This document shows, in pieces, positions 1 to 64,000 of a stretch of 64,000 nt of DNA. The notes beneath the pieces are model-generated. The model saw nothing but the letters and a program-made list of their open reading frames with translations, was not told the DNA's origin and did not search any database. The stretch lies in NCBI RefSeq assembly GCF_016026235.1, contig NZ_CP065613.1. One strand, 5' to 3'. The position numbers and the translations under genes were made by a program. Source of the DNA: Escherichia coli (GTDB lineage: Bacteria; Pseudomonadota; Gammaproteobacteria; Enterobacterales; Enterobacteriaceae). The stretch's first letter is position 1. Each line of letters opens with the position of its first letter.

Positions 1-47
1 ATGTCATCCCAGTCCAGTTGTCGCCAGCGATCGCTGAAGGTTTTCAT
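1..47 (-). CDS. thiH: 2-iminoacetate synthase ThiH, N-terminal 15 codons only (gene continues beyond the window start)
   Basis: Reverse translation of 47..1 reads [15 protein letters not shown]; ATG at 47..45 overlaps the thiG stop (ATGA). Confidence 0.8.
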
Positions 48-814
48 GCCGATGCCTCCAGAAATCCAGTCAGCGGGCTGGTGGCATGAGCAAAATGACT
101 GCGGCTGCCCGGTCCGGACTGACGTGCCAGCAGGCCTGCTTCTACCGCCAGACGAAATGCCTTCGCCATGTTGACGGGATCGTCCGCTACGGCAATCGCC
201 GTATTCACTAACACCGCGTCGGCCCCCATTTCCAGGGCCTGCGCGGCATGGCTGGGAACGCCGATGCCAGCATCGACAACCACCGGAACTGTGGCCTGCT
301 GGATAATAATCTCCAGCATGGCACAGGTTTCCAGTCCCTGATTCGAGCCAATCGGCGCGCCGAGCGGCATCACCGCTGCACAGCCGACTTCTTCCAGACG
401 TTTACACAATACCGGATCGGCCCCGCAGTAAGGCAGCACGACAAATCCCTGTTGTACCAGCATTTCGGCGGCTTTCAGAGTTTCGATGGGATCGGGCAAC
501 AGCCAGCGGGCGTCAGGGTGAATCTCCAATTTTAGCCAGTTTGTGCCTAACGCTTCACGTGCCAGATGGGCGGCGAAAATGGCTTCTTCCGCCGTTTTCG
601 CCCCGGAAGTATTCGGCAGCAGGGTCACACCCGCCGCGATAAGCGGTTCGAGGATAGCGTCGTTGTGCTGGCGCAAGTCGACACGTTTCATCGCCAGTGT
701 CACCAGCTGGCTGCCGGAAGCGCGGATCGCCTCCATCATCAGTTGTGAAGAAGCGAATTTCCCTGTGCCGGTAAACAGATGTGAATCAAACGTTTTGTCC
801 GCAATACGTAACAT
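44..814 (-). CDS. thiG: thiazole synthase ThiG (256 aa)
   Basis: ORF 44..1072; internal Met begins [20 protein letters not shown], matching ThiG; the upstream extension in the track is an artefact. Confidence 0.93.
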
Positions 815-815
815 C

Positions 816-1016
816 TCAACCCCCTGCAATAACCTGAAAAAGCAGGATCTGGTCGCCATCCTGCACGATATGTTGCGTCCACTGCTCACGCGGGACGATT
901 TGCTGATTAATCGCCAGAGCCGCGCCCGCTTGTCGTTGGTCGAGTTGCTCCAGTAGTTCGTGAACAGTTTGCCCGGCGGCGCACTGCATCGGTTGATCGT
1001 TAAACAGGATCTGCAT
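816..1016 (-). CDS. thiS: sulfur carrier protein ThiS (66 aa, C-terminal GG)
   Basis: MQILFNDQ...LLFQVIAGG; ATG at 1016 confirmed in sequence. Confidence 0.93.
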
Positions 1017-1755
1017 TGCTTCCTCCGCATACCGGGCAACCACTGGCGCGGCGCAACGCCAGGCTGCGCCACTGGCTCGATTTACCGTCGAACAGTCGGA
1101 GTTCTCCCGCAGGTGTCTCTATACCGCTTAATAACTTAATGGCTTCCAGTGCCTGCAAAGTGCCCATAACCCCGACCACCGGGCCAACCACGCCCGCCGT
1201 GCGGCAGTTGCGTTCTGGCTCCTGGTTATCTGGCCACAGGCAGCGGTAACACCCCTGCTCCCAGGGCGGCGTCAGTACCATCAACTGACCGCCAAATCCG
1301 ACCGCGCTGGCGGTGATAAGCGGCGTGTTGAGTACCACGCAGGCGGCATTAATCTCCTGGCGAGTCGCCATATTGTCGGTACAGTCGAGCACCACATCGG
1401 CCCGTGCAACCGCATCTTTTAACGCCTCACCCGTTAACCGTTGTTGTAATGCTGTCAGTTGAATGTCGGGATTCAACTGTGTCAGTCGCTGTTGGCTGAC
1501 CTGCGATTTCGGGCGATCGATATCTTCAGTGGTAAAGAGGATTTGTCGTTGCAGATTGCTTAAATGCACATCGTCGTCATCTGCCAGTACCAGCGTCCCG
1601 ACGCCAGCGCCCGCTAGGTATAGCGCAGCAGGTGTACCCAGCCCGCCAAGACCGATAATCAGCACCTGGCTGTCGAGCAGTTTTTGCTGCCCGTCAAGAG
1701 CGATATCGTCGAGCAGGATTTGGCGGCTATAACGCATAAAATCACGGTCATTCAT
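1000..1755 (-). CDS. thiF: ThiS adenylyltransferase ThiF (251 aa)
   Basis: [15 protein letters not shown]... with GLGGLG nucleotide-binding motif; 3' end overlaps the thiS start. Confidence 0.93.
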
Positions 1756-2382
1756 CGCCAACTCCTGCAATTTCCAGCAACTGTGCCGTTGCCAAACGCC
1801 AGTCTGCGGCTTGAGTAATGGCGCTGACGACGGCGATACTGCCGACACCCGTTGCTATCACCGCAGGCGCGCGTGCCAGACTGACACCGCCAATCGCCAC
1901 GGTGGGATAATCCGCCAGTCGCTCAACATGCCGTGCCAGCTGTTCCAGCCCCTGCGGTGCAGAAGGCATCTGTTTGGTTTGCGTCGGGAACACATGTCCC
2001 AGCGCGATATAAGAGGGGCGTGCTGCCAGCGCGACGTCGATTTCCATATCGTCATGGGTCGAAACGCCCAGCCGCAGGCCTGCCGCGCGGATGGCATTGA
2101 GATCGGTGGCTTGCAAATCTTCCTGCCCCAAATGGACGCCATACGCCTGATGCTTGATCGCGAGCCGCCAGTAATCGTTGATAAACAATCGCGCGTTATA
2201 GCGGCGGCCCAGCGCAATTGCCGCCACGACATCGGCTTCCACCTCTTCATCGCGCCGATCTTTGATGCGTAGCTGGAGAGTACGTACGCCTGCATCCAAC
2301 AGACGTTCGATCCACTGTACGCTGTCCACCACCGGGTACAGTCCTAAACGAAAAGGTACAGGAGGAAAATCAGGCTGATACA

Positions 2383-2383
<1 letters not shown>
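1748..2383 (-). CDS. thiE: thiamine-phosphate synthase ThiE (211 aa)
   Basis: [20 protein letters not shown]...; start ATG overlaps the thiC stop by 1 nt. Confidence 0.93.
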
Positions 2384-4281
<1,898 letters not shown>

Positions 4282-4329
4282 TCATTCCAAAAAGTTAAGG
4301 ACGTGGCTTGTCAGACGACGGATGAAGCA

Positions 4330-4450
4330 AGAGACGATCGCCGCAAAGGCGATGCGATAGCAGATTAACTCTTGTTCCCTTCGCAGGTATTAGCCTGATC
4401 AGGTTCCGCGGATCCCGAATAAACGGTCTCAGCCAGTTAAGGCACTCCGA
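4330..4450 (-). promoter_or_regulatory. TPP (thi-box) riboswitch in the thiC leader
   Basis: Reverse strand contains CTGAGA ... ACCTGATCAGGCTAATACCTGCGAAGGGAAC, the conserved thi-box core, directly upstream of thiC. Confidence 0.8.
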
Positions 4451-4511
4451 CAAGAAATTAGCCCCCACAAACGGGGCGTTGAATGTAAATTACGCGTTAA
4501 CAGCGCAGAAC

Positions 4512-4988
4512 TCAAGCAGGATGTTTGACGCGGGCGGCGTCAAGCACCAGCAGAATCAGCTTATCTTCCAGCACAAAGCGCGCTTCCAGCGCCTCGCCGA
4601 TGTCAGATAAAACCTGTTGAAACTCAAGGTAATTATCATGATCGATGGCGGTTTCCAGGCTGGAATCGTAGTAATCCATAATCTGTTGGGTATTGGCTTC
4701 GAGTTGCGGCCAAATCTTCGCGGCGCGCGCGAGTTGCCCGTTGCCTTCCAGCTTATGAAGAATGCGCTCATAAATACTGAAATGCCCGGCAGACAAGTAA
4801 TCGACCAGGCTCTGACAAAAATCATCAAGGGCTTTTTCGTTTAGCCTCATGTACGATTCTTTGCCAGGCTTAATGCCAACCAGATTGTAGTAAGCCACGA
4901 GCAGATGCTTACGTACATGTAGCCAGCGATCAACCAGTTTGTTACTTCCTCTGACGCGCTCCGTCAGGTTATCGAGCTGGTTAAGCAT
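4512..4988 (-). CDS. rsd: regulator of sigma D, Rsd (158 aa)
   Basis: MLNQLDNLTERVRGSNKLVDRWLHVRKHLLVAYYNLVG... Confidence 0.93.
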   Translation of the reverse strand: MLNQLDNLTERVRGSNKLVDRWLHVRKHLLVAYYNLVGIKPGKESYMRLNEKALDDFCQSLVDYLSAGHFSIYERILHKLEGNGQLARAAKIWPQLEANTQQIMDYYDSSLETAIDHDNYLEFQQVLSDIGEALEARFVLEDKLILLVLDAARVKHPA

Positions 4989-5082
4989 GATTGACTCCGC
5001 AAGTTTGTATTCAAAAACTGCTCAGTGAGAAATGTAAAAACCATGTTAAACATGCCAGTGATGCAAAGGTAGTGCAAGAGCT

Positions 5083-5856
5083 ATGGATCGTATAATTGAA
5101 AAATTAGATCACGGCTGGTGGGTCGTCAGCCATGAACAAAAATTATGGTTGCCGAAGGGAGAATTGCCATATGGCGAAGCGGCAAATTTCGATCTTGTGG
5201 GTCAGCGCGCACTACAAATCGGCGAATGGCAGGGGGAACCTGTTTGGTTAGTACAACAGCAGCGGCGTCACGATATGGGGTCGGTACGTCAGGTCATTGA
5301 TCTCGATGTTGGGCTGTTTCAACTGGCCGGACGAGGCGTACAACTGGCGGAGTTTTACCGATCGCATAAATACTGTGGTTACTGCGGGCATGAAATGTAT
5401 CCGAGCAAAACCGAATGGGCGATGCTGTGCAGCCATTGCCGTGAGCGTTACTACCCGCAAATCGCCCCCTGCATTATTGTTGCCATCCGTCGCGATGATT
5501 CGATCCTCCTCGCCCAGCATACCCGCCATCGTAACGGTGTCCATACAGTACTTGCCGGATTCGTCGAAGTGGGCGAAACCCTCGAGCAGGCAGTCGCGCG
5601 GGAAGTGATGGAAGAGAGCGGAATTAAAGTTAAAAACTTGCGTTACGTGACTTCTCAGCCGTGGCCGTTTCCTCAGTCTTTAATGACCGCGTTTATGGCG
5701 GAATATGACAGCGGCGACATCGTGATCGACCCGAAAGAATTGCTCGAGGCGAACTGGTATCGCTATGACGATTTGCCGTTACTCCCGCCGCCCGGCACCG
5801 TAGCGCGCCGTCTGATAGAAGATACGGTGGCGATGTGTCGGGCAGAGTATGAGTGA
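5083..5856 (+). CDS. nudC: NADH pyrophosphatase / RNA decapping Nudix hydrolase NudC (257 aa)
   Basis: [22 protein letters not shown]..., zinc-ribbon CGYCGH...CSHC, Nudix box. Confidence 0.93.
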
Positions 5857-5895
5857 TGATACACTGACCGCCTGACGCACTAAGGAACAGCCAAA

Positions 5896-6960
5896 ATGAC
5901 CGAACTTAAAAACGATCGTTATCTGCGGGCGCTGCTGCGCCAGCCCGTTGATGTCACTCCAGTATGGATGATGCGCCAGGCGGGTCGCTATCTACCGGAA
6001 TATAAAGCCACGCGCGCCCAGGCAGGCGATTTTATGTCGCTGTGCAAAAACGCCGAGCTGGCGTGCGAAGTGACTTTGCAACCGCTGCGTCGCTACCCGC
6101 TGGATGCGGCGATCCTCTTTTCCGATATCCTCACCGTGCCGGACGCGATGGGGTTAGGGCTCTATTTTGAAGCCGGAGAAGGTCCGCGTTTTACCTCGCC
6201 AGTCACCTGCAAAGCCGACGTCGATAAACTGCCAATTCCGGACCCGGAAGATGAACTGGGTTACGTGATGAACGCGGTGCGTACCATTCGTCGCGAACTG
6301 AAAGGCGAAGTGCCGCTGATTGGTTTTTCCGGCAGCCCGTGGACGCTGGCGACCTACATGGTGGAAGGCGGCAGCAGCAAAGCCTTCACCGTGATCAAAA
6401 AAATGATGTATGCCGATCCGCAGGCGCTGCACGCTCTGCTCGATAAACTGGCGAAAAGCGTCACTTTGTATCTGAATGCGCAGATTAAAGCCGGTGCTCA
6501 GGCAGTGATGATTTTCGACACCTGGGGCGGCGTGCTTACCGGGCGCGATTATCAACAGTTCTCGCTCTATTACATGCATAAAATTGTTGATGGTTTACTG
6601 CGTGAAAACGACGGTCGCCGCGTACCGGTCACGCTGTTTACCAAAGGCGGCGGACAGTGGCTGGAAGCGATGGCGGAAACCGGTTGCGATGCGCTGGGCC
6701 TCGACTGGACAACGGACATCGCCGATGCGCGCCGCCGTGTGGGCAATAAAGTCGCGTTGCAGGGTAATATGGATCCATCGATGCTATACGCGCCGCCAGC
6801 CCGCATTGAAGAAGAAGTCGCGACTATACTTGCAGGTTTCGGTCACGGCGAAGGTCATGTCTTTAACCTTGGTCACGGCATTCATCAGGATGTGCCGCCA
6901 GAACATGCTGGCGTGTTTGTGGAGGCAGTGCATCGACTGTCTGAACAGTATCACCGCTAA
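5896..6960 (+). CDS. hemE: uroporphyrinogen decarboxylase HemE (354 aa)
   Basis: [36 protein letters not shown]... Confidence 0.95.
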
Positions 6961-6961
6961 G

Positions 6962-6989
6962 AGCCTGGTCCATCAGGCTATTTTATTTG
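6962..6989 (+). terminator. rho-independent terminator after hemE
   Basis: Hairpin AGCCTGgtccatCAGGCT followed by ATTTTATTTG. Confidence 0.6.
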
Positions 6990-7115
6990 CCATTTTGAGG
7001 CCGGGCAGTGCTCAAAATCCTCACGTACTACGTGTACGCTCCGGTTTTTCCGCCTGTCCGGCCTCAAACTGCCTTCAACAATTACGCCTGTTGAACCAGG
7101 CTCTAAGGAGCGATT

Positions 7116-7787
7116 ATGGATCTCGCGTCATTACGCGCTCAACAAATCGAACTGGCTTCTTCTGTGATCCGAGAGGATCGACTCGATAAAGATCCACCGG
7201 ATCTGATCGCCGGAGCCGATGTCGGGTTTGAGCAGGGCGGAGAAGTGACGCGAGCGGCGATGGTGCTGCTGAAATACCCCTCGCTTGAGCTGGTGGAGTA
7301 TAAAGTGGCCCGCATCGCCACCACCATGCCTTACATTCCAGGTTTTCTTTCCTTCCGCGAATATCCTGCGCTGCTGGCAGCGTGGGAGATGCTGTCACAA
7401 AAGCCGGATTTAGTGTTTGTCGATGGTCATGGGATCTCGCATCCTCGCCGTCTTGGCGTTGCCAGCCATTTTGGTTTGCTGGTGGATGTGCCGACCATTG
7501 GCGTAGCGAAAAAACGACTATGCGGTAAATTCGAACCGCTCTCCAGCGAACCGGGCGCGCTGGCCCCACTGATGGATAAAGGCGAGCAGCTGGCCTGGGT
7601 CTGGCGCAGCAAAGCGCGCTGTAACCCGTTGTTTATCGCTACCGGCCATCGGGTCAGCGTGGACAGCGCGCTGGCGTGGGTACAACGCTGCATGAAAGGC
7701 TATCGTCTGCCGGAGCCAACGCGCTGGGCGGACGCGGTGGCCTCGGAACGTCCGGCGTTCGTGCGCTATACAGCAAATCAGCCCTAA
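7116..7787 (+). CDS. nfi: endonuclease V (223 aa)
   Basis: [38 protein letters not shown]... Confidence 0.93.
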
Positions 7788-7829
7788 TTCAGGTAAACTG
7801 CGGGTAATTTCCGTATTTGAGAACTCAAC

Positions 7830-8420
7830 ATGTTACAAAACCCAATTCATCTGCGTCTGGAGCGCCTGGAAAGCTGGCAGCATGTCACTTTCATGGCTTG
7901 CTTATGCGAACGCATGTACCCCAATTACGCCATGTTCTGCCAGCAAACCGGTTTTGGTGATGGGCAAATTTACCGTCGTATTCTCGATCTCATCTGGGAA
8001 ACGCTGACCGTTAAAGACGCAAAAGTAAATTTCGACAGCCAACTGGAGAAATTTGAAGAAGCGATTCCTTCAGCCGACGATTTCGATCTGTACGGTGTTT
8101 ATCCGGCAATCGATGCCTGCGTGGCGTTAAGTGAACTGGTCCATTCGCGTTTGAGTGGTGAAACGCTCGAACACGCGGTAGAAGTGAGTAAGACCTCCAT
8201 CACGACCGTTGTGATGCTGGAAATGACTCAGGCTGGTCGCGAAATGAGCGATGAAGAGCTCAAAGAAAACCCAGCTGTAGAGCAAGAATGGGACATTCAG
8301 TGGGAAATATTCCGACTTTTAGCTGAGTGCGAAGAACGCGATATCGAGCTGATAAAAGGCCTTAGGGCAGACCTGCGTGAGGCGGGTGAGAGCAATATTG
8401 GTATAATTTTTCAGCAATAA
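7830..8420 (+). CDS. yjaG: DUF416-family protein YjaG (196 aa)
   Basis: MLQNPIHLRLERLESWQHVTFMACLCERMYPNYAMF... Confidence 0.9.
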   Translation: MLQNPIHLRLERLESWQHVTFMACLCERMYPNYAMFCQQTGFGDGQIYRRILDLIWETLTVKDAKVNFDSQLEKFEEAIPSADDFDLYGVYPAIDACVALSELVHSRLSGETLEHAVEVSKTSITTVVMLEMTQAGREMSDEELKENPAVEQEWDIQWEIFRLLAECEERDIELIKGLRADLREAGESNIGIIFQQ

Positions 8421-8606
8421 GACCAGAAAACGTGATTTAACGCCTGATTTGTCGTACCTGGAGTCTTCCCTTTCGCCCCCCGTCTGGTCTACATTTGGGG
8501 GGCGAAAAAAAGTGGCTATCGGTGCGTGTATGCAGGAGAGTGCTATTCTGGCATTTCCGTCGCACTCGATGCTTAGCAAGCGATAAACACATTGTAAGGA
8601 TAACTT

Positions 8607-8879
8607 ATGAACAAGACTCAACTGATTGATGTAATTGCAGAGAAAGCAGAACTGTCCAAAACCCAGGCTAAAGCTGCTCTGGAGTCCACTCTGGCTGCAA
8701 TTACTGAGTCTCTGAAAGAAGGCGATGCTGTACAACTGGTTGGTTTCGGTACCTTCAAAGTGAACCACCGCGCTGAGCGTACTGGCCGCAACCCGCAGAC
8801 CGGTAAAGAAATCAAAATTGCCGCAGCTAACGTACCGGCATTTGTTTCTGGCAAGGCACTGAAAGACGCAGTTAAGTAA
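8607..8879 (+). CDS. hupA: DNA-binding protein HU-alpha (90 aa)
   Basis: [90 protein letters not shown]. Confidence 0.96.
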
Positions 8880-8891
8880 GATTGCGTGGCA

Positions 8892-9587
8892 GTGAACAGT
8901 TTTAACGAAGGGGTGGTTTCACCCCTTTTGTCTTTCTGGCGTCGATCATTGATGCTGGCAGGTGCGCTGTTTCTCACTGCCTGTAGCCACAACTCTTCAC
9001 TTCCTCCCTTTACCGCCAGTGGATTTGCTGAAGACCAGGGCGCGGTACGCATCTGGCGAAAAGACAGCGGCGATAATGTGCATCTTCTTGCCGTGTTTAG
9101 CCCGTGGCGCAGTGGCGATACCACGACGCGAGAGTATCGCTGGCAGGGCGATAACCTCACGCTCATCAATATCAATGTTTACAGCAAACCGCCGGTGAAC
9201 ATTCGTGCGCGTTTTGACGATCGCGGTGATCTGAGCTTTATGCAACGTGAATCCGATGGGGAAAAGCAGCAGCTTTCTAACGACCAAATCGATTTATACC
9301 GTTATCGTGCTGATCAGATCCGCCAGATTAGCGATGCCTTACGTCAGGGGAGAGTCGTGCTGCGCCAGGGTCGCTGGCATGCGATGGAACAGACCGTGAC
9401 CACCTGCGAAGGGCAAACCATTAAACCTGATTTAGATTCGCAGGCGATAGCGCATATCGAGCGCCGCCAGAGCCGCTCTTCTGTTGATGTCAGCGTGGCA
9501 TGGCTGGAAGCGCCCGAAGGTTCGCAATTACTGTTGGTGGCAAACTCTGATTTCTGTCGCTGGCAACCCAACGAGAAAACGTTCTGA
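8892..9587 (+). CDS. yjaH: DUF1481-family putative lipoprotein YjaH; GTG at 8892 gives the K-12-style 231 aa product, ATG at 8952 is the biologically more plausible start
   Basis: ORF 8886..9587; MLAGALFLTAC lipobox begins at 8952; the hupA terminator lies inside the longer reading. Confidence 0.85.
   Translation: MNSFNEGVVSPLLSFWRRSLMLAGALFLTACSHNSSLPPFTASGFAEDQGAVRIWRKDSGDNVHLLAVFSPWRSGDTTTREYRWQGDNLTLININVYSKPPVNIRARFDDRGDLSFMQRESDGEKQQLSNDQIDLYRYRADQIRQISDALRQGRVVLRQGRWHAMEQTVTTCEGQTIKPDLDSQAIAHIERRQSRSSVDVSVAWLEAPEGSQLLLVANSDFCRWQPNEKTF
8909..8936 (+). terminator. rho-independent terminator after hupA
   Basis: Hairpin AGGGGTGgtttCACCCCT followed by TTTGTCTTTCT. Confidence 0.65.
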
Positions 9588-9588
9588 T

Positions 9589-10008
9589 TTACCAGTGGCC
9601 CATACCCATATGACCGCCACCACCGCAGCCGCCGTAACCCATTCCGGTACCGCGCGGAATACCCGCTTCAGCCATCGCAATATCTCGTTTCACCCGTAAC
9701 TCATCTAACGACTGACGCAAATTCTCCATCTCTTTGGCGACCGCGTTAATTTTGCTGCTATCCGGTGGGTTCGCGGCTAACAGGGCATTGTATTCATAAC
9801 GCTTCGTCACCAGTTGCTGTTGCAGTGCGCTGCTTTGAGCGTAAAAGTCATTATGGATTTTCTGCCACGCTGTCTGTTGTTCGCTGGTCAAAGGCGCGGC
9901 ATTTTGCTGCCACATACCGTGTCCGCCGTGAGCAAATGCCGATGTCGATCCCATCGCCATTGCTGAAAGCGCCATCATCACCAGGGCAATTTTCGTGTTC
10001 CGTTTCAT
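9589..10008 (-). CDS. zraP: zinc-resistance-associated periplasmic protein ZraP (139 aa, Gly/His-rich C-terminus)
   Basis: MKRNTKIALVMMALSAMAMGSTSAFAHGGHGMWQQ...; ATG at 10008 confirmed; upstream track extension is artefact. Confidence 0.9.
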   Translation of the reverse strand: MKRNTKIALVMMALSAMAMGSTSAFAHGGHGMWQQNAAPLTSEQQTAWQKIHNDFYAQSSALQQQLVTKRYEYNALLAANPPDSSKINAVAKEMENLRQSLDELRVKRDIAMAEAGIPRGTGMGYGGCGGGGHMGMGHW

Positions 10009-10042
10009 GGTTAATCCTCCAGTGGTTGTCTTACTTCGGGTA

Positions 10043-10060
10043 TTGCATCTTCCGTGCCAA
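10043..10060 (-). promoter_or_regulatory. sigma54 (-24/-12) promoter of zraP
   Basis: Reverse strand TTGGCACGGAAGATGCAA: GG and GC elements separated by 10 nt. Confidence 0.7.
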
Positions 10061-10101
10061 CGATGAAACGCTGATATGACGGGTAATCTGGCATGATAAA
10101 C

Positions 10102-10147
10102 GAGTAAAAATGACTCGCCTGCTGCGGGTAGCGAGTCATTTTTACTC
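10102..10147. promoter_or_regulatory. ZraR enhancer: 17-bp perfect inverted repeat between the divergent zraP and zraSR promoters
   Basis: GAGTAAAAATGACTCGC-N12-GCGAGTCATTTTTACTC. Confidence 0.75.
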
Positions 10148-10198
10148 ATTGAAACTTAAGCCTTTGTGTTACAGCGCAGGGTAAGCGCTGATAAAAGA

Positions 10199-10214
10199 TG
10201 GCATGATTTCTGCT
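10199..10214 (+). promoter_or_regulatory. sigma54 promoter of zraSR
   Basis: TGGCATGATTTCTGCT with GG/GC spacing of 10 nt, ~30 nt upstream of the zraS ATG. Confidence 0.65.
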
Positions 10215-10245
10215 GTCAGAAAGGGATGAGCAGGCAAAGAAGAAG

Positions 10246-11622
10246 ATGCGTTTTATGCAACGTTCTAAAGACTCCTTAGCTAAATGGTTAAGCGCGATCC
10301 TCCCCGTGGTCATTGTTGGGCTGGTGGGGCTGTTTGCGGTGACGGTGATTCGCGATTATGGGCGCGAGACTGCCGCCGCCAGACAAACGCTGCTGGAAAA
10401 AGGCAGTGTACTTATTCGCGCTCTTGAATCCGGCTCGCGCGTCGGCATGGGGATGCGCATGCATCATGCGCAGCAGCAGGCCTTACTGGAAGAAATGGCC
10501 GGGCAGCCTGGTGTACGTTGGTTTGCGGTCACGGATGAACAAGGAACAATCGTGATGCATAGCAACTCCGGCATGGTGGGAAAACAGCTTTATTCCCCGC
10601 AGGAAATGCAGCAGTTACATCTGGGAGATGAAGAAGCGTGGCGGCGGATCGATAGCGCAGACGGTGAGCCTGTTCTGGAAATTTATCGCCAGTTTCAACC
10701 GATGTTTGCTGCTGGAATGCACCGGATGCGCCATATGCAGCAGTATGCCGCGACACCACAAGCAATTTTCATCGCTTTCGACGCCAGTAATATTGTGAGT
10801 GCCGAAGATCGTGAGCAGAGAAACACCCTGATTATCCTCTTCGCCCTGGCGACGGTCTTGCTGGCAAGCGTGTTGTCATTCTTCTGGTATCGCCGCTATC
10901 TGCGCTCGCGCCAGCTGTTGCAGGATGAAATGAAGCGCAAAGAGAAGTTGGTGGCACTGGGGCATCTTGCGGCAGGTGTTGCCCACGAAATCCGTAACCC
11001 ACTTTCCTCGATTAAAGGACTGGCGAAATACTTTGCCGAGCGCGCGCCTGCAGGGGGAGAAGCGCATCAACTGGCGCAGGTGATGGCGAAAGAAGCTGAC
11101 CGCTTAAACCGCGTGGTAAGCGAGCTGCTGGAACTGGTTAAGCCAACGCATCTGGCTTTGCAGGCGGTGGATCTCAACACGCTGATTAACCACTCATTAC
11201 AGCTGGTAAGCCAGGATGCAAACAGCCGGGAGATCCAGTTACGCTTTACCGCCAACGACACATTACCGGAAATTCAGGCCGATCCGGACAGGCTGACTCA
11301 GGTCCTGTTGAATCTCTATCTCAATGCTATTCAGGCGATTGGTCAGCATGGCGTGATTAGCGTGACGGCCAGCGAAAGCGGCGCGGGCGTGAAAATCAGC
11401 GTTACCGACAGCGGTAAGGGAATTGCGGCAGATCAGCTTGAAGCCATCTTCACTCCGTACTTCACCACCAAAGCCGAAGGCACCGGATTGGGGCTGGCGG
11501 TCGTGCATAATATTGTTGAACAACACGGTGGTACAATTCAGGTCGCAAGCCAGGAGGGAAAAGGCTCAACGTTCACCCTCTGGCTTCCGGTCAATATTAC
11601 GCGTAAGGACCCACAAGGATGA
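10246..11622 (+). CDS. zraS: sensor histidine kinase ZraS (458 aa)
   Basis: Two TM segments and periplasmic domain, then HisKA (LGHLAAGVAHEIRNPL) and HATPase_c (GTGLGLAVV) motifs. Confidence 0.92.
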   Translation: MRFMQRSKDSLAKWLSAILPVVIVGLVGLFAVTVIRDYGRETAAARQTLLEKGSVLIRALESGSRVGMGMRMHHAQQQALLEEMAGQPGVRWFAVTDEQGTIVMHSNSGMVGKQLYSPQEMQQLHLGDEEAWRRIDSADGEPVLEIYRQFQPMFAAGMHRMRHMQQYAATPQAIFIAFDASNIVSAEDREQRNTLIILFALATVLLASVLSFFWYRRYLRSRQLLQDEMKRKEKLVALGHLAAGVAHEIRNPLSSIKGLAKYFAERAPAGGEAHQLAQVMAKEADRLNRVVSELLELVKPTHLALQAVDLNTLINHSLQLVSQDANSREIQLRFTANDTLPEIQADPDRLTQVLLNLYLNAIQAIGQHGVISVTASESGAGVKISVTDSGKGIAADQLEAIFTPYFTTKAEGTGLGLAVVHNIVEQHGGTIQVASQEGKGSTFTLWLPVNITRKDPQG

Positions 11623-12944
11623 CGCACGATAATATCGATATTCTGGTGGTGGATGATGACATTAGCCACTGCACTATTTTGCAGGCTTTACTGCGCGGCT
11701 GGGGCTATAACGTCGCGCTGGCGAACAGCGGGCGACAGGCGCTGGAGCAGGTGCGGGAACAGGTTTTTGATCTTGTGCTTTGCGATGTGCGAATGGCGGA
11801 GATGGACGGCATCGCCACGCTGAAAGAGATCAAAGCGTTAAACCCGGCGATTCCGGTACTGATTATGACCGCGTACTCCAGCGTCGAGACGGCGGTAGAA
11901 GCGTTGAAAACCGGGGCGCTGGATTATCTCATCAAGCCGCTGGATTTCGATAACCTACAGGCGACGCTGGAAAAGGCGCTCGCGCATACGCACAGTATTG
12001 ATGCTGAAACACCTGCGGTGACTGCCAGCCAGTTCGGTATGGTCGGTAAAAGCCCGGCGATGCAACACCTGCTCAGTGAAATCGCCCTCGTCGCGCCATC
12101 GGAAGCCACGGTGCTGATCCACGGCGATTCCGGCACCGGTAAAGAGCTGGTCGCCAGGGCGATTCACGCCAGTAGCGCACGTAGCGAAAAACCGCTGGTA
12201 ACGCTCAACTGTGCGGCACTCAACGAATCCTTACTGGAATCTGAATTGTTCGGTCACGAAAAAGGGGCGTTTACTGGAGCCGATAAACGCCGGGAAGGGC
12301 GCTTTGTTGAGGCGGACGGCGGCACGCTGTTTCTCGATGAAATTGGCGATATCTCGCCGATGATGCAGGTGCGTCTGCTGCGTGCGATTCAGGAGCGCGA
12401 AGTTCAGCGTGTCGGTAGCAACCAGACTATCTCGGTTGATGTCCGGCTGATTGCGGCGACCCATCGCGATCTTGCCGCAGAGGTGAATGCCGGGCGTTTT
12501 CGCCAGGATCTCTACTATCGCCTGAATGTGGTGGCGATTGAAGTACCATCGCTGCGGCAACGGCGGGAAGATATCCCTCTGCTGGCTGGCCATTTTCTGC
12601 AGCGCTTTGCCGAGCGTAATCGCAAGGCGGTAAAAGGTTTTACGCCCCAGGCGATGGATCTGTTGATTCATTACGACTGGCCGGGAAATATTCGTGAGCT
12701 GGAAAACGCGGTGGAACGGGCAGTGGTGCTGCTGACCGGGGAATATATTTCCGAACGCGAGCTGCCGCTGGCGATTGCCAGTACGCCGATCCCGCTGGGG
12801 CAAAGTCAGGATATTCAGCCGCTGGTGGAAGTGGAAAAAGAGGTGATTCTGGCGGCACTGGAGAAAACGGGCGGCAACAAAACTGAAGCCGCCCGTCAGT
12901 TAGGGATCACGCGTAAAACGTTATTGGCAAAACTGTCGCGTTAG
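11619..12944 (+). CDS. zraR: sigma54-dependent response regulator ZraR (441 aa)
   Basis: Receiver domain, AAA+ sigma54-activator core ([23 protein letters not shown]), C-terminal HTH; overlaps zraS by 4 nt. Confidence 0.93.
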
Positions 12945-14230
12945 TTCTGCTCGCGTTCGATAGCACGCCAGCCGATATCTTTCCGGCAGAAGCAGTCGTC
13001 CCAGTGGATATCGGTCATTAAGGCATAGGCGCGTTTCTGCGCTTCTGCCACGGTATGACCCAGCGCGGTGACGCACAGTACGCGTCCGCCGTTGGTCACT
13101 ACCTGCTCGTCATCCGCCAGTTTTGTGCCCGCGTGGAACACTTTGCCGCCTGCCACTTCTTCCAGCGGCAGGCCGTGGATCACGTCACCGGTGCGGTAAT
13201 CACTCGGATATCCACCCGCAGCCATCACCACGCCGAGAGAAGCGCGTTCATCCCACTCGGACGTTTTCTCGTCCAGTTTGCTTTCACAGGCCGCCAGGCA
13301 GAGCTCAACCAGATCGGACTTCATGCGCAGCATAATCGGCTGGGTTTCCGGATCGCCAAAGCGGCAGTTAAATTCAATAACCTTCGGATTGCCCTGTTTG
13401 TCGATCATCAGGCCCGCGTAGAGAAAACCGGTGTAGGTGTTGCCTTCCGCCGCCATGCCTTTCACGGTTGGCCAGATAATACGTTCCATGGTGCGCTGAT
13501 GAACGTCATCGGTTACTACCGGCGCGGGGGAGTAAGCGCCCATCCCGCCGGTGTTTGGTCCGGTATCTTTATCGCCTACGCGTTTGTGATCCTGGCTGGT
13601 AGCCATCGGCAGCACATGCTCGCCGTCCACCATCACGATAAAGCTCGCTTCTTCGCCATCGAGGAACTCTTCGATAACGATGCGATGACCCGCGTCGCCA
13701 AAAGCGTTGCCCGCCAGCATATCGTGAACAGCCGCTTCCGCTTCTTCCAGCGTCATCGCCACGATAACGCCTTTCCCGGCAGCCAGACCGTCCGCTTTAA
13801 TGACGATTGGCGCGCCTTTCTCACGCAGATACGCCAGCGCAGGTTCTACCTCGGTGAAGTTCTGGTATTCCGCCGTAGGGATCTTATGGCGGGCCAGGAA
13901 ATCTTTGGTAAACGCTTTTGAGCCTTCCAGTTGGGCCGCACCTGCGGTTGGGCCGAAGATTTTCAGCCCGGCGGCGCGGAAGGTATCGACCACGCCTTTC
14001 ACCAGCGGCGCTTCCGGGCCGACGATGGTCAGATCAATCTTTTCGTTTTGTGCGAAATCCAACAGCGCCGGGATATCGGTCACGCCAATAGCAACGTTTT
14101 GCAGCGCGGGTTCCAGCGCAGTGCCTGCATTACCCGGAGCAACAAAAACAGTCTCAACCAGCGGCGACTGGGCCGCTTTCCAGGCCAGCGCGTGCTCGCG
14201 CCCGCCGTTACCAATCACTAATACTTTCAT
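12941..14230 (-). CDS. purD: phosphoribosylamine-glycine ligase PurD (429 aa)
   Basis: MKVLVIGNGGREHALAWKAAQSPLVETVFVAPGNAGTA... Confidence 0.95.
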   Translation of the reverse strand: MKVLVIGNGGREHALAWKAAQSPLVETVFVAPGNAGTALEPALQNVAIGVTDIPALLDFAQNEKIDLTIVGPEAPLVKGVVDTFRAAGLKIFGPTAGAAQLEGSKAFTKDFLARHKIPTAEYQNFTEVEPALAYLREKGAPIVIKADGLAAGKGVIVAMTLEEAEAAVHDMLAGNAFGDAGHRIVIEEFLDGEEASFIVMVDGEHVLPMATSQDHKRVGDKDTGPNTGGMGAYSPAPVVTDDVHQRTMERIIWPTVKGMAAEGNTYTGFLYAGLMIDKQGNPKVIEFNCRFGDPETQPIMLRMKSDLVELCLAACESKLDEKTSEWDERASLGVVMAAGGYPSDYRTGDVIHGLPLEEVAGGKVFHAGTKLADDEQVVTNGGRVLCVTALGHTVAEAQKRAYALMTDIHWDDCFCRKDIGWRAIEREQN

Positions 14231-14241
14231 CTATTGCTCCA

Positions 14242-15831
14242 TTAATGGCGGAAGTGGCGCATGTCGGTGAAGAGCATCGCAATACCGTGCTCGTCGGCGG
14301 CGGCAATCACTTCGTCATCACGGATGGAACCGCCAGGCTGGATTACGCAGGTCACGCCCGCAGCGGCGGCGGCATCAATACCGTCGCGGAACGGGAAGAA
14401 CGCGTCAGAAGCCATCGAGGAACCTTTCACTTCCAGGCCTTCATCGGCAGCTTTAATACCGGCGATTTTCGCGGAGTACACGCGGCTCATCTGGCCCGCG
14501 CCAATACCGATGGTCATATTGTTTTTGGCATAGACGATAGCATTGGATTTCACGAACTTCGCCACTTTCCAGCAGAACAGCGCATCGCGCAGTTCCTGTT
14601 CGGTCGGCTGACGTTGGGTGACGACGCGCAGTTCTTCCGCACCGACCATCCCCAGGTCACGATCCTGAACCAGCAGACCGCCGTTCACGCGTTTGAAATC
14701 AAGACCCGGAACACGCTCGCCCCACTGACCGCAGGTCAGAACGCGTACGTTCTGCTTGGCGGCGGTGATTTTCAGGGCTTCTTCGCTGGCGGAAGGCGCA
14801 ATAATCACTTCGACAAACTGACGAGAAATGATGGCCTGTGCGGTTTCCGCATCTAGCTCGCGGTTAAAGGCAATGATGCCGCCGAATGCGGAGGTTGGGT
14901 CGGTTTTGTACGCGCGATCGTAAGCATCAAGAATGGAATTGCCGATAGCTACACCGCAAGGGTTGGCGTGCTTCACAATCACACATGCCGGCTCGGCGAA
15001 CTCTTTCACGCACTCCAGCGCCGCATCAGTATCGGCGATGTTGTTATAAGAGAGGGCTTTACCCTGAACCTGGGTTGCGGTAGCAACGGAGGCTTCTTTC
15101 ACATTCTCTTCTATATAGAAGGCAGCCTGCTGGTGGCTGTTCTCGCCGTAACGCATATCCTGCTTCTTAATGAAGTTCAGGTTCAGCGTGCGTGGGAAGC
15201 GACCGGCGGCTTCTTTGCTTTCACCGTGGTAAGCCGGAACCATGCTGCCGAAGTAGTTGGCAATCATGCTGTCGTAGGCGGCAGTGTGTTCGAAGGCTTT
15301 GATGGCGAGGTCGAAACGGGTTGCAAGCGTCAGCGATCCTTCGTTGGCATCCATCTCTTTAATAATGGCGTCGTAGTCGCTACTCTTCACCACGATTGCG
15401 ACATCTTTATGGTTCTTGGCGGCGGAGCGCACCATCGTTGGGCCGCCGATATCGATGTTCTCAACCGCATCTTCCAGCGAGCAACCTTCACGGGCCACAG
15501 TCTGGGCGAACGGATACAGGTTAACAACCACCATATCGATAGGCTGGATCTGATGTTCTTCCATAATGGCATCGTCCTGGCCGCGACGGCCCAGAATGCC
15601 ACCATGTACTTTCGGATGCAGGGTCTTCACGCGTCCATCCATCATCTCCGGGAAACCGGTGTAATCGGAAACTTCGGTTACCGGCAGACCTTTTTCTGCT
15701 AACAGACGGGCAGTGCCCCCTGTAGACAGCAGCTCCACACCGCGTGCGGAAAGTGCCTGGGCGAATTCGACGATACCGGCTTTGTCAGAAACACTGAGCA
15801 GAGCGCGGCGGACTGGACGACGTTGTTGCAT
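14242..15831 (-). CDS. purH: bifunctional AICAR transformylase / IMP cyclohydrolase PurH (529 aa)
   Basis: [44 protein letters not shown]... Confidence 0.95.
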
Positions 15832-15938
15832 GGTAAATCCCCTGGATTTGACTATTACAGAGAGCGTTAGCTGAATTTTTCGCGAAAAACTCAGCTAACG
15901 CCCCTAACGGGGCATCTTTATTTTTCGCCCGCATTGTA

Positions 15939-15954
15939 ACGAAAACGTTTGCGC
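15939..15954. promoter_or_regulatory. PurR operator (pur box) of the purHD promoter
   Basis: ACGAAAACGTTTGCGC, a close match to the pur-box palindrome, ~110 nt upstream of purH. Confidence 0.7.
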
Positions 15955-16125
15955 AACGCTCGCGAATTTTTCTCTTTCAATGGTGATCACAATTTTGACA
16001 GTGGTTACCGTGGGAAAAATACAGAAATTACATTGATGATTGTGGATAACTCTGTGCGTAAAAAGGTATAAAGCGGGGTTTTGCTGGGGAATGCAGCAGT
16101 CAGTCATTTTTCTGCAATTTTTCTA

Positions 16126-16263
16126 TTGCGGCCTGCGGAGAACTCCCTATAATGCGCCTCCATCGACACGGCGGATGTGAATCACTTCACACAAACAGCC
16201 GGTTCGGTTGAAGAGAAAAATTCTGAAATTCAGGGTTGACTCTGAAAGAGGAAAGCGTAATAT
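16126..16263 (+). promoter_or_regulatory. rRNA operon tandem promoters P1 and P2 with A/T-rich upstream region
   Basis: P1 -35 TTGCGG (16126) / -10 TATAAT (16148) + GCGCC discriminator; P2 -35 TTGACT (16236) / -10 TAATAT (16258). Confidence 0.8.
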
Positions 16264-16303
16264 ACGCCACCTCGCGACAGTGAGCTGAAAGCCGCGTCGC
16301 AAC

Positions 16304-16315
16304 TGCTCTTTAACA
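16304..16315 (+). promoter_or_regulatory. rrn leader boxA antitermination element
   Basis: TGCTCTTTAACA in the leader upstream of 16S. Confidence 0.8.
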
Positions 16316-16447
16316 ATTTATCAGACAATCTGTGTGGGCACTCGAAGATACGGATTCTTAACGTCGCAAGACGAAAAATGAATACCAAGTCTCAAGAGTG
16401 AACACGTAATTCATTACGAAGTTTAATTCTTTGAGCATCAAACTTTT

Positions 16448-17989
<1,542 letters not shown>

Positions 17990-18074
17990 CCTTAAAGAAG
18001 CGTACTTTGCAGTGCTCACACAGATTGTCTGATAGAAAGTGAAAAGCAAGGCGTCTTGCGAAGCAGACTGATAC

Positions 18075-18150
18075 GTCCCCTTCGTCTAGAGGCCCAGGAC
18101 ACCGCCCTTTCACGGCGGTAACAGGGGTTCGAATCCCCTAGGGGACGCCA
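18075..18150 (+). tRNA. gltV: tRNA-Glu (UUC) in the 16S-23S spacer
   Basis: GTCCCCTTCGTCTAGAGGCCCAGGACACCGCCCTTTCACGGCGGTAACAGGGGTTCGAATCCCCTAGGGGACGCCA. Confidence 0.95.
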
Positions 18151-18343
18151 CTTGCTGGTTTGTGAGTGAAAGTCACCTGCCTTGATATCTCAAAACTCAT
18201 CTTCGGGTGATGTTTGAGATATTTGCTCTTTAAAAATCTGGATCAAGCTGAAAATTGAAACACTGAACAACGAGAGTTGTTCGTGAGTCTCTCAAATTTT
18301 CGCAACACGATGATGAATCGCAAGAAACATCTTCGGGTTGTGA

Positions 18344-21243
<2,900 letters not shown>

Positions 21244-21335
21244 ACAACGCCGAAGATGTTTTGGCGGATGAGAGAAGATTTTCAGCCTGATACAGATTAA
21301 ATCAGAACGCAGAAGCGGTCTGATAAAACAGAATT

Positions 21336-21455
21336 TGCCTGGCGGCCTTAGCGCGGTGGTCCCACCTGACCCCATGCCGAACTCAGAAGTGAAACGCCGT
21401 AGCGCCGATGGTAGTGTGGGGTCTCCCCATGCGAGAGTAGGGAACTGCCAGGCAT
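21336..21455 (+). rRNA. rrfE: 5S ribosomal RNA
   Basis: TGCCTGGCGGCCTTAGCGCGGTGGTCCCACCTGACCCCATGCC...GGGAACTGCCAGGCAT, 120 nt. Confidence 0.97.
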
Positions 21456-21467
21456 CAAATTAAGCAG

Positions 21468-21495
21468 AAGGCCATCCTGACGGATGGCCTTTTTG
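21468..21495 (+). terminator. rrn operon T1 rho-independent terminator
   Basis: Hairpin AAGGCCATCCtgaCGGATGGCCTT followed by TTTT. Confidence 0.85.
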
Positions 21496-21514
21496 CATTG
21501 GCGCAGAAAAAAAT

Positions 21515-21556
21515 GCCGGATGCGACGCTGGCGCGTCTTATCCAGCTTACGCAGGC
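21515..21556. repeat. REP (palindromic unit) element
   Basis: GCCGGATGCGACGCTGGCGCGTCTTATCCAGC REP-like palindrome between the rrn terminator and the yjaB stop. Confidence 0.7.
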
Positions 21557-21571
21557 ACGATAGGGGGCAGC

Positions 21572-22015
21572 TTATTCCCCCACATACGCCAGATTCAGCA
21601 ACGGATACGGTTTCCCCAAATCGTCCACCTCAGAGCGTCCCGTAACCTTAAAACCCACCTTCTTATAGAACCCAACCGCCTGCTCATTTTGCTCATTAAC
21701 GTTGGTTGTCAGTTCCGGGGCCATTGAGAGCGCATGCTTCACCAGCATCCGGCCCACGCCGCAGCCGCGCACATCAGGATCGATAAACAGCGCATCCATA
21801 TGCTGCCCACTTAACAACATAAACCCAACCGGCTGTTCCCGCTCATTGACCGCGACCCACAACGGTGCTTCCGGCAGAAAGGAACGAACCAGCTCCTCCA
21901 GCTCGGCCCGATACTCTGCTGATAAAAAATCGTGGGTGGCATCGACAGATCGACACCAAATCGCAACGAGTTCCTCCCCTTCCTCATGCCGTGAGCGGCG
22001 AATACTAATAACCAT
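21572..22015 (-). CDS. yjaB: GNAT-family N-acetyltransferase YjaB (147 aa)
   Basis: MVISIRRSRHEEGEELVAIWCRSVDATHDFLSAEYRAELEELV... Confidence 0.9.
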   Translation of the reverse strand: MVISIRRSRHEEGEELVAIWCRSVDATHDFLSAEYRAELEELVRSFLPEAPLWVAVNEREQPVGFMLLSGQHMDALFIDPDVRGCGVGRMLVKHALSMAPELTTNVNEQNEQAVGFYKKVGFKVTGRSEVDDLGKPYPLLNLAYVGE

Positions 22016-22120
22016 TTTCTCTCCTTTTAGTCATTCTTATATTCTAACGTAGTCTTTTCCTTGAAACTTTCTCACCTTCAACATGCAGGCTCGACATTGG
22101 CAAATTTTCTGGTTATCTTC

Positions 22121-22156
22121 AGCTATCTGGATGTCTAAACGTATAAGCGTATGTAG
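22121..22156 (+). promoter_or_regulatory. metA promoter region with tandem MetJ met-box-like octamers
   Basis: AGCTATCTGGATGTCTAAACGTATAAGCGTATGTAG contains repeated AGACGTCT-like octamers upstream of metA. Confidence 0.5.
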
Positions 22157-22171
22157 TGAGGTAATCAGGTT

Positions 22172-23101
22172 ATGCCGATTCGTGTGCCGGACGAGCTACC
22201 CGCCGTCAATTTCTTGCGTGAAGAAAACGTCTTTGTGATGACAACTTCTCGTGCGTCTGGTCAGGAAATTCGTCCACTTAAGGTTCTGATCCTTAACCTG
22301 ATGCCGAAGAAGATTGAAACTGAAAATCAGTTTCTGCGCCTGCTTTCAAACTCACCTTTGCAGGTCGATATTCAGCTGTTGCGCATCGATTCCCGTGAAT
22401 CGCGCAACACGCCCGCAGAGCATCTGAACAACTTCTACTGTAACTTTGAAGATATTCAGGAACAGAACTTTGACGGTCTGATTGTAACCGGTGCGCCGCT
22501 GGGCCTGGTGGAGTTTAATGATGTCGCTTACTGGCCGCAGATCAAACAGGTGCTGGAGTGGTCGAAAGATCACGTCACCTCGACGCTGTTTGTCTGCTGG
22601 GCGGTACAGGCAGCGCTCAATATCCTCTACGGCATTCCTAAGCAAACTCGCACCGACAAACTCTCTGGCGTTTACGAGCATCATATTCTCCATCCTCATG
22701 CGCTTCTGACGCGTGGCTTTGATGATTCATTCCTGGCACCGCATTCGCGCTATGCTGACTTTCCGGCAGCGTTGATTCGTGATTACACCGATCTGGAAAT
22801 TCTGGCAGAGACGGAAGAAGGGGATGCATATCTGTTTGCCAGTAAAGATAAGCGCATTGCCTTTGTGACGGGCCATCCCGAATATGATGCGCAAACGCTG
22901 GCGCAGGAATATTTCCGCGATGTGGAAGCCGGACTAGACCCGGAAGTACCGTATAACTATTTCCCGCACAATGATCCGCAAAACAAACCGCGAGCGAGCT
23001 GGCGTAGTCACGGTAATTTGCTGTTTACCAACTGGCTCAACTATTACGTCTACCAGATCACGCCATACGATCTACGGCACATGAATCCAACGCTGGATTA
23101 A
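22172..23101 (+). CDS. metA: homoserine O-succinyltransferase MetA (309 aa)
   Basis: [45 protein letters not shown]... Confidence 0.95.
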
Positions 23102-23145
23102 TCTTCTGTGATAGTCGATCGTTAAGCGATTCAGCACCTTACCTC

Positions 23146-23170
23146 AGGCACCTTCGGGTGCCTTTTTTAT
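23146..23170 (+). terminator. rho-independent terminator after metA
   Basis: Hairpin AGGCACCttcgGGTGCCT followed by TTTTTT. Confidence 0.75.
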
Positions 23171-23246
23171 TTCCGAAACACACCTCAGTAGGTGAATAAA
23201 TTTTATTCATATTATTATCAATAAGTTATCAAGTATTTTTAATTAA

Positions 23247-23269
23247 AATGGAAATTGTTTTTGATTTTG
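23247..23269. promoter_or_regulatory. IclR operator in the aceBAK promoter
   Basis: AATGGAAATTGTTTTTGATTTTG (TGGAAA-containing IclR-box-like site) in the A/T-rich region upstream of aceB. Confidence 0.6.
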
Positions 23270-23369
23270 ATTTTTAAATGAGTAGTCTTAGTTGTGCTGA
23301 ACGAAAAGCGCACAACGATCCTTCGTTCACAGTGGGGAAGTTTTCGGATCCATGACGAGGAGCTGCACG

Positions 23370-24971
23370 ATGACTGAACAGGCAACAACAACCGATGAAC
23401 TGGCTTTCATAAGGCCGTATGGCGAGCAGGAGAAGCAAATTCTTACTGCCGAAGCGGTAGAATTTCTGACTGAGCTGGTGACGCATTTTACGCCACAACG
23501 CAATAAACTTCTGGCAGCGCGCATTCAGCAGCAGCAAGATATTGATAACGGAACGTTGCCTGATTTTATTTCGGAAACAGCTTCCATTCGTGATGCTGAC
23601 TGGAAAATTCGCGGGATTCCTGCGGACTTAGAAGATCGCCGCGTAGAGATTACCGGACCCGTAGAGCGCAAGATGGTGATCAACGCGCTCAACGCCAATG
23701 TGAAAGTCTTTATGGCCGATTTCGAAGATTCACTGGCACCAGACTGGAACAAAGTGATCGACGGGCAAATTAACCTGCGTGATGCGGTTAACGGCACCAT
23801 CAGTTACACCAATGAAGCAGGCAAAATTTACCAGCTCAAGCCCAATCCAGCGGTTTTGATTTGTCGGGTACGCGGTCTGCACTTGCCGGAAAAACATGTC
23901 ACCTGGCGTGGTGAGGCAATCCCCGGCAGCCTGTTTGATTTTGCGCTCTATTTCTTCCACAACTATCAGGCACTGTTGGCAAAGGGCAGTGGTCCCTATT
24001 TCTATCTGCCGAAAACCCAGTCCTGGCAGGAAGCGGCCTGGTGGAGCGAAGTCTTCAGCTATGCAGAAGATCGCTTTAATCTGCCGCGCGGCACCATCAA
24101 GGCGACGTTGCTGATTGAAACGCTGCCCGCCGTGTTCCAGATGGATGAAATCCTTCACGCGCTGCGTGACCATATTGTTGGTCTGAACTGCGGTCGTTGG
24201 GATTACATCTTCAGCTATATCAAAACGTTGAAAAACTATCCCGATCGCGTCCTGCCAGACAGACAGGCAGTGACGATGGATAAACCATTCCTGAATGCTT
24301 ACTCACGCCTGTTGATTAAAACCTGCCATAAACGCGGTGCTTTTGCGATGGGCGGCATGGCGGCGTTTATTCCGAGCAAAGATGAAGAGCACAATAACCA
24401 GGTGCTCAACAAAGTAAAAGCGGATAAATCGCTGGAAGCCAATAACGGTCACGATGGCACATGGATCGCTCACCCAGGCCTTGCGGATACGGCAATGGCG
24501 GTATTCAACGACATTCTCGGCTCCCGTAAAAATCAGCTTGAAGTGATGCGCGAACAAGACGCGCCGATTACTGCCGATCAGCTACTGGCACCTTGTGACG
24601 GTGAACGCACCGAAGAAGGTATGCGCGCAAATATTCGCGTAGCCGTGCAGTACATCGAAGCGTGGATCTCTGGCAACGGCTGTGTGCCGATTTATGGCCT
24701 GATGGAAGATGCGGCGACGGCTGAAATTTCCCGTACCTCAATCTGGCAGTGGATCCATCATCAAAAAATGTTGAGCAATGGCAAACCGGTAACTAAAGCC
24801 TTGTTCCGCCAGATGCTGGGCGAAGAGATGAAAGTCATTGCCAGCGAACTGGGCGAAGAACGTTTCTCCCAGGGGCGTTTTGACGATGCCGCACGCTTGA
24901 TGGAACAGATCACCACTTCCGATGAGTTAATTGATTTCCTGACCCTGCCAGGCTACCGCCTGTTAGCGTAA
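23370..24971 (+). CDS. aceB: malate synthase A (533 aa)
   Basis: [40 protein letters not shown]...; track start 23352 is an upstream in-frame ATG. Confidence 0.95.
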
Positions 24972-25000
24972 ACCACCACATAACTATGGAGCATCTGCAC

Positions 25001-26305
25001 ATGAAAACCCGTACACAACAAATTGAAGAATTACAGAAAGAGTGGACTCAACCGCGTTGGGAAGGCATTACTCGCCCATACAGCGCGGAAGATGTGGTGA
25101 AATTACGCGGTTCAGTCAATCCTGAATGCACCCTGGCGCAACTGGGCGCGGCGAAAATGTGGCGTCTGCTGCATGGCGAGTCGAAAAAAGGCTACATCAA
25201 CAGCCTCGGTGCACTGACTGGCGGTCAGGCGCTGCAACAGGCGAAAGCGGGTATTGAAGCAGTCTATCTGTCGGGATGGCAGGTAGCGGCGGACGCTAAC
25301 CTGGCGGCCAGCATGTATCCGGATCAGTCGCTCTATCCGGCAAACTCGGTGCCAGCTGTGGTGGAGCGGATCAACAATACTTTCCGCCGTGCGGATCAGA
25401 TCCAATGGTCCGCGGGCATTGAGCCGGGCGATCCGCGCTATGTCGATTACTTCCTGCCGATCGTTGCCGATGCGGAAGCCGGTTTTGGCGGTGTCCTGAA
25501 TGCCTTTGAACTGATGAAAGCGATGATTGAAGCCGGTGCAGCGGCAGTTCACTTCGAAGATCAGCTGGCGTCAGTGAAGAAATGCGGTCACATGGGCGGC
25601 AAAGTTTTGGTGCCAACTCAAGAAGCTATTCAGAAACTGGTCGCGGCGCGTCTGGCAGCTGACGTGACGGGCGTTCCAACCCTACTGGTTGCTCGTACCG
25701 ATGCCGATGCAGCGGATCTGATCACCTCCGATTGCGACCCGTATGACAGCGAATTTATTACCGGCGAGCGTACCAGTGAAGGCTTCTTCCGTACTCATGC
25801 GGGCATTGGGCAAGCGATCAGCCGTGGCCTGGCGTATGCGCCATATGCTGACCTGGTCTGGTGTGAAACCTCCACGCCGGATCTGGAACTGGCGCGTCGC
25901 TTTGCACAAGCTATCCACGCGAAATATCCGGGCAAACTGCTGGCTTATAACTGCTCGCCGTCGTTCAACTGGCAGAAAAACCTCGACGACAAAACTATTG
26001 CCAGCTTCCAGCAGCAGCTGTCGGATATGGGCTACAAGTTCCAGTTCATCACCCTGGCAGGTATCCACAGCATGTGGTTCAACATGTTTGACCTGGCAAA
26101 CGCCTATGCCCAGGGCGAGGGTATGAAGCACTACGTTGAGAAAGTGCAGCAGCCGGAATTTGCCGCCGCGAAAGATGGCTATACCTTCGTATCTCACCAG
26201 CAGGAAGTGGGTACAGGTTACTTCGATAAAGTGACGACTATTATTCAGGGCGGCACGTCTTCAGTCACCGCGCTGACCGGCTCCACTGAAGAATCGCAGT
26301 TCTAA
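25001..26305 (+). CDS. aceA: isocitrate lyase (434 aa)
   Basis: [38 protein letters not shown]...; active-site KKCGH present. Confidence 0.95.
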
Positions 26306-26326
26306 GCAACCTACAAACGTTGCTGA

Positions 26327-26462
26327 CTGTAGGCCGGATAAGGCATTTACGCCGCATCCGGCAATCGGTGCACGATGCCTGATGCGACGCTTGCGCGTCT
26401 TATCATGCCTACAACCGTTGCCGAACGTAGGCTGGATAAGGCGTTTACGCCGCATCCGGCAA
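26327..26462. repeat. BIME: cluster of three REP palindromic units between aceA and aceK
   Basis: Three copies of GCCGGATAAGGCRTTYACGCCGCATCCGGC-type palindromes in alternating orientation. Confidence 0.85.
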
Positions 26463-26488
26463 TTCTCTGCTCCTGATGAGGGCGCTAA

Positions 26489-30379
<3,891 letters not shown>

Positions 30380-30695
30380 TTAAATATCTCATTGTTTATT
30401 GATGTCTTAAATTTTAACTATCAGAACAGTGAAAAAATTTAATATGATTACAACTAAAGAAATATCATAAATCGCTCAATCTCATAATGCAGCCGTAAAA
30501 GTTTCGGTGGAATGAGATCTTGCGATTTTGTTAATAATTAAGTGGTTTGATGTTTAAAAATAATGCTGAGTTAATAAAAGTGTGTGAAGTGTATGACATT
30601 AAGTTATTTTGGCGTCAATGCGATTAACAGACACCCTTATTCTATTGCCACTCAGGTATGATGGGCAGAATATTGCCTCTGCCCGCCAGAAAAAG

Positions 30696-31520
30696 TCAGC
30701 GCATTCCACCGTACGCCAGCGTCACTTCCTTCGCCGCTTTGATCACCATCGCGCCAAACTCGGTCACGCGGTCATCGGTAATACGTGAAATCGGTCCGGA
30801 AATAGAAATTGCGGCAAACGGTTCACGGTGCTCATCGAAAATACACGCTGCAAGGCAACGTAGCCCCAGTGCATGTTCCTCATCGTCAAATGAATAACCC
30901 CGTTTGCGCGTTTGGGCGAGATCTTCTTTTAAATGCACAGGAGACACCAGCGTTGCGTGGGTATAGGCATGTAACCCTTTGCGGTGCAGCAGCTTCGTCA
31001 CCTGTTCTTCGCTCAGTTGGGCTAAAAAGGCTTTACCCGCACCGGAAGCGTGCATCGGCAATTTACCGCCGATAGGCGCGGACATTCGCATCAGATGCGT
31101 ACACTGTACCTGGTCGATAATAATCGCTTCGTGATCGCTTTGATCAAGCACCGCCATATTGACCGTTTCGCCAGACTCTTCCATTAAATTGCGCAGGATA
31201 GGGTGAACAATCGCTAACAAATTACGGCTCTGGAGAAAGCTGCTGCCGACCATAAAGGCATGTGCGCCGATTGCCCAATGTCCCAGTTCGCCGACCTGAC
31301 GCACGAAACCCTGCTGTTGCATCGTGGTTAGCAGGCGGTGGGTCGTGGAATTGGGTAACCCGGCTTGTTGCGCCAGCTCTGTGAGTGCCACGCTGCCATT
31401 GGATTCGGCAATCCACTCCAGTAATTTCAGGCCACGCGTTAAAGACTGAACCTGTCCAGTCGCTGGTGCGGTGGCAACGGCGGGTTTTCTGCCGCGTTTC
31501 GCGGGAATGGGTGCGACCAT
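30696..31520 (-). CDS. iclR: glyoxylate-shunt transcriptional repressor IclR (274 aa)
   Basis: MVAPIPAKRGRKPAVATAPATGQVQSLTRGLKLLEWIAESNGSVALTELAQQAGLP...; ATG at 31520. Confidence 0.93.
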   Translation of the reverse strand: MVAPIPAKRGRKPAVATAPATGQVQSLTRGLKLLEWIAESNGSVALTELAQQAGLPNSTTHRLLTTMQQQGFVRQVGELGHWAIGAHAFMVGSSFLQSRNLLAIVHPILRNLMEESGETVNMAVLDQSDHEAIIIDQVQCTHLMRMSAPIGGKLPMHASGAGKAFLAQLSEEQVTKLLHRKGLHAYTHATLVSPVHLKEDLAQTRKRGYSFDDEEHALGLRCLAACIFDEHREPFAAISISGPISRITDDRVTEFGAMVIKAAKEVTLAYGGMR

Positions 31521-31719
31521 GACAGTCTCCTTTTTCTGTATCGTGGAAATCATTTTCATTTTTATTGTTAGCTAATGCAATAGTTGCTGAACTGATCCGA
31601 TGAGTTAATGTTGAACAAATCTCATGTTGCGTGGTGGTCGCTTTTACCACAGATGCGTTTATGCCAGTATGGTTTGTTGAATTTTTATTAAATCTGGGTT
31701 GAGCGTGTCGGGAGCAAGT

Positions 31720-34700
31720 GTGAGCAGCAAAGTGGAACAACTGCGTGCGCAGTTAAATGAACGTATTCTGGTGTTGGACGGCGGTATGGGCACCATGATC
31801 CAGAGCTATCGACTGAACGAAGCCGATTTTCGTGGTGAACGCTTTGCCGACTGGCCATGCGACCTCAAAGGCAACAACGACCTGCTGGTGCTCAGCAAAC
31901 CGGAAGTGATCGCCGCTATCCACAACGCCTACTTTGAAGCGGGCGCGGATATCATCGAAACCAACACCTTCAACTCCACGACCATTGCGATGGCGGATTA
32001 CCAGATGGAATCCCTGTCGGCGGAAATCAACTTTGCGGCGGCGAAACTGGCGCGCGCCTGTGCTGATGAGTGGACCGCGCGCACGCCAGAGAAACCGCGC
32101 TACGTTGCCGGTGTTCTCGGCCCGACCAACCGCACGGCGTCTATTTCTCCGGACGTCAACGATCCGGCATTCCGCAACATCACTTTTGACCAGCTGGTGG
32201 CGGCCTATCGCGAATCCACCAAAGCGCTGGTGGAAGGTGGCGCGGATCTGATCCTGATTGAAACCGTTTTCGACACCCTTAACGCCAAAGCGGCGGTCTT
32301 TGCGGTGAAAACGGAGTTCGAAGCGTTAGGCGTTGAGCTGCCGATTATGATCTCCGGCACCATCACCGACGCCTCCGGGCGCACGCTCTCCGGACAGACC
32401 ACCGAAGCATTTTACAACTCCCTGCGCCATGCCGAAGCCCTGACTTTTGGCCTCAACTGCGCGCTGGGGCCAGACGAACTGCGCCAGTACGTGCAGGAAC
32501 TATCACGGATTGCGGAATGCTACGTCACCGCCCACCCGAACGCCGGGCTGCCCAACGCCTTTGGTGAGTACGATCTCGACGCCGACACGATGGCAAAACA
32601 GATACGTGAATGGGCGCAAGCGGGCTTTCTCAATATCGTCGGCGGCTGCTGCGGCACCACGCCGCAACATATTGCAGCGATGAGTCGTGCAGTAGAAGGA
32701 TTAGCGCCGCGCAAACTGCCTGAAATTCCCGTAGCCTGCCGTTTGTCCGGCCTGGAGCCGCTGAACATTGGCGAAGATAGCCTGTTTGTGAACGTGGGTG
32801 AACGCACCAACGTCACCGGTTCCGCTAAGTTCAAGCGCCTGATCAAAGAAGAGAAATACAGCGAGGCGCTGGATGTGGCCCGCCAGCAGGTGGAAAACGG
32901 TGCACAGATTATCGATATCAATATGGATGAAGGGATGCTCGACGCCGAAGCGGCGATGGTGCGTTTTCTCAATCTGATTGCCGGTGAACCGGATATCGCT
33001 CGCGTGCCGATTATGATCGACTCCTCAAAATGGGAGGTCATCGAAAAGGGGCTGAAGTGTATTCAGGGCAAAGGCATTGTTAACTCAATCTCGATGAAAG
33101 AGGGCGTCGACGCCTTTATCCATCATGCGAAACTGTTGCGTCGTTACGGTGCGGCAGTGGTGGTGATGGCCTTTGACGAACAGGGGCAGGCCGATACCCG
33201 CGCACGGAAAATCGAGATTTGCCGTCGGGCGTACAAAATCCTCACCGAAGAGGTTGGCTTCCCGCCAGAAGATATCATCTTCGACCCAAACATCTTCGCG
33301 GTCGCAACTGGCATTGAAGAGCACAACAACTACGCGCAGGACTTTATCGGCGCGTGTGAAGACATCAAACGCGAACTGCCGCACGCGCTGATTTCCGGCG
33401 GCGTATCTAACGTTTCTTTCTCATTCCGTGGCAACGATCCGGTGCGCGAAGCCATTCACGCGGTGTTCCTCTACTACGCTATTCGCAATGGCATGGATAT
33501 GGGGATCGTCAACGCCGGGCAACTGGCTATTTACGACGACCTGCCCGCGGAACTGCGCGACGCGGTGGAAGATGTGATTCTTAATCGTCGCGACGATGGC
33601 ACCGAGCGTTTACTGGAGCTTGCCGAGAAATATCGCGGCAGCAAAACCGACGACACCGCTAACGCCCAGCAGGCGGAGTGGCGCTCGTGGGAAGTGAATA
33701 AACGTCTGGAATACTCGCTGGTCAAAGGCATTACTGAGTTTATCGAGCAGGATACCGAAGAAGCCCGCCAGCAGGCTACGCGCCCGATTGAAGTGATTGA
33801 AGGCCCGCTAATGGACGGCATGAACGTGGTCGGCGATCTGTTCGGCGAAGGGAAAATGTTCCTGCCACAGGTGGTCAAATCGGCGCGTGTGATGAAGCAG
33901 GCGGTGGCCTACCTCGAACCGTTTATTGAAGCCAGCAAAGAGCAGGGCAAAACCAACGGCAAGATGGTGATCGCCACCGTGAAGGGCGACGTCCACGATA
34001 TCGGTAAAAATATCGTTGGCGTGGTGCTGCAATGTAACAACTACGAAATTGTCGATCTCGGCGTGATGGTGCCTGCGGAAAAAATTCTCCGTACTGCTAA
34101 AGAAGTGAATGCTGATTTGATTGGCCTTTCGGGGCTTATCACGCCGTCGCTGGACGAGATGGTTAACGTGGCGAAAGAGATGGAGCGTCAGGGCTTCACC
34201 ATTCCGTTACTGATCGGTGGCGCGACCACCTCAAAAGCGCACACGGCGGTGAAAATTGAGCAGAACTACAGCGGCCCGACGGTGTATGTGCAGAATGCCT
34301 CGCGCACCGTTGGTGTGGTGGCGGCGCTGCTTTCCGATACTCAGCGCGATGATTTTGTCGCTCGTACCCGCAAGGAGTACGAAACCGTACGTATTCAGCA
34401 CGGGCGCAAGAAACCGCGCACACCACCGGTCACGCTGGAAGCGGCGCGCGATAACGACTTCGCTTTTGACTGGCAGGCTTACACGCCGCCGGTGGCGCAC
34501 CGTCTCGGCGTGCAGGAAGTTGAAGCCAGCATCGAAACTCTGCGTAATTACATCGACTGGACACCGTTCTTTATGACCTGGTCGCTGGCCGGGAAGTATC
34601 CGCGCATTCTGGAAGATGAAGTGGTGGGCGTTGAGGCGCAGCGGCTGTTTAAAGACGCCAACGACATGCTGGATAAATTAAGCGCCGAGAAAACGCTGAA

Positions 34701-35403
34701 TCCGCGTGGCGTGGTGGGCCTGTTCCCGGCAAACCGTGTGGGCGATGACATTGAAATCTACCGCGACGAAACACGTACCCATGTGATCAACGTCAGCCAC
34801 CATCTACGACAACAGACCGAAAAAACGGGATTCGCTAACTACTGTCTCGCTGACTTCGTTGCGCCGAAGCTTTCTGGTAAAGCAGATTACATCGGCGCAT
34901 TTGCCGTGACTGGCGGGCTGGAAGAGGACGCACTGGCTGATGCCTTTGAAGCGCAGCACGATGATTACAACAAAATCATGGTGAAAGCGCTTGCCGACCG
35001 TTTAGCCGAAGCCTTTGCGGAGTATCTCCATGAGCGTGTGCGTAAAGTCTACTGGGGCTATGCGCCGAACGAGAACCTCAGCAACGAAGAGCTTATCCGC
35101 GAAAACTACCAGGGCATCCGTCCGGCACCGGGCTATCCGGCCTGCCCGGAACATACGGAAAAAGCCACCATCTGGGAGCTGCTGGAAGTGGAAAAACACA
35201 CTGGCATGAAACTCACAGAATCTTTCGCCATGTGGCCTGGTGCATCGGTTTCGGGTTGGTACTTCAGCCACCCGGACAGCAAGTATTACGCGGTGGCGCA
35301 AATCCAGCGCGATCAGGTTGAAGACTATGCCCGCCGTAAAGGTATGAGCGTCTCAGATGTTGAGCGCTGGCTGGCACCGAATCTGGGGTATGACGCGGAC
35401 TGA
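31720..35403 (+). CDS. metH: cobalamin-dependent methionine synthase MetH (1227 aa)
   Basis: GTG start then [29 protein letters not shown]...; B12-binding [10 protein letters not shown] motif. Confidence 0.95.
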
Positions 35404-35435
35404 TTCACAAATCTGTCACTTTTCCTTACAACAAA

Positions 35436-35468
35436 CAGGGCGCTCAATGAGTGCCCTGTCTCTTTATT
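35436..35468 (+). terminator. rho-independent terminator after metH
   Basis: Hairpin CAGGGCGCTCaatGAGTGCCCTG followed by TCTCTTTATT. Confidence 0.7.
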
Positions 35469-35622
35469 AATATGAAACACTTATACTGGAAACAGGCTGG
35501 AATAATCTTAGCCGGAAAAACGAATGTCAAAAGGCACAGTAAAGATGCCAGCCAGCGTGTTTCCGGTCCTTTGGTCATTCAATTGCTTCAGGAACATATA
35601 ACGATAAGGAGAACCTGAACTC

Positions 35623-37254
35623 GTGTTAACGCTGCTTCACCTGCTTTCTGCCGTCGCCCTGCTGGTCTGGGGGACTCATATTGTTCGAACCGGCGTAATG
35701 CGCGTCTTCGGCGCGCGTTTGCGTACTGTCCTTAGCCGGAGCGTCGAAAAAAAGCCGCTCGCCTTTTGCGCGGGGATCGGCGTTACCGCACTGGTACAGA
35801 GCAGTAATGCCACCACCATGCTGGTGACCTCGTTCGTCGCTCAGGATCTGGTAGCCCTCGCACCGGCTCTGGTCATTGTGCTGGGGGCAGATGTCGGGAC
35901 GGCGCTAATGGCGCGTATTCTCACCTTCGACTTATCCTGGCTGTCACCGTTACTTATTTTTATCGGCGTGATTTTTTTCCTCGGACGCAAACAGTCACGC
36001 GCCGGGCAACTGGGCCGCGTCGGTATTGGTCTTGGGCTGATTTTGCTGGCGCTGGAGTTGATTGTGCAGGCCGTAACGCCGATCACCCAGGCAAACGGCG
36101 TTCAGGTAATCTTTGCCTCGCTGACCGGCGATATTCTGCTGGATGCGCTGATTGGCGCGATGTTCGCCATTATCAGCTACTCCAGCCTTGCTGCTGTACT
36201 GCTGACCGCGACTCTGACCGCCGCAGGCATTATCTCCTTCCCCGTGGCGCTCTGTCTGGTGATTGGTGCTAACCTCGGTTCCGGCCTGCTGGCGATGCTC
36301 AACAACAGTGCCGCCAATGCCGCAGCCCGCCGTGTCGCGCTGGGTAGTCTGCTGTTTAAGCTGGTGGGTAGCCTGATTATCCTGCCGTTTGTCCATTTGC
36401 TGGCAGAGACAATGGGGAAGTTGTCATTGCCAAAAGCGGAACTGGTGATCTATTTCCACGTCTTCTACAACCTTGTACGTTGCCTGGTCATGCTGCCATT
36501 TGTTGACCCGATGGCACGGTTTTGCAAAACGATTATTCGCGATGAACCGGAACTGGATACCCAGCTACGGCCTAAACATCTGGATGTTAGCGCGCTGGAT
36601 ACGCCCACGCTTGCTCTGGCGAACGCCGCGCGCGAAACCCTGCGCATTGGCGACGCCATGGAACAGATGATGGAAGGGCTGAATAAAGTGATGCACGGCG
36701 AGCCAAGGCAGGAGAAAGAGCTGCGTAAGCTGGCAGATGATATCAACGTTCTCTATACCGCCATTAAGCTGTATCTGGCGCGGATGCCAAAAGAAGAGCT
36801 GGCGGAGGAAGAGTCGCGCCGCTGGGCGGAGATCATCGAAATGTCGCTCAACCTTGAACAGGCCTCCGATATCGTCGAGCGCATGGGTAGTGAAATTGCC
36901 GACAAATCGCTGGCTGCAAGGCGAGCATTTTCGCTTGATGGCTTGAAGGAACTGGATGCGCTCTATGAGCAATTGCTCAGTAATTTAAAACTGGCAATGT
37001 CGGTTTTCTTCTCTGGCGATGTTACCAGCGCTCGTCGTTTGCGCCGTAGTAAGCATCGCTTTCGCATTCTTAATCGCCGCTATTCCCACGCCCACGTCGA
37101 TCGCCTGCATCAGCAAAACGTGCAGAGTATTGAAACCAGTTCGCTACATTTAGGCTTACTGGGAGATATGCAGCGACTGAACTCGCTGTTTTGTTCGGTG
37201 GCTTACAGTGTGCTGGAACAGCCGGATGAAGATGAAGGACGGGACGAGTATTAA
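35623..37254 (+). CDS. yjbB: Na/Pi-cotransporter-family membrane protein YjbB (543 aa)
   Basis: GTG start; LTLLHLLSAVALLVWGTHIVRTGVMRVFGARLR...; polytopic membrane N-half, PhoU-like C-half. Confidence 0.9.
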   Translation: MLTLLHLLSAVALLVWGTHIVRTGVMRVFGARLRTVLSRSVEKKPLAFCAGIGVTALVQSSNATTMLVTSFVAQDLVALAPALVIVLGADVGTALMARILTFDLSWLSPLLIFIGVIFFLGRKQSRAGQLGRVGIGLGLILLALELIVQAVTPITQANGVQVIFASLTGDILLDALIGAMFAIISYSSLAAVLLTATLTAAGIISFPVALCLVIGANLGSGLLAMLNNSAANAAARRVALGSLLFKLVGSLIILPFVHLLAETMGKLSLPKAELVIYFHVFYNLVRCLVMLPFVDPMARFCKTIIRDEPELDTQLRPKHLDVSALDTPTLALANAARETLRIGDAMEQMMEGLNKVMHGEPRQEKELRKLADDINVLYTAIKLYLARMPKEELAEEESRRWAEIIEMSLNLEQASDIVERMGSEIADKSLAARRAFSLDGLKELDALYEQLLSNLKLAMSVFFSGDVTSARRLRRSKHRFRILNRRYSHAHVDRLHQQNVQSIETSSLHLGLLGDMQRLNSLFCSVAYSVLEQPDEDEGRDEY

Positions 37255-37263
37255 TACCGTGAC

Positions 37264-37336
37264 CCTGTAGGCCTGATAAGACGCGTAAAGCGTCGCATCA
37301 GGCACTATGAATAAGATGCCGGATCATGCATCCGGC
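37264..37336. repeat. REP elements between the convergent yjbB and pepE
   Basis: CCTGTAGGCCTGATAAGACGCGTAAAGCGTCGCATCAGGC and GCCGGATCATGCATCCGGC. Confidence 0.8.
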
Positions 37337-37343
37337 AATTCAC

Positions 37344-38033
37344 TTAAAAACGGTGACCCGCTTCCAGCGGAACCGCTTCTTCACCGGCCTTAAACACATA
37401 GGTGGTGTTCGGGCCACCCAGCGTTGCGTGACCTTTACTCACTGTGATCCAGTTACCTTCCGGTAGACCAATAATCGTCAGTTCTGGCGCGACGACCAGC
37501 AGTTCGCGAATACGCTGTTCACGGGTTTCACCTTTATGGCCTTCCGGCAACGCGTTGGTGAAGTGCGGGTTGATTTGCAACGGGAACAGATTCAGCGCAT
37601 CGAAACCTTGCGGATCGACAATCGGCATATCGTTGGTGGTACGAATGGTTGGGCAAGCAAGGTTAGCGCCTGCGCTCCAGCCAATATACAGCGCGCCACG
37701 TTTAACCACGTCAGTAATTGGTGCCAGCAGCCCGCGCTCGCGGCACTGTTTCAGCAACTGGAAAGTATTCCCGCCGCCGACAATCACGATCTCAGCATTT
37801 TCAATCGCGGCAACGGGATCGACAACGCTATGAATACCGGTGACAGAAACACCCAGCGGAGCGAGAACCGCAGCCGTTTTCTCTGTGTAATCATCCCAGG
37901 TCTGCGTTACGCCAGCGAAAGGGATAAACACCGCTGAGCGGCGACCCTGCAACTGTTCAGCAATTAGCGGCAGTGCATGTTCCAGCCAGGCTTTACCCGG
38001 CAGCGTCGAGTTACTCAATAAAAGCAGTTCCAT
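37344..38033 (-). CDS. pepE: alpha-aspartyl dipeptidase (peptidase E, 229 aa)
   Basis: [42 protein letters not shown]... Confidence 0.95.
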
Positions 38034-38155
38034 TACTTCTCCGGTTAGTAAGAAATCACGGAAGGAATGCTACCACTGCGAATTTAACCACTTACTGACA
38101 TGGCTCACGATGTCACGTATTGCACAGGCGCTGAGACTGATGACAAACACAGCAT

Positions 38156-38254
38156 TGCCTGATGCGCTACGCTTACCTGGCCTACCAGATAACTGCAATA
38201 TATTGAATTTTCAAAATTATGTAGACCGAATAAGGCTTCATTCCGCATCCGGCA
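38156..38254. repeat. REP/BIME-like palindromic units at the pepE-proximal edge of the sor island
   Basis: TGCCTGATGCGCTACGCTTACCTGGCCTAC ... GTAGACCGAATAAGGCTTCATTCCGCATCCGGC. Confidence 0.65.
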
Positions 38255-38413
38255 TAAACAATGTGCACTTTGCCACCAATTTGAGCGCCCCTTAAGGCGC
38301 TGATATTTTTTATGCTTCTCGTGCAAATTGTGCTGCTTCAGCAATCAGCAGCACATCCGGTCGCGAAGTTGCTGGTGCGACCAGCCAGCGACATGCAGAG
38401 TTGAGTAACGCGA

Positions 38414-39643
38414 TTAATCATGGGAAATTGCCTCTGCATGAGTGAGCAGATATTGCTCCGCCTCACCGGACCAGATCCCCTGATGACGCGCCAGAATCGC
38501 CGCCAGTGCTTGATCCTTAATCTGCGTGAGTGACGTCAGCGGCAGGTATTTCCCGGTATACACCAGCTTTTTGCCGCCGCCGACGGCAGGCAATTCAAGC
38601 GTGGTTTCGCCCGCGGCATTCAGCCCAAGAATATGTGTTACCACTTTTGCGGCCTGCACTTTTTTCTCTTCGATCAGTTTGACCGCCGCGCGCATGTCGT
38701 CGGTATTGCCGCCTGACGTGCCCACGTAGTGGGTAAATGCATAATGCACATCGTAGAAATTAATTGGCGCGCTGAAATGTTTATCCTGCGGTCCGGCGAA
38801 GAAATTCAGGCAACCATCTGTCGCCAGCAAGGAAGAGGCGAGAGTCACCAGTCCTTCATTAGGCACAAAGACGAAAATATCATCGAAGCCGTGACCGCCA
38901 CTCAGCGCCATTAACGTATCAAATGCTGCATCGGTGGCATTGAGATAATGAATCAGTGTTTGCGGTTCTGATGGATAGTGCTTGCGCGCATAACTCAATT
39001 TATCGTTGTCGGTATCGGTAATGACGAGCAGCGACGGGTTAACTGGTCCATGCAGCGCATAATCAATCGCCAACAGTCCCATTGGTCCGGTGCCGCCGAG
39101 GATCAGCGTGCGCCCTTGCGGGCGAATCCCCATCGTGTGGTTATAACTACCTTCCTGAAGATGATAGTTGGCGTTGAACGCGCCAATCACGCAGGAAAGC
39201 GGTTCAACCAGTGAGCCTTCAAAATAGGTTTCGCCGTCGTATGCCAGCAGGCAATCTTGTTCCATGACCTCGTTGGGAATAACCACATGCGTGGCTTCGC
39301 CGCCCACCCACGGGAAGGAGTAGCCGGGGCAGTCCGGGCGGTCGGGGAGTTGCAGGTTGGCCTGAATCACATAACGCTGACCCGGCTGGAATTTGTGCTG
39401 CCACTTTTTACCCAAGGCCAGAATATCGCCGCAAAACTCGTGGCCGATGATGATGGGGTTGGTCGCCACATCGTCGGGTACTTTTTTATGGTTTTCACCC
39501 AGATTGGCCTCTTTCCAGGAAGAGAGGCACAGGCTGTCAGTGACCACCGTCGCGAGGATTTCATCCTCCTGCATTTCAGGAAGGTCAAAGGTTTCCAGGC
39601 GTAAATCACGTTTACCATAAAGACGCAGAGCTGTTGTTTTCAT
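38414..39643 (-). CDS. sorE: L-sorbose-1-phosphate reductase (Zn-dependent MDR-family dehydrogenase)
   Basis: MKTTALRLYGKRDLRLETFDLPEMQEDEILATVVTDSLCLSSWK...; MDR fold (GHEFCG); ATG 39643 preceded by GAGGTGG. Confidence 0.8.
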   Translation of the reverse strand: MKTTALRLYGKRDLRLETFDLPEMQEDEILATVVTDSLCLSSWKEANLGENHKKVPDDVATNPIIIGHEFCGDILALGKKWQHKFQPGQRYVIQANLQLPDRPDCPGYSFPWVGGEATHVVIPNEVMEQDCLLAYDGETYFEGSLVEPLSCVIGAFNANYHLQEGSYNHTMGIRPQGRTLILGGTGPMGLLAIDYALHGPVNPSLLVITDTDNDKLSYARKHYPSEPQTLIHYLNATDAAFDTLMALSGGHGFDDIFVFVPNEGLVTLASSLLATDGCLNFFAGPQDKHFSAPINFYDVHYAFTHYVGTSGGNTDDMRAAVKLIEEKKVQAAKVVTHILGLNAAGETTLELPAVGGGKKLVYTGKYLPLTSLTQIKDQALAAILARHQGIWSGEAEQYLLTHAEAISHD

Positions 39644-39694
39644 AAACCACCTCATGTTGAGCGATGGCCCCGGCAGTCGTGCCGGGGCGAAGAA

Positions 39695-40519
39695 TCAGGA
39701 CAGGAAGCCCAGCGCATTACCGATAATCCCTAAGCCAAACAGGGCGAAAATCAGCCATACCGGGTTAATTTTTTTGTTGAGCAGACGAACCATAAGCAGC
39801 GTCAGACCGAGCGCCAGCAAACCAGGGCAAAGTTGGTCGAGAATGTTCTGCACGGTCATGGTGACGGTGGAGCCATCGGCGGCATGCGTTTGTGAAACCA
39901 CCAACGGTACGTTGATTGACGTCCATTTGGTGACCAGCACGCCCATCACAAACAGTCCGAGAATCGACGCGCCTTCGGTGAGTTTTTGCAGCACATTCCC
40001 GCCCATATCGCTGACGATATTCACCCCTTTGCGAAAGCCGAGCTGTAGGCCATACCACTTCATCGCCAGACGCACCGCATTGAAAATAAAGAAAAACAAA
40101 AGCGGGCCGAGGATGTTGCCAGAAAGTGCCAGAGATGCGCCGAGCGCAGCGGTAATCGGGCGCAGCGTTCCCCAAACCAGTGGATCGCCAACCCCTGCCA
40201 ATGGTCCCATCAGACCGACTTTGATGCCGTTAATGGTACCGTCATCAATTTCCGCGCCGTTGGCCCGCGCCTCTTCCATGGCGGCAGTGACGCCGATGAC
40301 CGGGCCACATACGGCTGGCGTGGTATTGAAGAACACCAGGTGTCGCCTGAGCGCCGCAACCTGATCCTCTTTTAATGGGTAAAGTCGCTTGATGGCGGGG
40401 ATCATGTCGTAGCAAAAGCCCAGCCCGTGAATACGTTCAAAGTTAAAGGACGCCTGTTGCAGGTTGGAGCGCAGAAACATGCTCACCAGATCGCTGCGTG
40501 TAATTTTTCTCTGTTCCAT
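39695..40519 (-). CDS. sorM: PTS mannose/sorbose-family EIID component
   Basis: MEQRKITRSDLVSMFLRSNLQQASFNFERIHGLGFCYDMIPAIKRLYP... typical EIID; ATG 40519 preceded by GGAG. Confidence 0.8.
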   Translation of the reverse strand: MEQRKITRSDLVSMFLRSNLQQASFNFERIHGLGFCYDMIPAIKRLYPLKEDQVAALRRHLVFFNTTPAVCGPVIGVTAAMEEARANGAEIDDGTINGIKVGLMGPLAGVGDPLVWGTLRPITAALGASLALSGNILGPLLFFFIFNAVRLAMKWYGLQLGFRKGVNIVSDMGGNVLQKLTEGASILGLFVMGVLVTKWTSINVPLVVSQTHAADGSTVTMTVQNILDQLCPGLLALGLTLLMVRLLNKKINPVWLIFALFGLGIIGNALGFLS

Positions 40520-40529
40520 GATGGCTCCG

Positions 40530-41327
40530 TTAATCGTCAAGTTGGTCAAGGGCGGTGGAGGTGGTGGCCTGGGGTTGAGGTTCAGCTTTACGCCACTGTG
40601 GATTTAGCTGGATGTAGACCAGGGCCATGATCACGCCGACGCCACCGAACGCCAGCAGACTGAGATCGAGGTAGCCACCTGCGAGGAAACCGAGGAAAAA
40701 GAAAGGCATCAAATATTTCACGCCCATCATACGTAGCACCATGGCGTAACCGACCACCACGATAAAACCGCCAGCAATTTGCAGACCGCGCGTCACGAAT
40801 TCCGGTATCGCGCTCAGCATATTGCTCACCATATCGGCGCTGACGAACAGTGAGACAATCAGTGCCGGAATAGCAACGCGCAGCGCCTGCACGCCAAGCG
40901 CGGAGACATGCAGAATATCGAGAGTGCGAAACCGTGCTTCTTCCGCTGCTTTATCCGCCGCGTGCTGGAACACTACGGTGATGGTACGGGCAAACACAGT
41001 CAGCACCTGGCCTGCCGCAGCCACAGGCAACGCGATGGCGATTCCGGTGGCGATGCTTTGCTGACCAACGATAACCAGAATGGCGGAGATTATGCTGGCG
41101 AGTGCAGAATCCGGAGATTGCGCCGCGCCGACGTTCATCCAGCCGAGAGCTATCAATTCCAGCGTACCACCGAGTATTATTCCGGTTTTTAAATCACCGA
41201 GAATTAAACCAATCACCGTACAGGCAATTAACGGGCGATGAGTCTGGAATTCATCCAGCACGCTGCCCATTCCGGCAATACAGGAAAAAAGAAATATAGC
41301 AATAATTTGTAGGGTACTTATTTCCAT
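40530..41327 (-). CDS. sorA: PTS mannose/sorbose-family EIIC component (265 aa)
   Basis: MEISTLQIIAIFLFSCIAGMGSVLDEFQTHRPLIACTVIGLILG... polytopic EIIC. Confidence 0.8.
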   Translation of the reverse strand: MEISTLQIIAIFLFSCIAGMGSVLDEFQTHRPLIACTVIGLILGDLKTGIILGGTLELIALGWMNVGAAQSPDSALASIISAILVIVGQQSIATGIAIALPVAAAGQVLTVFARTITVVFQHAADKAAEEARFRTLDILHVSALGVQALRVAIPALIVSLFVSADMVSNMLSAIPEFVTRGLQIAGGFIVVVGYAMVLRMMGVKYLMPFFFLGFLAGGYLDLSLLAFGGVGVIMALVYIQLNPQWRKAEPQPQATTSTALDQLDD

Positions 41328-41392
41328 GATTTGTCACCTTTTAAGTGTCGTCATCCCTGCCTGTTAAAGCATATGTACACTGGCGCTATTAT

Positions 41393-41887
41393 TTAATTTG
41401 CGATTAACTGTTCGTTTATTTTGTCGATAATATTGATTGAGGGATCTGACGCTACGACGCGTAAATCCAGTATGACGCCAAGATTATTTAACTCATGAAA
41501 TGCGTTAATATCATCATCATCTAATGAAACCGCTTTGGTTAACTGTTTTTTACCGGGCCGCCAGGCCATGCCGCCAATATTCAGGGTGCCTATTTTTACC
41601 CCCTGGCGAACCATCGCTAAGGCATCCTGTGGGCGAGTGAAAAGATAAAAAACGGTTTCGTCCTGATATTGCGGGTTGTGATAAACCGCGACGGCTTTTT
41701 CAATATTGACCACGTTAACCTTCATTCCCGGTGGCGCAGCCTGACGCAATAATGTCCGGCGAACTTCATCGTTATAAACTTCGTCATTGCAGATAATAAT
41801 GCGCTGGGCGTTAGCCACTTTCGACCAGACGGTAGTGACCTGACCGTGGATCAGGCGGTCATCAATGCGGGCGAGCGTAATGTTCAT
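41393..41887 (-). CDS. sorB: PTS mannose/sorbose-family EIIB component (164 aa)
   Basis: MNITLARIDDRLIHGQVTTVWSK... EIIB-Man signature with phosphorylatable His. Confidence 0.8.
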   Translation of the reverse strand: MNITLARIDDRLIHGQVTTVWSKVANAQRIIICNDEVYNDEVRRTLLRQAAPPGMKVNVVNIEKAVAVYHNPQYQDETVFYLFTRPQDALAMVRQGVKIGTLNIGGMAWRPGKKQLTKAVSLDDDDINAFHELNNLGVILDLRVVASDPSINIIDKINEQLIAN

Positions 41888-42294
41888 CAGAAATCCTCCT
41901 CTGTCGTTGCCAGTTGTTTCCAGACAACGCAGGTTTGCTTTGCGATTTGTGTCAGGTGTTCACACAGTTCATCAACATTCATGCTGTCCTGGTTATCAAC
42001 CAGTTCGAGCGCCAGCGGCAGAGAAAGGCCGCTGATTACCCGCAGACGAGGATTGCGCATCGCAAGCATCGCTGCCGCATTCCACGGGCTGCCGCACTGT
42101 AAATCCACGGCAATCAGCCACTCATCTTGATTGTGAATGCTTACTAACTTTTCCAGCTTTGCTACGATGTCTCCGGCGTTCTCGCCGGGCACAAATTCAA
42201 CTGCCTCGACCCTGGCGTCGCCGTACACCATCTGAACCGATTCCAGCATGGCGCAAGCTAATTTGCCGTGGGCGCAAAAAATGGCATTGACCAT
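41887..42294 (-). CDS. sorF: PTS mannose/sorbose-family EIIA component (135 aa)
   Basis: MVNAIFCAHGKLACAMLESVQMVYGD... EIIA-Man fold; stop overlaps the sorB start by 1 nt. Confidence 0.8.
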   Translation of the reverse strand: MVNAIFCAHGKLACAMLESVQMVYGDARVEAVEFVPGENAGDIVAKLEKLVSIHNQDEWLIAVDLQCGSPWNAAAMLAMRNPRLRVISGLSLPLALELVDNQDSMNVDELCEHLTQIAKQTCVVWKQLATTEEDF

Positions 42295-42303
42295 AAAGCC
42301 TCC

Positions 42304-43110
42304 TTAGCCGCGCGTTTTGCCGCCCGCAATGTTAGTGGTTACTCCGGTGATATAGCTGGCGCGTTCAGACAGCAGATAACAAACAAAATCAGCGACTTCT
42401 GCTAATCTTCCGGCGCGCCCAATAGGAATGGCGTTTTTGGTATAGCCTTCACGCAGCTGCTCGACGGTGATATTGCGCGTCCACGCCAGCGCTTCTTCAT
42501 ATTCCGGCGTGCGCAGTCCTGTTTTTTCCAGAATCCCCGGCGCGATACCGACCACACGGATACCGTGTTTACCCAATTCTTTCGACCAGGATCGCGTGAA
42601 GCTATTAAGCGCGGCTTTGGTAGCGGCGTAACAGCTTTGGCCTTCTGAGCCTTCCAGTCCACTTTCTGAGGAAACATTCACAATCACGCCATCATGTTGT
42701 TTGACCATCTGTCGCGCCACCGCCTGCGACATCAGAAAAACGCCTTTCTGGTTGATATTGAACATTTTTTCGAATGCAGCTTCGTTGAGTTCATACTGCC
42801 CGGCAGGCGCTTTGTCATCGACCAGCAGACGCGGGAAATTGACCCCGGCGTTATTGACCAGACCGTCGATGCGACCAAAACGCTGGATAATTTCCGCTAC
42901 CGTATGATTTACCTCTTTGGCGCTGGAAATATCGGTCGGCCAAAACTGATAGCCTTTATGACCTTCATATTGACCATCGCCACCGTGAATATCTACCATC
43001 TGTACGTTTGCGCCTTGTGCTAATAATTCCTCTACAATCGCCAGACCAATACCGGATGCGCCGCCGGTGACGATAATGATTTTATCCTGCAAATTTAACC
43101 ACGTTTGCAT
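42304..43110 (-). CDS. sorD: D-glucitol-6-phosphate dehydrogenase (SDR family, 268 aa)
   Basis: MQTWLNLQDKIIIVTGGASGIGLAIVEELLAQGANV... with TGGASGIG Rossmann motif and YxxxK. Confidence 0.8.
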   Translation of the reverse strand: MQTWLNLQDKIIIVTGGASGIGLAIVEELLAQGANVQMVDIHGGDGQYEGHKGYQFWPTDISSAKEVNHTVAEIIQRFGRIDGLVNNAGVNFPRLLVDDKAPAGQYELNEAAFEKMFNINQKGVFLMSQAVARQMVKQHDGVIVNVSSESGLEGSEGQSCYAATKAALNSFTRSWSKELGKHGIRVVGIAPGILEKTGLRTPEYEEALAWTRNITVEQLREGYTKNAIPIGRAGRLAEVADFVCYLLSERASYITGVTTNIAGGKTRG

Positions 43111-43179
43111 AACAGACTCCTGATTTTAGATAATAGGGACCCGCCGTAATTTTTATTACGGTAAACATCGGGAAGATTT

Positions 43180-44127
43180 TTATTTCAGTAATAGTTCAGC
43201 TGTGCTGCTATTCGTTACCAGACAATTAATATATTTTCCACGCAGTGCACCAACAATTCCGCTGTATTTTTCTTCACTCATGGCAATGCCAATGGAATAC
43301 CGCGCCTGCTTTAATTTATTCATTTCGATAGAGAGTGTTTTTTCGCTCATATTCGTTTCAACCATTGCGCCGTGAATATCAAAAAAGCGCGAGCAAATAT
43401 CGCCAGCAACCTGGCGGGCATTCAGGTCGTCACTCTCTTCACCACCATAAAACGCATGCCAGTTAGCGCCGTCGCGAATGGCCGGTGAGCCAATTCCCAC
43501 CAGGGCGACATCCAGATTATCCCAGTAGGCAGAGATGGTTTTAAAGTGCTGAGACTGCATGATCCCATTACGAATTAATGGGTTATCCAGCAGAGCCGGA
43601 AAATCCGCGAGATGCGATTCCCCTTTCAGCTTCGCTGCCGCGCTGTAGGTTAATGTGTTTACGTGATAGCGGCTTTCGAGTTTACCGGACGGTCCGCCAA
43701 TAATTGGTACGCAGATTAACTGCCGCGATTGCCCCGCCTGCGGCAAGTTTTCAACCAGTGCGCTCACCGCGCGACCCCAGGAAAAACCGACAATATCGCC
43801 AGGTTCCAGCAAGCGATCCAGCAGTTGCGCGCCGTGTAACCCCATCATCGCCAGTTGAGTCTCTTCATCCTCATCATTTCCCGACACCACCACAACGTCT
43901 TTCAGGCCAAACTTTTGCTTCAGTTGCTGCTCCAGCCAGAGATTTTCGTTGTAGTCATAGTTGATGGCGATGGTGACAATTCCCTGATCGCGGCCTCGTT
44001 TAAGCAAGCGGCTGATGGTGGTGCGGTAAATACCCAGTTCGAGCGCGATTTGCGCCTGCGTCATATCCTGTTCGTAATAGAGTTGGGCAATCTTCACAAT
44101 CAAACGGATATCGTCACTGTTTTCCAT
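43180..44127 (-). CDS. sorC: SorC-family sugar-binding regulator of the sorbose operon (315 aa)
   Basis: MENSDDIRLIVKIAQLYYEQDMTQAQIALELGIYRTTISRLLKRGRDQG... N-terminal HTH; ATG 44127 preceded by AGGAGG. Confidence 0.8.
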   Translation of the reverse strand: MENSDDIRLIVKIAQLYYEQDMTQAQIALELGIYRTTISRLLKRGRDQGIVTIAINYDYNENLWLEQQLKQKFGLKDVVVVSGNDEDEETQLAMMGLHGAQLLDRLLEPGDIVGFSWGRAVSALVENLPQAGQSRQLICVPIIGGPSGKLESRYHVNTLTYSAAAKLKGESHLADFPALLDNPLIRNGIMQSQHFKTISAYWDNLDVALVGIGSPAIRDGANWHAFYGGEESDDLNARQVAGDICSRFFDIHGAMVETNMSEKTLSIEMNKLKQARYSIGIAMSEEKYSGIVGALRGKYINCLVTNSSTAELLLK

Positions 44128-44474
44128 TGCCGCCTCCTGGTTCTGCACATTTGTGCAAATACGCTTTCTCACCGCTTGATCTGATATAACCCCATCATGA
44201 GGGCCTTTCAAAGCGATTTTTCACTCTTTGCATGGGGAGAAATAGCGCTTTCTCTTGCACATTTGTTTCTCTGCGTAGTAGTCATCAGCACAGGTGTGCA
44301 GCGATTCGTAATATGTTGATTATCCTTATTTTGCCAGGCAAATTTGCATCGTACTTCCGGAGACACTTTTGTGATAAAAGGCGTGGCAGATCACATTTAA
44401 TTTCGACGTTGCCGCATAACCCTGTTTTTCCCCGCTAAGAGGTACGGTATATTCCGCGTTTTACAGGAGAATTT

Positions 44475-45347
44475 ATGCTGCCCGACTCATCAGTCCGTTT
44501 AAATAAATACATCAGCGAAAGCGGAATTTGCTCACGCCGCGAAGCGGATCGCTATATCGAGCAAGGCAATGTGTTCCTTAATGGCAAGCGAGCCACCATT
44601 GGCGATCAGGTGAAACCCGGCGACATTGTGAAAGTAAACGGTCAGTTGATTGAGCCTCGGGAAGCCGAAGATTTGGTACTTATCGCCCTGAACAAGCCCG
44701 TCGGTATTGTCAGCACCACCGAAGATGGCGAGCGCGATAACATTGTCGATTTCGTTAACCACAGCAAACGCGTGTTCCCGATTGGCCGCCTGGATAAAGA
44801 CTCCCAGGGGCTGATTTTCCTCACCAATCACGGCGATCTGGTGAATAAGATCCTCCGTGCGGGTAACGATCATGAGAAAGAGTATCTGGTGACGGTAGAT
44901 AAACCGATTACCGATGAATTTATTCGTGGTATGGGGGCGGGAGTGCCGATCCTCGGGACGGTGACGAAAAAGTGCAAAGTCAAAAAAGAAACTCCGTTTG
45001 TCTTCCGCATTACCCTGGTGCAGGGGCTGAACCGTCAGATCCGTCGCATGTGCGAGCATTTCGGCTATGAAGTGAAAAAGCTGGAACGTACGCGCATTAT
45101 GAACGTCAGCTTAAGCGGCATTCCGCTGGGAGAATGGCGCGATTTAACCGACGACGAGCTTATCGATCTCTTTAAGCTCATCGAAAATTCCTCTTCCGAG
45201 GCAAAACCTAAAACGAAGGCCAAACCGAAAACGGCGGGCATCAAACGTCCAGTCGTTAAGATGGAAAAAACGGCGGAAAAAGGCGGTCGCCCGGCGTCCA
45301 ACGGTAAGCGTTTTACCTCGCCGGGGCGTAAAAAGAAGGGGCGCTAA
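44475..45347 (+). CDS. rluF: 23S rRNA pseudouridine synthase RluF (290 aa)
   Basis: [45 protein letters not shown]... S4 domain + RsuA-family catalytic core. Confidence 0.93.
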
Positions 45348-45620
45348 TCAGCGCCTGCCGCGCGTCGACGTATTTGCTGACCAGCTAAATGACGCTTCAG
45401 GATCCGGTTTATAAGCCTGCTTTTTCTTCAATTGGCGGGCTTTTTTTGCTTCAGCCTCACGCTCAACCATTAATTTATCGATGTAATCTTTCTTAATGCT
45501 GTTGGTTTCGGAGTTGGTCAATACGCGACCATGCGCAATCCGCGCCCGATCCAGCAGTGTTTTAAGTTCACGCTGCTCGCGTTCAGTCATCTCTTTTTGG
45601 GTAATACGGGGGAGTGCCAT
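45348..45620 (-). CDS. yjbD: DUF3811-family protein YjbD (90 aa)
   Basis: MALPRITQKEMTEREQRELKTLLDRARIAHGRVLTNSETNSIKKDY... Confidence 0.9.
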   Translation of the reverse strand: MALPRITQKEMTEREQRELKTLLDRARIAHGRVLTNSETNSIKKDYIDKLMVEREAEAKKARQLKKKQAYKPDPEASFSWSANTSTRGRR

Positions 45621-45872
45621 GATGGTGCCCTCAGTGAGCCAGAGAGTTCAGTATACGGGAATTCGTTTGCGAGCAGAACTGATAATATTCATTTTGCCTT
45701 CTCTTAACTATTTATCTCTTTCGATAATTAATTAGAGATGCAGATAAAAAAATTAAAGGCAATTATTCTCCGATAAAGACGCTGGTTAACAGAGTACAGG
45801 CTCGTTTATTGATGAGCATAGTGACAAGAAAATCAATACGGCCCGAAATATAGCTTCCAGGCCATACAGTAT

Positions 45873-47222
45873 TTACTCAAACAAATTAAAATGCAGCTTC
45901 TGCACCACCTGCTCGGCATCTTCGCCGGGCACCAGGAAGCACAGGTTATGGCTGGATGCGCCATAACAAATCATGCGAATGTTGAACGGTTCCAGTACGC
46001 CGAATACCTCTTTGCCAACGCCGCAGGCTTTTGACAGGTCATTGCCAATCAACGCGACCAGCGCCAGACCTTCTTCTACTTCCACCCGGCACAGTGCGGA
46101 AAGCTCCATCAGCAGAGATTGCGTCAGCAACGTATCGCCAGTGGAGGTTGAACCCGTGGTATCAAGGGTTAATGCCACGCTCACTTCTGACGTGGTGATT
46201 AAGTCTACCGAAATATTATGCCGCGCGAGGATGCTGAAAACTTCCGCGAGGAAGCCGCGAGAATGCAGCATATTCAGGCTGTGCAAAGTGAGCAGAGTCT
46301 GATTGCGACGAAGCGCCAGCGCGCGGAACAGCGGCGGATTTTCAGTTTTATTGCACACCAGCGTACCACCTGCGCGTGGGTCTTTGCTGGAGCCGACAAA
46401 GACCGGGATATCGCTGCGTACTGCGGGTAGCAATGTTGCCGGATGCAGTACTTTTGCACCAAAAGTTGCCATCTCTGCTGCTTCGGCAAACGCGATTTCA
46501 TCAATGCGTTTTGCTGCGGAAACCACGCGTGGATCGGTGGTGTAGATGCCCGGGACGTCGGTCCAGATATCAACACGAGATGCGTGTAAAGCCTCCGCCA
46601 GCAAGGCTGCCGTATAATCGCTGCCTCCACGGCCAAGCGTCGTTGTACGACCTTTATTTTCGCTACCGATAAATCCCTGGGTGATCACTAAGCCTTCATT
46701 GAGGCGTGGGAGCAGCTGCAGCGCGGCCAGTTCCGCCAGCGCGGCTACATCTGGCTCTGCACGACCAAATCGGTCGTTGGTACGCATCACTTTACGTACA
46801 TCAAACCACTGTGCCTGAACATCGCGTTCGCGCAGGATCTCGACAAACAGCAGGGTCGACATCAGCTCGCCGTGGCTGACCAGTTCATCTGTCAGCGCCG
46901 GAGACGTTGCCAGCGCCGCCGCTTCTGCCAGAACAGTAATGTTCTCCAGCAGACGTTCAATCTCTTCACGGATAACGTTCGGGTAACGTAGACGTTCCAG
47001 AATGGCAAACTGGATGTTGCGAATAGCGTCGAGTTTTTCGAATCGCTCGCCAGGTTCCAGCCCTTCCGCTAAAGCGACCAGCAGATTAGTGATACCAGCA
47101 GAAGCCGAGAGGACAACTAAACGTACGTTGGCATCAGAAAGCACAATATCAGCGCTGCGGTTCATGGCGTCAAAATCAGCTACGCTGGTACCGCCAAATT
47201 TGGAGACAACAATTTCAGACAT
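45873..47222 (-). CDS. lysC: lysine-sensitive aspartokinase III (449 aa)
   Basis: MSEIVVSKFGGTSVADFDAMNRSADIVLSDANVRLVVLSASAGITN... Confidence 0.95.
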   Translation of the reverse strand: MSEIVVSKFGGTSVADFDAMNRSADIVLSDANVRLVVLSASAGITNLLVALAEGLEPGERFEKLDAIRNIQFAILERLRYPNVIREEIERLLENITVLAEAAALATSPALTDELVSHGELMSTLLFVEILRERDVQAQWFDVRKVMRTNDRFGRAEPDVAALAELAALQLLPRLNEGLVITQGFIGSENKGRTTTLGRGGSDYTAALLAEALHASRVDIWTDVPGIYTTDPRVVSAAKRIDEIAFAEAAEMATFGAKVLHPATLLPAVRSDIPVFVGSSKDPRAGGTLVCNKTENPPLFRALALRRNQTLLTLHSLNMLHSRGFLAEVFSILARHNISVDLITTSEVSVALTLDTTGSTSTGDTLLTQSLLMELSALCRVEVEEGLALVALIGNDLSKACGVGKEVFGVLEPFNIRMICYGASSHNLCFLVPGEDAEQVVQKLHFNLFE

Positions 47223-47249
47223 GACTACCTCGTGTCAGGGGATCCATTT

Positions 47250-47500
47250 TCAGCCTTGGCACAAGGGAAGAGCGGAAGACGGGTGGGCGCAGAGCGATAC
47301 TTCGCTACTATTTTCACCCAGAAGTGCTCCACCACTTGCGAAACGCCCGACTGCGAACGCTTCTGGTGACAACCCAGGGGATTCAGCCCCTGTAGCCGAT
47401 GATGAACGTGGCCAGCCGTTCAATCACCTCGGCGATGCACCCCCTCAGGTGTTATCACAGGACTGGCTCCTCCAACACCGTTACTTGGGCAACGCGCCTC
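47250..47500 (-). promoter_or_regulatory. lysine riboswitch (L-box) in the lysC leader
   Basis: Reverse strand of the ~300-nt leader contains AGAGGCGCGTTGCCCAAGTAACGGTGTTGGAGGAGCCAG...; boundaries approximate. Confidence 0.75.
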
Positions 47501-47746
47501 TTCTGGCCTGCGCTAGCGCAGGTAGTACATTTATAAATAAAGGGTGAGCGGGGCGGTTGTCAACGACGGGGTCATGCGGATTTTTCATCCACTCCTGGCG
47601 GTCAGTAGTTCAGCTAATAAATGCTTCACTGCGCTAAGGGTTTACACTCAACATTACGCTAACGGCACTAAAACCATCACATTTTTCTGTGACTGGCGCT
47701 ACAATCTTCCAAAGTCACAATTCTCAAAATCAGAAGAGTATTGCTA

Positions 47747-49396
47747 ATGAAAAACATCAATCCAACGCAGACCGCTGCCTGGCAGGCACTACAGAAACAC
47801 TTCGATGAAATGAAAGACGTTACGATCGCCGATCTTTTTGCTAAAGACGGCGATCGTTTTTCTAAGTTCTCCGCAACCTTCGACGATCAGATGCTGGTGG
47901 ATTACTCCAAAAACCGCATCACTGAAGAGACGCTGGCGAAATTACAAGATCTGGCGAAAGAGTGCGATCTGGCGGGCGCGATTAAGTCGATGTTCTCTGG
48001 CGAGAAGATCAACCGCACTGAAAACCGCGCTGTGCTGCACGTAGCGCTGCGTAACCGTAGCAATACCCCGATTTTGGTTGATGGCAAAGACGTAATGCCG
48101 GAAGTCAACGCGGTGCTGGAGAAGATGAAAACCTTCTCGGAAGCGATTATCTCCGGTGAGTGGAAGGGTTATACCGGCAAAGCAATCACTGACGTAGTGA
48201 ACATCGGGATCGGCGGTTCTGACCTCGGCCCGTACATGGTGACCGAAGCACTGCGTCCGTACAAAAATCACCTGAACATGCACTTTGTTTCTAACGTCGA
48301 TGGGACTCACATCGCTGAAGTGCTGAAAAAAGTAAACCCGGAAACCACGCTGTTCCTGGTAGCATCTAAAACCTTCACCACTCAGGAAACCATGACCAAC
48401 GCCCATAGCGCGCGTGACTGGTTCCTGAAAGCGGCAGGTGATGAAAAACACGTTGCGAAACACTTTGCGGCGCTCTCAACCAATGCCAAAACCGTTGGCG
48501 AGTTTGGTATTGATACTGCCAACATGTTCGAGTTCTGGGACTGGGTCGGCGGCCGTTACTCTTTGTGGTCAGCGATTGGCCTGTCGATTGTTCTCTCCAT
48601 CGGCTTTGATAACTTCGTTGAACTGCTTTCTGGCGCACACGCAATGGACAAGCATTTCTCCACCACGCCTGCCGAGAAAAACCTGCCTGTCCTGCTGGCG
48701 CTGATTGGCATCTGGTACAACAATTTCTTTGGTGCGGAAACTGAAGCGATTCTGCCGTATGACCAGTATATGCACCGTTTCGCGGCGTACTTCCAGCAGG
48801 GCAATATGGAGTCCAACGGTAAGTATGTTGACCGTAACGGTAACGTTGTGGATTACCAGACTGGCCCGATTATCTGGGGTGAACCAGGCACTAACGGTCA
48901 GCACGCGTTCTACCAGCTGATCCACCAGGGAACCAAAATGGTACCGTGCGATTTCATCGCCCCGGCTATCACCCATAACCCGCTCTCTGATCATCACCAG
49001 AAACTGCTGTCTAACTTCTTTGCTCAGACCGAAGCGCTGGCGTTTGGTAAATCCCGCGAAGTGGTTGAACAGGAATATCGCGATCAGGGTAAAGATCCAG
49101 CAACGCTTGACTACGTGGTGCCGTTCAAAGTGTTCGAAGGTAACCGCCCGACCAACTCTATCCTGCTGCGCGAAATCACTCCGTTCAGCCTGGGTGCGTT
49201 GATTGCGCTGTATGAGCACAAAATCTTTACTCAGGGCGTGATCCTGAACATCTTCACCTTCGACCAGTGGGGCGTGGAGCTGGGTAAACAGCTGGCGAAC
49301 CGTATTCTGCCAGAGCTGAAAGATGATAAAGAAATCAGCAGCCACGATAGCTCGACCAATGGTCTGATTAACCGCTATAAAGCGTGGCGCGGTTAA
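47747..49396 (+). CDS. pgi: glucose-6-phosphate isomerase (549 aa)
   Basis: [45 protein letters not shown]... Confidence 0.96.
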
Positions 49397-49406
49397 TCAT
49401 CGTTCA

Positions 49407-49500
49407 TGCCTGATGCCGCTATGTAGGCCGGATAAGGCGTTCACGCCGCATCCGGCAACCGATGCCTGATGCGACGCGGTCGCGTCTTATCAGGCCTACA
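49407..49500. repeat. REP/BIME cluster downstream of pgi
   Basis: ATGCCTGATGCCGCTATGTAGGCCGGATAAGGCGTTCACGCCGCATCCGGCAA...GCCTGATGCGACGCGGTCGCGTCTTATCAGGCCTAC. Confidence 0.85.
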
Positions 49501-49572
49501 GGTCGATGCCGATATGTACATCGTATTCGGCAATTAAAACATAGCACGATTGATTAAATAACCTTAATAACA

Positions 49573-49599
49573 ATGCCGACGTTATGTCGGCATTTTTTT
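49573..49599 (+). terminator. rho-independent terminator after pgi
   Basis: Hairpin ATGCCGACgttaTGTCGGCAT followed by TTTTTTT. Confidence 0.8.
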
Positions 49600-49907
49600 A
49601 TCAGATAAATCCCCTTGTCTGTGATTTAACGGAAATCATACCGTGAGGTTAATCCTAAAATAGATTTTTAATCGTTGTTTATTTCGGAAAATACGCAGAT
49701 TAATTACTTTTGTTTTTATTTTAATTTTATGATTTTTATTGTTATTTAAATATAAGTTGAAACTTATATTTGATATTCATTCCAATTATCCTAAAACGCC
49801 ATCGCTAATTCCCCGCGCCGTAATTCGCATGCTTTAGTTGTGTATACTCGATCCCGCCCGAAATGTTTTTGGGTAAATCTCCATTCATTCAATGAAGGGA
49901 AATTGTT

Positions 49908-50150
49908 ATGAAAAAAGTTCTGTATGGCATTTTTGCCATATCTGCGCTTGCGGCGACTTCTGCGTGGGCTGCACCTGTACAGGTGGGCGAAGCGGCAGGG
50001 TCGGCAGCAACGTCGGTTTCGGCGGGGAGTTCCTCCGCGACCAGCGTCAGCACCGTAAGCTCGGCGGTGGGTGTCGCGCTCGCGGCAACCGGTGGCGGTG
50101 ATGGTTCTAATACCGGGACCACCACAACCACGACCACCAGTACCCAGTAA
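49908..50150 (+). CDS. yjbE: secreted Ser/Thr/Gly-rich protein YjbE (80 aa)
   Basis: [40 protein letters not shown]...[10 protein letters not shown]; A/T-rich promoter region upstream. Confidence 0.9.
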
Positions 50151-50263
50151 TAAAGTATGTATCCCCAAAATAATTTGAGTCATTGCATCTGTGGCTTGAA
50201 GTATGAAGGGATTTACCATAACCACACTCCGGTGTGGTTATTCTGCCCCTCTGGAGAAGAGTC

Positions 50264-50902
50264 GTGAAGCGACCTGCACTCATTCTTATCTGCCTGCTAT
50301 TACAGGCCTGTTCAGCCACGACTAAAGAGCTGGGCAATTCACTGTGGGACAGTCTGTTCGGCACGCCAGATGTACAGCTGACGGACGATGATATTCAAAA
50401 TATGCCCTACGCCAGCCAGTACATGCAGCTTAATGGCGGGCCGCAGTTGTTTGTGGTGCTGGCCTTCGCTGAAGACGGACAACAAAAATGGGTCACTCAG
50501 GATCAGGCCACTCTCGTCACACAACATGGTCGTCTGGTGAAGACTTTGCTTGGCGGCGACAACCTGATTGAAGTGAATAACCTTGCCGCCGACCCGCTGA
50601 TTAAACCCGCACAAATTGTTGATGGTGCAACATGGACGCGCACGATGGGCTGGACCGAGTACCAGCAGGTACGCTACGCCACCGCACGCTCAGTCTTCAA
50701 ATGGGATGGCACCGATACCGTCAAGGTCGGCAGCGATGAAACCCCGGTTCGCGTGCTGGACGAAGAAGTCTCCACCGACCAGGCGCGCTGGCATAACCGC
50801 TACTGGATCGACAGCGAAGGGCAAATTCGCCAGTCGGAACAGTATCTCGGCGCAGATTATTTCCCGGTGAAAACCACTCTCATCAAGGCGGCAAAACAAT
50901 GA
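50264..50902 (+). CDS. yjbF: lipoprotein YjbF (212 aa)
   Basis: GTG start 50264 after GGAGA; MKRPALILICLLLQAC lipobox. Confidence 0.88.
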   Translation: MKRPALILICLLLQACSATTKELGNSLWDSLFGTPDVQLTDDDIQNMPYASQYMQLNGGPQLFVVLAFAEDGQQKWVTQDQATLVTQHGRLVKTLLGGDNLIEVNNLAADPLIKPAQIVDGATWTRTMGWTEYQQVRYATARSVFKWDGTDTVKVGSDETPVRVLDEEVSTDQARWHNRYWIDSEGQIRQSEQYLGADYFPVKTTLIKAAKQ

Positions 50903-51636
50903 TTAAACAAACTATTGTCGCATTGATTTTGAGTGTGGGAGCGTCATCGGTCTTCGCGGCAGGAACCGTCAAGGTGTTCAGCAATGGCAGCAGTGAGGCC
51001 AAAACGCTAACGGGCGCAGAGCATTTAATCGATCTGGTAGGCCAACCGCGGCTGGCAAACAGCTGGTGGCCTGGTGCGGTGATTAGCGAAGAGCTGGCAA
51101 CGGCGGCAGCATTGCGTCAGCAGCAGGCGTTGCTGACACGGCTGGCAGAACAGGGCGCAGATTCCAGCGCTGACGATGCCGCTGCGATTAACGCCTTACG
51201 CCAGCAAATTCAGGCGTTGAAAGTGACAGGTAGGCAAAAAATCAATCTTGATCCCGATATCGTCCGCGTTGCCGAACGCGGTAACCCACCGTTGCAGGGC
51301 AACTACACGCTGTGGGTCGGACCACCGCCGTCCACGGTCACGCTGTTCGGGCTTATCAGCCGTCCTGGCAAGCAGCCATTCACTCCAGGTCGCGACGTGG
51401 CGAGCTATCTCTCCGGCCAGAACCTGCTTAGCGGTGCGGATCGCAGCTACGCGTGGGTGGTTTACCCGGACGGACGCACGCAAAAAGCGCCGGTGGCTTA
51501 CTGGAACAAGCGTCACGTAGAGCCGATGCCCGGCAGCATTATTTATGTTGGCCTCGCGGACTCCGTCTGGAGTGAGACGCCTGATGCCCTTAACGCCGAC
51601 ATTCTTCAGACTCTGACGCAGCGGATACCCCAATAA
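50899..51636 (+). CDS. yjbG: periplasmic protein YjbG (245 aa)
   Basis: [27 protein letters not shown]... signal peptide; overlaps yjbF by 4 nt. Confidence 0.9.
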
Positions 51637-53732
51637 TGAAAAAAAGACATCTGCTTAGCTTACTGGCGCTGGGCATTAGCATGGCTTGCTACGGCGAAAC
51701 ATATCCTGCGCCCATTGGCCCGTCGCAGTCGGATTTCGGTGGCGTAGGATTATTACAAACGCCCACCGCACGCATGGCGCGGGAAGGGGAGTTGAGCCTG
51801 AACTATCGCGATAACGATCAGTACCGTTATTACTCAGCTTCAGTGCAACTCTTCCCGTGGCTGGAAACAACGCTGCGCTACACCGACGTGCGCACCCGGC
51901 AGTACAGCAGCGTCGAAGCGTTCTCTGGCGATCAAACGTATAAAGATAAAGCCTTCGATCTCAAACTGCGTTTGTGGGAAGAGAGTTACTGGCTGCCGCA
52001 AGTGGCGGTTGGTGCGCGGGATATCGGCGGTACGGGGCTGTTTGATGCGGAATATCTTGTTGCCAGCAAAGCCTGGGGGCCGTTCGATTTTACGCTCGGC
52101 CTGGGCTGGGGATATCTGGGTACCAGCGGTAATGTGAAAAATCCGCTCTGTTCAGCCAGTGATAAATATTGCTATCGCGATAACAGCTACAAACAGGCGG
52201 GATCTATCGACGGTAGCCAGATGTTCCACGGTCCTGCCTCACTGTTTGGCGGCGTGGAATACCAGACGCCCTGGCAACCGCTGCGCCTGAAACTGGAGTA
52301 TGAAGGCAATAATTATCAGCAGGATTTTGCCGGTAAGCTGGAGCAAAAAAGTAAGTTTAACGTCGGGGCGATTTATCGCGTTACCGATTGGGCCGACGTT
52401 AACCTTAGCTATGAACGTGGCAACACCTTTATGTTTGGCGTTACGTTGCGCACCAACTTTAACGATCTGCGCCCGTCTTACAACGATAACGCCCGCCCGC
52501 AATATCAACCGCAGCCGCAGGATGCCATTTTGCAGCATTCGGTGGTGGCGAATCAGTTAACGCTGTTGAAATACAATGCCGGACTTGCCGATCCACAGAT
52601 CCAGGCGAAAGGCGATACGCTGTATGTTACCGGCGAGCAGGTGAAATATCGTGATTCGCGCGAAGGGATCATCCGTGCTAATCGGATCGTGATGAACGAT
52701 CTGCCGGATGGGATCAAGACGATCCGCGTTACGGAAAATCGCCTTAACATGCCGCAGGTGACGACGGAAACGGATGTCGCCAGCCTGAAAAATCATCTCG
52801 CTGGAGAGCCGTTGGGCCACGAAACGACGCTGGCGCAAAAACGCGTCGAGCCAGTGGTTCCGAAGTCCACCGAGCAGGGCTGGTATATCGACAAATCGCG
52901 CTTTGATTTCCATATCGATCCGGTGCTGAACCAGTCGGTCGGTGGCCCGGAAAACTTTTACATGTATCAGCTGGGCGTGATGGGAACGGCAGATTTGTGG
53001 CTGACGGACCATCTGCTGACCACCGGCAGCCTGTTTGCAAATCTTGCCAACAACTACGACAAGTTTAACTACACCAATCCGCCGCAGGACTCGCACTTAC
53101 CGCGCGTGCGTACCCATGTGCGCGAGTATGTGCAGAATGATGTCTATGTGAATAACCTGCAAGCCAACTACTTCCAGCATCTGGGCAACGGCTTCTACGG
53201 TCAGGTCTACGGTGGTTATCTCGAAACCATGTTTGGCGGTGCTGGGGCAGAAGTGTTGTATCGCCCGCTGGACAGCAACTGGGCGTTTGGTCTGGATGCC
53301 AACTACGTTAAACAGCGCGACTGGCGTAGCGCAAAGGATATGATGAAATTCACCGACTACAGCGTGAAAACCGGACATCTGACCGCCTACTGGACGCCAT
53401 CTTTCGCTCAGGATGTGTTAGTTAAAGCCAGCGTCGGGCAGTATCTGGCAGGGGATAAAGGCGGCACGCTGGAGATCGCCAAACGCTTTGATAGCGGTGT
53501 GGTGGTGGGTGGCTATGCCACGATCACGAATGTTTCGAAAGAGGAGTACGGCGAAGGGGACTTCACCAAAGGCGTGTATGTCTCTGTACCGTTGGATCTC
53601 TTCTCGTCTGGCCCGACACGCAGCCGTGCGGCGATTGGCTGGACGCCGCTGACGCGTGACGGTGGTCAGCAACTTGGGCGTAAGTTCCAGTTGTATGACA
53701 TGACCAGCGATCGGAGCGTCAATTTCCGCTAA
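51636..53732 (+). CDS. yjbH: outer-membrane protein YjbH (698 aa)
   Basis: [28 protein letters not shown]...; last gene of the yjbEFGH operon. Confidence 0.9.
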
Positions 53733-53778
53733 GTTATGGGAAAGGTGCCAGTTTTCGCAATCACTGGCACCCTCATTC

Positions 53779-54057
53779 TTAATGGCCTGTTGAGCCATCA
53801 GGAACGCAGTTCACCCCCGGTTTGCGATCTGGTGTGTAAAGGCGAAAACATTCTGTCTTCCTGTCCGTCGATATCGGTTGCAGGTCTGGTTGCCTGAGCG
53901 ACTGGGCCATCATTGGGCTGGAGACATTGCTTTGCGGTAGGTCGGCTTTATCAGCAGTACCGAGCGGACCAGCATAAGCAGGAAGAACAGAGACTGATAA
54001 CATCAAAGCAGCAAAATAAGGCTTCATTTTTACCACCTTTATCAGGTTACGTTTCAT
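53779..54057 (-). CDS. yjbT: small putative periplasmic protein (92 aa), probably YjbT
   Basis: MKRNLIKVVKMKPYFAALMLSVSVLPAYAGPLG... signal peptide; position between yjbH and psiE. Confidence 0.55.
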   Translation of the reverse strand: MKRNLIKVVKMKPYFAALMLSVSVLPAYAGPLGTADKADLPQSNVSSPMMAQSLRQPDLQPISTDRKTECFRLYTPDRKPGVNCVPDGSTGH

Positions 54058-54158
54058 TTGTTCCAGAGGAACATTGTCGATTTTTCGCGCATTGCTGATG
54101 GTTGGGAATCACCTGAATGGGTGATTTTTGAATTACCGGCTTGGGTGCGGTTTGTCTT

Positions 54159-54196
54159 GCCGGATGCGCCGCCAGGCGCGGCTTATCCGGCCTACG
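54159..54196. repeat. REP element
   Basis: GCCGGATGCGCCGCCAGGCGCGGCTTATCCGGCCTACG. Confidence 0.75.
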
Positions 54197-54326
54197 GGTA
54201 GGTATATCCGGCTTTGGTGGAGGCGCGCTCCAAATCCAGGTTGAACAAAACATACACAAAAAATATAGATCTCCGTCACATTTTTGCGTTATACAGGAAG
54301 CTCGCCACTGTGAAGGAGGTACTGCT

Positions 54327-54737
54327 ATGACGTCACTCTCTCGTCCGCGCGTGGAGTTTATCTCCACCATTTTGCAGACCGTACTCAATCTTGGCCTGCT
54401 GTGCCTCGGCCTTATTTTGGTTGTCTTCCTCGGCAAAGAAACGGTGCATCTGGCTGATGTGCTGTTCGCGCCAGAACAAACCAGCAAATATGAGCTGGTA
54501 GAAGGACTGGTGGTTTACTTTCTCTATTTCGAATTTATCGCGCTGATTGTGAAGTACTTTCAGTCCGGTTTTCACTTCCCGCTACGTTACTTTGTCTATA
54601 TTGGGATCACCGCCATTGTGCGCTTGATCATCGTCGATCATAAATCGCCACTGGATGTGTTGATCTACTCGGCTGCGATCCTGTTACTGGTGATCACCCT
54701 GTGGCTGTGTAATTCGAAACGGCTGAAGCGGGAGTAA
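54327..54737 (+). CDS. psiE: phosphate-starvation-inducible membrane protein PsiE (136 aa)
   Basis: [47 protein letters not shown]... Confidence 0.93.
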
Positions 54738-54742
54738 AAAGA

Positions 54743-54770
54743 CAGCACGCCGAATTGGCGCGGCGTGCTG
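54743..54770. terminator. stem-loop between the convergent psiE and xylE; reads as a terminator for xylE
   Basis: 10-bp stem CAGCACGCCG/CGGCGTGCTG; on the minus strand it is followed by TCTTTTTA. Confidence 0.6.
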
Positions 54771-54780
54771 GACAGGAAGA

Positions 54781-56256
54781 TTACAGCGTAGCAGTTTGTT
54801 GTGTTTTCTTCGTTTCCGGTTCCCAGAGGGCTTCCAGCTCCTCAAGGGTTTTACCTTTGGTTTCCGGGACAAATTTCCACATAAATAGTGCTGCCAGAAC
54901 GCCCATACACCCGTAAATCCAGTAGGAGAAACCGTTGTGGAAATGGGTCACCAGCCAGGAGTTTTTGTCCATCATCGGGAAGGTCCAGGAGACGAAGTAG
55001 TTCGCCAGCCACTGGGCCGCCACCGCGATTGCCAGCGCTTTACCACGAATGGCATTCGGGAAGATTTCCGACAGCAGTACCCAGCATACCGGACCCCAGG
55101 ACATGGCAAAGGCGGCAACATAGAACAGCATCGACAGTAGCGCCACAATACCCGGTGCCTGAGTGTAAAACGCGGTACCGAGGCTAAACATACCGATTGC
55201 CATTCCGAGCGCGCCGATAATTTGCAGTGGCTTACGACCAAATTTATCCACCGTCATAATTGCCAGAACGGTGAAGGTGAGGTTGATAACTCCGACAATA
55301 ATGGTCTGCAACAGCGCGATATCCGTGCTGGCCCCCAGCGTTTTGAACACTTCCGGCGCGTAGTACAACACCACATTGATGCCGACAAATTGCTGGAAGA
55401 TGGAGAGCATAACGCCGATTACAATCACGCCCACGCCAAACATCAGCAGACGACCACCGGTTTTGCGGCCATGATCCAGGGAGTGTTTAATTTCCTGTAC
55501 TGCCTGAGTTGCAAGCGTGTTGCCCATAATTTTGCGCAGGATACTTTCCGCCTGTTCTTGCTTGCCGCGTGACATCAGCCAGCGAGGACTTTCTGGCACG
55601 GTATACAGCAGCATTAAGAACAGCAGTGCAGGGATACATTCCGAGGCAAACATATAACGCCAGCCGTCAGTATTCAGCCAGCTGGCATCACCGGAACGGG
55701 CAATAAAATAGTTCACGCAGTAAACTAAAAGTTGCCCGAAAATAATCGCAAACTGGTTAAAAGAGACCAGTTTCCCGCGAATATGAGCAGGAGCAAGTTC
55801 CGCAATATACATTGGTGAAAGCATTGAGGCTAAACCAACGCCAATACCGCCAATAATGCGATAAATAACAAATTCCGGGACATAACCTGCCAGATAAACA
55901 GGCACTGTGTTGTCCGGGTTTATAGAGGTAAAACCAAGTTCTGGCCAGGCAGAACCTACACCAGAAATAAAAAACAGGACAGCAGCAATCTTAAGTGAAT
56001 CACGACGACCGAAGCGGTTACTGCAATAACCACCGAGGGCACCGCCGATGATGCAACCAATCAGAGCGCTGGCTACGCAAAACCCTAACAGGGAGTTGGC
56101 AGCGGATTCACTTAAGTTTTGTGGAGCAACAAAGACGGTATTGAGTGACTCAACAGTACCGGAAATAACGGCGGTGTCGTAGCCAAATAATAAACCACCT
56201 AATGTAGCGACTAAGGTAATCGAAAATATATAACTGGAATTATACTGGGTATTCAT
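54781..56256 (-). CDS. xylE: D-xylose:H+ symporter (MFS, 491 aa)
   Basis: MNTQYNSSYIFSITLVATLGGLLFGYDTAVISGTVESL... Confidence 0.95.
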   Translation of the reverse strand: MNTQYNSSYIFSITLVATLGGLLFGYDTAVISGTVESLNTVFVAPQNLSESAANSLLGFCVASALIGCIIGGALGGYCSNRFGRRDSLKIAAVLFFISGVGSAWPELGFTSINPDNTVPVYLAGYVPEFVIYRIIGGIGVGLASMLSPMYIAELAPAHIRGKLVSFNQFAIIFGQLLVYCVNYFIARSGDASWLNTDGWRYMFASECIPALLFLMLLYTVPESPRWLMSRGKQEQAESILRKIMGNTLATQAVQEIKHSLDHGRKTGGRLLMFGVGVIVIGVMLSIFQQFVGINVVLYYAPEVFKTLGASTDIALLQTIIVGVINLTFTVLAIMTVDKFGRKPLQIIGALGMAIGMFSLGTAFYTQAPGIVALLSMLFYVAAFAMSWGPVCWVLLSEIFPNAIRGKALAIAVAAQWLANYFVSWTFPMMDKNSWLVTHFHNGFSYWIYGCMGVLAALFMWKFVPETKGKTLEELEALWEPETKKTQQTATL

Positions 56257-56532
56257 TCAGACCTGCCTTAGACCATTCTGATCTTTTATCAGTGCATTGA
56301 TGTTGGAATTGTCAGGCAGTTAAGGCAATTATCATTTTTTACAATGCGTTTACGTAATGTCTTTTCTGTGATCTTAATTGTGATAATTATCCAAAATTGA
56401 TAAAAACAATACTATTGCCGTGACTCAGAGCACGAAAGAGAATTATCGTAAGTGGGAAAACAAATAACGTAAAAATAATAAGTTCTATGATGGAAATATT
56501 AACCGGCGAACGATTCAGATTGCAGACGAAAG

Positions 56533-56557
56533 AAAAAAAGGCGCTCCGTGGAGCGCC
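56533..56557 (-). terminator. rho-independent terminator of the malEFG operon
   Basis: Minus strand GGCGCTCCacGGAGCGCC followed by TTTTTTT. Confidence 0.8.
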
Positions 56558-56627
56558 GAATAACAGTCACAAGTTGGGATAACGTAAGTTGAGGGTGCAG
56601 CGGCATAACATTGGCAGAACAACATCT

Positions 56628-57518
56628 TTAACCTTTCACACCACCTGCCGTCAGGCCGTTGACCAGCCAGCGTTGAGCCAGCAAGAAGACGATGGTGATC
56701 GGTAATGCAGACATCACGGCAGCGGCGGCAAAGTCACCCCACAGGTAGTTTTGCGGGTTGAGGTATTGCTGCATCCCCACGGCCAGGGTGTAGCTGTTTA
56801 CGTCACGCAGTAACAGCGATGCGACCGGAACTTCAGTAATGGCAGCGATAAACGACAGGATGAACACCACCGCCAGAATCGGTACTGACAGCGGCAACAG
56901 GACAAGGCGGAAGGCCTGCCACGGTGTCGCACCATCCAGCGCCGCCGCTTCTTCCAGCGAACTGTCGATGGTTTCGAAATAGCCTTTGATGGTCCAGACA
57001 TGCAGCGCAATCCCACCCAGATACGCGAAAATTACGCCGCCGTGAGTATTCAGGCCAATGAATGGAATGTACTCACCCAGACGATCAAACAACGCATACA
57101 ACGCGACCAGTGAAAGTACTGCTGGGAACATCTGGAAAATCAGCATTCCTTTCAGCAGCGTCGCTTTGCCTGGAAAGCGCATACGGGCGAAAGCGTAGGC
57201 GCAGGTGGTAGAGAGCGCCACAATGCCAATCGCGGAAATCCCGGCGACCTTTACCGAGTTCCATAGCCACAGCAGTACCGGGAATGGCGGTGGCGTAATG
57301 CGACCATCAGCCTGTTCCACGCTAAAACCTAACGCCAGTTTCCAGTGATCCCAGGAGATTTGCTCCGGGATCAGGCTGCCGGTCGCAAAGTTCCCCTGGC
57401 GCAGTGAGATAGCGACGACCATCAGCAGCGGGAACATAATCGCCGCGATAAAAAGTAGCAGTAGCAGGTGAGTAATAAACAAACGTGCTTTTTGCGATTT
57501 CGGTTGGACCATTGCCAT
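56628..57518 (-). CDS. malG: maltose ABC transporter permease MalG (296 aa)
   Basis: [39 protein letters not shown]... Confidence 0.95.
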
Positions 57519-57532
57519 TTTTGTTATCTCCC

Positions 57533-59077
57533 TTAATCAAACTTCATTCGCGTGGCTTTCAGGTTCACTATCGCCAGCGCACCCACCAGCAGGAAGATCA
57601 GCGTGGCAATTGCTGCAGCCAGACCGAAGTCCTGACCCCCGCCGCCTTCAAAAGCGATACGGTAGGTGTAGTTAACAAGCAGGTCGGTATAACCGGCTGG
57701 CGTGGTCGTGCCAAGACGATCCGGGCCGCCGTTGGTTAACAGCTGAATCAGCACGAAGTTGTTAAAGTTAAAGGCGAAGCTGGCGATCATCAGCGGCGTC
57801 AGCGGTTTAATCAGCAGCGGCAGCGTAATCTTAAAGAAGTTCTGGAACGGACCTGCGCCATCCATTGCTGAGGCTTCATACAAATCGTCCGGAATCGCTT
57901 TCAGCAAGCCCATGCAGAGGATCATCATGTACGGATAACCCAGCCAGGTATTGACGATAATTAGCATCGTGCGGGCGGTGGTCGGATCGCTGAACCAGGC
58001 GGGCTTCACGCCAAACAGCGCGCTCAACATCATGTTGATTTCACCGAAGCTCTGGTTAAACAACCCTTTGAAAATCAAGATTGAAATGAATGATGGCACC
58101 GCGTAGGGCAGAATCAGCAGAACGCGATAGACCGCTTTGCCGCGCAATGCTTCCCACTGCACCAGACATGCCAGAACCATGCCGACCGCCACCGTTAAAA
58201 AGACAGTGATCAGCGAGAACACCACGGTCCAGACGAAAATGGCGAGGAACGGTTTCTGAATGCCTTCGTCGGTAAAGACGCGGGTAAAGTTTTTCCAGCC
58301 GGTGGTCACGGTGTAACCGGGGCTTAGCTTTTCATCACCCCAGTTGCCGTCGGCGGTAATGGACTGGTAAAAGCCAATTTGGTTATTCGGACGATATTTC
58401 ACGCCGCTCTGATTATTCGTCAACGTGCCGTCACCGTCGAGTGTGTAGAGCGGCTGCGTGCCAGAAAACTGGCGCAGGGAGCTCATCATCACTTTGTTGC
58501 CATCCGGCAGAATGGCGGTAATGTCACTCAGCGCCTGACGATTCTGGGTAATCACGCGTAGATTTGCGCGTTCGCCTTCGGGCTGGGCGGTCGTTTCTTT
58601 CAGTTGCAGTTTTTGCTCGCCGCCAAATTTAAAAGCGTTGGAGAGGTAATTTTTGCCGGTTTCGCCGTCGCTGAGGGCTAGTTGCCACTCATCGCCCGCC
58701 GGGTAAAGACCAAAATTATAGGTTTTGCCTGCTTGCCAGGAGCGATCTAGCAACACTTCCTGCGCACGTTCAAAAGTCAGCTGGTTAGTGCTGCTGTAGT
58801 TGGTGAAGGCAATGGCGATGGTGCAGACCAGAGGGAAGAGGACGAATAATCCCATTCCAGCCATTCCCGGGTAAACATAGCGCCAGGCGTAGGCTTTACG
58901 ATTGGCGAAAATATACAGCCCCGCTGAACTCAATATCAGCGTGGTAATGGCGAACAGGTATTCCCCTTGTGCGTACATTAAAACAACAAGGTAACCCACC
59001 AGCAGGCCGAGCAGACCTAACACTGACCATTTCAGCGCGTCGCTTTGCCACCAATGTTTCTTTTTAATGACATCCAT
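57533..59077 (-). CDS. malF: maltose ABC transporter permease MalF (514 aa)
   Basis: [40 protein letters not shown]...; ATG 59077. Confidence 0.95.
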
Positions 59078-59096
59078 GGGGTTCTTCCTCATTCCA

Positions 59097-59220
59097 GGAC
59101 GGATAAGGCTTTCACGCCTTATCCGACAACAACTGCCTGATGCGACGCTGACGCGTCTTATCAGGCCTACATACGTTTCGGTTTTGTAGGCCGGACAAGG
59201 CGTTCACGCCGCATCCGGCA
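59097..59220. repeat. REP/BIME cluster in the malE-malF intergenic region
   Basis: GGATAAGGCTTTCACGCCTTATCC ... GCCTGATGCGACGCTGACGCGTCTTATCAGGCCTAC ... GTAGGCCGGACAAGGCGTTCACGCCGCATCCGGC. Confidence 0.9.
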
Positions 59221-59230
59221 TTTCACAGCA

Positions 59231-60424
<1,194 letters not shown>

Positions 60425-60489
60425 CTATGGTCCTTGTTGGTGAAGTGCTCGTGAAAACACCTAAACGGACTCTAGTTTCTTTATACGGC

Positions 60490-60710
60490 AACCTCTTTCC
60501 ATCCTCCTTGCCCCTACGCCCCACCGTTGCTTTGTGTGATCTCTGTTACAGAATTGGCAGTAATGTGGAGATGCGCACATAAAATCGCCACGATTTTTGC
60601 AAGCAACATCACGAAATTCCTTACATGACCTCGGTTTAGTTCACAGAAGCCGCGTTCTCATCCTCCCGCCTCCTCCCCCATAAAAAAGCCAGGGGGTGGA
60701 GGATTTAAGC
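60490..60710. promoter_or_regulatory. divergent malEp/malKp control region with MalT boxes and CRP site
   Basis: GGAGGATGGAA (rev, ~60497-60507) and GGGGGTGGAGGAT (~60692-60704) MalT-box-like motifs; CRP-like TGTGATCTCTGTTACA at 60535-60550. Confidence 0.7.
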
Positions 60711-60785
60711 CATCTCCTGATGACGCATAGTCAGCCCATCATGAATGTTGCTGTCGATGACAGGTTGTTACAAAGGGAGAAGGGC

Positions 60786-61901
60786 ATGGCGAGCGTACAG
60801 CTGCAAAATGTAACGAAAGCCTGGGGCGAGGTCGTGGTATCGAAAGATATCAATCTCGATATCCATGAAGGTGAATTCGTGGTGTTTGTCGGACCGTCTG
60901 GCTGCGGTAAATCGACTTTACTGCGCATGATTGCCGGGCTTGAGACGATCACCAGCGGCGACTTGTTCATCGGTGAGAAACGGATGAATGACACTCCGCC
61001 AGCAGAACGCGGCGTTGGTATGGTGTTTCAGTCTTACGCGCTCTATCCCCACCTGTCAGTAGCAGAAAACATGTCATTTGGCCTGAAACTGGCTGGCGCA
61101 AAAAAAGAGGTGATTAACCAACGCGTCAACCAGGTGGCGGAAGTGCTGCAACTGGCGCATTTGCTGGATCGCAAACCGAAAGCGCTCTCCGGTGGTCAGC
61201 GTCAGCGCGTGGCGATTGGCCGTACGCTGGTGGCCGAGCCAAGCGTATTTTTGCTCGATGAACCGCTCTCCAACCTCGATGCTGCACTGCGTGTGCAAAT
61301 GCGTATCGAAATCTCCCGTCTGCATAAACGCCTGGGCCGCACAATGATTTACGTCACCCACGATCAGGTCGAAGCGATGACGCTGGCCGACAAAATCGTG
61401 GTACTGGACGCCGGTCGCGTGGCGCAGGTTGGGAAACCGCTGGAGCTGTACCACTATCCGGCAGACCGTTTTGTCGCCGGATTTATCGGTTCGCCAAAGA
61501 TGAACTTCCTGCCGGTAAAAGTGACCGCCACCGCAATCGATCAAGTGCAGGTGGAGCTGCCGATGCCAAATCGTCAGCAAGTCTGGCTGCCAGTTGAAAG
61601 CCGTGATGTCCAGGTTGGAGCCAATATGTCGCTGGGTATTCGCCCGGAACATCTACTGCCGAGTGATATCGCTGACGTCATCCTTGAGGGTGAAGTTCAG
61701 GTCGTCGAGCAACTCGGCAACGAAACCCAAATCCATATCCAGATCCCTTCCATTCGTCAAAACCTGGTGTACCGCCAGAACGACGTGGTGTTGGTAGAAG
61801 AAGGTGCCACATTCGCTATCGGCCTGCCGCCAGAGCGTTGCCATCTGTTCCGTGAGGATGGCACTGCATGTCGTCGACTGCATCAGGAGCCGGGCGTTTA
61901 A
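60786..61901 (+). CDS. malK: maltose ABC transporter ATPase MalK (371 aa)
   Basis: [51 protein letters not shown]... Walker A/B and LSGGQ. Confidence 0.95.
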
Positions 61902-61942
61902 GCACCCTACAAAACACACAAAGCCTGTCACAGGTGATGTGA

Positions 61943-63313
<1,371 letters not shown>

Positions 63314-63324
63314 TAGCAAAACCT

Positions 63325-63356
63325 GGGCCGGATAAGGTGCTTGCGCCGCATCCGGC
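63325..63356. repeat. REP element after lamB
   Basis: GGGCCGGATAAGGTGCTTGCGCCGCATCCGGC. Confidence 0.85.
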
Positions 63357-63401
63357 ATAAAACAGGTTGTCATTATCTGAAAGGGGCGAAAGCCCCTCTG
63401 A

Positions 63402-64000
63402 TTATCGGGTTTAGCGCGCTATTGCCTGGCTACCGCGCCTGGAATCAGTCTTGCCGATGTTAACTACGTACCGCAAAACACCAGCGACGCGCCAGCCATT
63501 CCATCTGCTGCGCTGCAACAACTCACCTGGACACCGGTCGATCAATCTAAAACCCAGACCACCCAACTGGCGACCGGCGGCCAACAACTGAACGTTCCCG
63601 GCATCAGTGGTCCGGTTGCTGCGTACAGCGTCCCGGCAAACATTGGCGAACTGACCCTGACGCTGACCAGCGAAGTGAACAAACAAACCAGCGTTTTTGC
63701 GCCGAACGTGCTGATTCTTGATCAGAACATGATCCCATCAGCCTTCTTCCCCAGCAGTTATTTCACCTACCAGGAACCAGGCGTGATGAGTGCAGATCGG
63801 CTGGAAGGCGTTATGCGCCTGACACCGGCGTTGGGGCAGCAAAAACTTTATGTTCTGGTCTTTACCACGGAAAAAGATCTCCAGCAGACGACCCAACTGC
63901 TCGACCCGGCTAAAGCCTATGCCAAGGGCGTCGGTAACTCGATCCCGGATATCCCCGATCCGGTTGCTCGTCATACCACCGATGGCTTACTGAAACTGAA
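63402..64000 (+). CDS. malM: maltose-operon periplasmic protein MalM, partial at the window end and lacking a recognisable start codon and signal peptide
   Basis: Frame from 63402 reads LSGLARYCLATAPGISLADVNYVPQNTSDAPAIPSAALQQLTWTPVDQSKTQ...; in-frame TGA at 63399; no ATG/GTG/TTG before the mature sequence. Confidence 0.8.

What the first reader, a model, noticed from the sequence alone, without database searches (positions are those of the whole stretch)
44140..44272. Repeated palindrome-containing motifs upstream of sorC: candidate SorC operator
Just upstream of the sorC start codon (ATG 44127, SD AGGAGG) lies TGCACATTTGTGCA (44145..44158), an inverted repeat TGCAC-N4-GTGCA, followed by CGCTTTCTC (44162..44170). 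About 85 bp further the same two modules recur in swapped order (CGCTTTCTC 44246..44254; TTGCACATTTGT 44255..44266). Repeated half-sites at this spacing resemble operator sets of sugar-responsive repressor-activators and are the best candidate binding sites for SorC.
Basis: inference. Interest (0 to 1): 0.35.

Follow-up and report, generated by a model that had tools for sequence, protein, structure and literature searches.

The report
Predicted SorC operator boxes, sorbose operon

Summary
The repeats exist. From this sequence alone they are weak evidence: a 9-mer direct repeat arises in 18% of shuffles and an 11-mer in 2.3%.

Comparison of about 30 orthologous sor promoters from 12 enterobacterial genera, including K. 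pneumoniae, settles most of it.
- The proximal palindrome P (TGCACAAATGTGCA) is essentially invariant.
- Its partial copy M (44255-44268) keeps only the half CAAATGTGCAA.
- D-P spacing is 143 bp in all but one taxon that has D. In Kluyvera, M-P is 11 bp shorter, one helical turn.
- The CGCTTTCTC module is at or below background conservation and differs even among E. coli strains.

The same box occurs upstream of Firmicute SorC homologs that are only 42-48% identical but share the recognition helix (I)YRT(T/S)ISR. It is missing from remote paralogs with other helices. The box resembles the B. subtilis DeoR operator palindrome (12 of 16 bases).

Verdict: this is a well-supported computational prediction of the SorC operator, which the literature I could reach does not define. 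The sites flank the predicted promoter, which suggests repression by looping and activation from upstream. Binding, looping and the transcription start remain untested. It is a new member of a known kind, of moderate interest.

The parts
43180..44127 (-). sorC, the first gene of the sor operon. It encodes a 315-aa regulator of the SorC/DeoR subfamily. Its SD AGGAGG lies at 44133-44138.
   Evidence: Translation. Pfam Sugar-bind plus an N-terminal HTH. E = 1.9e-182 to PDB 2w48, K. pneumoniae SorC. RefSeq annotates the same start in E. coli E2865.
44144..44157 (.). Box P (proximal): TGCACATTTGTGCA, a perfect 6-N2-6 palindrome with 12-bp core GCACA-NN-TGTGC at 44145-44156. It lies 17-30 nt upstream of the ATG and abuts the SD in most genera. 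It is about +20 to +33 from the predicted transcription start.
   Evidence: Exact in 25 of 28 sequences. The other three have one change each: Kluyvera TGCACATATGTGCA and Serratia AGCACAAATGTGCA. It carries 1.98 of 2 bits. It is also present in K. pneumoniae. No SNPs were found in it in the sampled E. coli.
44255..44268 (.). Box M (middle). In sorC orientation it reads nnnCAAATGTGCAA. Only the promoter-proximal half is conserved (plus strand TTGCACATTTG, 44255-44265). It is a full palindrome in Kluyvera (TTTGCACAAACGTGCAAA). Its centre is 112 bp from P.
   Evidence: The right half carries 1.79 bits. Kluyvera has M-P = 101 bp, an 11-bp deletion.
44287..44300 (.). Box D (distal): AGCACAGGTGTGCA, with core GCACAGGTGTGC at 44288-44299. 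Its centre is 31 bp from M and 143 bp from P.
   Evidence: It is the only 1-mismatch match to the 14-mer pattern in the 64-kb window, and an exact match to the 12-bp core. GCACA...GTGC is kept in all non-Kluyvera taxa while the central bases vary. The only E. coli SNP in it (44294) is at a central degenerate position.
44363..44374 (.). Block U2: ACACTTTTGTGA (sorC orientation TCACAAAAGTGT; ACACAAAAGTGT in most genera). It is a nearly invariant CAC-N4-GTG palindrome lacking the outer G:C pairs. It may be a weak fourth SorC box or a site for another factor. It lies 19 bp from the CRP-like site.
   Evidence: family D1; 1.52 bits. In Pantoea and Enterobacter it reads ...CACAAAAGTGC, closer to the box. 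The assignment is an inference.
44183..44211 (-). Predicted core promoter between M and P: -35 TTGAAA (44211-44206), a 17-bp spacer, -10 TATATC (44188-44183), and a predicted start near 44176. It is embedded in the invariant block GGTTATATCAGATCA (44191-44177).
   Evidence: Read from the sequence and the conservation pattern (the -10 block carries 1.84 bits). The simple scan did not report it because position 6 of the -10 is C. Kluyvera, whose upstream region is only about 225 bp, retains just M, this block and P. The transcription start is not mapped.
44309..44321 (-). IHF-like core AATCAACATATTA (WATCAANNNNTTR), preceded by a conserved A-rich tract. It lies between U2 and D.
   Evidence: Exact consensus match. 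The conservation pattern fits: ATCAA and TTA are kept and the four central bases vary. It is also present on the Serratia plasmid copy. Binding is not tested.
44377..44398 (-). CRP-like site AAATGTGATCTGCCACGCCTTT. The left half is perfect and the right half partial. It matches the 22-bp consensus at 16 of 22 positions by direct comparison.
   Evidence: TGTGATC is invariant across genera. It has more than 3 mismatches to the full consensus. It travels with the sor operon on the Serratia plasmid. It would be centred near -211 from the predicted start, which is atypical.
44338..44348 (.). Block X: GCAAATTTGC(A), a conserved TGCAAnTTTG element with no assigned function.

Best explanation
The boxes P (44144-57), M (44255-68) and D (44287-300), and perhaps the degenerate U2 (44363-74), are the operator sites of SorC, the regulator encoded by the first gene of the operon. 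The consensus is (T)TGCAC-AWWT-GTGCA(A), with core GCACA-NN-TGTGC.

Proposed mechanism:
- Each box is read by a pair of homeodomain-like HTH domains of the SorC dimer-of-dimers tetramer.
- D and M lie upstream of the predicted weak promoter (TTGAAA-17-TATATC), at about -117 and -86. P lies between the predicted start and the ribosome-binding site, at about +26.
- Without sorbose, SorC tetramers bridge P with M/D. This closes a 112-143-bp loop over the promoter and represses the operon, sorC included.
- With inducer, the dimer-dimer bridging is lost, as in CggR. SorC remaining on D/M then helps RNA polymerase at the poor -10, probably together with CRP and an IHF-induced bend further upstream.

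Shown here: the existence, specificity and conservation of the boxes and of their spacing, and their co-occurrence with the SorC-type recognition helix. Inferred: SorC binding itself, the position of the promoter, looping, and activation from D/M. The CGCTTTCTC repeat is not part of the operator.
For: 1. Conservation amid diverged flanks in 28 sor promoters from 12 genera: P 1.98 bits, right half of M 1.79, D 1.47, against a background of 1.15. The same layout is found in K. pneumoniae, whose SorC is 99.7% identical to the crystallised protein.
2. Specificity. Boxes with 0 or 1 mismatch: 59 lie within 310 bp upstream of the 30 loci with a YRTTISR-type helix, against 3 elsewhere in about 190 kb. 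Only 2 were found in 14 remote paralog loci. In the 64-kb window the only exact cores are P and D.
3. The box follows the DNA-binding helix, not the pathway. Firmicute homologs at 42-48% identity with GIYRTTISR or IYRTSISR carry GCACAATTGTGC or GCACAAATGTGC upstream, beside unrelated sugar genes. There the boxes come in pairs 19-20 bp apart and overlap TATAAT-type promoters. A Y-to-N helix variant has TGAGC half-sites instead.
4. Family logic. SorC belongs to the SorC/DeoR subfamily. The idealised box TTGCACAAATGTGCAA matches the B. subtilis DeoR left operator palindrome TTGAACAAAATTTCAA at 12 of 16 positions (sequence from PMC11229326).
5. Constrained spacing. D-P is 143 bp in every taxon that has D except Serratia H1w (144). 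The only change in M-P length is 11 bp, in Kluyvera.
6. Literature. SorC is a tetramer with two DNA-binding-domain pairs (PMC2943609). It regulates sor both positively and negatively (Wohrl et al. 1990, cited).
7. E. coli SNPs avoid the specified box positions.
Against: - No binding data exist in any paper I could reach.
- The promoter is only predicted. Its -10 has C at the normally invariant last position, and the simple scan found no promoter.
- M-P (112 bp, 10.7 turns) and D-P (143 bp, 13.6 turns) are not integral numbers of 10.5-bp turns.
- The enterobacterial sites lack the compact two-half-operator arrangement of roughly two helical turns (18-23 bp) seen for DeoR, CggR and the Firmicute homologs. 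The SorC crystal was judged compatible with sites about two turns apart.
- M has only one conserved half.
- CRP would sit about 211 bp upstream of the predicted start, which is unusual.
- The helix/base covariation rests on one example.
Confidence: 0.72

Rival explanations
1. The boxes are SorC sites, but they act independently with no loop. P is a simple downstream roadblock or occlusion operator responsible for repression, like the CggR operator between the start site and cggR. D/M are separate activator sites used when sorbose is present.
For: P sits between the predicted start and the SD, like the CggR operator at +32 to +77 (PMC11229326; PMC2943609). The M-P and D-P distances are not integral numbers of helical turns. 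The Firmicute homologs manage with adjacent boxes only.
Against: D-P is fixed at 143 bp across genera whose spacer sequence has diverged. The single M-P length variant differs by exactly 11 bp. These facts are easier to explain if the sites cooperate. P has no partner box 18-23 bp away, although the family normally needs two half-operators for stable binding: DeoR half-operators alone did not bind (PMC11229326).
Confidence: 0.25
2. One reading: a composite operator of two modules, the palindrome plus CGCTTTCTC, each repeated in swapped order about 85 bp apart, with both bound by SorC.
For: Both motifs are exactly repeated in this window.
Against: A 9-mer repeat appears in 18% of shuffles. The 9-mer positions score 0.80 and 1.02 bits against a background of 1.15. 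They read differently in Citrobacter, Klebsiella and Raoultella, and even in E. coli E69 and SCPM.
Confidence: 0.04
3. The boxes are bound by a different transcription factor, for example a global regulator, rather than by SorC.
For: No direct binding data link SorC to the boxes. The region also carries CRP-like and IHF-like sites, so other factors clearly act here.
Against: The box co-occurs with SorC-type regulators in both Enterobacteria and Firmicutes, whatever the neighbouring genes, and is absent next to remote paralogs. It resembles the operator of the homologous DeoR DNA-binding domain. It is not enriched elsewhere in the 64-kb window.
Confidence: 0.06
4. P acts at the RNA level, as a small 5'-UTR hairpin next to the SD that controls translation or mRNA stability. 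Its resemblance to the upstream copies would then be incidental.
For: P would be transcribed if the predicted start is right. It can form a 7-bp hairpin immediately 5' of the SD.
Against: The fold is no better than shuffled sequence (z = -0.88). There is no Rfam match. There are no compensatory changes: the Serratia variant breaks the outer pair. The same sequence recurs at M and D upstream of the promoter, and over the promoters of the Firmicute homologs.
Confidence: 0.04

Closest known systems
B. subtilis DeoR operator of dra-nupC-pdp (SorC/DeoR subfamily)
   Same: The DNA-binding domain is homologous: SorC IYRTTISRLLKR against DeoR ISRPTVSRLLQY. The palindrome has the same size and geometry, TTGCA-N6-TGCAA against TTGAA-N6-TTCAA, with 12 of 16 bases identical. 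One full palindrome is combined with a partner that keeps only part of the symmetry. The regulator is a tetramer (PMC11229326).
   Different: DeoR uses one compact 39-bp operator at -60 to -21, with its halves about 23 bp apart, and is a pure repressor. The sor region has three or four boxes spread over 143-218 bp on both sides of the predicted promoter, with no partner 18-23 bp from any box. SorC is reported to be both activator and repressor. The half-site differs at one base.
B. subtilis CggR operator of the gapA operon (SorC/CggR subfamily)
   Same: The regulator is the first gene of the operon it controls. An operator lies between the transcription start and the regulator's start codon. 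A tetramer bridges two dimer sites, and the inducer breaks the dimer-dimer contacts (PMC2943609).
   Different: CggR has a winged-helix DNA-binding domain. Its motif is a different direct-repeat type (CGGGAC-N6-TGTC). Its operator is compact (45 bp), and it has no upstream sites and no activator role.
Classical looping operator sets of sugar operons (gal OE/OI, ara O2/I1, lac O1/O3, E. coli deo)
   Same: Operators flank the promoter at about 100-150 bp. The regulator is multivalent and the spacing is constrained. In the AraC case one protein both represses by looping and activates.
   Different: The protein families are unrelated, and looping is not demonstrated here. This comparison rests on my own knowledge of those systems, not on a tool result.
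E. coli LsrR (SorC/DeoR subfamily) at the lsr intergenic region
   Same: It is the closest E. coli paralog with a solved structure. It is a tetramer and has a homologous helix, LTRLKVSRLLEK.
   Different: Its recognition helix differs, so its sites presumably do too. I did not retrieve its operator sequence, so no comparison of the sites was made.

Membership tests
Operator of a SorC/DeoR-subfamily regulator | The cognate regulator has the homeodomain-like HTH plus the NagB-like sugar-binding domain | tested here: met
   Pfam Sugar-bind (1.5e-80) plus an N-terminal HTH. PDB hits to SorC 2w48, DeoR 8r7y/7bhy and LsrR.
Operator of a SorC/DeoR-subfamily regulator | A palindromic half-operator of about 14-16 bp suited to a DNA-binding-domain dimer | tested here: met
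   P is a perfect 6-N2-6 palindrome and D is 5/6-N2-6. The idealised box matches the DeoR OL palindrome at 12 of 16 positions (sequence).
Operator of a SorC/DeoR-subfamily regulator | Two half-operators about two helical turns (18-23 bp) apart, bound cooperatively by one tetramer | tested here: not met
   In enterobacterial sor promoters the nearest pair (D-M) is 31 bp apart, and P has no conserved partner within 18-23 bp. The feature is met in the Firmicute homologs, at 18-20 bp.
Operator of a SorC/DeoR-subfamily regulator | Demonstrated binding of the regulator, relieved or altered by its effector | not testable with these tools
   This needs EMSA or footprinting. No such data were found in the papers held.
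Operator of a SorC/DeoR-subfamily regulator | The motif co-occurs with orthologous regulators across taxa (the comparative-genomics criterion) | tested here: met
   59 of 62 box hits lie directly upstream of the regulator gene in 30 loci. The box is absent from remote paralog loci. It is also present in the additional K. pneumoniae, Serratia plasmid and Priestia loci.
DNA-looping operator set | Operators on both sides of the promoter | tested here: inconclusive
   This is true only for the predicted promoter (TTGAAA-17-TATATC, 44211-44183). No mapped start site was found.
DNA-looping operator set | The inter-operator distance is constrained, and changes come in whole helical turns | tested here: met
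   D-P is 143 bp in all but one taxon that has D (144 in Serratia H1w). M-P is 112 bp, or 101 bp in Kluyvera. However, 112 and 143 bp are not integral multiples of 10.5.
DNA-looping operator set | Physical loop formation by a multivalent regulator | not testable with these tools
   The tetrameric state of SorC is taken from the literature (PMC2943609). Looping itself is untested.
CRP binding site | TGTGA-N6-TCACA at an activating distance from the promoter | tested here: inconclusive
   The left half AAATGTGATCT is perfect and invariant. The right half is ACGCC, with C16 and C18 kept. It matches at 16 of 22 positions by direct comparison and has more than 3 mismatches. It is centred about 211 bp from the predicted start.
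IHF binding site | Core WATCAANNNNTTR with an upstream A/T tract | tested here: met
   AATCAACATATTA at 44309-44321. The conservation pattern fits the consensus. Binding is not testable here.
cis-regulatory RNA element | A significant or covarying structure, or a match to a known family | tested here: not met
   z = -0.88. No Rfam hit at E <= 1.

The most novel reading that the evidence does not exclude
SorC, the founding member of its family, does not use the compact tandem operator of about 40 bp seen for DeoR and CggR. Instead it uses a dispersed operator of three or four boxes that brackets the promoter, joining an invariant box in the 5'-UTR to boxes 112-143 bp upstream. A single tetramer would switch between a repressing loop and an upstream activating complex, with help from CRP and IHF. 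That would be an AraC-like logic not yet described for this family. The shared box in Firmicute relatives, together with the Tyr-to-Asn helix variant that pairs with TGAGC half-sites, would give a first recognition code for the subfamily.
Probability: 0.35. Interest if true: 0.55.

Novelty: new member of a known kind. Interest (0 to 1): 0.4.

Why it matters
SorC gave its name to a widespread family of sugar-responsive regulators, and its full-length crystal structure has been available since 2009. Even so, the papers I could reach state that family operators were identified only for B. subtilis DeoR and CggR (2010). A 2024 structural paper on the family still describes operators in detail only for those two and cites LsrR binding-site work. 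None prints this box.

A defined box, with three conserved positions around the promoter, makes the old genetic finding of positive and negative regulation by SorC directly testable. It gives structural biologists a cognate DNA for SorC. It also provides a sorbose-responsive promoter map for an operon carried by about half of E. coli and recently linked to fitness and virulence (PMC13410766).

It remains a computational prediction of transcription-factor sites of a familiar kind.

Tried and rejected
- **Sigma-70 and terminator scan of 44050-44550.** Nothing was reported. The promoter proposed here fails the scan's requirement for T at position 6 of the -10.
- **Full CRP consensus with up to 3 mismatches.** No hit. 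The site is only CRP-like.
- **RNA-level explanations.** The fold z-score is -0.88 and there is no Rfam hit. Rejected.
- **An alternative distal promoter.** I considered a -10 GATAAT at 44324-44319 with CRP at about -74. I set it aside because Kluyvera lacks that whole region yet keeps M, the TTGAAC-17-TATACC block and P. The GATAAT block also fits the IHF consensus better.
- **A degenerate partner box 18-23 bp from P, M or D in Enterobacteria.** None is conserved.
- **Literature.** Six full-text searches found no SorC operator, footprint or mapped sor start site. The de Sanctis 2009 paper is not held. The Wohrl 1990 and Wehmeier & Lengeler 1994 papers never appeared in the searches and were not looked up by id, so prior description there cannot be excluded.
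- **Exact 2W48 sequence.** It is not on record in the contig index. K. pneumoniae was reached instead through the plasmid collection.
- **Ungapped comparison of E. coli E69 and SCPM beyond about 44330.** It is invalid because of a 1-nt indel. Only differences below that point were used.

Full report
**1. Observation**

The window carries the sorbose operon on the minus strand. The genes are sorC 43180-44127, then an SDR dehydrogenase, PTS IIA/IIB/IIC/IID and sorE, lying between pepE and rluF.
- TGCACATTTGTGCA is at 44144-44157, one base earlier than stated. It is a perfect 6-N2-6 palindrome.
- TGCACATTTGT recurs exactly at 44256-66, and CGCTTTCTC at 44162-70 and 44246-54.
- From this sequence alone the case is weak. 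In shuffles of the 312-bp region, a direct repeat of 9 or more bases arises in 18%, one of 11 or more in 2.3%, and a perfect 6-bp-arm palindrome in 28%.
- A third copy, AGCACAGGTGTGCA, sits at 44287-44300. It and P are the only matches with 0 or 1 mismatch to TGCACANNTGTGCA in 64 kb.

**2. Context**

The 347-bp sorC-rluF spacer is present in full in 2863 of 5426 complete E. coli genomes. The other genomes align only from 44440 onward. In a sor-negative strain, window 38115-44439 (6325 bp) is replaced by 95 unrelated bases. All of 44128-44439 therefore belongs to the sor segment. RefSeq annotates nothing in the spacer.

**3. Comparative footprint**

One scan of species-representative genomes returned 27 enterobacterial sor loci with SorC 70-100% identical. 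They cover Escherichia, Pseudocitrobacter, Citrobacter, Klebsiella, Raoultella, Mangrovibacter, Serratia, Pantoea, Cedecea, Entomohabitans, Kluyvera and Enterobacter. It also returned more distant homologs.

Positions of the boxes, in sorC orientation:
- P (TGCACAAATGTGCA) lies 30-34 nt before the ATG in every locus. It is exact in 25 of 28 sequences, and the other three have one change each.
- D (nGCACAnnnGTGCn) lies at -173 to -177 in all but Kluyvera.
- M lies at -142/-143 and keeps only CAAATGTGCAA.

Information content over 26 taxa, with a maximum of 2 bits:

| Element | Bits |
|---|---|
| P | 1.98 |
| Right half of M | 1.79 |
| D | 1.47 |
| Intergenic background | 1.15 |

- Next to P the 9-mer reads GCAATTTCG, GCAAATATG or GCAAGAGTG in other genera. 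Both copies differ in E. coli E69 and SCPM.
- In five other sor+ E. coli the SNPs avoid all specified box positions.
- D-P is 143 bp in every taxon that has D except Serratia H1w, where it is 144.
- Kluyvera has a short upstream region of about 225 bp. It keeps only a fully palindromic M (TTTGCACAAACGTGCAAA), the promoter-like block and P, with M-P shortened from 112 to 101 bp.
- K. pneumoniae, whose SorC is 99.7% identical to PDB 2w48, has P at -30, M at -142 and D at -173.
- A conjugative Serratia proteamaculans plasmid carries the sor operon with the whole regulatory region and the 143-bp spacing, away from rluF.

**4. Link to SorC**

- SorC has the Sugar-bind domain and an N-terminal HTH. 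Its closest solved relatives are K. pneumoniae SorC, B. subtilis DeoR and E. coli LsrR. That places it in the SorC/DeoR subfamily, whose DNA-binding-domain dimers read palindromes and which assembles as tetramers (PMC11229326).
- Firmicute homologs at 43-48% identity share the helix GIYRTTISR. They carry GCACAATTGTGC, perfect in Terrilactibacillus and Paenibacillus, followed 19 bp later by a right half-site around a TATAAT-like -10. Pseudalkalibacillus has two boxes 20 bp apart, abutting the SD. Their neighbours are Gfo/Idh/MocA and RpiA-like genes, not sorbose genes.
- A Priestia plasmid regulator at the head of a gutM-glucitol PTS operon (42% identical, helix IYRTSISR) has GCACAAATGAAC and GCACAAATGTGC 19 bp apart.
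- A Priestia homolog with the helix INRTSISR has GCTCATTTATTC and GAACAAATGAGC instead. This hints at covariation between helix and base, but it is a single case.
- Across all loci, boxes with 0 or 1 mismatch fall 59 times within 310 bp upstream of these regulators and 3 times elsewhere in about 190 kb. Fourteen loci of remote paralogs (25-33% identical, different helices) have 2 hits in total.
- Parsed as TTGCA-N6-TGCAA, the box matches the DeoR left palindrome TTGAACAAAATTTCAA at 12 of 16 positions (sequence).

**5. Other conserved blocks**

- A CRP-like site at 44377-98. Its left half is perfect and it matches the consensus at 16 of 22 positions.
- U2, ACACAAAAGTGT, at 44363-74. It is box-like but lacks the outer G:C pairs.
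- TGCAAnTTTG at 44338-48, with no assigned function.
- An exact IHF core, AATCAACATATTA, at 44309-21, with variation confined to its NNNN positions.
- AAAATnGCTTTG, followed by the invariant GGTTATATCAGATCA at 44177-91.

I read TTGAAA (44211-06), a 17-bp spacer and TATATC (44188-83) as the promoter, with a start near 44176. That puts P at about +26, M at -86.5 and D at -117.5. This is an inference. The scan tool found no promoter and I found no mapped start site.

**6. Mechanism**

Established background:
- SorC regulates sor both positively and negatively (Wohrl et al. 1990, as cited in PMC2943609).
- Its crystal tetramer presents two pairs of DNA-binding domains.
- In CggR the inducer breaks the dimer-dimer bridging.

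The most economical model is that SorC binds P, M and D. Without sorbose, tetramers bridge P with M/D over the promoter. With sorbose, the bridging is lost and SorC on D/M activates the weak promoter, aided by CRP and IHF.

The fixed spacing and the 11-bp variant favour cooperation between the sites. Two facts argue for caution: the distances are not integral numbers of helical turns, and there is no compact operator of roughly two helical turns (18-23 bp).

An RNA hairpin role for P is not supported. The fold z-score is -0.88, there is no Rfam hit and there are no compensatory changes.

**7. Novelty**

- PMC2943609 (2010) states that operators in this family had been identified only for DeoR and CggR.
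- The 2024 structural paper still describes operators in detail only for those two, and cites LsrR work.
- No paper held prints the box.
- The 1990/1994 Lengeler-laboratory papers and the 2009 structure paper were not available, and RegPrecise could not be consulted. Prior description cannot be excluded.
- I rate this a new member of a known kind: a well-supported operator prediction for a known regulator. Its dispersed architecture would be a modest novelty for the family.

Noticed in passing
window 38115-44439: The whole sor operon and its regulatory region form a presence/absence polymorphism in E. coli. 2863 of 5426 complete genomes carry it. Sor-negative strains have 95 unrelated bases between the same pepE and rluF flanks. 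In Klebsiella, Citrobacter, Raoultella and others the sor operon also lies next to rluF, so loss in some E. coli lineages is as plausible as insertion.
   Followed up: partly
window 44178-44181 and 44389-44392: Two GATC (Dam) sites are invariant across genera. One lies at the predicted transcription start inside the GGTTATATCAGATCA block. The other lies inside the CRP-like TGTGATC. A possible methylation-sensitive element was not examined.
   Followed up: no
window 44363-44398: The CRP-like site and the U2 palindrome ACACAAAAGTGT are 19 bp apart centre to centre. That equals the box-to-box spacing in the Firmicute homologs. In E. coli the two together read TGTGA-N16-TCACA. The function is unassigned.
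   Followed up: partly
L053 (Priestia megaterium plasmid pPmC-142-5), 60-100 nt upstream of the regulator at 2516: This SorC homolog has the recognition helix INRTSISR (Tyr to Asn). Its paired boxes have TGAGC/GCTCA half-sites instead of TGTGC/GCACA. This may be protein-DNA specificity covariation, but it is a single example.
   Followed up: partly
L054 (Priestia megaterium NCT-2 plasmid pNCT2_2), -69 and -50 from the regulator start at 2501: A SorC-like regulator 42% identical heads a gutM plus glucitol/sorbitol PTS operon. It carries the exact enterobacterial box GCACAAATGTGC and a second box 19 bp upstream.
   Followed up: partly
L055 (Serratia proteamaculans conjugative plasmid NZ_MT039215.1): A complete sor operon start (sorC, SDR dehydrogenase, PTS IIA) with the whole regulatory region of about 310 bp is carried on a conjugative plasmid. 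This shows the module is mobile.
   Followed up: partly
L004-L030, 6 nt upstream of the aligned ATG: In most genera an in-frame ATG lies 6 nt upstream (ATGGCGATGGAA or ATGACGATGGAA), with GGAG directly abutting box P. The true start codon may therefore differ from that of E. coli, where AGGAGG precedes the ATG at 44127. In those genera P overlaps the ribosome-binding site.
   Followed up: no
L045 2569-3392 (E. coli E2865): In strain E2865 the PTS IID gene of the sor operon is annotated as frameshifted. The spacer of this strain is 100% identical to the window. The window's own IID ORF (39695-40549) is open.
   Followed up: no
L021 (Entomohabitans teleogrylli), -303 from sorC: An extra box, GCACATCCGTGC, lies 129 bp upstream of D, beyond the CRP-like block. 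It may be an additional operator in that genus.
   Followed up: no

Follow-up and report, generated by a model that had tools for sequence, protein, structure and literature searches.

In the 64,000-nucleotide stretch of Escherichia coli DNA analysed here (the window), malM is very probably a 5′-truncated pseudogene, created when 86 bp were lost in one spontaneous deletion between two imperfect direct repeats of 11 bp. The deletion is a real clonal, lineage-specific allele, and it is ordinary gene decay of a known operon, involving no new genetic element.

The window is ordinary E. coli chromosome, comprising the thi operon, an rRNA operon, ace, the sorbose genes, pgi and malB. The window and every related locus share the gene order malK, lamB, malM, with malM directly downstream of lamB; malK, lamB, malF and malG are all intact in the window. 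The features of the lamB–malM region are as follows.

61973–63313, plus strand: lamB (maltoporin), an intact open reading frame of 446 aa, exactly the LamB protein of FDAARGOS_943, with Pfam domain PF02264.
63327–63356, plus strand: single REP palindrome in the lamB–malM spacer, native by alignment and forming a stem in the RNA fold.
63382–63397, plus strand: GAAA-loop hairpin AGGGGC-GAAA-GCCCCT (RNA fold), native spacer, identical in K-12 and FDAARGOS_943.
63399–63401, plus strand: TGA, in the malM frame after the deletion, closing that frame upstream.
63426–63436, plus strand: retained left copy of the imperfect direct repeat, CTGGCTACCGC, placed by alignment, overlapping BLAST segments and reconstruction.
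63426–63428, plus strand: CTG (Leu codon), the NCBI start of malM, identified from the 290-aa call in identical assemblies, translation and a Shine–Dalgarno scan.
63435–63455, plus strand: APGISLA, remnant of the signal-peptide c-region (wild-type residues 20–26), from translations.
63456–64000, plus strand: mature MalM coding sequence, undamaged and continuing past the window end.

The lamB stop codon (TAA, 63311–63313) is followed directly by TAG. The GAAA hairpin has no T-tract on its 3′ side, and a scan for promoters and terminators across 63200–63700 found no promoter and did not call the hairpin an intrinsic terminator; the deletion junction thus creates neither a new promoter nor a new terminator. 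An Rfam scan of 61800–64000 in E-value mode returned only a match to naRNA4, a REP-derived family, at 63326–63403 and below threshold (33.2 bits against a gathering score of 59.5), so that no RNA family explains the lamB–malM spacer.

The REP content of this spacer is polymorphic. One REP is present in this lineage and in many other E. coli, and K-12-like genomes carry 91 extra bases with two further REP copies at window position 63357–63358. In genomes encoding an identical LamB (loci L004 and L023), little differs from the window upstream of the spacer (two differences in 4.4 kb for L004), and malM of the same genomes, aligned with window 63358–64000 over 579 positions, has 12 mismatches and one gap. 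This pattern suggests recombination, with a breakpoint within or close to the lamB–malM spacer.

When bases 63200–63620 of the window (421 bases) were searched against 5,426 complete E. coli genomes, almost all matched. Among the matches listed, each was in two or three pieces, and the subject span was approximately 495–507 or 586–598 bases, against 421 in the query. The missing bases were located by a three-way alignment of the window, FDAARGOS_943 (the best match and nearest genome) and a K-12 strain, in which the flanks are identical and a single clean gap of 86 bp separates them. Between the lamB stop and 63436 no base differs from the wild-type spacer of FDAARGOS_943, and this stretch also aligns to K-12, save for the 91 extra REP bases of the latter. 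The spacer on the 5′ side of the junction, with its REP and hairpin and ending in CTATTGCCTGGCTAC, is identical in FDAARGOS_943 and K-12. From 63434 on, the window is normal malM, and its malM remnant is identical to the malM of FDAARGOS_943.

Explicit reconstruction gives the missing 86 bases as CGCTGAGCTCCAGATTTTGAGGTGAAAACA ATGAAAATGAATAAAAGTCTCATCGCCCTCTGTTTATCAGCAGGGTTACTGGCAAG. They consist of 30 nt of leader, including the Shine–Dalgarno sequence GAGGTG, and the first 56 coding nt, namely codons 1–18, the ATG included, and two bases of codon 19; wild-type relatives have the Shine–Dalgarno sequence, the ATG and MKMNKSLIALCLSAGLLAS precisely at the site of the window's missing bases. After the retained repeat CTGGCTACCGC, the wild type continues for 86 further bases that end in a second repeat copy, CTGGCAAGCGC. 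The two copies are 11 bp long, identical at 9 of 11 positions and 86 bp apart, and the junction falls within the last three bases of the left copy, in the shared CGC (63434–63436). The alignment, together with a script, identified this flanking repeat; a repeat search of the wild-type spacer with a 6-nt seed did not report it because its longest exact run is 5 nt. From the repeat geometry, the bases would have been lost by replication slippage or by microhomology-mediated illegitimate recombination, with the crossover in the shared CGC. An intact malM of 306 aa is present in FDAARGOS_943 and in GCA_901482675.2, where the flanks are more than 99.9% identical.

The maltose regulon of the window carries a second defect, as originally predicted, in the neighboring importer gene malE (59231–60421).

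60419–60421, minus strand: malE start codon, changed from ATG to ATA, linked to the malM deletion in every case.

Every assembly with the malM junction has the ATA allele, assemblies lacking the junction never do, and the allele is found in none of the 5,426 complete E. coli genomes; the malM deletion is fixed in the clone that carries this ATA. The next in-frame malE ATG would give a product beginning MMFSASALA, without most of the signal peptide, while NCBI annotates a full 396-aa MalE from the ATA. A further change in MalE, E348K (window position 59380, codon 348), is derived with respect to both FDAARGOS_943 and K-12, and was rejected as a third lesion. The same change occurs with an ATG start and an intact malM in an unrelated lineage (loci L020 and L021; 99.0% identity); it is therefore probably neutral, and probably represents either a recurrent neutral polymorphism or a variant acquired by recombination.

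Over the full 64 kb the window is approximately 99.93% identical to FDAARGOS_943, the next best genomes reaching 98.4%, and the 20 kb upstream of the junction differ from FDAARGOS_943 by 11 substitutions and one 1-bp indel (99.94% identity). With the rRNA genes excluded, just two indels separate the two sequences in 64 kb, and both are in mal genes. Within the rRNA operon (approximately 18300–21500), substitutions and four single-base indels with respect to FDAARGOS_943 cluster in the 23S/5S region; it is likely that differences among the rRNA operon copies, or assembly noise, account for these, and that no real divergence is involved.

FDAARGOS_943 and GCA_901482675.2 share the exact LamB of the window and an insertion of the IS110 family downstream of malM. 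Both of these sister genomes have malM and malE intact, and each has a malF lesion of its own. In FDAARGOS_943, malF carries a −1 frameshift in an A5 run at codon 156 (L003:15412, corresponding to window position 58610), and the gene is labeled ‘frameshifted’ in RefSeq. In GCA_901482675.2, a 24-bp in-frame deletion between GCCGCTG repeats removes malF codons 422–429 (LIKPLTPL), just past the EAA loop (window 57791–57814), and the same gene has D406G within the EAA loop (window 57861). Elsewhere in FDAARGOS_943, the type III effector gene espL4 (L017:12900–15085, corresponding to window positions of approximately 28200–30400) carries an annotated frameshift and internal stop, and the IS110-family element ISSso6 disrupts a SopA-family gene located downstream of malM. 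The espL4 and SopA-family disruptions are signs of some gene decay in the lineage.

The malE and malF lesions bear on an alternative to neutral decay, in which the malM deletion is part of a selected inactivation of the maltose system that might lower LamB exposure to phages or save the cost of expression. This concerns the persistence of the allele and does not compete with the deletion mechanism. The strict linkage of the malM deletion to malE start-codon loss, the independent malF lesions of the two sister genomes and the location in mal genes of both 64-kb indels outside the rRNA genes all speak for it. However, the pattern was noticed post hoc, in a sample of three sub-lineages; the FDAARGOS_943 malF frameshift affects a homopolymer, where it could reflect a sequencing error; and culture-collection strains, which accumulate mutations in storage, are the source of at least some of these genomes. 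In addition, no role of malM in transport or regulation is known (PMC11745164), so that its loss adds nothing obvious to the malE defect. Selection on the malM deletion is thus judged unlikely. That the several independent hits to the maltose importer in one clone complex reflect repeated selection for loss of maltose uptake is judged more doubtful still; possible reasons for such a loss would include low expression of the MalT regulon and of LamB, and any contribution of MalM loss to the resulting phenotype is speculation. The parallel malF lesions of the sisters hint modestly that maltose uptake can be dispensed with in this lineage, or is selected against, whether through relaxed or positive selection.

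Under the preferred reading of malM as a 5′-truncated pseudogene, the question becomes what the remnant might still produce. Downstream of the TGA at 63399–63401 the malM frame reads LSGLARYCLATAPGISLADVNYVPQ, and from this stop to the conserved MalM residues it reads LSGLARYCLATAPGISLADVNY. From the TGA onward this frame has no ATG, GTG or TTG until a GTG at 63675, codon 83 of the remnant, which is its first canonical start; the first ATG follows at 63729. A convincing Shine–Dalgarno sequence is found at none of the downstream candidate starts. An ORF of 40 aa in the +2 frame (63341–63463), opening with a TTG inside the REP, was weighed as an alternative start for malM and discarded: its frame differs from that of malM, and its portion 5′ of the junction, including the start within the REP, is ordinary wild-type spacer.

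These observations uphold the original prediction that malM has no start codon between the in-frame TGA and the conserved MalM sequence. The suggestion that the start might only have been mis-framed in a common allele fails, as FDAARGOS_943 and K-12 have the Shine–Dalgarno sequence and the ATG, and the window lacks those 86 bp. The predicted loss of the signal peptide is correct for its N-terminal part only: residues 1–19 (MKMNKSLIALCLSAGLLAS), and with them the n- and h-regions, are gone, and the C-terminal APGISLA survives. Nor does mature MalM begin at 63426, as had been proposed. That position is the CTG leucine codon, ATAPGISLA begins at 63429, and APGISLA belongs to the end of the signal peptide; mature MalM presumably starts at DVNY (63456), with cleavage after SLA, as in the UniProt annotation.

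The malK–lamB–malM transcript would still be made, with lamB and its 3′ REP and hairpin untouched. It would offer no ribosome start site for malM, so little or no protein is expected, and as malM is last in the operon, no polar effect should arise. Trace initiation at the CTG would yield an (M)ATAPGISLA-DVNY product with neither the charged n-region nor the hydrophobic core. Such a product should not reach the periplasm, the normal site of MalM. The function of MalM is still unknown (PMC11745164), and a sequence search of the PDB with wild-type MalM returned no solved relative.

NCBI nevertheless annotates an intact 290-aa MalM from the CTG at 63426, and if that call were right malM would still be functional. 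The product is named ‘maltose operon protein MalM’, and its sequence, read from an identical assembly, scores 505.6 bits against NCBIfam NF007855 (cut-off 295) over profile positions 17–303 of 303, leaving positions 1–16 unmatched; PF07148 is also recorded on it. This score accounts for the remnant still being named MalM. The downstream frame is intact with no further damage, and weak expression of a cytoplasmic fragment is conceivable. However, the CTG has no Shine–Dalgarno sequence in range (the best candidate upstream matches AGGAGG at 3 of 6 positions), the GAGGTG of the wild type having been deleted, and AUA and CUG initiate at 1–2% of AUG even with a good ribosome-binding site (bioRxiv 10.1101/063800). 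By the general n/h/c architecture of signal peptides, (M)ATAPGISLA, with no basic residues and no hydrophobic core, is not expected to support Sec export. A working 290-aa protein is highly improbable, and given the lack of both a Shine–Dalgarno sequence and an export signal, the NCBI call is probably an over-call.

A 43-nt probe for the malM junction, each of whose 28-mers spans the junction, matched 0 of the 5,426 complete E. coli genomes; with a control 43-mer taken from malM close by, 5,401 of them matched. An exact search with a junction 30-mer found none in GTDB representative genomes and none in JGI metagenome contigs. Carriers of the allele were found solely through exact-protein look-ups, with the LamB of the window and with the 290-aa product as queries. 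Among contigs encoding this LamB, two have a 290-aa malM call starting 113 nt after lamB, and a malM call at this distance is present at five loci (L005, L013, L014, L015 and L016). The 290-aa product is UniParc entry UPI00068E7568, listed by NCBI as ‘maltose operon protein MalM [Escherichia coli]’ on approximately 25 contigs. At least five separate assemblies at NCBI share the junction to the base, on contigs of 44 kb to 4.6 Mb. Four of these (GCA_900449985.1, GCA_021506135.1, GCA_008180225.1 and GCA_001907395.1) are identical to the window over 9.8–10.5 kb, and the fifth, GCA_031665325.1, has one SNP with respect to the window, at 61338, and hence is not the same data set.

An assembly artefact is ruled out by this recurrence in separate deposits and by the location of the junction, which lies in unique sequence approximately 80 bp 3′ of the REP. 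A sequencing error or a collapse at the REP, the latter raised with the original prediction, could be argued from the tendency of REP regions to assemble badly and from the absence of the junction in complete RefSeq E. coli genomes, GTDB representatives and JGI metagenome contigs, but with an 11-bp imperfect repeat alone flanking the junction such an error is scarcely credible. Next to no probability attaches to the originally predicted replacement or rearrangement of the malM 5′ end by a REP- or hairpin-bearing segment: read alone, the window does run from the malM frame into unrelated-looking sequence and a stop beside a hairpin, and both the REP and the hairpin are indeed present, but both are native wild-type spacer, the stretch from the lamB stop to 63436 aligns to that spacer with only bases missing and no foreign sequence, and the 86-bp deletion is the sole change. 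The REP and the hairpin are bystanders untouched by the deletion.

The value of these results lies mainly in annotation and housekeeping. Public records hold a 290-aa MalM from a CTG and a 396-aa MalE from an ATA, and, to judge from their sequences, both annotated products are probably non-functional or strongly hypomorphic. With malM and malE both probably defective, the clone may be maltose-negative or weak, which could matter in biochemical typing. A natural malM-null clone with close malM-positive relatives also provides a ready comparison for studies of MalM function (PMC11745164).

The closest known system is wild-type E. coli malM itself (NF007855, PF07148), the last gene of malK–lamB–malM. 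The window has the same locus, neighbors and spacer, and differs in lacking the Shine–Dalgarno sequence, the ATG and signal-peptide residues 1–19. Deletions between short direct repeats, through microhomology or slippage, are a classic class of spontaneous deletion in E. coli. The endpoints of the malM deletion likewise lie in short repeats (9 of 11 positions identical, with 3 bp exact at the crossover), of which one copy is kept, and the 24-bp malF deletion of GCA_901482675.2, between GCCGCTG repeats, has the same geometry. Laboratory signal-sequence deletions in malE and lamB are in-frame changes that leave the start codon in place; the precursor is therefore made and stays in the cytoplasm. 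Like these export-defective mutants, the malM lesion removes the hydrophobic core of the Sec signal from an envelope protein of the mal regulon. In contrast to them, the malM allele has also lost its initiation region, with little or no protein expected, and it is a natural allele, carried by surveillance and culture-collection genomes.
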